DNA of 63,854 bases, filler included, from Choristocarpus tenellus KU-1152 (Eukaryota; Protista; Phaeophyceae): assembly GCA_964200185.2 (NCBI GenBank). It is 9 parts of 9 records of this genome, joined end to end, with 100 filler letters (N's around TTAATTAATTAA, not from the genome) between each part and the next. Parts side by side here need not be neighbours in the genome. Positions count along the whole stretch, not along the records: positions 19,816 to 30,429 come from CAXNAD020002832.1; 8 more parts are not named here. One strand, given 5' to 3'. A program made the translations under genes and the position numbers. Of this stretch, positions 1 through 63,854 are shown in pieces. Position 1 is the first letter of the stretch. The number at the start of each line of letters is the position of its first letter. The notes beneath the pieces are model-generated. The model had not been told where the DNA came from. It ran no database searches and worked only from the letters and a program-made list of their open reading frames with translations.

Positions 1-39
1 CTGGTGTAGACCCCCCCCCCCTCCAAGATACTTTGGGTC
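1..39. mobile_element. MITE family A, terminal fragment
   Basis: ctggtgtaga-C-tract-AGATACTTTGGGTC matches the TIR end of full copies at 19834-20012 and 41006-41184. Confidence 0.8.
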
Positions 40-249
40 ATTTCTACCCGCTGCTCCTCCAACAAATGAGTCCTTAATAGAGTATTTATTTCCCATAGAA
101 TATGAACTACCGCAACTACCTGTATATTTGATCTATTTCTTTTGAGTACTCCCACAATGTAGCAGTTTAATGAAATGTACTTCGTCCCTCCAGGTTTTTA
201 CTCCTCACTATCAAGGGATATATTGCTACAAATGCAGATGATATCAACA

Positions 250-2420
250 CATACTAAGGAGCTTCTGCCTGTTGATCAGACTGGAGTAAAAATACTGCAT
301 CTTCTTTTCACTCGTACTTATAATAGCTGGAACCCACTTCACAGAATTTTGAAGCTTGGTCGTAGGCATAACAAAAAGATCAACTGAAACGAAAAATGTT
401 CTATTGTTGTCAGCAGTGACCTGTGTTTGAATACAAAGTCGACATTCCAGCTGCAGCATGAAGTTGTCTGCAGACGTGTGAGTTTCCTTGTTGCACCATC
501 GGTGTCCATGGATTGGAGAAAGCTCACAATCCCTCCGTATTGAAGCGTTTTCCTGCATATTGGTATAGGGTGCGTTGCATTCTCTGCCTTGATTTGAATA
601 ATAATCTCTATCAATGAACTTGCAACGTTGGTGGCTGGGCAATCATCCTCGTCAAACCAACCGTGCCCTTGTCAACAATATCCCAGGAGTCTTCTGTGCT
701 TGCTCTCAACTCCGATTTTTCTGGAAGGGGAAGGACTTGGTCAGGGGTGACAGTCGGAACAAATGCCTCCTTAAGGTCTGTACGAATTGAAATTTTCTCA
801 GTTGTAAACGAGCATCAACTATTACTGCACCTTAAGACCATGAGCAGCTATTTAAGCATGAGTTGTGTAAATGACACGTGGTCTTGGACAGGAATATAGT
901 TTCCAACACTCATATTTTTTTCCTGAAGCAATATGACTCCACTACAATAATTTGCAGACTGGACCTCTGTATGGTTAGACCTGTTCTGATGTGTTTTTTT
1001 GCTTCAATTCAGAGTCTGACACACCCAAGAACGTGACGTGGGTTGGCACAGCTAAGAATTGTTTGGAATTCATGCTCAATGTGCAAAATATTAAAGTCGA
1101 ACTTGCTTGCCCCAGATATGTTATCGGAACCAAACTTTCGTGTTTCACACTGTAAGATTGGCTCCTTTCGTATAGGTTGTAAATAATTTCTTGCAAATAG
1201 ACTTACACTGCTATGTGCCAACCTATGCTCCTTTTCCCAAATGATGGCGCCACCCATATCACTGTAGTGCATGTATCATCTAAAAGTACCAAATATAGGA
1301 GACAATTGAAGATTTGAGGGCCAGATAGACTGTGAGTCTGAATGCGTAAGGTTGGTTCATTGTGGCATAGTAGCGTTTGCAGTGGTATTGGTTCCACTCT
1401 TGTTACGGTGACCCCTAACCCTCCATATTTGATTTTGTACAGATCTCTTCTGCCTTACTAGTCTTAAGTGGCGCCCTGCACATTACCTCCTTTCTGCCTT
1501 TCCTATCATATCTCCCACCTTGTTTGTGTGTTCGGAACCTTTGGTACATTCATAAGGTGCTATGGATGTACTTTCGCATCCTTTAGCTCACAATGGGTGA
1601 TTGATGTGAGTGGTGAGGTAGTGCTGGATCACACTCTTTTTAATGGTATAGAGTCTCTCTCTGGTTATGTGGTGATGGTCAACTCTTCTGCAATAGAGAA
1701 ATACGGTGGAGTTCTGGTCCGGAACACAAAGGAAATTGTAGGGATGGGAGAAATACATGGGAACAAGGTGGGTGTGAGATTTTGTGGCTCAATTCTACAG
1801 TTTGTACTCATTGTAAACCTTTATTATCCCACCCCTCTATCACTTGTGCATATTGCAAACAGTTACCTTTCTTGTCTTTCCCTATTCTTGCCTGACAAAG
1901 CAATTTTTGTGACATAAATATTAACAAACGAAAGAACACAACTGCATGTCACCCCTTTTCCTGTGTGCGTATGTAGAATGTAGAGCTGCTATCATACCCG
2001 TAGGAAACTATTGGTTATTGCACAGAGGTTTTCTCAATATATTGACCGCATTATTTTCCAACTTGTAGCAATGGTTGAGTTAATGATGGAAACCATTCCC
2101 CCATCCATATTCTCCCTTCACCTCCTCACCCTGACATCCGTCAATCTTTCCGTCTACTTGTGTGCAAATTTCTCAACACCACATACACATTCTCAACTTG
2201 GCAACTCAGAGTGTGGCCCTTGCCGGCATAGTAGGCGGGGGAGAGGGGGGGCTAGTGGGTTGCAGGGCTTCCCCATCTTTCCCTGGTCGATCTTCCTTCA
2301 ATTTCACTGATGTTTGTGGTGTTGGTGCGTCTTGTGAGGGGATAGAACAGGGTGGAGTGCTATGTACCTGTGCGGGTGATGATCCCAGCGGAGATCCACT
2401 TCAGGTCAGAGAGAGGCGTT
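250..2420 (-). mobile_element. Decayed DIRS/Ngaro-like retroelement remnant (RT and RNase H fragments)
   Basis: Frameshifted minus-strand fragments lie in the expected order: YAFRL..., PSFGKRS, PTHVTFLGVSDS (RT), then HGHRWCNK...ADN and VKWVP (RNase H-like). Motif recall only; boundaries approximate. Confidence 0.4.
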
Positions 2421-3002
2421 AAAAGTGAACACGAACAGGACAGTGTGTGTCACGACTCTTGTGGGAGGATATAGAGGAGGTCATTATGTGTTTGAGTATC
2501 ACATGATACGCGCTATTATGAATGTATTCTGGTGTGAAGTAGATCAAGTGTTGGCCGCATATATCTGTGCATGTGGCACGACAATTGAAACTTCTAAATT
2601 ATTCCCTGCATTTTACAAAATTCTTTTTTCCAGAGGATAATTTTTTCTGCTGTTAAGTGCCTGTGATGTATGCCCCACAGGAAAATACATTTTTCTCTAG
2701 TCTTGTTGGGGTGTGCTAACTGGAGGATGGCCATGAGTGCTTCACACTATGCTGGCTCCACTCTTTGTATGGTTGAATTCCGTATGTGTTCAACCCCATC
2801 AGTTATCCCTGAACATTATTGCACAAACAGGGTTACCCTTGACATGACCGACGTCCACACACCTGACAACCATGCCCAGGGATGCTCACGGACAGTGATG
2901 GAGATTGAGGTGACTCCAAGCTTCTTGCGCGTCCATGCCCTCAAGAACAGCAGCTCAAAGAATATCTTTGAAGAGGGCGGTGCTAATGACCCTGATATAC
3001 AG

Positions 3003-6000
3003 GTCATGGTTGCTTTGACCAGCTCAATCTTACCTGAAGGGGAGCGTTCGGTCATAGACAAGCGCATGGTAGCGTTTGTCATTGAAAATATCTCTCTCTC
3101 TGGGGATGTAGGACTGAACTGGCAGGTGAGGAGCACAATAATTTCGCCACCTTTCTTACATCCTTGCCTGCTCGTCAATGTCACTATATTTTCCTCCTAC
3201 CGCTGACTGTTCTACATTACTATTTTCCAGTTGAGTAGATGAAATCCCTTTTTCGATAATATGTGTAAACGTTCATCCTATGCTCTGAGTATCTTAATAA
3301 CAGTCCAGATGCTATATTCTAATACGAACTGAATGAAAGATCTTGTTCTATTGTCCTTGCTCCATGCTCCACATCATTTCCTGATACAGATATTGGTAGT
3401 GGCATCTCTTTGCATTGAGAGTTAGTGATTGCCAATGCTACTGATTGGATAGTGAGGCAGCATGTTCAATTGTTATTCAGGTTGATCTCCACAAGTTTAA
3501 TACTTCAATGTTTTGTGAATCAGTATATATTCCAAGACCAAGGAAAAGCATGGCAAAACCCCTCCACATTGCTATCCATACTTTCAATGCGTTCATCACC
3601 TCATGTTTTGGTAATAGGTGCAGCCAATGAGGGGCATACTGGAGGCAGGAGAAAGTGTGACAGTGACACTCCTGGCCAGCTCGAGGGGACTTCCAAGTGG
3701 ACCGGTCAGGGTAGTAGTACGAAAAAACAACCCTTGACACAATTGAAATGGATACGTAGAGTCATCCTTGATTTACTCTGTGGGTGGAAGTCTACTAAAA
3801 TATTACAGAGTATATGGGTATGTGTAAGAGGATCACACAATTTCTGTTCAAGATTCCTGTCTACTGAAGTACATACTACTGATAACAATGAGAGATCTTC
3901 CTCTTTAGAAAGTCTTACCTTTGTTCCTGCTGCATCTTTGTCTCTTATTTCCTGAACGAGATTAACAGTTGTTAATCCCCTGAGGCCTAACTCTTTGTGT
4001 ATGTTCTCACCCACTACTCCCTTGCTACCTCCCATACCAGCCATTGCTTGCAAAATTTCTTGTTTCCTATGGAGAGTTCTATACAAATACCACGGAGACC
4101 TCAGGTGACAAGTCAGGTGGTCAATTTACTTTAATATCACCATTCTCATCACTATCTTTTGAAGTCGAGCTGTTCCTGACAGCATTTGCAGATGCTTCGA
4201 AGACAGTGGTGAGTTGATGTTAGCAAATGCGCAGTTGAAGCAACTTCTGAGTAGGTGATATCTCAAAAGGTTTGTGATGTGATGTTGCACTTGTGAATTA
4301 TTTTTTCAGCAAACTATTTCAAAACACAGCTCAATTACTACTCAAGTTCTCCACTTGGCCTGTGCCAGAGGCTAAAGAACATGGAATTGATTATGAAATG
4401 TTCAAGTGAGGCTATACAGTAATAGCTGGGTTGAAGAATTCCTGAAGGCAGTCAAATTGCTTACTATTTTTTCCAGCATTCTGATATTTTCAAGTCATAC
4501 GTTCACAGGTGAATATTCTAGGGGGAAATGTTTCAGCACTGGGCAAACCTCTTAGTGTCACAGTCCTTCTATTCGACCAAGATTCCTTACCTGTGCCCGA
4601 GGCTGGCAATAATACCGTATCTGTTATGGTTGCGAGGGATGCAGACAACAGCTCATTGGCTCAGTCAGGGTTGACACCTTCTTTGCGAAAGTGAGTTGGA
4701 GTGCAGGGGGGTGAACAAGAAATACAAGTTTCATCACCCATGGATTCTGTCAACACTAGTCAACGTTTCTGTCAAGCCTACCAAAACCAGAATATTGCAA
4801 ATTTAATCCAAACAATCTGTAACGTATGTACGAGCTTTCACCCCCCTGCATTTCTTCTGATAGTGAAAATCGCTACAATCTTCGCTTAATAGGAACCCGT
4901 ACACCCATTTCCGCCTTGATATGAAGGCATTGCCATACGCTTCTGGTGCATTTTTCATTTTCATTATTTCATTTTGCTCTTCCGAGTAACATTTGATCCC
5001 TAGTCACTGACCCCTCAGACCAATGTTCACAATCACACGTTCAAAACAACATACTGTGTGCGTGGACTTTTGCGATACACTTTTGAAGTGCTACCTGCTG
5101 GACCCTAGATTGGTCCTAATAAAGAACAAATAGATTACTCTGAACAAAGACTAAAAGTTGTTTCAGTTGGGATAGATGGGAGTGTAAAACCGCAGTAGGC
5201 ACTCATTAATGATATATCCCGTTCAAATGCCAGTTCTAATTATCTTTTAATATCTCAAGCTGCAAGACCTTGTAAGACTTTGTCCTGAAGTTCTTGAGCT
5301 TCCCTCTACCACGGAGTGTACCATACACAACCTACGTTAACCACGTTTTTCTCGTTAAGCTCTACTCAATAATATTCTTACGCTGGATCGTCCGGCAAAG
5401 CTCACATATTCCCAGCTTGCCCATGAATTGGAGTAGTGGGTGATGACGGGGGCAATTCTTCCTAACTTAATTTTGAAATGAATTTATTAGTAAATGTTAG
5501 AACTCCTCAAGCTCACTTGTATCTTAAACTATCCGAAGCACTACTAGTTCCAAGTCCAGTCTTTGCAAAACCTGCTCCATGCTGATCAACCATTCAAATC
5601 TCTCCTTTCTTCCTACCAGTTGCTCAACTGAGTGGTTTGAGTCTCAACAAGTGTACAACAGTGTGTGCAACATGTGGGAGTGGGAACTAGGACCCAGTAG
5701 GGTCGATGTGGAGGTCAATGGTGTTGTGGTTGCAAGCTTCCCTGTTGATGTGGCCTGCCCTTCGGGGAAGGTGGAGTTGAAGTAAGTGTGAATGTGATAC
5801 AGCAGAATACATGCCTTGGAAGAATTGCCTTATTGCTACTTATGTCTAGATGAGATAGATGCATGCTGGGATAAAAGCTTTATTCCCGGTTTGGTGCAGA
5901 ATCTCGTGTAGAGCTTAATGATTCTGTTGCGATTAATCTCTCATTCTCGCATGATGTACCTCTAGCAATCTATAGAAGAGCGGAATACCGCAGTATGAGT

Positions 6001-9000
6001 CGCACTTAACTACCATGCTATTTGAATATATTGAGTGAAGATTTTGCCCTATTCTTGGACTATAATAGTCCCCATGCGTTCATTTGGACAGCTTTGACAC
6101 ATCTTACATTATATGCTCAATATCAACCAGCTCAACCACTGTTGTCAACCGTTGACTTGGCATCTCATCTTCATTTGCTCGTGTCATTTCTTAATTTTAG
6201 TGGGGTGTGTGTTGCATGCCCAAAGGGGGCTGATTGTTCCTCTATTGGGTCGACAATAGAGGAGCTCAAGATAGTCCCTGGCTACTGGAGATCTGCTGAG
6301 GGCATTATGGATGTCAACGTCTGCCCACAGCGGTATGAATGAGTTATCAATTCAATTTCGAAACATGTTTTGCTGTGGAGGTCAGGGACCTTGCAGGTGG
6401 CGTTGGGAACGTTGTGATGGCTTGATGAATTATATATTTGAACCCCTATATTTTGGGAGAACACAATCATGGAAGGGTCACAACACTCAACGTTTATTGT
6501 ACTGTGAAACTCCAGCTGCATATCCTCAGGCCCATTCCCTGTTCTTGATAGCATCTGAATTATGTCATGGAATAGGAATCTCCCCTGGGGCGTGACTTAC
6601 ATTGGTTCTGTTGCCTTGTATGATGTCCTGGATCTTGCCTTGCATGGCAGTGCCGCTTGCAACGGGGGGAACAATTCCTTGGACTACTGCAACAAAGGTT
6701 ACGGGGGTGTGGTGTGTAGTGTGTGTGGTGATGGTTTCGAAGAATCTGCGGGTGGCTCTTGTCTAGAGTGTACTCTGTCTTACAAGGTGCGGAGATTTCT
6801 AGTGGAGGCGGTGAGAGAATGTAATAGTGTTACTGATGGGCAAGGAAGTTGTTTAATGACCTTTGTTGAGTAGATATACGATGTGTACATTACTTCGATG
6901 CAGGTAGAAGTGGAATGAACGGAACATTTGGAGCAGGTGGTAAAGATGTTTAAGTAGCAATGGTCTTTAGTACTCTTAAGAAGGTTGGTTGTATATATTA
7001 TTTATCTACTGCTCAGAACGAAGTGAGCTGCTCCTGTCTATAAAGGAGCAACCTATACCTAAACTGTCTTCGCATGAGTTATCCTTTCTCTTAGCTGTTG
7101 TCTTTCAATCAATATTTTATTGTACCGACAACTGACTCCTTGACCTGTATTACTTGGTCCTACATGTTAGTTCTTATATGTACTTCATCAAAGTACAATT
7201 CCAGTTATACTGCTCACTATCACAGAATGTATCAAAAACACGAACACCAACCAATATTTTATAAATGCTTTGTAAACAACTTTTTAAACTGCCATAATAT
7301 ATACATAACCCCCAATTTCACAAGACCTTGCGCATATTGAAAACTCTAAATAGCATAAGGCTGGTTCTAAAAGGAGTGGTTTCTTCATTCACAAACCGAT
7401 TTGAAGTAGCAAGTGATCTGGTCACTCTTAGGCAGCACATTAACTCCACCACCTCACACATCGCGTTCAAGGTTGAATCATATCGATGCCTCACTCTCCT
7501 ACCATTGTCAACATAATCTCAACACGAATCTAGAGTGGTTCATCTTGAGACTAGGCTCAGATGTGTGAGAATCGTGCAGGTACATCGTCAGAGTGAAGCG
7601 TTTTTCATGTTGATTCTCCTCCGACTGATTCCATTGGAAGGCCTAGGTTCTTAGCTTATTCAACGCACCTACGTGTTGAGGCCTTGGAGGGGTTAGAATA
7701 CCACATGATTTTATTGTCCTGCATGTTTCGCAGTAGATTCCCAGGAACATTCAATAGAGGAAGAGAGAATGATATAGTACTTCGAAGTGTGAGCTAGTTG
7801 AGGTGATGCCTTTGACGACATCTATACTTCTTTTTCCCATATTTACCTAATTTTTGATGCATAAGAGTGTCCTGCTGGTGGTGGTCCAATTGAAGACTTT
7901 CGTCAGCATGGTTTACACACACAAACATTCCTAAATTCATGCACACCTCCAAACACTGTTTTTTTTTCCTTCTCGTGGGATGCTTGTCTCCCTTGGTCCT
8001 GGTAAAGGTTACGAGTCTGATACTCTTGATAGTGATTGTATTTTCAGTTTTTCTACTCAGTCGGCTGCACTCAGCTGCCAGGCGAGGACGGCAGCAAGGA
8101 CTGCTGAAGGTGCTCGAGCACGCATTTGTGAAACTCAAGGTGTGCTTCCCAAAAATGTTCCAGTGTCATTTTGGATACAAAATAGTAACAAAAATTGAAT
8201 TGATTATTGAATCGAGTACTGTCAAGAATATGCCAAGTTGGCATGAACATTGAACATATCTGGTCCTTAGTTCCATTATTATTTGTTGTACAACAAGATC
8301 CTTTACTCGTCATTTATTCCGAGAATATTTGCATGCCTCAGCAATATCCACAATTGATTGATGACTGACTGGTAGTAGCTTGCGTCTATCAAAGGAAAAC
8401 ATAGCCTAACCAAATGCCAATTGTTCACTTAAAGGACTGTTTTTTACCCATTGTGTACCACTTGTCATTGCGAACTTGCTACATTAGATCAAAAGTATCG
8501 CCACCCCCTCCAGATACTTTGAGCCATTATCAACCTGCAAAATGATGACCCACTGTTTTAGACATTACTCTCCTCTTCCATTACTCATTTCTTTGTCTTT
8601 TCAAGTTGACAGTTATCTAGAATAGACGCCAAAGTGAATTGGCGCCCTTCTCTTTCCTTGTGACGATTTCTTTTTTTGAAATGTACTCTTCAACTTACCC
8701 CAACATGTATTCAATTGTCACAGATAATGGTGTTTTGTCTTCAGATCGTGACACAAACCTCTCGCCTACTTCCTGTGGTCTATCCTGAGTCACAACGTGT
8801 GGCTTTAGGTCTGTTATCAATTACTTCCTTGGATATTACATCCCTGCTACAGGCAGGTTGCATGTGGAGTATGAACTTCAACCAGAGGTTACTTGTGGTG
8901 AGTTGCAATACTCTTTGCCGTCAGAGTATGTACGACTTGCCTTGGCATTCCGTCGTTCCTGGTACTTCGTTTGAGGTAATGAGTAATTAAGTGTAATCAA

Positions 9001-12000
9001 ACCCATTGGTACAAAACTTACTGTCATCTGCAGCGAGGGTTTGGTTTATGATCCGTGTAAACCCAAGCACCTGACCTACACCCATTCTTTGCACAGTGAT
9101 CTGTCTCTGATTCAATGCTGACTTGCCTGGGAAACATACTACTACTGTGTAGTCGACAGCAGCTCCGCTTGGGTCTTGCTTGGTTTTGCTTCTTTCATAC
9201 CTCTGGGGGAAGCGGCATCTAGAGATGAACAGCAACGGGGGTGGTGCACAACCAGTGACATTATGGAAGACCGGACTGAAGTCTTGGAAGAGTCGACACT
9301 TTGGTGAGAGTTCCACAAAGAGGTGTTTTTAATGTTTTTGCTATTGCACATGCCCGCTCATATATTTTTCATCCCAGCCTTCTTATAAAATTGAAACCTC
9401 CACGTATTTTCTAATTCAATGCTGTTCTTCATTAACACGATCTTATATCCTTCCACTTTTGATCAAAGGTTTGGCTACCCTCATCATTTGTATGGCCTAC
9501 ACGGCTGCATGTGTTAACATCATGGAGACCTTCATTTGTGATGACATACATGTGCTGCCTGGGGATGGGGGTATACAAAGGTATCTAAGGGCAGATTACA
9601 CCATTGTGTGTGACACTGAGAGACACAGGTGAGATCCTCCCATTTTGGTAATGGGGAAATGATATCTATACTTCGTCAGCTTTGGATATTTGCCTAGATT
9701 CAGATGGTTCTTACTCTCTTTTCATCTCAGGCTTCATTCATAATGCCCGACCACAGAATATTTTTTTGGTTGCTTTACATTTTTCTTCTTGAATATGTAG
9801 AATGCTTTCATTAACCAGAATGAAATACGTTCTGAGGCAAGGTATCTTAGAGAGTAGAGCCACGTCCATTTGGGGGTTAAAATCCAATGTTGCGATTTCG
9901 ATGTAATTTTGGCTATCGTGTTTGTTAGGAAGTGTCAATATCCTTGTTCTGGACACACCTCTTATAATATATTCATTTTACCTTCTCCGAAATTATTTTG
10001 GAGTGGGGAAATGTCATCAAATCCATGAGGGAATCCGATCCACAAATGGACAAACAGGGCAGAACTCACACACTCTATGACACTTTCTATTAGAAAATGT
10101 ATATTCAAATCAAGAGCGAGGAAATTATCTAAAGACAATTTTTTCATTATTGTTTTACTTATTATTTGTTCCGCATGCGAGAAAGAGTAAGCTGGTGGAG
10201 CTCCCAAGAACATTTTGTAGTTTCTAAATCAATACCAGGAATCTTTCGTGGTAGTTTGACCAGGAAAGAGCTCACATGAATGGCTCAAATATTGTAGATT
10301 TTCCCTGGCACTGATCGATAATTTTTCAACAATAGTGTGGGTAATACTGTATTGGTGACCTCGAGGTTCATAACATTATGGATTTCTTCCCTTGAATGAC
10401 GTAAGGACTCGTGTTGGAAATGTGTTACGGCACGTTCAACACAAGCAATCTTTGTATTTTGGTAGCCATGTCGAATTGCAAACTTCATCTCATCAAATGA
10501 TGAATTTGAGGGTTGAGGGGACAACTCCTTTTCAAGAAGTATGTTAGAAGCCTTAGGTGGTAGAGTTAACAATAGGAAAAGATAAGAGCACCTGCAATAT
10601 GCTCTCATAGATTTGTTCCATGCAGACTTGTACTTCATATTTAAACCACAGAAGAAGTGAGTTTGGGTACACAGAGGTGGTTATTTGCTCTTGTTGAGAT
10701 GTTGATATTCAAACCTAGCGGTTTGTATTGGGGCCTAAAACTGGACTGTGAGTTACCTGTGCTGGCCCAGTCCCTTGACATTTCCTGAAGGGTAGGCCCC
10801 TTTAAGATATACGTTACACCACCTGGCAAAGAGTGGTTCACAAAGTTTCGTTGCTGACCCTGTCAACAACACTATATGCTCTCGACTGATCCAGGGATAC
10901 AAAAAAATCTGTATTATACCTGTTTTTACATAGCGTTGTCTAAATGATGGGTGTGTGTAATGCATCAAATCTCCAAAATCACCGACTTTAAGGATTGCAT
11001 AAAAAGCCCAGCAGATCTCTTTTTCTCAAGAAAGTCAGTTGGACCATACTATCAGGACCTTATTCTGATGATTTCTTCAACATATGGGATAATGCGTTGG
11101 TTCACCGATTTGTTTAGATAGGCACATCATAATGCTTACGTTCACATTTTACATAAATCAAAACACCGGTTAGGTGTGCCATTCCATGATGCAAGAGAAT
11201 AATGAATGATCCAACCAAATGAGGGAAAAGTAACGAAGTTGCACCTGTTCTGAAAAGGACCTGTGAAGATAGAAAATTGTACCTAGTATTCAACTCCTCG
11301 CTCCCCCTCTTATATCCCACAAGGATGTCTTCAGATTTTTTTTTTTAAAATCTTTTTATTACTAAGTCCTCCGAAATTTTGTATAATTGTCACAAGTAGC
11401 AACTTGGAATGATATTTTGTTGCAAAGAATATTTTCAGAGACCCGGCCAGGTCTTTCCAAGGACTAAAGTATCCTCCGAAAATGGTACAATATTTCAAGT
11501 AATAACTTGGAGTCCTAGGCAATGTTGTTTTTCCCGCGCATTGCACATGGAAACTTGCTGGGAATTAAACTGTGGAGTGGGGGACCCTGAACAGTTATTG
11601 GCTGTTCAGATTATTCCGTGCCACTAAACATCCTAGGATTGGTTTTCATGGCAACGATCTGGTGTATGTAATTGCTCGTGGTGAGATGAGTTCTTAATGA
11701 ATGGCGTGACTATCTGCCCTGACTGCCAGATATGCAGCGTACAGTATTGTACCAACTTGAGTTCTTGTTGTATGACTGGGAATCTGCAGGCCTTAACCTA
11801 AAGAAGATGACACCAAATATAATCAAGGGCTGGTGAAGTTCGCTTGCTAAGTTGACCCTAGCACACTACTGCAAGCATAGAAAAACAAACGCAAAACATA
11901 AACACAAAAAAGTCCAGAAAGGATTATTAAACGATATTGGAGTTCTAGGACCATCACAATTTTTTCTTGCTGTTGCTTTTCATCAACATATCCTGAAGTC

Positions 12001-15000
12001 TCCCCCTCTCCCTTGGTGATACTATTTGTTACCTGTCAGATCATACAAGGCATATGCGTATGTAATGGCTGTTGTGTATCCTTTGGGTGTTCCTTTGGCA
12101 CTCTTTCTCACTCTGGCAAACCAGAAGGATGCAATCAATCCTGAGGTGGATCCTACCAAGCTAAAGGTAGAGCAAAGTTGAAGCAACTTGCAGCTCTAGC
12201 CATGAACGTTTAAGCATGTGATGTACTCACAACAATTTCAGTGGACCTGACCTTTGTAGCTTGTGTCACTGTGTTGGATATTGAGCTGTGATTAATGTTT
12301 TGAGCTCTTAGCTGCAAGCCTTCTGTCACAATTCGACCAGCTGAACTTACCTTTTTGTGAGGTATGAACTCATGACTTAACCTAATAACCATGGCTTCGC
12401 ACCCTGTTCCCGAATATTTGTTAGAGTGGTATTCCATGGTCCAAATTGGAACAACATAGTGGAGTGTATAGATTGATTCCTTCGAAATTCCTTACGCAAG
12501 GTCGCTTCATTATTTCAAAATATCCTACTCAAGACAGTCATGCTCATACATAATCAGTGTATACTACTCCTTAGGTTGTGTACAATGTTTCTATTCCGTT
12601 ACGTATTTTAAGACAACATTCTATTTTTGACATATCAATCGACACACCTGATTCAGCATCCCTTAAACAAGTCTTACAATAATCCCTCTTCATTGCTAAC
12701 CCTGTATTCCGTCTTTCTGACAGTCATCACATCTTGGTCCAAGAGGGTTTACAGATGGCGATGTTACGGCAGAAAAGGTTGCCTTTCGAAGCACAATGCC
12801 TTCTGTATATTGGACCTCTTCCCTATGGAATCCCTACATACCTCAAATGTATGTGATGAAATAATTCACCTGCCACTTTGTATAGAATACATGTGAACTC
12901 TCTGGAGAGCGCCTTTCCATCCTATCGTTACGATCTTTGAGCAAGAGTCCATGCAGAAACTGATGTCAAGATTAGATAGCAGGACTGAGGGTATGAAGAG
13001 CAAAATGTGTATTTTCATTGTAGTGTAGGTCAGGTTGAGGTAGCTGGATGAATGCATCGCAGAACATCCCCATCCAACCTCTTTCTGCAGTACTATGCGA
13101 ATATTGCAGTAAGGAGGGTGCGGCCTTGGGCAATTTGCACCTCATACTAATGATTTTGTATCAACTCTGATTGGGTAACTGGAAGTTTGGAAGGTAGCGA
13201 AGAAGTCCACTCTTGAAAGATGACACACAATACTCTCAAATACAGGTGGTATTTTGAGGTTGTGGAGTGCCTACGGAGACTCCTTCTAACAGCAACACTG
13301 GTTGTGGCTTGGCCAGGAACGCCCTCACAGGTGGTTCTAGCCATGTTTCTGGGGCTGCTAGTCCATGTCATCACTTCAACTATGGATCCATTTTTGGACA
13401 GGTAGGATGCACAGCTTACTGACTCTCCATTTTCATGCCTAAGATGTGATTACATTGCGAAAGTATATTTTTCTCAACAGTTGCACTAACTATAGTTGCA
13501 TTTGTTACCAAGGTATTTTTGATGATGCCAAAGAGTGGATAGCTCAAAGTGAGGTAGTGCAAGCAGGTGGTGTGTAGTACTATTTTCTTGAGTGTTATAC
13601 TGTACTGATATGTTTTAACAGTATTTACTACTTTGTGCGGCTAGTTTAGGGCAGATGCAATGAAATTCTGACCAGATGATGTCTTGGCCCAATACTCAAT
13701 TTCTGACCTTTGATCACACCCTTTGATGTCTCATTTCAGATTCAACTCCTCACTTTTTCTCTCATTTTTTCCTTCTCATATGGACATCAGGTCTGAGTCA
13801 TTCCTGTACTATTGTTCAAGCTTGGTGGTCGTTCTTTCCTTCTTTAGTGCCTTGACCATTTCTTTAGATAACTATAACTTGGAGGGGGATGGAGTCAGCA
13901 CCCTATGGGTGACATATATCGCATCATTTTTTCAGGTACTTGTGGTTGGTGTCCCCAAGGTTGGAACAATGCAACTTTTCCTAGGAACAATTGTGGATCG
14001 AAGATGCGATTTTGATATTTCTGATGCTTAGGAACCTTTTCCACGGCATCAGCACTGCTGTTCATTGCATCTATAAACCCTTCTGCAGTGCTATGTCCTT
14101 TCCATTTCTATTTTCAAAGCACTGGATTCCCATTCTTGGGATCAGGTTCGAAAAAAGCCTCAACCCTACCCTCACATCATAGTTTTAAGGTAACCGTTTG
14201 CATGCTGAAGATGCATGCACAAACTTTTTCTTTTGATTTGTTGTTGACAATACATCCTGACCAGTATATTGCCGATACCCGAAGATATCCCACACCAAAT
14301 TGTTCAAGGATCCTTTAGAGAGAGTTGCCCCACCCTCGAATTTGTAGAGGGGATGATCTTGTAATCTCCATCCACCTTTCCTATCACTAGAAGATATAGC
14401 AAATTCTTGTGACCCTCTTGCTATTCCCATTGTTCTACTTATTCCTCTGGAGACTCTTGTTGTCTTGATCGTACCATTTCAATTGCTATTGACATATGAA
14501 ACACTTCACTGACAAGAATTATGTGAAGTTTCTGTTATTCATCTACTCCTTTTCCCAACAAGGTCTTCATGGTTGGACTCACTTTCTTTCTCGTGGCAAG
14601 GACATCAAGTAATGTTGAAGATCATAACTTGCTCCATCGCAGGCAAGAGGTCACAGCATTGGTACTCTATAGTAAAGGGAATATTTCCAACATTTGAGTG
14701 AAAGTATCTTAGAGGGTACGAGTTTTGTCCTGTTTGTCCATTTGGGGCTTGTCTTCCACTGTTTTTTTGTAACATTTTCCTATTCCAAAATATTTTGGAG
14801 TAGGTAAAATGTAAACATTATGAGAAGGTGTGTCCCAAACAAAAATATAGACACTTCCTAACAAAAACAAATGTCAAACTTGCATCAAATTGCAAATATG
14901 GATTTTGGCCCCAAATGGACAAGGCCCTACCCTCTAAGATACTCTGGCTCTTCCTCACCCACACTTGTTTGGAAAGGCCTTAATCAATGATCACAAGAAT

Positions 15001-18000
15001 ATCCAGAAGATTTCTGAGATACTGCACACGTGCCATTCAATTTGAGTCACAAAGCTCCGATGAACCTTTAAACTGTATCCATTGCTGCTTTATAAAAATC
15101 GAACGATGCTCCAGGATGTCAAACGTTCTAGTGTCTGCTTTTAGTTTTCTTCTTTGAACTGAAATGCACTTGTCCCTCTCAGCACTTGTTCCGATTTTGG
15201 TGTTTGTAGGATAAATGTGAATTATCGGATGCATGTAGAATTCAATTCACATTCCAATTCACCTTGATCAAACATTTATAGTCATATTACAACAGTTTTT
15301 TTGCATGTCTAGACATGGTAAGGTATTTTCTTTCAAGTTGGCTCTAGCATTTGGCGCTTAGGTTAAAGTGACCCCTACTGTCTTCCTGATACCAGGCGTT
15401 TGGTGGACAAACTTGACGAGGAGTCCCAGTCAGTGATGTCATGGGACATGGACATCAACATCGATCGGTGCGAATCAATACTAAGACCATTCCTCAAGTA
15501 TCTGACATCATCTGTCTTCCCCAGGAATGATCTTCTTTATTTGATACAATTTGGTGCCGATCTTTCCTCTGCTTGATGCACAATGCAAGGCTTAATAGAG
15601 CACAAGGTGTTTCGTGAGACTAGTTCATGAAAGCATATCTCAAGGTCCAACCTTGATCAGAATATAAATGGTAGTGAGTTTCAGGATGAATCCCATTTTT
15701 TTTTTTGAGTGGGAGCCTTTTCCGAGAAAAACAACTACGAAAGCATCACATACCCAACTCACTAGGATGTCTTCATATCCTGTATTCAGTTATTCTGTAG
15801 TGTGCTCGCTCACCATGTTGTTTACCATCCCTTGTAATTAGGCATGTTCCTTTTTTGTCAGGTTTTGATTGTGCACCCGCATGTGCGACCCTACAGCCCC
15901 TTTACTTCTCTCCTGTTTTGCGGCTCAACTTTTTTGCTGAAAATATTGGTTCTCATTGCCTCTTCAGTGACTACTGAACATGATTTCTGGTTTCAAGACT
16001 TTTCAAATCCTACATGGAGTACCACAAATATGTTTTCAAAAATGGAAATTCAGCCATCACCGCTCCTCTCAGCTGTTTGTGTTGGTGCATGGCAGGTTAA
16101 TCTCTGTATTTCTAGTTTGATGCTCCTTCTCATGTTCTGCATTGACGGAGAAGACAAATCCCGTTTGTTGCAATCTTGCTAAGTGCTGTAGTTCACCTCA
16201 AATTCTTTATCTTCCCTGAGACTCTGTTGTCCTTTGATGTTTTGACTCAAACCATATTCTTCAGTTCTCATACCCGTGTATCTTCACCCTTTCACCGTGA
16301 TGTGGGTGCTGTATGGAGTCAACAACTGAAAAATGGCGGAGTAATTGAGGGTGAAGTGAAGGTTGAGGTGCTCAGAGGCTATCACAGGTATCTTATTGGT
16401 GACCAATAATCTTCGCCTTTGTGAGATTACTTATCAGTTTTAGAAATTTTGCAACCCAATGGAATATTCGAACCTGTTAAGGCATATTGAATTGCCAACA
16501 CGTTTCTGCTGTCTTCTCAATAATGTTTATCTTCCTGTCAACTAGGGAAGAGTACAAAACTGATGCAAAATGTACGTTTCCTACCTCCCTTTATTTTGTC
16601 CTTGCTGTAGTGTCAACTCTGATGTGGTGATTTTGTTGAGCTTACAGGTCGTTTCTGAATCAGTGTGGCTAATGAAACACTTAAATGTGTTGACATTCAG
16701 GCGTACATAACCCTACCAGAAATTACACTAGCTAGCATATCTTGTTTTTGTGCTAAACTCAACATTGCTATCTTACAAATCTTCACCAAATATCTAAGAT
16801 CGGAGATGGAAAAGATAGAAAAGCGTAGGAACGCTATTCAGCTATCACTGTGCAATGCTCGCAAAAGGAAAATGAAAGAAAGCTCATCTGGCAGCTCCCT
16901 ATTTGATAACAGTGACGCAGACATCTCTGATGTAGAAGATTCATCATTGCAGGTAAGCCATTTGCATCCTTTCATGGGATGCTACCGCCAAATGTAGTAC
17001 GGTATGGGTGGGACTAAGTTGCAATTCTTTAGTTCTGTAATGTGTTTGTGATGGTGAATATTCATTCCAGGGTACATACGACCTACTCCCTCGTACTAAA
17101 CACCCTTCAATACACTGCCATGGTTGCACTTTATGGGATGTAGTGGCCTGACCCTGTCCACAGCCCTGCCTGAGTTTCATGTTTTTGCTGGTATGTACTG
17201 GACACAATGGATTGTTTCAGTGATACCACTGGAATGCTGTCTAATGAACTTGAACCTCACATGTCGAAGTCTACATCTAGAGCCATTCCTACAAACGTAG
17301 CAAGTACTAATGTCCCACTTGAATACCAAAGCCTGCCAAGTAGTAGGCCCAAGGTTTCGCCCCACCTCTAGAATAATCGCGAAAACCAACCCTTCTTCAG
17401 GATGTATCAGAGGCCGAAATGCAGGAGCAGTATCTGGCTGCTGTGACCGGATCGGGTGTTTTGTCCCTGAAAGACAGAGATGGCGAAGCCTACATACGTG
17501 TAAGTTCAGTTCTCTGATAAAGTGTGCCTCTCGGTGTGCTTATCAATTTTGTCTCTGGATGCAATGTACTGATGAAGAGGGGAACCAGATGCTTTTATCC
17601 AGACGCATGGATATAGGTACCCACAATGAGTGGTTGTGATTGCTACTTGTTCATTGTCTCCATACATGAAATACTTGGCCAATCATATGTAGAACTGTGG
17701 TTAAGCATGCATCTCGTTTTGCACTTTACTAGACAGCTGATTGACCCTTCTGTTTTTTTCTAGCCTGGACATGCTGAATGAATTGATGGACATTGACCTT
17801 GGAAAACATCTTCGTACTGGGCCAGCCCGGGGCCTACCCATAGTGAAACAATTGATGACTGCCAAAAAAAAAAGTACAAATATGCCAAACTCATTTAGGA
17901 ATAAATGTAATATTTGCAAATGCTTTTATACACTCTCTTCCCTGACTTTGTCACAAGACAAATTGGAAGCAGAACTGGACTGGTATCATATCATACATAT

Positions 18001-19248
18001 TTTTAATTGGTCAGGGACAGCCTGGTCAGATTGCAGTCAATGACGTCCCTGATTTGAATATGTCAGGAAATATTGAAACCAATCTGTTTGTGAATTAATT
18101 CCATCGCATTTGCCCTGGCCTGATGCAAAGCTCAGAAAAATACATCCCCAGCATGACCACCTCGATTTTGTGGGTCTGTACTTGCTTATGACAAGAATCT
18201 CAACGACTCAATCATTTTCTCACTGGAAACTTAAGGATTCTAATGATGGGACTGAAGGAAGACAACTGGAGGAGAGCATGGATAGGACTAAACTTGAAGT
18301 CACTGGGGAGGAACAGAGAGGTGGCAATGACGGCTCTGGACGATCTGGGTTAACTTTCAATCGGAAAAGTCGACCTCGCCAGTATGGAGTGGGTGATGGG
18401 ACAAGCCCTGTAAGTCCTGCGATCATTTCTTCAGAAGTCAAAGCTAGGATTTGCCTTGCCAAGGCTGAAGGTCACTTCTGGGATTCAACTTGTAGCGCAA
18501 AGCACTTCAACCTTTGAAAGTTTAAATCTGGTGTGATAGGTATTGTGTTATTCAAAAAGTGGAAGAACATAACGGATAGGTGACGAATTGCTAGGAACCG
18601 ACTCACGTTTGAATGGATGAGAGACATGAATGGTCGGACAGCAACATTGTTGTGAACATGTATGAAAAAGAATGTATGGGGTACTGCAGATTGTTGCGCA
18701 TATTTGAGGCGCACGAGGCTTCATCTGTGCCAACTGCGCCAATAACTAAGAAGTCCCATAATTATCAGCTGTCGAATTCAAGAAATGAGCCAACAACACT
18801 TTTTATAGCCTGGATTTGTGCAAAGTATACCCAGCAACAAAGTGCAAGTTATGTGTTGCTATTCCTCTAAAAGGTAATACATGAATATGCACATCTTCTA
18901 AAGTCTTACAGTTGCTAGGAGAAGTGATTGTGACATGTTGGGGTCATTTTTACAAAGTATGTAGGTTCACGCCGAAATCAAGATCCCTCCCACAGTCTGC
19001 ACCCCATAATTCTCAGTGCTCTATCAACATGGACACTTGCCATTCATTACTTCATGTCAACTGTGTATACTTGCCTTTCAACACTTAACACTCTTACCCT
19101 GTAATTGCAGGTGGAACTGTTGACTGGATTCTCCACTGAATCCAGTCCTTGGAGTCATGAGAGCAGCCCTCGAAATTACTTTGATATTGGCAAAGACAAA
19201 GTGTATAGATCCCCATCCCCAGCCGGAGAAGATGAGCTCCCTGATGAG
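3003..19248 (+). CDS. Partial multi-exon gene: extracellular beta/Ig-like and Cys-rich region, multi-TM C-terminal domain, long cytosolic tail (stramenopile GPCR-related/TRP-C-terminal-like receptor family)
   Basis: Phase-consistent exons: 3003-3125, 4509-4690, 5620-5781, 6201-6332 (CVACPKGADC..IVPGYWR), 6651-6786 (CNKGYGGVVCSVC), 8008-8139, 8724-8897, 9152-9303, 9469-9628 (TFICD..YLRADYTIVC), 12040-12166 (YPLGVP), 12724-12848, 13246-13401 (WYFEVVECLRRLLL), 13791-~13959, 14563-14642, 15396-15497, ~16799-16952, 17401-17498, ~18257-18409, 19111-19248. Start and stop not securely located. Confidence 0.85.
3380..4090 (-). mobile_element. Degraded TE-derived coding remnant in an intron, possibly a tyrosine recombinase fragment
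   Basis: Intronic antisense ORF pieces (..VCPSLAA PITKHEVMNALKVWI..) loosely resemble YR C-terminal motifs; weak match. Confidence 0.25.
8487..8525. mobile_element. 39-bp internally deleted MITE-A with ATTA target-site duplication
   Basis: atta|GATCAAAAGTATCgccaccccctccAGATACTTTGAGCC|atta. Confidence 0.75.
9834..10087. mobile_element. MITE family B, diverged copy
   Basis: Aligns by eye over its full length with 49290-49547 (GGTATCTTAGAG...GTCCATTTGGGGG...AAATGGACAAACAGGG). Confidence 0.8.
10250..11900 (+). mobile_element. Decayed retroelement RT-like remnant in an intron (DIRS/Ngaro-like)
   Basis: Fragments YSDDFF (~11060-11080) followed by LGVPFH; many stops; boundaries approximate. Confidence 0.3.
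14696..14950. mobile_element. MITE family B, full length
   Basis: TIRs GAGTGAAAGTATCTTAGAGGGTA ... TACCCTCTAAGATACTCTGGCTC; inverted subterminal TGTCCATTTGGGGC/GCCCCAAATGGACA. Confidence 0.9.
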
Positions 19249-19685
19249 GTAAGCTAGAACATGATGGGAATAGGGCAAAGGGTTTTAAAGTTGGAATGTT
19301 GAGTAGAACGTTGTAAGTCTTAAGATATGACAGGGATGATCAAAATGGTAGAGTTGAAACAGGACATCATTAATATGAATATCTGCGGAAGAGCTATCAG
19401 AAACGAAATTTGAATGTGGTTCCCTTCTTCATCAATACGAAGACTGTACCTATTTTTTTCTAGCCGATTAACAACAAAATTGTCCATTTTACAAAGTCTT
19501 GCTAAATGTGCATTATTTTTAGTCCTTGGGCATTTCAATGTGTGATTATGAGTGTGTCCTACATGCTAAAGGTTAGTGGGTAGCGGGGGATTATCTGTGC
19601 AAGATTCAGCCCGCTATCTGAGGGACAAAAAAAACTGTTTTTGTACTGAGTATTCAGCATGACATGTTGTTAAGGTGCGATTTTG

Positions 19686-19715
19686 GGGTCAAAGTATCTG
19701 AGGGGGGGTGTCGGC
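19686..19715. mobile_element. MITE-A terminus at contig end
   Basis: GGGTCAAAGTATCTGAGGGGGGG runs into the linker. Confidence 0.75.
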
Positions 19716-19815
19716 NNNNNNNNNNNNNNNNNNNNNNNNNNNNNNNNNNNNNNNNNNNNTTAATTAATTAANNNNNNNNNNNNNNNNNNNNNNNNNNNNN
19801 NNNNNNNNNNNNNNN
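19716..19815. other. Artificial contig linker N44-TTAATTAATTAA-N44
   Basis: The identical 100-nt unit recurs at 30430-30529, 37566-37665, 42640-42739, 45719-45818, 51118-51217, 56942-57041 and 60794-60893. The 12-mer has stops in all six frames. Confidence 0.97.
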
Positions 19816-20160
19816 CTGGGGGGGGGGGTGGCAGGCTCAAAGTATCTGGGGGGGGAGGGGGTATCTACACAAGGGTGTTCATTTGAGCTCTGACCAGGAA
19901 AGGTGCACTTGCATTATTCATCCAACACATGCAACCAAATCACCAAAAAATTGCGACATGAAAAAATAGACCCCAAATGGACAGCCGCCACCCCCCCCAG
20001 ATACTTTGAGCCACAGCAGTCCATTCGGGGACCATTTTTCCTTGTCGTGACTTTTGGGTGTTTTGGTTGCATGCGTCGGATAATGTAGGTTCACTTCTCC
20101 TGGTCAGGGACCGAAAGCACCCTGGTGTGACCCTCCCCCCTCCCCCCGGTACTTTAAGAC
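19816..20160. mobile_element. Nested MITE-A pair: intact copy 19834-20012 inside an older, oppositely oriented copy
   Basis: Inner TIRs GGCTCAAAGTATCTGGGGGGG/CCCCCCCAGATACTTTGAGCC. The flanks (ctgggggg..tggca | ..gtccattcgggg...ggtactttaagac) reconstitute a reverse-orientation copy like 63703-63854. Confidence 0.8.
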
Positions 20161-20464
20161 TTTATGGTGAAAATGAGTGAGTAGAATTGGTATTCCTTCT
20201 CCGGGTAAAGAAAGGATAGGGTGATAAGTTAAAAGCTATAGGTTGTATCAGGGATCCTGATAGAGCGATTGTTACTAATTTAGAGCGGATAAACGTTTGT
20301 TGACACAAGATCTCAACCTAATCATATGCTCTCCTCCTGACAGCGCCTGCGGAATGGTGACCGACTCTGGCATAACACTTCAAACGAGTTCGAGGCAGTC
20401 GATGGCTGGTCGCTGGCTCAAGTAGTCAAAGAGAATTGTGACGGAATGGACCTCTTTCCCATCG

Positions 20465-23400
20465 ATGCTTTTACAACGACAATTTGGAGGTTTGTTTTTC
20501 GTCAACCTCTCTCTGCTGGAGGAGGCAAGGGTGCTCATGGGAAAGAGAGGATGGCCTACTTTGGTTGGCAATGTGATGCTTTATGTTGTACTTGAAATAT
20601 GTAAGTAGTTGGATAGCGATATCTACGTGAGTAATGGTAGTGCTCTACAGGAGGTCCAGGCATTCCTTCATACTGACACACAGTTATTATGTGTGGGAAC
20701 ACCATATTTTTGGTGGACGTGTATAGTATCTTTGTTCAATTGTGACCGTGTGAGGATATGCTGTTACTGGTATGTATACTCCAGTTTGTTGACGCTCATC
20801 ACCTGTAACATTTGCACCCACATGCAGTGTATGCAATGACTCGTGCTCCTCCAGTGGAGAGACTATGTTTGACTTGGACAGCTCCTACAACCTCAAGTGG
20901 GAAGGTTTGGGCGATGACAGGGTGACCTTCACAATCACGGTGGGTGCTTATTTCCTTGGGATACAACTCCTAGCCTACTCCTCTACATTCCATCTGACGT
21001 TTAGTTGTTTGTCGCCAAAGGTTCTATTATTATAGCAACTCCTTGGGCCCAGAATCAATTAGAGTGGTCCTTCTGTGACCGCACGGCATTCCTAGGTCTT
21101 GGTATGTAGACCTGTGGGTGAACTGGTTATTTTGCACTGGATAAATTCAAAGCGCTGGAGTTGGTGTATGTGCGACTGTTGCTATGAACAGCAGGCCACA
21201 ACCTTGTTGATCTGCTGTAGATAGATGTGTATAGTCATTCCCCCCAAACGCCTTTGGCTCTGTTGATCTGTCGAATTTGTCGTTTCGTCTGTGTCCCTCC
21301 TACCAGGTGGGTGAAGAAATTTCTACGGGGTTTATTGGCCTTGGGTTTGGTTCCCTGGACATGATGGGGGCTGACATCGTCTTCTGCAAGTTTGATGATA
21401 CAGGTGCTGGGCCAGATTGTTATGATGGCGTAAGCTCTGCCAACAGACAGCCCGATAGGGACATTGATGTGAGGAATATCCAAAACATTCTAGCGCTTCC
21501 ACTACTTCGTAGGGTATACATTTTTACGACTCTGATGGGGTGATCTTCTTCCATTTACTTCACACTCTGAGTAATCAATGTGAGCTGGTACTGCCACGTC
21601 TTCGTCTTTGGGGTTGTCTTGAGTCACGATGATCAGAAAGATATTATTAGAGCTATTTTCCATAGCATAAATGAGCAAATGACTTCAAGGAAAGAGCTAT
21701 AGTATCCTAGAGGGGGGTGCCGTTGGTATTTTTTCTCCCACCACTCTGGAAAGCGATTACGCTTGTGTGGATGAACGTCATATCCTCTTCTACAGTCACA
21801 GCCTCTTGATGGGGGTTGGCTGCATTTCGGGAATAGGAGTGGGGTTGTCAGGCTGATGATGTGATAATCCCCTTCATCCTAGATCGAACCTCCTCTAGGA
21901 TGCAATCATATTAAAATAGTATTCAGTTGGCATGCTACTATATGTTTCTTGTTCATTGACAACCCCTCCGTACTAAGACAAGAAGATGTCAAACTTGCAG
22001 CGCTGTAAGGTACCTTTGAAGATCCTCCTCCAGTGGTATGGGGTCATTTGTACGTTTGATTTACTCCTCAAGCTCCCAGAATGTTTTGAAGTGGAGAACT
22101 TTAGATTAGGATTTACGACTGTGTCGTCTGCATTTGCGTGAGAACAAGTTGCACTGTGTGGTGACAACAGCACCCCCTGCTATCCGGCCACCTCAGTCTT
22201 TGTTCATGACCTTCTCTAGCTCAGGTCACAGTCATAATTTCTTTACCTTATGGATTTCTGCGCTTGTGGGTTGCTGAACACTCGCAGGTGGGTGGAACAG
22301 ACGAGGTAACTGATGTAAAATACTCAGTGCTGAATGGCTTTACCACTGTGAGTTGGACGCGGCCACTCCTAGCTACAGATGATGACCTGGACAATGCTAT
22401 TGAGACATCTGGCACAACAGATGTGAGCCAAAGAAGATTCTCCAAATGGCTGACATCTAAGCTCAATCTTTTATCCCAGATCACACAGACACACCCATCT
22501 CAACAACTCCTTAACTCTTGTGTGATGCCTGTGTCACAGGTGATCGTATCATACAACCCCATCGACATTTCATTTCATGGCATGAATCGTATTGCCAAAG
22601 CAAAAATCGATTTTTCCACGGGGGCAACTGCTGTGACATCTTTTGACTCCAACTCCTCATTTTTTGCTTTCCATGGGGCAGGTCTGTTACCCCACCCAAC
22701 CTCTTCCCCCTCTTCCTCGCCTTTATTGATAGGATAAACCACCCCGTCTAAAAGGGACTCTCCAATACATGCAGGAATCAAGTTGTGAACGTGCCCATTG
22801 AGTGCCCTAAGTCGCGTCTGACATCATTCACTTAACACAAGAATGTTGAATCGGTCTATCAATGTGCAAAAAAAAAATTTAAAAAAATGGATGACTCCCT
22901 TAACAGGGTAGGGGGTGAAGGGCATATCAACAGCCCAATCCTTTTTCCATGCAAACTTCAATAACACTTTAGTATAGTGCAGCATGTGTGCAGTTATTGG
23001 CTCTAAAGCTCTGTACAGTTGCTCGGTGATACTCCAGATCCTCTATTGTACTATAGAACGTACTCTGAAGCGCCCTGAATGGAACTGCTACTATAGATAC
23101 ATCTTAAACCTAAAATCTGAGAGTAGTTTGCATTCATTGAGATTCAGCATTTTATCAGTTCCATAATACTTCAACAACACAGGGTTAAAGAACATTATGG
23201 ACCTAACAACTTTGGACGCACTATGAGGCACATATGGATAGTGGCTGTCTCTCTATATGTGCATCAGATATATACATATAGTACATGTGCTAAGCCTACG
23301 ATGAAACAGAGCTATTCCATATATACTATGTATTTTTTGTGTAGTAGGATGTCATTGTTTGGAGGTCTCCACAAGATTTGTACTTTTGTAGTGAGCAGTC

Positions 23401-26400
23401 CACATACCTGCTAGAGGATGATGGAAGCTCCAGGTAACCAACCCACTTTTTCTTCTTTTAATCACATTCTAACACAGTGATGCTGCTAGCATGGTGCGTG
23501 ATTGGGCCGGCAGGTATTTTTGTGGCACGTTACATGAAGGGCTTACCAATGTGGTTAGAGGTGCACGAAGGCAGGTAGGCATATGGGATGTCTGTTGGCA
23601 GGGTGGTCACTGGACTAGCATAGAGCTGCCATACCTACTTGATCAGGCAATGGAAGCCAACACAACTTTCAATTGGTTCCCTGTTGGATTAATCTACTGC
23701 TTTGGACGTGGCTATGTGGTGTTCGGGCCCTAGTCGGCAGAGATCAATGATGATGCCAAGCCAACCAATTTAATTTTGTCGTTGCCCACTCCACGACATC
23801 TGGTGCTTGCTTTATGCAATTGTCTACACCAAAGCGACAACTAAAAATTATGACTCGACAGTTTTGTTTTTCACTTACAGTAGTGACAACTCTTGGTAGA
23901 GGGCAGTGTTTTGGGGGTCTGTTTTTGTCTTTCGAAGCATGCACCTACTGGATGTTTAATGAACTCTTGTGTAAATTACTTCTCTACAGAAATAACACAC
24001 CAATCGGCCTCTCGCTCATATCCACTTGTTCCCACCCATTCATCAACTGCTGATTATAACTGAAAGCATGGCGTTTGTCGCCGAAACAGTGATTCCTGTA
24101 GCTGCATCCGCCCTGGCAACCACTAAGGTCAGAGGTGAAAGAGGTTGGAGATTAGGGAATGTGGGCGGACTGATCACCTGCAAAACATATATATAAGACC
24201 CCTGTGTACCACTGGGAAATTTAATTAGAAAAATTAAATATTCCAAAAATCATGACTCGTATTCTTTCTTGCACAACCCTTGTCTCCTGTTGAGTATATA
24301 TGAACCTTTCTTTCATTTGCCGACTTACCCCATTGTGAGCATAGCAGATATCATTTACTTTCACCGAAACACAAGATATTAACCACCTCAAACTTGTAGC
24401 CAAACTCGTGATTCGCTCAATCCCCACTCAGGGCCACTTTCACTCATCACATTCCATTATGGGCACCCTGGTAATGGTCTTTGTTGCCTTTCAAGTGGGC
24501 TCAGGCTTCAAGCGCATCAGCTCTCTGAAGAGCAGTCAATATGACATGACAGCCAAGGTATGTGCACAGGTAGTGAGATGATTGAGAGACCTTATAGATA
24601 CATCTTGCGTGTCGGAGTAAATAGGATGACTCCTGTTTCTTGGTTTTGGCTGGTTCTACATTCAAAATTATGTATCGGTGTTCACTTAGAGGTGTGCTTA
24701 GGATTTTTATTTGTCAAGAATTGTGGGTTAATGCGCAAGGTATCCTTGGGCATGTTATGTATCGTGCCTATAATGAGGAGATACATACTCCTAATTTCTT
24801 TGCACGACATTTTCGTATTGGTATGCCTCCTTGTAAGATTCCTCTTGCTTTGTGTTGCTATCTTCATACTTTCCTTCAGATGATGGCAATAGTGCACATG
24901 TGGGGAGGGCGCGCCCTAGCTTTGTTTGCTATTTTCACCTGCTACCACGGTCTGTACATCATTGCCCCAGATGCTACATTTACAGTGGGATCTGCTGGTG
25001 TTACAGGCGAAGATGCTTTTGGACTTCAGATTGGAGGCTTTGAATCGATGCTGAGGTAGGTCTCCCAATACACTCGACAGCCCCAACCTGGCTATCTGGT
25101 CTAGCCCTGACTCTGAAATGTTTCGATGGTCCACTAGTATTGTCGCTGAGCTGCCTCAGCCTCCCTGTGTCCTTAACAGTTTGATCTTGTTGTAAGAAAT
25201 CTAGGACTCTTTAGCCAATAAACCTTACCTATGTTCTAGAGTTCTATAGATACTAAATTTCAGTATGTTGACACACTCATTTCTCTCATCGTGTAAAGGT
25301 ACTACTGGACATACATCAGCTTCCTGGTAGTGGCATTTGTCCTTGGTGAGATGCAACTATACTTTCAGCGCAAGCATGTTCGGATAGACCTGGAGAAGCG
25401 ATTGGATCTACCTTCCTTCAACTTGAAAGTGAGCAAACCTAGCAGGCATTGGCGTCTTGTTCCCCTCCCTTCTAGAAAATTGGTAGTTTACTGAGAATCT
25501 TGAAGCCACCAATGAATCCCCACTGTTCCTCCATCTACTATGCTCCTGTGGACGACATAAAATACCCTGCTGAAGGCTCTAAGTGCTTGTGTGAGAACAG
25601 TAAATGCATTGCCGAGTACAAAATCAAGAGCATTTGTGACACGGCTTTACTCACATTTCAGAAGACCAATCATGTCTTTAGTATCAAGAACAGCATCCCC
25701 ATGTTACTCTATTCTAGGGAAGCTAGCCTTAGAATACATACCCACATATGTCAAGTTGATCATGCTACATTATGATGAGTACTTGTCGTTCTGTTGACAG
25801 AGTCCCTCCAAATTATACTCAGTACATACGAGTTAGTCAGAAGTCATGATAACCTCCTGCATCACTCACCTTGTACAGGAGTTCCATGCGCACGTGCACA
25901 ATGGATCCAAATGGGTGCTGGTAGATGACGCAATTGTGGATCTAGACAAAAACAGCTTCCGTAAGTACACCCCACACTTTAAGTGGTGGCAAGATGCTGT
26001 TCCTGAGAGCCCTTTGAGAGCAGCCTGACAGTTGCACTTTGTGTTTGTGTTGTGGTTGTGAGAGAGTCAATGTAATACTAGTTTTCGTGTTTGAACTCGG
26101 TATGCATCAGATCTATGTCTCAAGGTATGCCTTCAAATATAGTATGTGAAGACATTAATATCAACATTGCTGTTGTTATGGATCTCAGTTGAGGTTCATC
26201 CTGGAGGGGCCCGGGTCCTGCGAGGGTCGATTGGGACAGATATTAAAAAAGAATTGGCTGGGGATGAGGCCGCTGATGCAGACCATTCCCATCGCCACTC
26301 CGCACAGGTGTGTATCTGTGTTGAACCTCGTTGTGTGTGGTGTTGGAGTAGGGATTAGCCAAAGTAAATACACCCTAACGCCTTGAACTTGAGGGGGCAA

Positions 26401-29400
26401 AGGTTTCTATCACAGGTTTTGACACGTTTTTGATTAACTACAGACCTACATCTGCTATATTTCGTTTTCCCGGATTTCTCCTGGAACTACTTGATGTTTG
26501 TGCAGGCAATGAGCGTTGTGGCCAAGATGGTTGTGGGCTACATAAGTGGTTCACGCGATAGCTCGAGTTTAAATAAGGAGGATGGGAATACAGCAGAAGA
26601 AGTACCTTTTGCATACCAGAAATACACCCTTAGTTCAGCTATCCAGGCAAGTCAGCCATTATTATATATTCCCTTCAACCACAATGAGCAAGATCGACAT
26701 ACCTTAAGAATAAAAATTTTGGCTGTTGAGCATGAGCACGCACCTTGAAGTTGAAAGACAGGCTGCTACGTAAGGAATCCTCCAGTTTGTCGTAAGGAAT
26801 AGCGGGTTTAATGTGTTGACATTCTGCACATACCCTCTTGTGGTTGGGTATATACTGGAGAGTGCCTTGGGTGAGAGTGATGACTTCTGAACGTGCTGAC
26901 ATTGTAATCACCTCAGGTGTGTGAAACCGATGATCGGCCTGTCTTTCTTTTTACATTCATGGCACGCAAGGATGAGAAGCAGCCACGGGAGGTCAAGGCA
27001 GGTCAATACATGCGATTCCAGGCCTCGCTCCCAGATGGAACAGTTGTGCAACGGTAAGCCAGAGCCCATATCAGATTTTGATGTTATCATAATCGCAGCA
27101 GTCAAGAGGGGGTGGTGTGGGTGGATCATGACTCAGGGGTCATCATATGTTCTCAGATTGTGAGTTTCTGTTGAATCTCTTATGTACCCCTTCACACGCC
27201 CCAAACCCGAGCATGACTTCAACGGGAAGATCGGCATCTAGCGTGTTTGCATCATCAAGGAAGCGCAGAGGACAACCGTCAACCACCAGCGGGGGAACAA
27301 GTACGATGTTAATGTGACCATCGACTCAGAATGATATCAGCAATGGTACGTCGAAAATTTGCTGCCTGTCCTCAAGGAAAAGATGCCCTGGGTGGAAGCC
27401 CTCGACTTGACAGTGCAGCAGGACGGAGCGGCACCTCATACTGGCAACAAACACCCTATGTAAGCTCAACAAAGCGGGGAAGAGCGATAGGTGGAACATC
27501 AAACTTGAAACGCAGCCGGCACAGTCTCCAGACCTCAGCATCAACGACTTGGGGGTTTTCAATTCGCTGAAAAGCAGAGTTTGGAAGCAGTACTTCGGTA
27601 CTGTGGAGGACATGGCCGCAGGCGTTAGGACGCTTTTCGATGAGCACCCTGCAGAGACTCTTGAGCGAGTGTGGCAGAGCCTGTTCAGTAGGTACAATCA
27701 GGTGTTGACGGCTCTCAGAGGAAACGATTTCGAATTAGAACACAAGGGGGCTGGAAAGTCGGGGTCTATCTGCGGTCGAAAACGTACGTGGCAGTTGACC
27801 AGCATGTATACGCCGTGGCGGAGGAGTGGTGATGTGATGGGGAGGAAAGCGAAGAAGTTTGAGGTATATGCAGAAAACTGCTAGGAATCCATTCCAACAA
27901 ACCGTTTTCAAATCTGAAACATGCTCGAAACGTTATGAATAAGATTGACCAGACTTAAGGGACAGAGGAGTATGTAACCGATAGCATTCGGGACCATTCA
28001 CACATGCAGTGTTTACAAGGATGTAGACGAATTTCGTTCTAACTATCGATATATATATATTAGGTTTGAGAGTTCCAGCAACCCTTCATTGGCTGCACTC
28101 TGATGAGGGAGTGTACAATATAGGAGAATAGTAAGGTGTACACTATTTTGTGTATTGAAAATATGGTATTTGATTGTGTCCATTTGATGTAACTAATGAG
28201 ATAGTACATCTGGATTATGTCCAAAATGTTTAAGAGTAGGTAAAATGTGTACGTTATGAAAAGGATTGTCTGGAACAAGGACACTGACATCTCCAAACAA
28301 AAATGATAGCAAAATTACATCAAAATCGCAACATTAGATTTTGGCGCCTAAATGGACGCGGCTCTACCCTCTTAGATACTTTGACCCTACCTTCCAAGGT
28401 AAATTACACAACCCTAGATCTCTGCATGCTTGCCTTCTATCGTCCCCATTGCTTTCTCAGATCTTATCAAATGATTGATATGGTTCAACATGGAGAGCAG
28501 AGAGGTTACTGCTTTGCTATTCGTCTCTATCCAGATGGACTCATGTCTGGTGTCCTTAGGGACCTCACACACGGATCAAAAATGCGAATGATTGTAGGTG
28601 CTGTTGGTGATCGCCTTTTGGTGTACCATATTTCTGCTTGTGAGTGCTTTTCTGACCATTTATGGAGACATAGAACCTTCAAGTTGAGATTCTGTATATT
28701 GTACCTCTACTTTGTTTTTGTCCTGTTCTATTTTACTGATTGCAGTAAGCCGTTGCGAAGTAATGAACCCATCGCCAGTAAATGCAATACTTCTGTCCCC
28801 TTTAACTATTGAACATAACCACCTATTGCACCGCTTGTAGGGACCCTTCAACTTGTCAGGGGTACAAATCCCTCCTTTTGATGACTACATTTACATGTTT
28901 GCTGGAGGGACTGGTGTATCTCCAATGCTGCAGGTGATAAACCAATACTTGGGAAGTCCAAAGAAGGTGACAGATGTACAGGATAGTACAAGTGAGGATG
29001 GATCAAAACACGCTCCTGAAAAGGCTGCTGGACAATCAAGTAGCAAGGGTGGTCGTGCGAACAAGGAAAGATCTCTTTTGCTAGGAGGCGATGGTGACAA
29101 ACATTTCCCTTGGCCACCGAATGGAACCGGCACTGGCAAGCTGTGAGTCGAGCTATATTGGAAGAGTTGCTGTTATGCTGGACCCAAAGTATCTGGGGGA
29201 GGGGGGGGGGGCTACACCAGGGTGTCAATTTGAGACATAACCAGGAAACATGCACTTACATTATCCATCCTAGATGTGTGCAACCAAATCACACAAAAAT
29301 CGCGACATGAACAAATTGACCCCAAGTGGACAGCTGCCAACCCCCCCCCCAGATACTTTGAGCTCCGTGTGTTGGTGTATTACATCTTGTTCATGACACA

Positions 29401-30401
29401 CGGCTTACTAATACACAATACATGCAAATAGCTTGAACGCATTGGTTCTTTACCAGTAGAAGAAGATCCAAATATTGCTTCCTTGCGGTCAATTGCATGG
29501 TGTACCGAGAGGTGTGAAGCTCATTCTGAGGTAATGGGTCATCAATTTGCCTGTTTTGCTGTATCAGGGTCCTGGTGTGGCAGGCAAAATCTGAGTCGGA
29601 GCTCTACCTCAGAGACCGACTAGAAAGCTGGCGAGATCACAGTGGTGGCCGATTCTCGTTTGTCTTCCTTGTGCAGGTTTGCGATTATGAGCTCCGATTA
29701 TACCTCTTGCAGTTTGGGGAGTTTGGCTGCTGCATAGGTAGACATCTAGTCCTCAATGTGAGGGGTCAAAATAGTGATTGTCTGGAGACGGGCACTATAG
29801 CAATCTTTGCAGCAGTGATCAAGATTTAAATCCTACGCCCTATTAGACTGCACACATATGTACTGATACGCGATTACGTGGTTCAGTTATATGGAGTTCT
29901 TGGAGATCCATCATTGACTAGTTATATATTTTTGGCTTCATGTTAATGGTAGATTTGTTGCTAGTTGGAATTGATTTTACCTCAAGGGAAAATATCATTA
30001 GTAGCAATCACCTAGTGGAAATATTTCATATTACATTCTGCAATAATGAGCAGGTAACTATATGCAGCAGATTTAATCGTTTGCAACCCTCTCACCTCCA
30101 TCCTGTTCACTCACACATATTGCAAGCTCTTCCCCCATCGGTTCTGCAGCAACCTAAGAAAGAGAGGAGCCTTCGAGGGCGGCATCTAAATTATGGTTCT
30201 GCCTGGGCCCATCGTGGTAGTTCTCGTTCGCGTTCACGCTCACGCTCAAGAGGCGCTTCACTTCAGTCACGAAGGTCGAAGAATCTCATGGACTCTGGGA
30301 ACCAGGACAAGAAGAATGTTGAGCCTGACAATATCAACCATGGAGTGGACAAGACAGCAAAAACTGCTGTTGTTGGCAATACCGGAGTGGTTGATACTCA
30401 G
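20465..30401 (+). CDS. DOMON - cytochrome b561 - cytochrome b5 - FAD/NAD(P)H oxidoreductase (b5-reductase/FNR-like) fusion protein; 3' end lost in linker
   Basis: Exons from 20828 (DSSYNLKWE), 21307 (GFIGLGFGSLDMMGADIV), 22288, 22540 (SFHG..AFHGA), 23478 (MLLAW..ARY..WLEVHE), ~24067, 24432 (SHSIMG), 24880 (VHMWGGR), 25299, 25879 (KWVLVDDAIVDL), 26189 (HPGG..HRHS), 26506-26646, 26917-27053 (GQY..VQR), 28461-28593 (SY..IRLYPDGLMS), 28841-29141 (GP..FAGGTGVSPMLQ), 29568, ~30150-30401. First exon (signal-peptide-like MLLQRQFGGLFFV..) is uncertain because its phase does not join cleanly. Confidence 0.9.
27170..27972 (+). mobile_element. Mariner-like (plant-type DD39D/Stowaway-related) transposase pseudogene, 3' half with right TIR, inside an intron
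   Basis: FNGKIGI, VQQDGAAPH, QPAQSPDLSINDLGVFNSLKS, LERVWQSL..V....GNDF with stops; ends GGGACAGAGGAG|TA (27959-27972). Confidence 0.85.
28272..28387. mobile_element. MITE-B, truncated
   Basis: ...AAATGGACGCGGCTCTACCCTCTTAGATACTTTGACCC matches the family B end. Confidence 0.8.
29181..29364. mobile_element. MITE-A, full length, intronic
   Basis: GACCCAAAGTATCTGGGGG ... CCCCCAGATACTTTGAGCT; internal sequence matches 19834-20012. Confidence 0.9.
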
Positions 30402-30405
30402 GTAA

Positions 30406-30429
30406 GACCCAAAGTATCTGGGAGGGGGG
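30406..30429. mobile_element. MITE-A terminus directly after a splice donor, truncated by linker
   Basis: CAG|GTAA-GACCCAAAGTATCTGGGAGGGGG. Confidence 0.75.
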
Positions 30430-30611
30430 NNNNNNNNNNNNNNNNNNNNNNNNNNNNNNNNNNNNNNNNNNNNTTAATTAATTAANNNNNNNNNNNNNNN
30501 NNNNNNNNNNNNNNNNNNNNNNNNNNNNNGGGGGGGGGGGGGGGTGGGGGGGGGGGGGGGGGGGGGGGGGGCGGGAGGGTGGAACAATCACAGGGACAAA
30601 AAGGGACTCAC

Positions 30612-33600
30612 AGAAGGACTCGAAGATGGCAATACAAGCATCGCCATTGTTGCTCAGAGTATTGTTCCTCACGATGGCTTGATTACTACTTCGGTGAAGC
30701 ATGATACCAGCATTAAGGTTGTCATACACAATGTTATTCTGTATGGACACATCATCACACCGTTTCGAGGCAATAATGCCATGGTTGCCTGCAAAAAACA
30801 GTTTCACACCAAGCGGCCGTTGAGGAGACACTATTGTGAAACTGTCGAGTTTGAAATGTGGAACGAGAGGGAGGGGAGGGTGGGAATGAAAAGGACCAGC
30901 ATGCCTAGAAAAGAATCCAACATTCGTTGCCGACAAGACTTACCCAAGTCCGTAGTCAGTACACTTCAGTCAAACTGCCCCAAGGATGAAAAAAACGTAA
31001 AAGTGCCATTTAAGTGACAAAAGAAGGTATTGTTTTTTGGTTTTTTTTTAACTCAACCCACACACCTGAAAGCCAGATTAATACAACCAAGCGATTTGAT
31101 CTAGGATGAGGTCTTGGCACATTTGATAAGCATACCAACACTTCTGTCATCACAGTACCGGTTTCAATCATACCAACATGTCATCTTGACAATAAGATTT
31201 TGAAAATTTGAATACCCCCATGGATATTCCACATACACAGGTTGGTATACTATCTACGCAGATCTTTAGACATCACATGCGATGGTCATTTAGTGCACAG
31301 GGAACAAGCACAGACCATACAGTTAAGGTCATTTTGTTCACTACCACGTTAAGGCCAGCGGAGCTTGATAGATAGTAGTCATTGAAAGGTAATACCCAGC
31401 CCGTTTTCCATGAGGCTTCCAACTATCACCACCCCACGCATATATCCATCCTGTGAAGAAATATACTCATAGGTTTTCAGTTACCTGTAAGGCATATCTA
31501 CCTAATATTATAGAACATCCCACTACTGTTGTAGGAGTAACTCTTGACAGATGTAATAATTCAGATCATCTGAACTAACACTGTCTAAAACATGTCACAA
31601 TTGCAACTATTAACTTCTTTCACGCCAAAATCAGTATCAAACCCTACTTAAACTGTGCACACATGCCATCCTTACCACTACAAAACCCTTACTACAAAAC
31701 CAAAGAAAAGGAGAGATCATACCCAATAAAGTTTGTCCCTTTTCTGTGAGCATCTTGGTTAGTTCTTTGCATTTCTTCTAGCTCCTTGCTTTTCTGGAGT
31801 TACATCTTACTGTAGGTATGAGAGGGTCAAACTACTATCAAACTACCAGTGACAATTAAAGTGATAAAAGTGACATGATTAAATCCCATCCATCCTATCA
31901 ATATCTCCAATCCAAACTCATCCCAACACAACTGCAAATGATCAAGCAAGAATCGTTATCACCATTTTTTTTTATGCACAACATATCCTCATATATTTCA
32001 CAACCCAGATATCATTCCCCTAATATTTCACAATCAACACAACTTAAAAAAAGGACACACACAAAAAATTCCTTTAAAAAAAAAAAATTTAACCGTTCTG
32101 TTAACAAAAAAAAAAACTAGCATCATAAATCCCAACAAAAATCTGCAGTTTGAAGTGCAACATTAGAGTACTACCATACCACACATCCTAAACTGGGCAT
32201 ACACAAAATACTTTCACCCAAAACCCTAACCCTAATCAAGGAATTAGGAGACATTCTTAGCCAGTGGGATGTGTACTTGTATATCTATACCCCTCACCGC
32301 CAATACTACTCTTATACCATCGCCATAACCCTACCCCTACCCCTACTCCCATCAATAGTCACCAGAAATCCACACAAAAAACCCTAACCCTAATCCATCA
32401 CTACTCTGGAAAACTAGGGACGGTTCCCAGTTCAGTCAGTGGTCCGTCCAAATAATAGTCCTACTTGTACCACATGTACCTTGCATACAAGATAATGTTG
32501 TTAGAGAGACATACACCATCTCTCACCGTTGCCATAGACAATGTTGTTGTGAATTCTGAGGTTGTCGCTATCATCGTGGGGGTCAAAGCCGTACTGTGCA
32601 TTATTATGCATGAGGTTGTGTTCCCACAGTCCGTCCTGGTGACCATAGGAGTACCTTTGCCAAAAAATATATATATGCATCACATTTGTTCGAGGGAGAG
32701 GACGTAAGGGGGTATACCTCTTGAAGGGACTAGGTATACAATGAAAAAAATAAAAATGGTGTCATGTTAGTGATAATGCCATAGTACTTCTATATGAACA
32801 TCAATGGAATTAATACAGCATGTATCTGTGCATACTTCAGTCGACTAGAGGGCACATTACCGATACAGATGTTTACAACAGATGAAACAATGTGTGCCTT
32901 GTTCTCTGCCCTAACTGTCTAAACAAAACTTGATTTAAACCAGGTGCACACTAGCCCCGCGTCATGCCAAAACAATAGTGTAACTTAGTTTCAGGTGTAA
33001 GTTTAAGAGAAAAAGAATGTATGTTCAAAGGAAAAAGAATGTATGTTCAAAAGAAAACGATTGTATGTTCAAACCATTCCAACATCAAAGAAAAAAGGAA
33101 AATGTCATTCCAACACTCCTTGTACACCAACTAAGAACACTCCTTGTACACCTTGACTACAACCACGAAAAAAGTAATTAACCTTGGAAAAAAACAACAA
33201 CCCAACATGAAACAGCCATTTCAGGCGTCAAAACACGGCGAGATACATGAAACAGCCATTTCAAGCAAACTCTGCAAACACCACATGTACAAGCCAAAGA
33301 AGTGGAATCGACCATTGTGCACCCTAACCCTCAATAGTAGTAGTAGTAGTAGTAGTACAAATGCAAAAGACTGAAACCAAATTGTAACTCCTCACATGCC
33401 AAAGTAGTTGTGGTGAATGTTTGAGAACCGTATGTTTCCTCTGACCTGCACCCTGTCAAACAGCTCTTGATTCGACAGGTCTGTACAGAAGCCTCTCACC
33501 TGCCAACAAGATGCCAAAAGGTGTTAAAGGTGTTAAAAGGGGGAACAACATGACAAAGGGTTGTCATTCGCAAAGCCCGTCCAACACAGGTTTACTTTAT

Positions 33601-36600
33601 GTCACGCCAAGTTCACCTCTCACAATCATGCCATCGGCGGAGCTTTCTATGGCATTGTTCAAGACAACTGCTGTAAACTATTGACAAAACAACTGCATGT
33701 CATGTCATGTCATGTCCTACCATAGGCTTTTCTCATTATCGAACACTAAGAAACACCACCTATACACATACATGAGATCACAAGGAGTACACCATAGGGT
33801 TAGGGATAGAGTGTTCAGCACACCGTTCCAATGTTCTGAACGAACCCATTTCCAATTTAAAAAAATCAGATAATCGACAAACAAGAAAAGTTAGAACACA
33901 ACCCAATCAGACATCTCCGCAGCTTGTCCTTTCATAGCAACGATTATTACCACCCTACCAAGGCAGCACAATTGTACAAAATTTCTACACAGTAATATAC
34001 AGCCATGTACCTGTAATGACCTCATGCTCTAAATGATAATGTACAATATACACTACAGGTCGCTGAGTGTGTTCATGGACAATGGGGTTTGGAAAGGAGA
34101 TGATCCTCAAGAATGACCTCCACAATAGCAGTTGCGAAGTATCAAATGACCCAGAACAGTGTTCAACTCAATGAGGAGTACAGTCAAATATCCCCCAAGT
34201 ATGTCCTGGATGGATGACAGGATACATCGAATGACCCCCCAAGAGTCTTTATCACAACAGATGCTGTACAGCAAATGGCGCTGAGAATGGTATTGTTGGG
34301 TTCAAAAAAAGGTATAGACTACGTCAACACTGTCATTGCCCTGCACAACAGAAAATAAGGGTCAAGAAAGGTCAAACAGCATTCCAAGCCTGTCACTGGT
34401 GTTGAACCTAAGATTGTGAGTGTAATTAACCCAAGACTCTACAAAATATCAACCCTGAAATATCAAGGGCAACAAGACTCAATTATTGGTGTTGCAAATT
34501 GAACTTATTGTGGCTATTGAAACATGCGATTCAATAATTTCACAATCAAATCAACCCTACCCAAATTCAGTGATATCTTTCATCAGGTTCGTTTTTGTGT
34601 GAATGGGTGATGCTAACTCTGCTTGTAAAGCTCAGCGCTTCGAGAATCTCAATTGATGCACTTTACAAATATTGTAATAATAATAATAACAATAATAATA
34701 ATAATAATAGAGTACATCGACACATCACATCAACTGACTAAACCTTTTCACTAACAAATGGCTTTGATTCAAAACAATATGAACAACCCTAACCCTAACT
34801 CTAGCGCCAATAACTAGAGATTGCCTCTTTATCAGTATATTCTCATTTTATCAGGGTCTCAAACGTGTACCAGTAAAATGAGAATATTGAGGGGGGACAA
34901 GAAGGGTTCTTACGGTTGAAAATGAAAGTACAAACTAGAAACAAAGAGACACATTGATTTTCATCCTGCTTTCACTCATTTGACTATTAACACAACTGAA
35001 TCAGGAAAGGGAACCAACCTTGTAGGTGATGCCATATGCCTCAGTGCCAGCAAACCCAAGGTAGCCCACATCGCTGTTGATGACTGAAGATTTTTTTTTT
35101 AAGAAATATTGTTAAAACAAAAAAAATAATGTAGTAGGTTTGGAAGTGTTTTTATCGAAAAATATGAAATACATACTGATTCAAAAGCAACCCAAACAAA
35201 CACAAACACAAACACACAGACACACAGACAAACACATGACAACCTCTTGATGAACTGATGAAACATATGCAATTGTCTGTAACAAGCAAGTATTACTACT
35301 ACAAAATAATTGCTCAAATAACATAGCCATGGCTGACATTAAGGTCAGGCAATGCATGAAGGGGTCAGTCCTCGGACCAACCCCATTGAAACTATTCCGA
35401 TAGGGCAGGTCCAGGACCATCAAAGATTCCGAAAAGGACCAGACGTGGGCTAATCCACAGCCCTGAAAATGATGTAATGGCACAGGACCGTCCCAGAGAC
35501 TGGAAGATACTTAATTCTTACCAGATGCTTCAAAACGAGGATCTCAAAAAAAAAAGAAAAGTGTTTTCACATGTATTTGAAGTGTATATGAAATGTATTT
35601 GAAATACGTTTTAAGGTCGGCCTGTTTTGGTCCAGTCCGACACTAGTACCATAAACGTGTTTGGGATAGAGCCGGTTCAGGGTCATTGGAGATTGCAAAC
35701 ATAGAGAACGCTCCAATCACATTCCATCGAGACTGCTTTCTTAAAAAATAAGTAGCAATTTGGAATGCCTCCTTCTCTAACAAACTTCCCAAACGAAAAC
35801 ATGTATGAATGAAGTACTCCTTGGATAACAACTTGAAAGAATACAATCTGGAGTGACACATCCCTTCTAATAATCACCAACAGAAATCCATTATGCCTCA
35901 TGAGCAGCACCCATTTAAATACACGTTACTTAGGATATGCAAACAGAAAGAACACTCCAACCACATCGAAAAATATGGATGTGGAGTGAGACACTGCATC
36001 CATCAAATCACTGGTAAAATACTATCGCAGTACTTGACAAGCACCATGTTCCAAGCAACACTCCACAACCAACACATAAACGTGCAACCTGATTATGCCA
36101 TGAAATACCCATCAATACCCATCAAAATCATGATGAGGAAGTACCACTACAGGAAGCCACAGGCTGTTGCTCTTTACCACTCATAGTACCATGTAAGAAG
36201 CAACAACCAAAGCTCTTTGGTGGTCAAGTGGTCCAACTATATTGTGCACAACAGTACCTCTGAAAAAAGAACAGTGCAGAACTTGCGGGAGCAGCATTTC
36301 ATATCTGCCCCTTAGTACCCCTTAAAAACACTTAAGGAGGTCAAAATGTCGTTTGTTGAATATTATCAAGAATTCTCTGTGAATCCCACAAAGTAGAATA
36401 CTTCAAACATGAAATACACCTACCCCAACATATAGAGTAAGGCTTAGAGTTTGACGAAGATTTATGGTATCTTCAGATCACTCTGGGGGGGGGGGAGGTA
36501 CTCACTGTCGAGACGAGCTTCACCCCTGTCCTTCTTGGCAAACCCAACACATGTGTCAGGGGGGTCGTTAATCACCTCACTGAGAGCAGAGATGTAAGAA

Positions 36601-37043
36601 CGAGAGTCCTCAAGGTTCTCATCCACTGTATTTGCAATCATGTCCCATGAGGTTACCTGCCATGGGTAAGCGTGAGCAGGAAGCAACAACCATAAATCAA
36701 AGATGATACCAAAGGCAGACACCATTCCCTTCTTCAGCATCATCCACAACCTTTCTATGCCTTCCAAGATTACCATACAAACCAGCCTCTTTCACGCAAG
36801 GTGAACATTACTGTTACTCTCAGTAAACCCTAACACTCACATGAACATACACTTACAACTTAACAACAAGGGCAACATGTACTCAACAACCTCTCTCACA
36901 CAACCCCAACAAAACACGACTAACAGCACATCCTCCAAACCCACGACATCAAGGGGTTTCACCTTGGTATTCAGAATAGAGATCCATGCACCGTATGCTC
37001 TCAAGTTGATGAATTTCTCATCATCTGACTTCAGCCGGAGTTC
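30612..37043 (-). CDS. Mannuronan C5-epimerase (AlgG-like right-handed beta-helix), internal exons only
   Basis: Exons 36963-37043 (ELRLKSDDEKFINLRAYG), 36506-36656 (VTSWD..RSYISALSE..GEARLD), 35019-35083 (VGYLG..YGITYK), 33396-33499 (IHHNYFGM), 32527-32654 (YSYGHQ..YGFDPHDDSD), 30612-30788 (NHGIIASKRC..GIMLHRSS); all phases join. Confidence 0.92.
33009..33073. repeat. About 3 copies of a 22-bp tandem repeat (GAAAAAGAATGTATGTTCAAAG)
   Basis: Direct inspection. Confidence 0.7.
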
Positions 37044-37855
37044 CTGAGGTAAGACAGGTAAGGTGTTGTGTGATGGGTCCTCAACAGGTCAAAAGGTGAA
37101 GAAGTTCAAGTACTTCGCCTCATGAAAAAACAAAAACACCAATGAACTATGCACCAGAACATAAAAAGGGCGCAACCGAAATTTCATCGTTCACGATTGA
37201 GGACAACCTACTCCGCTCCCCTCGCAACTCCTCCAGAGGTGACGGAGCATATCCTGTTGTCACAACTTCTGTTGAACAACAAACACTTGCTATCCCACTT
37301 GACACATAGCAGCTGTCTGTTCTCAAACAAAACTCAGTTGCCTTCACTGAAAGTCACGCACGGAAAAAAACGTTTAGTTCATTCGAGTCCTCCACACTCT
37401 CCTCGCGTAGAGGACAAGCAATTGGTTACACAGACCAAAATAATGACAAGTTACAAGCAGAGGCATCGCTCACACGATCACCAGGGCTCTGGGAGGAGGC
37501 AAGGGGGAAGCAAGGGGTGCCGCTGGAACAGCTGGAACAATCGCCATAGTGATCTACTAAGTCAGNNNNNNNNNNNNNNNNNNNNNNNNNNNNNNNNNNN
37601 NNNNNNNNNTTAATTAATTAANNNNNNNNNNNNNNNNNNNNNNNNNNNNNNNNNNNNNNNNNNNNCTTGCTTCTGGCAAACCAAGGATATCCCAACAGTA
37701 ATGCCACCAAGTGTGTTAATTCGTCCAAAACTATTCTGTTCAAATGTGAAGACTATACTGCATGCTCCTTTTGTCTCTTTCTGTGGCCCCTCTCATTGTG
37801 TAGAGGCAGTGATTAGTGCGGAATTTTCCTCACCTCGAGATAACAAAATGTGCAG

Positions 37856-38035
37856 GTGACAGAGATGGACGAAAAGGAGCTGGTGTCACAGAGCGCATAC
37901 ATCCTGTTCTACATCCGCAGAGACTGCGCACGCCTCCGCATTGAGGATATCTACAACTCCGGACCCCCCCCGACCCAGGAAGATGTTGAGGCTATGATGT
38001 CGCAGCGAGACTCTGCGAGATGTACTGTCATGTAG
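37856..38035 (+). CDS. Last exon of a ubiquitin-specific protease (peptidase C19) ending in a CaaX motif (CTVM)
   Basis: gcag|VTEMDEKELVSQSAYILFYIRRD matches the USP C-terminal AYxLFY motif; stop at 38033-38035. Confidence 0.8.
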   Translation: MTEMDEKELVSQSAYILFYIRRDCARLRIEDIYNSGPPPTQEDVEAMMSQRDSARCTVM

Positions 38036-41005
38036 AGAAATTAAAAAGGAGTTGGGTTGCGTTTTTTACTATCACTGTCATAATCTTGTCCTATTTGAGT
38101 CCCAGCATGTTGTCATACTAGCCCGGGTGGGCGCTGGCACAGCCCTTTCACCCCTGCACAGCCCAATTCAGACCTTCCCCCCCTACTTGCCAAGACAAGG
38201 CAGGTAGGTAGGGCGAGACTGACTGTAGTGGTGTGGCTTTGAGGAGTCTGGAGGTCAGGAGGGAGTCTTCACCGTTGCAGGCAGCCTTGCCTTTTCTTGA
38301 GATGGTTGGGTGTGTGTTTTGCTGATAGTGAGCCGCATAGTTTGTTCCTTATTGCCTCGAACCCTTGAGCAAGCAAAGCAAATGATTTTGACGATGTGTT
38401 TATTGATGTGCGCCCATTTTTGTGGCGGAGGGTTTTGTGTTTTCTTTTTGTGGTGCTGGTGTGTGAGTGAGTGTGTTTGTGTGTGTGTGTGTGCATGTTG
38501 TGTGTGTGCATGTTGTGTGTTGTTGGTGGGGTGGCTACCAAGGTTTGTTTGGTATGACAGCTGCAGAAGAATTTCTGTTGTTTTTTAGTTCCTATGCCAC
38601 ATGGTGAGAATGGGTGATTTAATTGCCGCAGGTAGCAGCAGTGGAAAATGGGATCAAGAACACAAAACAACTGGCCAGCACATGAAGTATAGTAGTAGTA
38701 CTACTGCCAGCCGGTATTGAGCTTCTTCTGGTGGTGCCTTTTGCGCCGACAGGTGGAGCCAGTTGGGTTTGCTCCTTGTGCTGTGCTGGTGGGCATGGCG
38801 AGGCGGCCAATGTTGTTGTTGTTGCAGGCAGGTTTAATATACTTGGGAGAGTGATAGGTAGGTGTAGTGCCCCTTTTGTCTACCTTTTCGGGGTACTAGT
38901 GATTGCTTGGTACACAAAGAAGAACGAATTTGATGCATGAGCTGTCATATCTTGGAGAGGGGTCTATTTTGGACCTTTTGGGGGGTCTTCCGTTTTTGAA
39001 ATTTTTTCCTGACACCCCATTCCCGTGAGTGAAATTTAGCCAATCCATCTTAGCAGGCTGTGGCTGGTGAAAGAGAAGACAAAGTTCATCCATATAACAA
39101 GAGCCAAATCACCGTTTGGAGTGCTAGAAGTGTGTGAACCAGAAGGCAGTCAGGGATCCAAAATACTAGAACACCCCACTCTAAGATGCGATGGCTCACA
39201 TGGATTGGCGGAACAGTACACTACAATTACAAAATATATGATAACTGTACCAGTAGTTTTGTGACCCAGACTTCGACCACACCAAACTACATTGAAATCG
39301 CACTTGTTTTGTGGAAGGGTTCTTTTGCATCAAACGAGTGTTACTTGTGCTATAAACTTTTACCTACAACTATTGTTGTTGCTCTAGCAGTTACCTCTAA
39401 GTAGCTAATGTGTTTTTTATTGCTAGACGAGCAGGACTTGGGCAATAGAGCGACATCGTTCTACACTACCATTAAAACTGTTTGTGTCCTCGTACCTACC
39501 TCCTCGAGACAAACTGGTCGCCCCTTGGCGTTGTCAGCATAGCATGCCTGCCTATGCCATCATATTGCTGCCGTTTGTTTTGTGCATGGAGTAATGAACT
39601 TACCTTTTGATGTTTCTAGGTGTACACATTTAATTCCTCCTTTGCTATCACGTCCATCCCACAATCTGTTATTCACATATTGTGAGGCATTTCGACTTCC
39701 ATTTCCTACCATGCATGCAATCTAATTGTAATATGGTAATATTTATGCTGACGCAGGTACTTTTGATTGAAAGTGATGGGCACAACTCTCTAATAATGGA
39801 CTATTCTGAGTCTCCATCTCATGCATACAATAAACAATAAATACTCATTGCGAAAGTATTAACCATGATGTGTAAGCCATGATCAAATTGAGTAAGAAGT
39901 ACCTCGCTTGAAGGACATGATAGTGTGCATGATGATAACACCTTGAGATGTATGTCCTCCCATAGGTCTATGCTGCTAAGCATCAAGACCAGTTCAGGTG
40001 TAGTAATAAAATTATAGTTGATGGGAGAATAGGAAACCTAGTAGTCCCTGACTATACATCTCGAAGGTACTATTATCTTCCAATTGCAACATCAACCATA
40101 TCAAATGCAAAGTGAAGTGGGCTGAAACTCAGAGCAAGCAACCAATCATTGTGTCGCTTGGGAATAGGATCGACCATGTGTACGAGGAGTACTCAGAGAC
40201 TAAGTAATAGCAAATAGTAGTGTCTAAACTGAACCGAGCAAGAAAAAATATATATAGTTATCAAATCAACATAAATAACATATTTCTAGTTATCAGCCAG
40301 GAGGGAATCGAGGGAATGGTCATCAGAACAAGATGAGGATCAAAGTATCCCATGCCATGCTGATAGTATGGAGGACCTATTTGTTGCGACCCATCCTGAA
40401 TCCCAACAGCGCAGACCTTGCCTGACGATGTTGCGTAAAAGAAGCACAGAGTACTTCAGAGAGGTAAAGTAGGAATTTTACTTACTCATTTTGCTTATTT
40501 GCAAACACATTTTTTTTCAACTACAAATATATTATATTAGTAGCTAGAACCATCAACTAGCTACTGCACACCTTCTTGGACATTCTTTTTTCGTAACACC
40601 GTGTTAGCACTTCACGTTGTTCATACTGAGTACCTTCAGTAAATAGTACGGAAATCGAGATTCCCATGCACTCATTTGTGGTCGGTGATTCGGTCGTACA
40701 CGTACCTCGAGTGACTCCCGCAGGTGACTCTGTGGCAGTCCAATAGAAACAATCCCCCTCAAATGACAAGTGTCATTACTCCTGGTTTGTGCTTGTGGTA
40801 ATGTAGGGTGATTGCAAACCAGGTTCTACTTGCAACTCAAGTATCTGTCATGTATCGTTTCGGACTTGATTGAGTGTTGCAAAACTGCGCATCAATATAA
40901 TATGGAGTATTAAATACGCTTTTTTGAATCGAGTTTTACAACACTGAACACGTAAGTGTTTTTAAATGAAGAAGCGTCATCACACAAAACACTTCAGTGT
41001 ATAAA

Positions 41006-41184
41006 GGCTCAAAGTATCTGGGGAGGGGGTGGAGGCTACACCAGGGTGTCCATTTGAACCAAAATCAGGAAAAGTGCATTTACATTATCCATCCAACATA
41101 TGCACCCAAATCATCCAAAAATTGCGACATGAAAAATTTGACCCCAAATGGACAGCGCCCCCCCCCCCCCAGAAGCTTTGAGTC
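41006..41184. mobile_element. MITE-A, full length, TSD TAAA
   Basis: taaa|GGCTCAAAGTATCTGGGG...CCCCAGAAGCTTTGAGTC|taaa. Confidence 0.9.
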
Positions 41185-41250
41185 TAAATTGTCTTATGTT
41201 ACTATGGTTTCACCTTGATCGTTACAGGCATGATACAACATTGACTGTTG

Positions 41251-41462
41251 AAGTCAAACTATCTTAGAGGGTAGGGCCGTGTCCATTTGGGGGCCAAAAT
41301 CCAACGCTGTGATTTTCATGTAATTTTATCTGTCGTATTTGTTAGGAAGTGTCAGTATCCTTGTTCCGGACACACCATTTCNNNNNNNNNNAACCCCATG
41401 GGAAGCCAAGCCCCAAATGGACAAACAGGGAAAAACTTGTACCCTCTAAGATACTTTCACTC
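41251..41462. mobile_element. MITE-B with a small internal N gap
   Basis: AAGTCAAACTATCTTAGAGGGTA ... TACCCTCTAAGATACTTTCACTC. Confidence 0.85.
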
Positions 41463-42178
41463 TTGTGTTGTGCTGTGTCGAGTTATACCCTATGGTATGG
41501 TATATGATGCGGGTACGTATCAAGTTGTAGGTTTTCAGACTATCCAGCTCGTTATTGCAAGCAAATATCATTGTTGGTATTGGCATCAATTAATTGCATG
41601 ATCACAGAGTTCACATCAATAACTATCAGGGGGGTAAGATCCTTCTTCACAAAGAGTTCTATTATGCTCAACCAGAGACAGATTCATAGAGAGAGCAAGG
41701 AGGGAAGAGACACATACTCCCATAGGAATTTTTTGCATATTACATGCAGCAGATAGATAATATGACGACCTCCATCTTCATCGTAGATTGATTGTGTGCA
41801 CCCTAAAAGGCATTGTCATCATCATCATCATCACACATACACATAATTTTCATGATCTTTTGTGGAATGAACCACAACTCACTCCTCCAGCATTCCAGAC
41901 ATAAAATTCAGGTCTTCTTATCAATCGAGGCTCCTTTAAAACCCCAACACATTTGCTGCTACTATCACTATATAGTGTATCACTAGTTACACATAATATA
42001 CATAAACAATAAGAGTTGATATTGAACGAATCGTTCAAAAATGATCACAAGCAACATGTATGCATTCCCTGAAAAGTGAAGGATTTCCTCTTTGCCACAG
42101 GGGACTCCAGTTTGTTGTACAGATCAGAAGCTTACAACAACAGCAACAGCAGCATCAACAACCACTGTTTTCACAGAC

Positions 42179-42179
42179 A

Positions 42180-42212
<33 letters not shown>
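42179..42212. repeat. (TAG)n microsatellite
   Basis: About 11 units; similar tracts at ~33335-33356 (TAG) and ~34675-34709 (AAT). Confidence 0.9.
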
Positions 42213-42214
<2 letters not shown>

Positions 42215-42577
42215 CAACAGCAGCATAATATCATTAGTCTACTGCATGTTGCGCAGCAGGCAGGCACACATGCAGGAATCCCTTCCCAACTTCAGTAGGG
42301 TTGAGAAGGGCAGTTGGGACTAATTGTATGATACATTTTATTATGCACACTGACACATTTCGAAGATGTTGTCACAGGGGAAACAAGAAGAAACACGTAA
42401 GACAAACAAACATTACAGCAAACACAACACCACAGTCTTTGTTGCTTACGGTGAAGGTCTTCGGATGCACCAACGAGAGTTATAGGGTATTTAAAAACAA
42501 GAAAACAAGAAACCTACACTAGACAAATACAGCTGAAACCATGACCAAACTGGCATTTCGAAGGCGGTTTTGAAAGA

Positions 42578-42639
42578 GACCCAAAGTATCTTGGGGGGGG
42601 GGAGGTGTACACCAGGGTGTCCATTTGGACCATAGCTAG
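42578..42639. mobile_element. MITE-A terminus at contig end
   Basis: GACCCAAAGTATCTTGGGGGG...ACACCAGGGTGTCCATTTG. Confidence 0.8.
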
Positions 42640-42890
42640 NNNNNNNNNNNNNNNNNNNNNNNNNNNNNNNNNNNNNNNNNNNNTTAATTAATTAANNNNN
42701 NNNNNNNNNNNNNNNNNNNNNNNNNNNNNNNNNNNNNNNGTGTGCAGACTCTCATCATAGCCGCTCTTTTGATTTTTCCTGATGTTACCTGATTTTGTGG
42801 GGGGGGGGGGGGGGGGATACTCTTGAGAGAGGGATTCTTTGTGCACAATTGGTGGAGAACCTTGCTAGCTCCTTTACTAGTCTTAATGTA

Positions 42891-42908
42891 TTAGGGTTAG
42901 GGTTAGGG
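42891..42908. repeat. Interstitial telomere-like (TTAGGG)3
   Basis: Similar short tracts at ~32224, 32382, 34787, 43124, 44188, 45539, 45704-45718, 59479, 60511-60530 and 60591-60611. Confidence 0.7.
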
Positions 42909-43024
42909 GAGTGTTACCTTGTGGTGACCCTCGGTCTCTACTGCTGTGAACCCGTTTTGAATTTTTAAATAAAGTGCGCCTCAGGAGGTGACATAATTTG
43001 TCGAATTTATGAGATGCACTTTCT

Positions 43025-43027
43025 TTC

Positions 43028-43088
<61 letters not shown>

Positions 43089-43112
43089 ATCTCTATCTCT
43101 CTCTGTCTGTCT
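43025..43112. repeat. (CT)n / CTAT / CTGT compound microsatellite
   Basis: Direct inspection. Confidence 0.9.
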
Positions 43113-43677
43113 GTGACCCTACAACCCTAACCCTATTATTTTTGTTGTTTTCTGATGGTATGGTGTGGTGTTAGTAAACCAATGTAAGTTTATGCTGTAG
43201 TGAAGGAATTTTTTTTTAATATCTTGTCAAGAGTCGATGGATGAAGAGTCACAGGGGGTTGGGGTTGATTTCTGAGGTTAGGGTTAAAGGGGGATTCTGG
43301 GAGAGGGCTGGAGTCGAGCACCTTTTTCTTCTGTGGTGTAGATGTATGTGTAGATGATCTTGCTGCTTCTACTGTTAGACTGTTCTTGTCGTAGGAACAG
43401 TCATTTAAGTACATTCATTCATTCTTTCTTTCATTCATTCATACATACATATAGACGTACATAAATAATATTCAACACATACATATATTCATACAAACAT
43501 ATATTCATACAAACATAAACACATAAATACGTAACATCTTTTCATTATCTTTTTCTTTAATTTTCTTTTCTTCTTGGACCATTTTTATTTCTCATTATGT
43601 ACCTCTCTGTGTTTTTGTGTTGCTGATTGTTTTTTTATTTCTTCATTATTATCCTTTTCTGAACACATTAAGAATAG

Positions 43678-43782
43678 GTCGTGTGGGCCCTCAATAACGA
43701 GATCCAGACGGCATCCCTCAAGGGGCTAGTGTCGGAAAACTCCGATGCTGCTGATGGAGAGAGGCTTCCCATTGTTCCTAAG
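43678..43782 (+). CDS. Isolated internal exon of an unidentified gene (VVWALNNEIQTASLKGLVSENSDAADGERLPIVPK)
   Basis: GC-richer 105-nt island in AT-rich sequence, bounded by TAG| and AAG|GT, open in phase 0. Confidence 0.55.
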
Positions 43783-45046
43783 GTACACACGCTGGAATTT
43801 TCTTTGTGACAGACGGGGCATTTAACTAATCACAAATGATTTTTTCTTGAAATACGTATACATATGTAGGCGTTTGCATGTGTGAATACGTAGATAATAA
43901 TATTTTAAAAAAATATGTATTTATTTTGAAGTGGGATTTTTTGCTGCTCTATTGAGTTGTTTTTCTGAGGGCGGGGAGGGGGGGTAGGCATTGTCTTATT
44001 ATTGTTTTATTTTTAATATGATTATCATTTTATGTATTTTTTTTATTACTATTTTTGTGTCTTGTTACGTCGGTATCTTGATTTTTTTTTTTGAAATTTT
44101 TAGATTTTTTTTTTTGATAACGTGTTTAAAAAAAAGGCCATGCATGTTACTCTTATATATTTTTATTGTGTGGAGGTGAATCGTCTCAGGGTTAGGGTTA
44201 GGGTTTTTATTGTCTAGTATTTGCTACAAACACAATTTTGCTAGAGCACAGAAAATTATATATATATATATACACATGCATGATACTTAATATATGTAAG
44301 AACGTATTTTTATGATATTCTATTAGGCATTCTTGTGAAATGAAAACACGGTCATGAAGAATAAAAAGAATAAAAAGATACCTGCGGTAGTTTATGTACC
44401 CTTTCTTGTCTTCCTCGTGTGTTTGGTTCTTTTTTTAGTTTTACGTACCTTTTCTGGTGATACATGTCTGAGGGAACGTTGAAGGTAGCATACAGGTTCT
44501 GATATACATATGTATATGTATATATATATGTATATACTTGGTCCATATCGCCTCTGCAAGAAAATGTGCAGTATTTGTATTGTCAATTAATATAATGACT
44601 GACTGACTGACTACTTACTACTGCATGTGAGTGGTTGGGCGGGGGAGGTCCCCAACAAACGTTGCTTTGATTTTTTTTTTAATATCTTTATATTTATATT
44701 TTTTCTTTTTCTTTTATTATTATTTTTTGTCAGTGTTTTTTCTTTTTCTTTTATTGGTGCGATCGTAATTTTTTTTTTTTTTTTATTTTTTTTTTTTGTC
44801 TGTTTTTTTTTTTTTTTTTTTTTTGGTGCGTTTGTATTTTTTTTTTTTTTCAAATGTGCTTTTTTTCTGTCATTTTTTTTTTTAAATATCTATGTATCTA
44901 TATATCTACGTTCGTGTGGACGCACGAACAGGGGAATGTCAGTTGGATAAGACCGAAGTCCGAAATTGTTCTGGTTATTTTTTGTTTGTTTGTTTGTTGT
45001 CTTCTCTGTACCCTTATTATTTTTTATATGCATTGTATTTTTTTTT

Positions 45047-45283
45047 AGGTAGAGCTGCGTCCATGCTGCGATTTCGATGCGATTTTTTTTTTCTTAGGAA
45101 ATATCAATATCCTTGTTCCGGACACACATTTTTCATAACATATGCGCTTTCCACACCCCGAAAAAAGCTTTGGAGTAGCAGGAAAAATGTCATTAAAAGA
45201 AACAAAACATGGGAAGCCAAGCCGCAAATGATGGACAAACAGGGCAAAATTCGTACCCCGTACCCTCTAAGATGCTTTCACTC
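45047..45283. mobile_element. MITE-B, diverged, one end lost
   Basis: ...ATCCTTGTTCCGGACACA...ATGGACAAACAGGG...TACCCTCTAAGATGCTTTCACTC. Confidence 0.75.
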
Positions 45284-45818
45284 TTTTTGCCCTAAGTTTT
45301 TTTTTTTTTAATCTTTTTATATCTTTTTATTATTTTTCTGTTTGGTGCGTTGCATGCGTCGTGCGCGCGCGCACATGCCTTTGTGTTTTGTGTGTGTACG
45401 ATGCTATTATTTTTTTAATAGAGCAAGAAGAACGGGTGGTCGATTAAATTAATTTTAAATGTTTTGAAGAGATACCCGTTAATATTTTTTTTGTGTGTGT
45501 TTTTTTATTGTATGGCTTTTCTCCTCGCGGATGTGGCTAGGGTTAGGGTTTTTGGTCCATGTGTACGGTTCCAGTGTTAGCTTCTAAATGAAAAGAAAAA
45601 ATAAACTGATGAGAGTAAGATAGATTTAATTTTTTTTACTGTCAGAGGTGTGTACCTCCATATCATCGTCATCATTATCATCATTATGTAACAATTCCGC
45701 CCCCCCTAACCCTAACCCNNNNNNNNNNNNNNNNNNNNNNNNNNNNNNNNNNNNNNNNNNNNTTAATTAATTAANNNNNNNNNNNNNNNNNNNNNNNNNN
45801 NNNNNNNNNNNNNNNNNN

Positions 45819-48800
45819 TTTCCCAGTTTGCACGGATCTATCACCAGCGTGTATGTAGCCTTCGACAAAAGTACTTTTCCTGTACTTATCAAGGGTCATA
45901 AACGTGGCATTGTCACGTGTGTGGTCACTGGTTGGCCGAAGCCACTGAAGGTCCACCCCACGCTTCCCGTCCTCGCCGACGCGCTCCGCTAGGATCTTGC
46001 CGACCAAGAGCGGCGCCTCCGTTGCCAGAAAAAAGGCAAACCTGCCTTCCTGCACGGAGACGAGGTTCCCATGGTTCGCCGATGTCAAGGTAGCACGAGG
46101 CCAACCCCGTCAACAGAAGCCAGCTACTTCCGTGTCACTGTCTGATGAGGAAGAGTCTGTTTCCTCAAGCCCGCCGAGATCATTGTCATCACTGACGAGA
46201 TTACCTCCTCCACCCGAATGTTTGCCCTCGTCGGTGTCTTCGACGTCGCTGGTACCAGTTCCAGTGCCATTGTCATCGGTGGGAAACCAATGCACTGGGA
46301 GGTCGAACTCTCGTTCCCCTGTCTTTTTGAGAAGCCGCACAGACTCGCTTTGCTCGTGTTTCGCTCTCTGAACCGCTTCATCGTCTGCGAAGGTGGAATC
46401 CATGAGCACGAGAACATTAACGGTATGGAAGCATGAATGATACTTTGTAACCAGGCGTGAGGTTTCACGAATGTGCTCGGGGAGCATGCAGTAAGAGGGA
46501 GGGTGTAGATTTCGTCGGATTCGTCGCTGTTGACTACAAGACCGTTACCCTCAAAACATTATCCGGGGTAATCTATAGTACTTTTCTATTGTGACATGCG
46601 ACGATCACTACACATGAGAATGGAATATTTTTCAAGATTGTTTTTGTAAAAGCTGTAAAGGCTGCCTCGTACAGAAGTTGCACCAGATTTGGCTGCCACT
46701 GAATACAAAAATTGGCCATCAACTCCCCTCACGAAAAATCGACTTACCCAGTGGGTACGGAGCAGCGAGGCGCTCATGTAACGCCTGGTACCGCTGCTCC
46801 ACCTTCAGGATGACGTCTTTGGGAATACTCTTGAGCTGGTAGGGTGGTGCATCTTGGAGACGAGGCGGGTGGCCGATGAAGAGGTCGTGCTGAGGGGTGT
46901 TGAGGTCGATAGCAACGTCTCCGCCTATCCCACTCCATGCGGTGTTGTGCATGTATTGCTTTACGCTAACCTTAACCCGCCCATCAGCGCCTTTTTCAAT
47001 GCGAAAAGCCCTGTAGCTCATGATATTGGGAACACGGTTGACTCGACCGCGAAGGAGTCCCTTAAAGTTGCCCTCGTTCCGTAGGGTCTTCCAGTAGACT
47101 GGAACCTCCGTGTAAGAGGCCTGCAGCTCTTCACCCAGCTGTGCTCTCGTGAATATGTTCTTCCCTTTTATACCACGTGAGAACCTGAAGGTGAAATGCA
47201 AGCAAGTTAATTTTGAGGCGGGGTTGAAAGAAACGAAGTGGAGAAGCAACATATATATGCAGGCACATGCTCCGATGCATGTATATGGAAGTATAAATAT
47301 ATAAAGGGGTGATGCATACATTTTTTTATTGTTTTGTTTCGAGAGTAGGTTACAAAACACTTTTGGCAGCTGCTCTTATCGTGCAATTTTATTATGGGGA
47401 AATCAAAAGTCAATCAAACAATTGCAGTGTATGACTATAAACCTTCCAGAGACGCAGCAAGGGTGAACTGCAAGCCTCAAGGCAGTATCTGTCCGTGTAA
47501 AAACACTATGTGGCTATCGCAATTATATATCTTGCCTAATTACCTGGAGAAGATCTGATCGATCTTGATGTGCGTGTGCCCCACCATCATAAAATGTATC
47601 TCGACCACACAAATGACACTCGCCGCAACCAAAAGCCCGGCATATCCGAGAAAGAAATTGTTCTTTTTCTCTGAGACGCAGTTGTCGACCTGGTCAGTTT
47701 GGGGAGTTGGAAGCTAGGGAGGGATAGGCGTGAGGCCGATATGTCAGACCATTTCGCCGCGTTTCGTGGAGAAACAGGGCATGTTTCCAGTACTGCTAGA
47801 TCACAAGCTCTACATCGCCGCCATTATACATGCAGGTTACAACACACAAACCAAAACTAAAGACCGTGCAGTTAGTTACTTGGTGGTCGGTATTCGGTGA
47901 GTATGTGTTGAGTAGGTCGTGTGAAGATGAAACGTTTTTACCTGCCAATGCGCGTGCTGGATTATGCAACCCCCCGCGTGATCGAGGTTGTTGTGGTACT
48001 TGTCGATAAGCCCTGTGAGGGCAAGGTGGGTGGCTGTGCAGATAAGATTACAACCTGCGCGAACGATGATGTCCGTCGTTAGTTGGCAAATAGTGCGCTG
48101 CTTACTTACGCATTGTATAATTGGAGCTAAAAAGAGGGATAATGGAACGTGTTTTTGCCATGTAGAGCACATACACCCGACTGGCTGATATACATGTCTG
48201 TGTGTTTTCCTCCTCCTTGATTAGCTCTTACGCTCCTCTCACCCTTCCAAAGCTGAGGCGTACGAGGGGAGGGGAGCACAGTGCATCATCAGTTAATCGA
48301 CTGTTCACCTGGCCTGCGGTATCTATAGGCAAATTGTGTAAGGGTGTAGTCGTCCTCGGGTATCTAACCTACGGCGGGTCCACTTGCCGTGACGGTAAAT
48401 CAAGTGGTGCGTGCGCAACCAGCATCTATTCAGTCGTGAGATTGTTGAGCCACAACCCACAATATGTACCTTCTCCAAGATTTTGAGGAGTGAAGAACAC
48501 CTCCGCGAACTGACCTTCGACGTGTGCGGCCATGATCTTCTGGCGCGCGGAGTTGCCCCTGATAAGAAGGACATGAACCAAAGAAACGTGTAAAGAAAGG
48601 TGTTACGGTGCATCACCATCATGATGAACGGAATAGGTAGTGGAATTATGTGCGTCTGTTTTGGCGGTTATTTCTTGTGGTTCATGCACCCATTCGTAGA
48701 ATAAAACAGGGTCGTCTATTCTGTTCTGCGTGCGGCTGCAAACTTGTTGACGGATGGACTATGCGTGCGTGTGGTTACCTGTCACCACCGTGGGTAGGTG

Positions 48801-50650
48801 GGTATAGTGCTGGGAGGGAGTGTGATGTCTGGTTCGCGGCTTCTACAGACATGAACATGAAGTCGAGAGAGTTGCCGTCGACTTAGGCCCACATGGCACT
48901 GCTGGTGCTGTTGGCGATGACCAGCCGATCCGCTTGGATAATCTGGCGAATGGGGGAGAGCAACATCACGGTGGTAAATCAAATAAACCTGCTTAAAGTT
49001 GTAAAAAATGGCCACTTGTTAACACGTATCAGGTTAGTAACAGAAATCGAGTGTATGTAACAATAAATGTTTGTCTTTGGTCTTGTTTTTTATTGCTGCA
49101 TCCAAAGCAAACACAGTATTATCGGGACGGTAGCAAGTATGTACGTACAGGGCCGGAAGACCGCTACATGACCTGTACCTCCCACAGCCCGTTGTAGACG
49201 ATCAGGAAGCAGTCTATCATACAAGGTGTTTGGGCAACTAATAACGTTTTTTGCGTTGAGTGAGGCTGCTGCTGCTGCCATAAGCACCTGAGTCAAAGTA
49301 TCTTAGAGGGCAAAGCCGCGTCCATTTGGGGGTCAAAATCCAATGTTGGAAATTTGATGTTATTTTGGCTATCATATTGGTTAGGAGATGTCAATATCCT
49401 TGTTCTGGACACTCCTTTTCATAACATATACATTTACCTACTCCGAAACTTTTTGGAGTAGGTAAAATGCCATTATAAACCCGTGAGAAGTCAAGCCCCA
49501 AATGGACAAACAGGGTATAAATCGTACCCTCTAAGATACTTTCACTCACCTGCATCGGAGTCTTCATTCGCAAAAGGCAACAGATGTTCTTCCCAATGGA
49601 GGGCAATGACGGCGACATGTTGCCACTGTATGATTGTCGCAAAATTAACGCTGGACACCTACCTTACATTGGTCTGACAGCTCCTTGTCGATGGACTCGA
49701 GGACGGTGGAGTCGTTCGTGGGTTTTACACCAGGCGCACCGTGTCACTTCTCTTTTAACGTGACACGTATGTCACATTTCATAAATTCGCCTCCTACCCT
49801 CACCCTGATGTTGGGCCTGTCCTCTCTGAGCAATCGGAGGAAGTGCGCCTTGCTTACCCGCTTGGAAGTGTCGTCAGGATACACAACCGTATTGCCTCTT
49901 TGCAAAAATCCTTGTATAGCTCCTAATTAATAATGTTGGTTGTGTGGGCAAGTGAGGAGTTATTGAGAAGGAACACTCGAAGAACACCGCTGTAAGATCT
50001 CTCGAAGGCGGGCTGACCAATAACTTGACTGAGAACACGGAAGACAGGATCAAGCAAGCCTACATCGTGCGCTACGAAAGGTCAAATACAATGATCTTCG
50101 TAAATCTGCCAAGAGCGTCATTCTGTTCGGGCCTCACTGCCGTTTGCAGAAACGGTAAAGGAGGCGAATCTACCATCATCGTCATCATCATCGCGAAACG
50201 CTTTAGACATACGAAGTACACACTTTTTCTACAATTGTCAGACCGGGCCCGGGTCCGCAGAGTAGGTGTACACAACGGTGAAATAACAGTTATTGTGCCT
50301 TTCTTCGTAAAAGCGACGAAGAATATCATCATCATCATTGTAGTCTCGACATAGCAAACGAAAAATATAGCACTTCGTACGAATCTTCGCATTTTTTTTA
50401 ACCATAGCCTCAGACCGGTCAAAGTAGTAAACACCCACCACTCGAAATACTCCTTCGATTCACTTCTTCTACGTACTGCTGGGTCACACGGTTTGCAACT
50501 AACTCCAGCACAGGGTGCGGCCAACCTCTCCAGAACCAAGGGCAAAACCTACTTCTTTGTTCGCGGCGTAGATCACAATTGCAGACTTGTGAGGCATGAA
50601 CTGCCCGTATGTCTATCCAGGACATCACCAGGAACAGCTTCGGAGCCATG
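45819..50650 (-). pseudogene. Intron-containing DDE transposase pseudogene (DUF7869/Sola-like)
   Basis: Exons 49663-49922 (SKAHFLRLLREDRPNIRV..FMKCD; stop and frameshift), 48779-48942 (FMSVEAANQ..LP; one stop), 48470-48558, 47942-48054 (CNLICT), 47544-47689 (VDNCVSEKKN...FMMVGHTHIKIDQIFS), 46748-47184, plus more coding sequence 45819-46487; 5' region 50070-50650 decayed. Confidence 0.8.
49290..49547. mobile_element. MITE-B, full length (258 bp), TSD ACCT/AGGT
   Basis: acct|GAGTCAAAGTATCTTAGAGGG...CCCTCTAAGATACTTTCACTC|acct. Confidence 0.92.
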
Positions 50651-51217
50651 TCCTTATCTTTGTTCGTGCTGTTCCTGTTGTAGTAGCGCACGTATGTATA
50701 TGAATGGATGGAGCTGTGTTGGAAGTGGATACAAGGGACGGGGGATGGAATCCTAGGGGAATCGTATGCCAGCGGTGGATCTCTAATTCTGTAGGTATTT
50801 ACGCGTGGTAACTGCTGCAGCAGCACAGGGATGGCCGGATGAGATGATATTGTTGAAGCATAAATAAACATATCACACATGTATATACACATATATGTAA
50901 CACATAACACCACGCTGGAGGGATCTCTAACTTTATGCATCAGACATCTCGGCGTGGTAACTGCAAAGTGAATGCGACGAGTACGGTCGGATTACATTGT
51001 TCTGAGATAGGACTACTGTTCAATCATCAAGCAGGGGGAAAAAATACCGGGTACAAATAACACTGTGTACATACATCAAACCCACCTCTCCACGCCGGAG
51101 GATGCTCTTGCGTTATGNNNNNNNNNNNNNNNNNNNNNNNNNNNNNNNNNNNNNNNNNNNNTTAATTAATTAANNNNNNNNNNNNNNNNNNNNNNNNNNN
51201 NNNNNNNNNNNNNNNNN

Positions 51218-51246
51218 CCCCCCCCCCCCCCCAGATACTTTGGGTC
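51218..51246. mobile_element. MITE-A terminus at contig start
   Basis: C-tract-AGATACTTTGGGTC. Confidence 0.75.
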
Positions 51247-51766
51247 CTGGACGGAGGGTGGGGTTACAAAAAGGTGGCACTCATGAAAATAAAAAATAGC
51301 GCAATCAAGAAATAATAGTTTTGCTTCAAAATATAAAAAAGCAATTTCAAGATATGCACAAATTGTACCATCAACTTGATATGTTCAAGGACATTACAAA
51401 TGTTCCCCCTGGGTATATCAACCACTCACTTAAAATTGACCCCAAAAGAACGATCTATCTCCAGACAGAATATATCTCCTCCTTTTCTAATCTTCCTACA
51501 ACTGCAATACAATTCAAGGCAAGGAAAACTGCCACATTACATTCAAGACTCCAGTTGGTGCAGGTCTAACACCCAAAGAGACCCAAGCAACATCCTTCCT
51601 CAACAAAGAAAGAAACGGCCAATATATCATGTTAGAAACAGGAGTATAATATTTTTGCGGTGTCATGGTTTGGCAGAGATCTACAGTCTTCACCAACTAC
51701 TCTTCAGTCACCTTTCACTTGCCTCCCTCTCGCCTTTTCACTCTTATTGCAGATCTTTGAGCTTGC

Positions 51767-53371
51767 TCACAGTGCCCTACCAGTGAATACAAGGAAAGAT
51801 GTAGTTGCCACGAATGCAATCGAGAGGAAAGCATAGTTTCCAACAAAACCACTTGCAGAATTTGTTCCTGGTGTGGTCGGGGCCACTGATGCCGACGTGG
51901 TTGTTTCTGGCGATGGAGTAGGAGTGACACCCACCACTGGAGCAGGTGTTCCAGGCGATAGGGTGGGAGTGACATCTGCTACTGGAGCAGGTGTTCCAGG
52001 CGATAGGGTGGGAGTGACATCTACTACTGGAGAAGGTGTTCCGGGCGATAGGGTGGTAGGGACACCCACTACTGGAGCAGGTGCAGTTGTGACTTGTGGT
52101 TCAATTGTCGTTATGATTGCAGGGGCAGGAGTTCTAAGCTGGCAGTCAAGGACCATTTACGACAGTTGGGAGACACGAGGTGAGGGAGGAGAGGGGAAGG
52201 TAGTATAAGTTGAGGAGGAGGAGGAGAACTCACAAGCATCAGTTATTGTACCTCAAATCACTAAACGCCGTTAGGTCACCAAATCATTCTCAGGTTTTGA
52301 GTCGGATGATCAAGTTCGTGCTCCTCTTCACACACGAAATACATATGGAATCGAAGGGGGAAATGGGTAGGGCACGCTTTGTGATTGATTTGTGTGTGGG
52401 TGATTGGTGGAGAGTTAGACAACAGCATCTGAGAAGCGCACCCACTTAGAGAAATGCACTCCTAAAGGACAATTTGAGACAGCTTCATCTAAACGTATGT
52501 ATCAATTAACCTAATCTTGTTCGACGCATCTTGTCTCTATTGCTTCACTCATTAGAATACCCCGTTACTCCTCCCTGCGTCCGCGAAGAGGCGAGCAAGC
52601 ACATGCAGGGTATCTACAACAGAAAGGGATTGCAACAATCGATGGCTGAGGTGAAGTGGGGTTAAGTGTCCTCGGATGATGTGTACCTATCACCCGATGT
52701 GGGACAAAAACAAAATGTCCATACCAACATTGGGTCGGGACACACAAATTTCCTTTTTCAGACCTCATTCAATCTCATCAAATAACCTCAAATAAACAAG
52801 GCTAGGGCAAATTATGCAAGGGTTGGAAGCAAAAGGCCAGCCTCGTAGTCACCCCCTTTTACTTCAAATAATTGTACTCACGATAATATCATCTTGGTCA
52901 TCCCCCGTGTTTTCGAACATTGAGGAACCATAGATGATGTCCACTGGGGGGTCGTCGTCATCAGTTGTCAAAATCCTCCTCGCAAACTGGCCATTATGTG
53001 AGGTCACCTTATAGGAGTCTGCTGCGAGCACGAACGAAAAACAGGAAGAGAGGTTCCAACGCATTTGGGATAGAATTCGTTGCTCCAGATAAGTGATGCC
53101 ATAGAAATTGAAAGCACAACAGGACTACAGAACATACACCGCGAGGAGAAGTGTAGAGGTAGGTCATTGAAAGTTGGCAGGTTGCAGGTAACAATCGTTG
53201 AGCGAAACACTCTTAACAGGTGGGACTGAAAGGATATTTGGAGTAGAACGTTTGTGAGAGAGGGTGGTGTTTTTCTCTGTTGATAGGCTCACCCTTTCCT
53301 TGCACATATTCGAATGAAACAGACAAGATCATGGTGGACACCATGAACACAAGGGAAATGGACGACTTCAT
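51767..53371 (-). CDS. Complete 3-exon, 195-aa secreted Pro/Thr-rich protein with a hydrophobic C-terminus (GPI-anchor-like; mucin/AGP-like)
   Basis: Exons 53293-53371 (signal peptide MKSSISLVFMVSTMILSVS..), 52882-53018 (acidic TDDDDPP..) and 51767-52138 total 588 nt in frame; ends NSASG + YAFLSIAFVATTSFLVF. Confidence 0.8.
51909..52088 (-). repeat. 4 x 45-bp coding tandem repeat (TPAPVxxVTPTLSPG)
   Basis: Units begin GGCGAT(A/G)G... every 45 nt. Confidence 0.9.
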
Positions 53372-55399
53372 TGTTCTGTGCGCTATCCAGTCGAAGACAA
53401 GCAGGTAATGGATGTGTAGTGGTTTGTAAAGTAGAGACACTCTTATACTCTTTTACTTCTACACCATCAAAAACACGATCAACGGCAAAACGGTGTGACA
53501 ATTCTTCTAATGTGAATACGTCGAACCATCTATGTATGTATATCTCCATATTTTACCCAACTATTCTTCTCTTTATGTATATAATTGAATATAGAACAGG
53601 AAGAAAAATATGGAGAGACCTAAGAAAGAGTTGTGGAGTGGTAATGATTACAAGAGACAATTCCATATATTGGATATTATAAGATTCACTAATGCTAATA
53701 TCTATTTGAAATTAAAATTAAAAAGTGGGAAAACCACAACATACAGCCACCATTTTTCCCTTAATATATATATTACAAAAAAAATCTTTCAAAGAGAAAT
53801 ATTGTGTTTACTTTAAAGTTGATTGTTGATATGACATATGGGAATGTGAAGAGAAGTTCGAAAAAGGAACCTCCAGTGGCACATCTCAAGTTGACACCCT
53901 CACCATCACTTTTTCCAATGAACCTCTTTTGGGATTTGGGTTATCTCTGGTTGAGATTCTTGACCAGCCATTATCGATTCAGTTGTGATGGTCATCAAAC
54001 GGACGGAACTCCACTTGATGTCAGAATCTCCATGGATTCATTTTCTCCTTGAGGTCCTCTCGAGTGAACCATATTCGTCCAGGATATGCTACAGTAGTAT
54101 TTCTTGACGATTGGGTTTTGTGTTGGTAATTGATTCAACTGGAGCATCGGAGATGGTATTGATATATCGTTCTGTTCCATTTCAAGTCAGGTCTGTCCAC
54201 ATACACCTTCCTCGTGGACTTATGTGTGCACTATCTTGTTGAGGTAGTCCTCGGACCATCATTCTTGCCTCCTCACTTCAGTTCCTATTCTCCTCAAGGC
54301 TATCATCACCACTCAGACTCAGAGATCCAAGCCTCACTTGGTACTGGCGTCGCTGGTAGGCCTGCTATTGTAAATGTATCTGATTTAGATTCAAACTATA
54401 TACCACCTTGAGCTGTCCTAGCCATCAGTTTCCCCAGCCACGGTTCCCTCACACAGAACACAAACAGTATCTACACCCCCTATGGCATTATTTCCTCCTC
54501 GTGGTACTACTGGAGAACTGCATAGTGGCGAGGTCTCCTTCTCCTCCTCTTTTCCGGCAGCACAAACCCCACAGACCTGCGCAGATACACACACACCACT
54601 GTAAATCATTTCCACCTGGTGCTGTAGGAGAACAGTGGCTACTACCTTTTGGAAATTTCCCTCCTCTTTCACCCTCACCACAGACTCCTCCTGGATGGTT
54701 ACACATCCAAGGCATGGAGCTGCTCAAGCACAACAGTGCTAATTAGTGGCAGATATTCTCCTTCTTCTCTTCTTCCTCCAACTAAACCTTCACAGGTTAA
54801 GCCAGGCATACCCCCTACTTGCTGTTATTTTCTTCATTGGACCTGCTGGGGCACACTTGGTACTTCTACCTGGTGGAGCTTCCCCTCATCTATTCCGCCG
54901 TGGTCCCCCAATTACCGATTCGCAGCATTGCACCCTGTACCCCATCCTACTGGACATAGAAGGTCGGGAGTAGCTCGTAATGGTTGTGGCAAGTATGTCA
55001 ATGGAGCACTTAACAGTATTATCACTCGACAAGATTGTAGTGGCATTTTCGTTCATGAAGTGGTGGTGTGTGCGATTCTTTTGGTGAGTGGAATGCAAAG
55101 CAAAAAATAATAACTGTAACAGGCGTACACTAAGAGGATGTGGTTGCTAGGAACACCCAGGAAAAAAAATAAGAGCATCTTCCCCACGTGTTCGTCTGAG
55201 GAACTGACATATATGCAGTAAGACTAACCCAATGCAGATCAAGCTCCCACCTTGGTTACTCTGGCTATATTGATTAGAATGCGGATCCCACACATCCCAT
55301 TGCAAACGTTTTCTACTTTCTAGGAGGAATGAACGGACTTTCCTTACCCCCATATGCCCACTTAGACCTTGAACAACACCTTCACTTTATCCAGTTGCA

Positions 55400-56340
55400 A
55401 AGAGGAAGATTTTTCGAAGGCGATTGCCTATAAATTCTACTTTCTGGCACGTCCAGAGGGGGCTCATCGCACTGGGAACAATGAGTGCAAACAGAGGGGC
55501 AAACAGTGCGAGACTGCTGACGGATATTTGCTTCCTGAGGATACAGAGTTCAAACCGACCGAAATATCCACGAGGAATACTCCTCTGTCTTGTGTGTGGC
55601 GAGGGTTGGGAGGAAAGGCAAGTACCCCCAAAGGAATCGTTCTGGAAAAGTGAAAAGATCGCATAGATCGCAGTCATGCAATCTAGGGCGAGAAAAAGAT
55701 CCTATCTACCTACAGTCTGGGGTGCATGGATTTCGTTTGAGAGTTCCTATAATCGTGTGTCAATGAAGTAAGGAGAAAACGTAAACAGTGCACAAATACC
55801 ACTACTAAAGAATCGCTTGGACGCAGAGAGGTATAAGAAGTTCATGATCGAAGATGTCATCCTGGCAATCAAGGCCCGCATGATTAGTCTAGAAGGACAT
55901 ATCTTCTTTGTAGAGAAGGATGGGGCAAAGCCACACACCAAAGGTCGGATCATGGAGGCAATGAGGTGGTGACGGGGGAAGACACTGTCATAGAGATCCA
56001 GCCAGCCAACTCCCTTGACCTCATCGCCAACAACCTGGGATTCTTTCATTCCATCCAGCAACTAAAGTAAGACCAACATAGAGGAGGTCGCAGAGGCCAC
56101 AGTGGAGGGGTTCAACATGTACCCTTGGGAGACACTAGAGCACGTCTGGCAGAGCCTCTTCATAGTCTACGGTGAAGTGCTGGGGTCCAAGGGTGACAAT
56201 GTGTTCGAAATTGCCTTAGCAAGGAAAAGGCTGAGAAGGTGAGCAAGTCCCCCTCAAATGCCCTGGTGGATGCAGCGAAATACTGTGCTGGAATGGAGTT
56301 TTGGAGGACTTCAGGGGCGGAATCATAGATAGGTGTAGGC
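55400..56340 (+). mobile_element. Second mariner-like transposase remnant, more decayed
   Basis: YLLPED, YKKFMIEDVILAIKARM, DGAKPH, QPANSLDL..NLGFFHSIQ, LEHVWQSL..V....GDN; same motif order as 27170-27972. Confidence 0.75.
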
Positions 56341-57049
56341 TACCCCAATTCGCTTGAGATTTTGGTGGGCAACCTTTTAGTGTCTGCACAATACACTCAT
56401 AAAAATCTTGATTCTTCATGGGGGTCGCTGAGTTGTATCTACGTTTAATTCCGAATGGAGGAAGAAGTGCTGAACTATTATTTGGTCTTCGGACTGAGTC
56501 TAGCTGTGTTTTGAATGTTTCAGTTTGTAGTGGAGTCAGAAGAGGCTTGTTATTACGTGTTTTGTTGATCTTGTGCTTGCTACTCCGAATTGTTAGCATG
56601 CTGGACTCTGGAGGTGTTCGAGATCTAGATCGAGTTTTGTGTTTACATATGTTGTTAGTATCGGGAAACCTATTCAAGTTATTCCACCATGTACTGCAAG
56701 CCTACCACGTGGAGAGTCCTCGCAGTGGTAAATTGAGTGTGGTTGTAGCGTCAAAAATGAACAAGTTAATTGACTGAGAGAGGTTTGGGACCCAAAATTA
56801 GCGAGAGGTACTCAGGGTTGAATTTAAAGAATGCTGAAAATTATGTGCAAAATTCGACCCTTTGGACAAACGCGTATAAACAGTGGATTTAAAAAATTGA
56901 GGATGGAGCGGGGCTATGAGGATGGTTGTTTTGCGAAAACGNNNNNNNNNNNNNNNNNNNNNNNNNNNNNNNNNNNNNNNNNNNNTTAATTAATTAANNN
57001 NNNNNNNNNNNNNNNNNNNNNNNNNNNNNNNNNNNNNNNNNACTTCTTG

Positions 57050-57930
57050 TGGAGGCGCTACTAACGGAAACAAAGTAACATCCACGCCGTTCCTTCCCAC
57101 ACACCAACCCTAAACCCACTACTTGTCGGTTCATGTAACACAAAGACGCTGCTGCCTTAACTGCATCGTGCAACTTGTGTGACTGTCACTTGCACGAATG
57201 AAGAGGTTGTAAGATAGACGCCTTTAAAGTAGCACAAACTCAATCATCACTTTACTTCATCCAGTACTCCAAAGGTGGAGATTCAATACTCCGCATCAGC
57301 CAGAAAGGTCTCTTCACTTCCTACTACTTCGTCAAGGAGCACTATATTAGCACATCCTCAGCCCCAAAATACATAGCCTACTTTCTTCGATCCCAGAGCA
57401 TAAGCACAAAACCACCAAGCCTTTCCTCACTTCGAAAATGTGCTCATCATCACACCTTGTTGATCTCCTCTGCCACAGGCTATGTACACCCTACACAAAT
57501 ATCAATTTTTATTTTCTTATTACACCAACCAGCAGTCACCAAGAAGTAAGCAACACACAAAACAACTATGCAATGATATTATTTCTCTTCATAGAGGTTT
57601 GACCCACACTGCCTTCCATAACCAACTAAGCAGTCTGTTCAGCAGTGGGTAGCAGGTTACTCAACCACCCAGTCCACAAGGCCTGTAGTCTTCTCCCAAT
57701 GACATAAGTTACAGCTCGAATATGTTCCAGGTTGTGTCCTCCAAACACAAACATGGATTTCCAGAGGATTAGATTGGTCGGTAGAACAATATGAGCTATA
57801 CCTCTGGCAGAATAAACCTTTCCTGTCTTACAACTCTCAGTTCCTCTCACATTTCCACAAAACAAAAACACTGCATTACCTGTCAATTTCATGTCTTGCC
57901 TACAAGAGCAGAAATCCACCACACCTTGCA
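57050..57930 (-). mobile_element. Decayed LINE RT C-terminal remnant
   Basis: FVFGGHNLEHIRAVTYVIG resembles the G..LE.V..F.YLG motif; downstream RLGGF; weak. Confidence 0.3.
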
Positions 57931-58114
57931 TTACCCTCCCCTTCCTTCTTCCTGACCACCCACATCAAAACCAACCTCTCAACCCTTCCCCCTGATGAAA
58001 AGGAGAAAACCCATGCATGCATCTGCGTGGTGACTACGCACCACCCCAAGTCCAATTTCATCACACACTTTGATCCAAATGTCTCCGCCCCTCTTCAGCA
58101 ATAAGGCGTATCAA

Positions 58115-59775
58115 TCACACACTATCACGCGACACCACCCCTCTCCCCTCCTCATCCCCCTCCCCATTAGCATTGCCATGATCATCCAAAAGTCGGAGAG
58201 ACAGATCAGGTCCCATCTCTGCTTCAAATACCATATCAGTCAGCATCCCACGACGAGAAGCAGTGCTAGTCTCCCTCTGCTGTACACCCCCCCCAGCGCC
58301 TCCACCACCCCTACGCCTCCACTGCCTCTGCTCAAGCCCCTGTCCAAATGCACCCCCCCCTTCCCCACTCCCACCCCCCCAACCCGCACTGCTCGCCCAA
58401 GAGGCTGGAGGAAGGAGAAGTTTGGGCGTTCGTTCATGCACAATGTGGACAAGCGCAGCAGCAAGGGCAAAAGAGAGCACCACTATCCAGGCCACATAGG
58501 CCGCATGATGGCGATTGTGGGGTTGGAGACCTGGACCTGGACCTGGATCCGGTCCAGGTCTTGGTCCTGGTCCAGGGCTGGGTCCATGAGCTGGACCGGG
58601 TCTCGGTGGGATATTGAGGTGAAGAGCTAATGCCTGAAAGAATCAATTCCCCATTGACATGGGGCAGAGGGGAGATGATGGAGGGTGGAGAGGCGGAGGG
58701 AGGTTTAACGGCAAGTAGGCAAGGGGGACATAACATTTGTATCAAAGATATATATGTATATAAATTAATGATGACATTAAGTCTCAACTGTAGGTAACGG
58801 GGCATGAAAAGCGGCATTCACAAAATTGGGTAGTCTGCGTACTATATTGCCTGGAGGATATTGCATTGAGTCAATAGGGCGTGACCTTCCCCACCCCTGC
58901 CGATCCTGACATCTATCTCTCAGAGGCTACATCTTATCAAAGGCAGGCAGCATTGTAAGAAGGGCCAAGATGAGTAAATGTCCTACTCTATATATAGTCA
59001 CTGCTAACACAGGGCTGGTTGCTGATTCTTTTTGTCTATGACAAGATGATACATTATTACTCCCAAAAATATTGTTGTTGATGATGGAGGGATTCAAAGT
59101 ACTACTCTACACCATTACCCTGGCCCGGTGATTGAAATTTGACCAATACCTGGAATCCTCAAGGCAAGTTCTCCTGAACATGAGGAGAAAAGGGAGGAGA
59201 GGTATGTGTAGTAAGGATAAGTATTTCAAGTGGATTAAATATTCCAGGTAACGTCGTAGGATACTCCTCGAATCGGAATAGTTCTTCGAGTACAACAACA
59301 GCTGCGACTTCCGAATCGAATATATATATATATATATAATGTGGGCACGCTTGAAAACAACAAGCCACACCAACTTTACACTGCAGCACCCAAGTCCAAT
59401 ATATCCCCACACAAGTATCTCGGTAATCGCGATCGTGGTCGGCAAGTACCAATTCAAGAAATACAACCACAACACATACCCTAACCCTGACACATAATAG
59501 TGGACATAAAGATCCCTTCAACATGACACACCACAATCTCACCACTACAAAATGTACACCCAATCCAGGGATAGCAAAAGAAGAGCGCGCAAAATGGAAT
59601 AATACGTATATATAATACATATACATACATATATATATATACATATATATATATGCGGAAACCTCACCTGGTAGTTCAGAGTGCCCAGTCCTGTAACAGG
59701 ATCCCACGATCCATCGTCAGAGCCCTTGTACCCTAGAGTGCAGCAGCTGAACCTCGAGCAGCGGTTGGCGCCAAC
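58115..59775 (-). CDS. 3' end of a sedolisin/tripeptidyl-peptidase-1-like (S53) protease with Pro-Gly linker, TM helix and tail
   Basis: Exon 59668-59775 VGANRCSRFSCCTLGYKGSDDGSWDPVTGLGTLNYQ (S53 terminal Ca-binding motif) splices in phase 0 to 58115-58633 (ALALHL..PGPGPRPGP..AYVAWIVVLSFALAAALVHIV..stop). Confidence 0.8.
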
Positions 59776-61062
59776 CTGAACAGATCACGGATGAACACAT
59801 TGGTCCAACATCACAATCCAATATTGATAAACCAAGGAGCAGAAACGACCACCGGAGGAAACTGTTTGTGGAGGTCAGCCCTCGTGTGAATGTTCCAAAC
59901 GTGTGGAACAAAGTGGTACTTGTTGTACCTAGTAGTATTACCGAGAGGGCAACGTAACTGCTGACAGCAAGGCTTGGGACGATGGGGGGATGGGGACACG
60001 CACGCAGGGAAAATACTTCCAAGGTTTTCCACTCCATGGCAGGCCTTTGAGGCTAGTATCGAGAAGTGATTACAAAGACATAGCACTGGTGTTGTGGTGG
60101 ATGTGCAACAAATAGGTGGGGGGGAGGCCACGATCGTCTGCCAATGAAAAGGACCACACAACAAACAACAAGTTGCATGGACTCCAACACTTCACAGAGC
60201 ATTCCCATGACATTAAAATACTGTTGATGTACTTCAAGGTGAGTCATATTCCCTGGCTCTAAGCCCACCAAACCTCAGCACAAATATGAACCTAATGAGA
60301 TTACAAAAGCAGTGCTACTACTAACTACACTGTTCCAAATACCACTATGTGTTCTTGAGTCTCTCTCGTCCATGATACTGCATGGTACACCAAGAACAGA
60401 ACAAATACCCACCCAAGCCAAACACTGTGCCAATACCACTCCACAGATCAAACACCAATCAACTCCTACTGCAAGGAGATTACTTACCCACTATTCCAGC
60501 ATCTGACCTACCTAACCCTAACCCTAACCCTGACGTATCAGTCGCAAGAGCAAGCGGGAACGCCGTTCGATTTGGCTATCTAGACTACAGCCCTAACCCT
60601 TAACCCTAACCTCTTCTCCCTGACTAAGAACAACCAATCCCAGTTGAAAGTCCCAACCATATCTTTGCCCCACACATCCACTACAACAAACTACAAAACC
60701 CATACAGTGTGCACAACTCAGTAGAAAAAAGCTAAAACACATTACGTTTTCACTCGAGATGATACCGTGCCATACCTCCCATGATGGCCCCAGNNNNNNN
60801 NNNNNNNNNNNNNNNNNNNNNNNNNNNNNNNNNNNNNTTAATTAATTAANNNNNNNNNNNNNNNNNNNNNNNNNNNNNNNNNNNNNNNNNNNNATTCCCC
60901 CCCTTTTCTTCTAATTAAAAAAAAAGGTGCTACCCCCCCCCCCCCCCCCTTGCCTAGTGCATGGGAAGGTTTGAGATTGGGAATGAGAGATGTGGGAATT
61001 GTGTTGAAACATTTTATAAAGCCTAGACTGAAGTGGGCGCAAGGGGGGGGGAGGGGGACTAG

Positions 61063-61308
61063 GTGACTCACAGGACATCTGCCTGTCTTTGTCCTTGCTT
61101 TTTTACAATGGGAGGGACATTGATGGAGGAGGGTATTTTTCGGGTAAGTCATACAAGGTAGATGTGCTGTGTGTAGTTACAGGGGACGGGTTGACTGTGT
61201 GACTCACAGAACGTCTGCCTGTGTTTGTCTTTGCTTTATGGTGGGAGGGACATTGAGGAAGGAGGGTATTTTTCAGTGGTATGTCATACAGAGTAGATGT
61301 GGTGTGTG
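61063..61308. repeat. Imperfect tandem duplication of ~110 bp (period ~136)
   Basis: GTGACTCACAG..CTGCCTGT..GGGAGGGACATTGA..GGAGGGTATTTTTC..GTCATACA..GTAGATGTG occurs twice. Confidence 0.8.
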
Positions 61309-61329
61309 GCTCCTTGGGTAGGTATAGCG

Positions 61330-62400
61330 GAGAGGTTGATCAGGACACTCAGTTGATGATGGTGTTTCAATGCATCATCTGGTCCTTTCTCTGCTGATGA
61401 CACAATCTGCATACTCGAATATGTAATGAGGGTAGATTTTCTGGTGATCTTAGGATAGCTTGGGTTGTCTTGCTACAACAAGCAACGCCATGACACAACT
61501 GTGGGTGGAATCAAATCTGATTGTCGTACACCTCATAGATATGACGAAATATCTGGTCTTGACATTTATCTCCTGCACCTGTTGGTAGTACTGCGTTCCC
61601 TTGTAATCTACTTCGTAGTTGCCTTGGCCGTTACTACTGTTGAAGTAGGTGTGATCTGCAGTGGAGCTTAGTCCGGAGGTGCATATACAACAGATAGTAT
61701 GAATGAATACCATCTACTCTTTGTGGACACAAGCATGTAAGAACAACCTGCAGCTCATTCCATCTGTTGTAGTAGCAGTTCAATATCTTCTATTCAGTCT
61801 GGGGACTATCCCAACCCATGGTTTGAGGCTAAACTGTGTACTGCACCATATTGCAGTACTTCCCTTCCTAAATGCTGTAATCACCTGTTGCACCATGACT
61901 ATTGAAGTTGTACAGCCTCTGTTGACGCCTTGCTTCCCATGTATTGGGTTCAGCCATCCATCCCACCTCTCATTGCTTCATCTTTCCCTATATTCTTGTG
62001 CTGGACGAGATGTGTGTAGGTAGTGCTTACTGTTATCGAAGGGCTTAGGTGATCAAAATCACATTTCCATGAAAATATGTAAGTGTATCTGCGAGGTTCT
62101 TCAATCATTCCCTTTCTGGAGTTATGTTGGTCTTGGAATTAATGTGTGCTCAGTCACGGCATGAGCCACACATTGTGATCTCTCATTTCATCCCCCCTCT
62201 TTGGGTAGTTCTCCCCAACTACCATGGATAACAGATCGTGCACATGATGAGATTGTTTCCGACAGTCAACATCGCATGGTGCCATCAGCACCTTACCCAT
62301 TGGAAAACACGCAATTCGCTCACATTGTCCCCAGGACACCATCCACACTCTCAGTAGGAACACTCACACCCAACACCCACATTTTGACCAAGTAAATTTA
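61330..62400 (-). mobile_element. Decayed LINE reverse transcriptase remnant
   Basis: KQGVNRGCTTS (GVRQGC-like) and INVKTRYF (N..KT-like) in order; many stops. Confidence 0.4.
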
Positions 62401-62989
62401 TATTTATATTTGCACCGAGCGTATAATAGGTAGGTTTCTATCCTGCCAGAGATCGTGTCTCTTACAGAAACCCCCCACCATCTCACTCAACCATGATTTA
62501 CCAAATTAAATAGCGGGCGGGAGAGGGAGTTACACTGACCACTTTATGACAATTAGAATAATTATTTCCCCTGTCTCCCTACAGTAAGTACCTGAACTTT
62601 GCACACAAAATGTGGTACTGAATTCCTCCTAAGACAGGACACCCCAACTCCCCTTACCTCAGCTGCAAGAAGCTCTACAAACTGGTGATATGAAGACAGT
62701 CTACTATGCTTAGTATGTTCACTATTTCATCATATTTCTCTGAGGTATCCCAGACCCATGGTTGAATAGGTGATCCAAAGAAGGTGATACACACTGCTTG
62801 AAAAAGGCAACAAGAACCATAAAAGAAAAATTATGAGCAGTGGAAGAGAAAATTAAAAAAGGCAGAATAGAACTTGCAGGAGAAAAACATCATCACCCCC
62901 AAGAAACACCCAAGGGGAAGGAAGAAAAGAAAAGGGACAAAGGATACAGCATAAATCAACTCAAAAGAAAACAGCACTCAGTAGGCAGT

Positions 62990-63702
62990 GATAGTGGCAA
63001 TGTTGGTGGCTTGGGCGACCTTAGCTACTGCTTTGGAGTGACATACATTGGGTATCACAGCTTCCTTGGAATTGCCATACAAGCATGAAGCTTTTTGTGC
63101 CGTGAATCACACATCTATACCACTACTGTTCGTCAGTGGCCTTGGCACTCCAACCCTCGACTTCAATCCTGAACTTATCGAGGTCATCTTGGAGGCATGT
63201 CCACCTTCCTTCCTTCCGTTTTCCATTCACAATCTCCTCAAACATCAATATCTTGGGCAGTTGTTCATCCTCCGTGTGAGCAACTGATCCAGCAAATGGG
63301 AGCCTACACTTGCACACCATCGCCTTGATACTCTCAAACCTAGTCTTCAGAAGAGTATCTTTGCAAGATAGGACTTCAACAATGCGTTCCCGGTTGATTG
63401 CGGAAACCTATGCAGCAGTGGAGGAATTTGTGGTGGTGGGAGCAGATCTTCAGATACTGAGCCTGGCATAGTGTCCACATCATACAACCATGTAACAGAA
63501 CTTCAGGCACTTTAGCTTTACGCACTCGAATCTTGAGCTTACTTGAGACGCTGGAGGTTCTTTCATAAAGCACTTGGTTATATTTACGAAAACAACTCCA
63601 AGCTTCTTGAATTCTACAAACCTATATGGGCAGTAAAAGTAGCATTGTCACTGATGGTTCCTTCAGTGTGAATAAGCGTATCAGTCTGCTTGTAGGTCTG
63701 GT
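62990..63702 (-). mobile_element. RTE-like LINE 3' remnant
   Basis: KLKIRV..VPEVLLHGCMMWTL, FAGSVAH..QLPKILMF..GKRKEGRW..L.DDL; typical RTE post-RT C-terminus. Confidence 0.75.
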
Positions 63703-63854
63703 GGCTCAAAGTATCTGCAGGGGGGGTGGTGGCTGTCCATTTGGGGCCCATTTTTCCATGTCGTGGTTTTCGGGTGATTTGGTTACATGTGTCGAATGGA
63801 TAATGTAAGTGCAATTCTCCTGGTCAGGCCCTGAATGGACACCCTGTTGTAGAT
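63703..63854. mobile_element. MITE-A, reverse orientation, runs off the window
   Basis: GGCTCAAAGTATCTG..GGCTGTCCATTTGGGGCCC...; reverse complement of the 41006-41184 interior. Confidence 0.88.

Follow-up and report, generated by a model that had tools for sequence, protein, structure and literature searches.

The locus lies in a window of 63,854 nucleotides, the whole stretch of DNA analysed, and comprises 18 exons on the + strand between 20344 and 30401 that join in phase without a stop. Both gene ends lie beyond the piece of the window that carries it. Seventeen of the exons (20828–30401) form a single frame of 805 codons with zero stops, which bears out the phase-consistent, four-module exon chain given in a preliminary description of this DNA. 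The introns of this chain are all GT-AG, except one GC-AG intron after 26646. The gene is predicted to encode a membrane protein of about 1,450–1,500 residues, with a signal peptide, a heme peroxidase of the peroxidase–cyclooxygenase superfamily, a DOMON domain, a five-helix cytochrome b561, a cytochrome b5 and a b5-reductase-type FAD/NAD(P)H module. The exons follow, with the evidence in brackets.

20344–20489, +: last 48 residues of a heme peroxidase domain of animal type, PF03098 (sequence identity, borders, phase with the 20828 exon)
20828–20939, +: linker and first DOMON strands (matches and borders in relatives)
21307–21468, +: DOMON with heme-ligand Met (Pfam DOMON E 0.002; Met invariant in 9 relatives)
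22288–22422, +: DOMON (matches and borders in relatives)
22540–22681, +: His heme ligand of DOMON; b561 His1, where helix 1 begins (motifs, alignment)
23478–23574, +: b561 helix 1, cytosolic loop, His2 (motifs, alignment)
24067–24127, +: b561 helix 2 (95% identity to P0003)
24432–24557, +: b561 His3, helix 3 (Pfam Cytochrom_B561 E 0.006; RNA joint to 24880)
24880–25055, +: b561 His4, helix 4, outer loop (in X3 contig 17; alignment)
25299–25428, +: membrane helix 5 and the beginning of cytochrome b5 (X3 contig 17; helix in structure model)
25879–25960, +: first part of cytochrome b5 (X3 joints 25428 to 25879 and 25960 to 26189)
26189–26307, +: cytochrome b5 with both His ligands (Pfam Cyt-b5; ligands invariant)
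26506–26646, +: b5 end, linker, start of FAD domain; GC donor (X3 joint)
26917–27053, +: FAD-binding barrel (85% to P0003, 80% to P0001; X3 joint across a 1407-nt intron)
28461–28593, +: FAD motifs R-x-Y, with Gln replacing the usual Thr/Ser, and G-x-M-S (Pfam FAD_binding_6 E 0.001)
28841–29142, +: G-P hinge, G-G-T-G nucleotide loop, low-complexity insert (Pfam NAD_binding_1 E 0.008; X3 contig 20 begins at 28841)
29568–29676, +: strands 2–3 of the NAD(P)H domain (86% to P0003; RNA joints on both sides)
30150–30401, +: insert rich in Arg and Ser within the NAD(P)H domain, ending at a donor beyond which the gene continues (joint 29676 to 30150)

The first of these exons is 85% identical to residues 470–517 of Choristocarpus tenellus P0003, the end of its peroxidase domain, and 65–71% identical to the corresponding end in Discosporangium (71% to residues 459–503 of P0001). 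Its AG/GT borders are identical in the Choristocarpus and Discosporangium loci. The preliminary description began the gene at 20465. That frame reaches the donor at 20600 in phase 1, and the acceptor at 20828 needs phase 2; the true upstream exon is 20344–20489, in another frame. A start codon at 20465 or 20537 followed by a signal peptide before DOMON was rejected: it would reach the strong donor at 20600 out of phase, and relatives offer no match. Reading the in-frame TGA at 20593 as selenocysteine was dismissed because the exon already ends at 20489. The gene end had been set at 30401, where there is a splice donor. The C-G motif that closes the NAD(P)H domain is not reached within the piece; it is found further on, as C-G-R, in Discosporangium, whose locus has about three more exons past the point matching 30401, and in an unannotated Choristocarpus exon. 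A gene ending without this motif was discarded, since later exons of both relatives carry it. From the peroxidase-tail exon and the donor at 30401 it follows that the four-module protein of the preliminary description was correct in its modules and had missed a fifth, the peroxidase, together with both gene ends.

Two other borders were tried and rejected: a start of exon 7 at 23990, which brings in a stop codon (the correct acceptor is 24067), and a start of the last exon at 30127, contradicted by the RNA joint to 30150. The intron between 22422 and 22540 is 117 nt and in-frame. Searches took the exons of the spliced model one at a time, with one query (22288–22680) reading through this intron, and the joined sequence served only to work out phase, hydropathy and where motifs lie. 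Pfam places DOMON, Cytochrom_B561, Cyt-b5, FAD_binding_6 and NAD_binding_1 on separate exons, with scores below the curated cut-offs because the exons are short. A sequence check found every motif named beforehand, in the order given.

Run X3 behaves as RNA. Its contig 17 (907 nt) is spliced from 24892 to about 28594 with six introns removed, and leads from the last b561 His exon through b5 into the FAD-binding exons. This upholds a single gene and transcript across 24880–26917; no break between the b561 and b5 exons was seen. X3 also shows the joints 24557 to 24880, 29142 to 29568 and 29676 to 30150, and near introns 15 and 17 its RNA is in part unspliced. In the rows listed, RNA joints link the exons from 24432 to 28593 and those from 28841 to 30401, and the joint from 20489 to 20828 rests on phase, identity and shared borders. 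Two other runs give overlapping DNA contigs.

The complete layout, from signal peptide through the FAD/NAD(P)H module, was read from full-length relatives. The closest is P0003, which has the same introns, and exon borders are common to the window, Choristocarpus and Discosporangium loci. The module order is repeated in P0065, a single intron-free reading frame, and in seven other proteins. Other peroxidase-capped members come from Discosporangium (P0001), Tribonema, Cafeteria, chytrids and a blastoclad, and an Atlas cluster of 179 proteins has the peroxidase in all. Full-length members include Discosporangium CAM9193662.1 and those of Cafeteria and Sorochytrium. The four-module form, lacking the peroxidase, occurs in ciliates and in one marine protist (P0004, from a marine metagenome, also an intron-free single frame); the present gene is the longer form. 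The family is scattered over algae, protists and early fungi. The word-based homologue searches were incomplete (8000 candidates were scored and Geranomyces, a known member, was missed), so the true taxonomic range is wider than this list. Against Choristocarpus, dN/dS is 0.10–0.38 in every catalytic module, with 0.10 in the peroxidase tail and 0.13 in the FAD exons, where selection is as strong as in b5. We regard the modules, their order, the spliced b561-to-FAD contig, the conserved ligands and purifying selection as practically certain.

No description of the peroxidase–DOMON–b561–b5–reductase architecture was found in the literature searched. A 2007 paper on DOMON domains by Iyer et al. 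may list DOMON–b561–b5 architectures of ciliates. The earlier worry that the architecture might prove common and already characterised was half right: it is patchy yet widespread in databases, and it appears to be uncharacterised.

In alignments, brown algae and chytrids alike, with the lineages between them, conserve the DOMON Met, the b561 His and both b5 His; the Tribonema model has a gap at His2, and the DOMON His is shifted by one column in P0004. Structure models were built on database relatives rather than the window protein, and the first, of 965 residues with a mean pLDDT of 51, was not good enough to give distances. The model of a relative has five membrane helices, with the four b561 His on four separate helices, and matches cytochrome b561 (4O6Y/4O7G), CDH cytochrome and cytochrome b5 structures. 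A structure search matched the DOMON fold to the CDH cytochrome domain. No NOX structure was among the 50 matches listed for the membrane model, and Pfam gave no PF01794 (FRD) match in any full-length relative. Membership of NOX/FRD was rejected on the missing PF01794 and on the four His lying on four helices, whereas in FRD they are paired on two. A b561-type core independent of the NOX/FRE family, as first proposed, is supported. In P0003 the inner loops are basic, the outer loop is acidic and glycosylation sequons lie mostly in the outer part. The five-helix model and the loop charges agree with the earlier placement of b5 and reductase in the cytosol, opposite DOMON. It is quite likely that the peroxidase and DOMON face the wall or lumen, that b5 and the reductase face the cytosol, and that electrons would travel along the chain as a wire.

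Only the tail of the peroxidase is in the piece; the full PF03098 domain in relatives scores 315–428 bits in Pfam. DOMON follows directly after the peroxidase, and no EF-hand family appeared in any Pfam scan of full-length relatives. The distal Gln/His/Arg and proximal His/Asn are all present in P0003, P0001 and P0085. By organism, the two brown algae and Sorochytrium have them intact, and alignment shows the catalytic residues kept in Cafeteria as well. These five residues are partly lost in P0028, P0033 and P0086; Geranomyces is without the distal His, and the Tribonema model has neither His. With a peroxidase-free wire and decayed peroxidases in some members, coupling of wire and peroxidase is not obligatory. 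In halogenating peroxidases, Asp and Glu ester-link the heme covalently (PMC4420034). The ester-link positions are Ala and Asn in P0001 and P0003, and the window's own residues lie outside the piece. Identity over the peroxidase domain is 61% between Choristocarpus and Discosporangium. The nearest solved structures are a bacterial-type lactoperoxidase-like enzyme and Dictyostelium peroxinectin A; the best solved matches, peroxidockerin-type peroxidases and Dictyostelium peroxidase A (6ERC), reach E ~1e-51. A 25-row tree places the peroxidase domains of the family on one side of a 97/97 branch together with DUOX2, the only DUOX row, which is a long branch. For the window protein, the peroxidase active site and the last NAD(P)H strands are predicted from relatives.

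In the reductase arm, R-x-Y, G-x-M-S, G-P and G-G-T-G are all present in the window. At the position of the flavin motif where Thr/Ser is usual, the window and Choristocarpus have Gln/His; the Thr of Discosporangium is canonical. Both Choristocarpus and Discosporangium have C-G-R for C-G-P, and long low-complexity inserts split the nucleotide-binding fold. The Discosporangium reductase model matches b5 reductases and the b5R domain of nitrate reductase (E 1e-10).

The protein can be set against several known systems. CYBDOMs (Arabidopsis HYP1/CRR, animal FRRS1/SDR2, Chlamydomonas TEF22) likewise have a Met/His DOMON followed by a five-helix b561, and are the nearest Atlas shapes. The b561 His spacing is 32/30/41 here and 34/33/36 in HYP1. 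CYBDOMs differ in taking electrons from ascorbate and in having no b5, reductase or peroxidase. The HYP1 ascorbate site has been modelled as Arg/Asn seven and three residues before His4 (PMC10784544). This modelled pair is not kept here, being absent from exon 24880–25055 and the exon before it; donor use cannot be read from the sequence. The reductase arm resembles that of nitrate reductase and CYB5R4 in its order, b5 first and then the FAD and NAD(P)H domains; its best structural matches are b5 reductases and the b5R domain of nitrate reductase. In contrast to nitrate reductase, it sits under a membrane cytochrome rather than a molybdenum domain, and has long inserts in its nucleotide-binding half. 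The eFRE proteins of Naegleria and oomycetes (PMC3591440) also join an external DOMON, membrane hemes and cytosolic FAD/NADPH in one chain, but their membrane core is FRD and they lack b5 and peroxidase. The peroxidockerin-type enzymes (family 6) and Dictyostelium peroxidase A share the catalytic Gln/His/Arg and the proximal His/Asn; those enzymes are soluble, and the brown algal domain is without both ester-forming residues.

The layout is that of DUOX: an external PF03098 peroxidase, a two-heme membrane conduit and a cytosolic FAD/NAD(P)H module in one chain. DUOX belongs to family 7 of the peroxidase–cyclooxygenase superfamily and has a NOX/FRD core, whereas the core here is b561 with four His on four helices. 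The present protein also differs in its additional DOMON and b5 hemes, its b5R-type reductase and its lack of EF hands. Human DUOX1 lacks the peroxidase heme ligands and binds no heme there (PMC7794343), while several members here keep these ligands. Since the membrane domain is b561 and not NOX/FRD, we read the protein as a convergent DUOX analogue rather than a DUOX.

Our tentative assignment, a putative function drawn from sequence, is an outward NAD(P)H-fed reductase serving its own peroxidase. The electron path itself is quite likely: from NAD(P)H to FAD, the b5 heme, the inner and then the outer b561 heme, and the DOMON heme, with the fused b5/b5R arm taking the place of ascorbate, the donor of ordinary CYBDOMs. 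With a peroxidase in front of DOMON, the DOMON heme is probably not the final stop of the chain, and a plain ferric-chelate reductase becomes less obvious. The DOMON heme would instead pass single electrons to oxidised intermediates of the attached peroxidase, making the chain a trans-membrane peroxide reductase, fed by NAD(P)H, that would control H2O2 at the cell surface. Like a CYBDOM, it may still reduce Fe(III) or quinones. The hemes of b561 and of Met/His DOMON domains are generally six-coordinate with positive potential; they would reduce O2 poorly and donate readily to compounds I and II of a peroxidase.

The main rival is a convergent DUOX with a working peroxidase, in which the wire would reduce O2 outside, either by itself or by way of a quinone or iron shuttle, and the peroxidase would spend the H2O2 on halide oxidation or on the cross-linking of wall phenolics. 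We know of no O2-reducing site on b561 or DOMON hemes, which counts against this, as do the Ala/Asn at the ester-forming positions of the brown algal proteins and the lone, long-branched DUOX row. We consider it somewhat unlikely, even with a DUOX-like functional layout (PMC3591440), intact catalytic residues in brown algae, Cafeteria and Sorochytrium, grouping with DUOX2 at the 97/97 branch, and a lactoperoxidase-like enzyme and peroxinectin A as nearest solved peroxidases. The preliminary description proposed a self-sufficient ferric-chelate or quinone reductase; in this reading, widened to cupric chelates, the peroxidase would work separately or be structural. Chelates of Fe(III) and Cu(II) do serve as external electron acceptors for CYBDOMs (PMC10784544), DOMON-bearing FRD-type ferric reductases exist in oomycetes and Naegleria, and the peroxidase is absent in ciliates and the marine protist and decayed in some members. 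Yet the peroxidase is the best-kept module, by its tail dN/dS and its identity between genera, and is present throughout the Atlas cluster, and this proposal now appears rather unlikely.

That the reductase arm is weak or uncoupled here, serving as regulator or scaffold while ascorbate or a separate reductase feeds b5/b561, we think improbable. The Gln for Thr/Ser, C-G-R for C-G-P, the fold-splitting inserts and the partly unspliced RNA would fit it, but the FAD exons are under strong constraint, the four arm motifs are retained and the canonical Thr is present in Discosporangium. That the chain is made up of separate neighbouring genes (two or more), or is a chimera of the assembly, is very improbable and for the most part already refuted. 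The contig is not a single molecule, repeats bound the piece and the RNA joints concern exons from 24432 on; against this stand spliced in-frame joints at one depth, the DNA contigs of two other runs, the borders shared with Choristocarpus and Discosporangium, and the intron-free frames of P0065 and P0004.

To our knowledge, characterised eukaryotic NAD(P)H-driven trans-plasma-membrane oxidoreductases all use an FRD/NOX core, and characterised b561 proteins all use ascorbate. Here NAD(P)H and a b561 core are predicted to meet in one chain, capped by a heme peroxidase that, unlike that of DUOX, keeps its catalytic residues. Whichever the last step (peroxide removal, peroxide production or iron reduction), algae, flagellates and zoosporic fungi would have a route for surface redox chemistry that is not yet on record, and a survey of NOX/FRE genes alone overlooks such proteins. 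Because the family offers natural variants with intact, decayed and absent peroxidase, and is a single expressible polypeptide, it allows a direct test of why a peroxidase is attached to a membrane conduit, a question that DUOX has so far left unanswered. A bolder and fairly unlikely reading is a second invention of the dual oxidase from b561, b5 and b5-reductase parts, with a putatively catalytic peroxidase sister to the dead peroxidase-homology domain of animal DUOX and a single-chain source and user of extracellular H2O2 outside NOX, in stramenopiles and zoosporic fungi. If true, this dual oxidase of second origin would be a living model for the former role of the DUOX domain.

The gene under study proved longer than first described. 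A single DOMON, cytochrome b561, cytochrome b5 and NAD(P)H/FAD reductase polypeptide had been placed at 20465-30401. The exon chain was rebuilt from the window sequence, giving 17 in-phase exons (20828-30401) that encode 805 codons with no stop. Introns are GT-AG throughout, with a single GC-AG exception. This intron, with its donor border at 26646-26647, is spliced in the RNA-like run X3, and the matching Choristocarpus intron has a GT donor. Every motif named in the preliminary description was found, in the order claimed, and the four modules stand; a peroxidase module upstream and both gene ends had been missed. A start at 20465 is ruled out, since its frame gives phase 1 at donor 20600 while acceptor 20828 requires phase 2. 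Instead, exon 20344-20489, read in another frame, is in phase with the 20828 exon and matches the end of the Discosporangium peroxidase domain. At the other end, 30401 is a splice donor and the gene runs past the right edge of the piece (CAXNAD020002832.1). In both the Discosporangium and Choristocarpus loci the closing C-G motif sits on an exon further downstream, one that is unannotated in Choristocarpus. The gene is truncated here because the piece both starts and ends inside copies of one high-copy repeat. Searches took the spliced model one exon at a time, and the Pfam scores are weak because exons scanned singly are short.

Pfam domains found in the exon-by-exon scan
DOMON, E 0.002 and 0.05
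Cytochrom_B561, E 0.006
Cyt-b5, E 0.03
FAD_binding_6, E 0.001
NAD_binding_1, E 0.008

The repeat within which the piece ends is a G-rich inverted-repeat miniature element of ~180 nt, with very high depth in DNA runs and copies at 19834-20012, 29181-29363 and 30406-30429. A second, nested-looking pair of arms occurs at 19850-20147. Another very high-copy small repeat, at 28220-28388, has three relatives (79-85% identity) elsewhere in the Choristocarpus locus L006. In the intron between 27053 and 28461, three frames hold fragments of mariner-type transposase, now decayed (27170-27975), closed by a Stowaway/mariner-like terminal repeat (~27959-27971) and then TA. The matching Choristocarpus intron is only ~250 nt. 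A second, diverged copy of the element is present in X1/X2, and a 635-nt X3 contig covers 27229-27863.

Three public runs, X1, X2 and X3, contain the stretch, none recorded as RNA. Their contigs were compared over 24432-30425, and splice joints were assessed within that span. X1 and X2 are DNA-like, with overlapping contigs through the b561-b5-FAD region. X3 is RNA-like, as its intron bins drop to zero. One 907-nt X3 contig, an assembly rather than a single molecule, runs from 24892 to ~28594 with six introns removed at predicted borders. It spans the b561-b5 junction, where a transcript break would have meant two genes, and upholds the earlier claim of one. Further joints among the X3 matches listed are 24557>24880, 29142>29568 and 29676>30150; joint 28593>28841 is absent among them. 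X3 contigs at 28565-28870 and 29647-30174 retain introns 15 and 17, at depths of 60 and 80 versus 220-290 for spliced contigs, contig depth being a poor gauge of level. Another X3 contig (29965-30002) departs from the genomic sequence after 30002 and continues for at least 255 letters absent from the piece. This could be an alternative 36-nt exon joined to a downstream exon, but the letters seen differ from the expected next exon of both relatives and reach an early in-frame stop.

When the DOMON/b561 border was used as query, the brown alga Discosporangium mesarthrocarpum yielded a protein of 1,484 residues, in which Pfam identifies An_peroxidase (315 bits), DOMON, b561, b5, FAD and NAD domains. 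The closest relative found is a public Choristocarpus tenellus protein, whose exons are 53-95% identical to the window's. Its intron borders are the same, its introns are alignable at 65-79%, and a small repeat is shared by the two. This closeness points most probably to a Discosporangiales brown alga near Choristocarpus as the source of the window, a paralogous relationship being the less likely reading. dS is ~0.5-0.75, and dN/dS is 0.10 for the peroxidase tail, 0.23 for DOMON, 0.26 for b561, 0.11 for b5, 0.13 for FAD and 0.38 for NAD (insert included). The public Choristocarpus model (1,341 aa) ends early because it reads into an intron; beyond its end comes an exon missing from the annotation, which carries the G-R-I and C-G-R motifs (L006 25422-25880).

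The peroxidase-to-reductase chain also occurs in Tribonema minus, Cafeteria roenbergensis, two Geranomyces species and Sorochytrium milnesiophthora, and in P0065 as a single intron-free frame. One Atlas cluster of 179 proteins, possibly the query's own, has An_peroxidase in 100%, Cyt-b5 in 97% and DOMON in 88%. A mostly ciliate cluster of 54 has b5, DOMON and FAD domains, with no peroxidase among the domains listed. The marine metagenome protein P0004 has the four-module form, with a signal-peptide-like stretch and no peroxidase match upstream of DOMON. An intron-free four-module gene (DOMON, b561, b5, reductase) of a marine eukaryote (L002 930-3704, L003 1104-3878) has an internal called start and an in-frame upstream Met with a signal-peptide-like stretch. 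The metagenome protein P0002 carries five tandem DOMON domains, then b561-like helices. Another Atlas cluster contains 104 short proteins (328 aa; Mucoromycota where known) that have b561 and b5 alone, and so represents one more incomplete version of this electron wire. The architecture is thus a patchy multi-lineage family, whose database entries bear labels such as 'hypothetical protein'. No paper describing it was found in the literature searched, which included few subscription journals, and it goes unmentioned in the available portions of an FRD survey (PMC3591440), a peroxidase review (PMC4420034) and a nitrate-pathway paper (PMC6400420). All parts are known and the sequences public; the combination appears undescribed and functionally suggestive.

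The peroxidase domains of both brown algae, Cafeteria and Sorochytrium keep the distal Gln, His and Arg and the proximal His. Both ester-forming residues are absent from the brown algal domains, and the peroxidase is decayed in Geranomyces and Tribonema. An alignment of 9 proteins shows the Met of DOMON, the His of b561 and the two His of b5 to be conserved, apart from one gap and a shift by a single column. Structure prediction for Choristocarpus DOMON-b561-b5 gave a model with a mean pLDDT of 73 and five membrane helices. It resembles cytochrome b561 (TM ~0.6 by target) and cytochrome b5, as well as the DOMON of dopamine beta-hydroxylase and the cytochrome of cellobiose dehydrogenase. For the reductase half, the structural matches are b5 reductases. 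The topology was read from signal peptides in relatives, the number of helices (five) and loop charge, which is basic on the inner side and acidic in the outer loop: peroxidase and DOMON lie outside, b5 and reductase inside. His1 and His3 would therefore face out and His2 and His4 in, as in HYP1.

HYP1 is a CYBDOM, a DOMON and cytochrome b561 protein, and the membrane core of the window-gene family is like that of CYBDOMs. The family's layout is like that of DUOX. Membership of NOX/FRD is rejected, as the family has neither the FRD membrane domain nor EF hands. The protein amounts to a CYBDOM with further modules added on either side.

With modules, order, splicing, ligands and selection established, NAD(P)H would reduce FAD, and electrons would pass to b5, the two b561 hemes and the DOMON heme. 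The fused b5/reductase arm would take the place of ascorbate as feed. The hemes of b561 and of a Met/His DOMON lack an open site and sit at positive potentials, which makes them apt donors to compounds I and II of a peroxidase, to Fe(III) chelates or to quinones, and not to O2. A DUOX-like source and user of peroxide combined, our second choice, seems somewhat unlikely. In a tree of 25 peroxidase domains, which is unrooted, has a single long DUOX row and three long-branch rows and leaves out Dictyostelium peroxidase A, seven fused proteins and one DUOX2 lie together across a 97/97 branch from bacterial and animal peroxidases; this grouping with DUOX2 is no more than a lead. A plain metal or quinone reductase, ranked third, is unlikely, and an uncoupled reductase arm, ranked last, highly improbable. 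Because of the heme potentials and the lack of an open site, we tentatively place first an NAD(P)H-fed peroxide reductase as the role of this family, its last acceptor being a guess.
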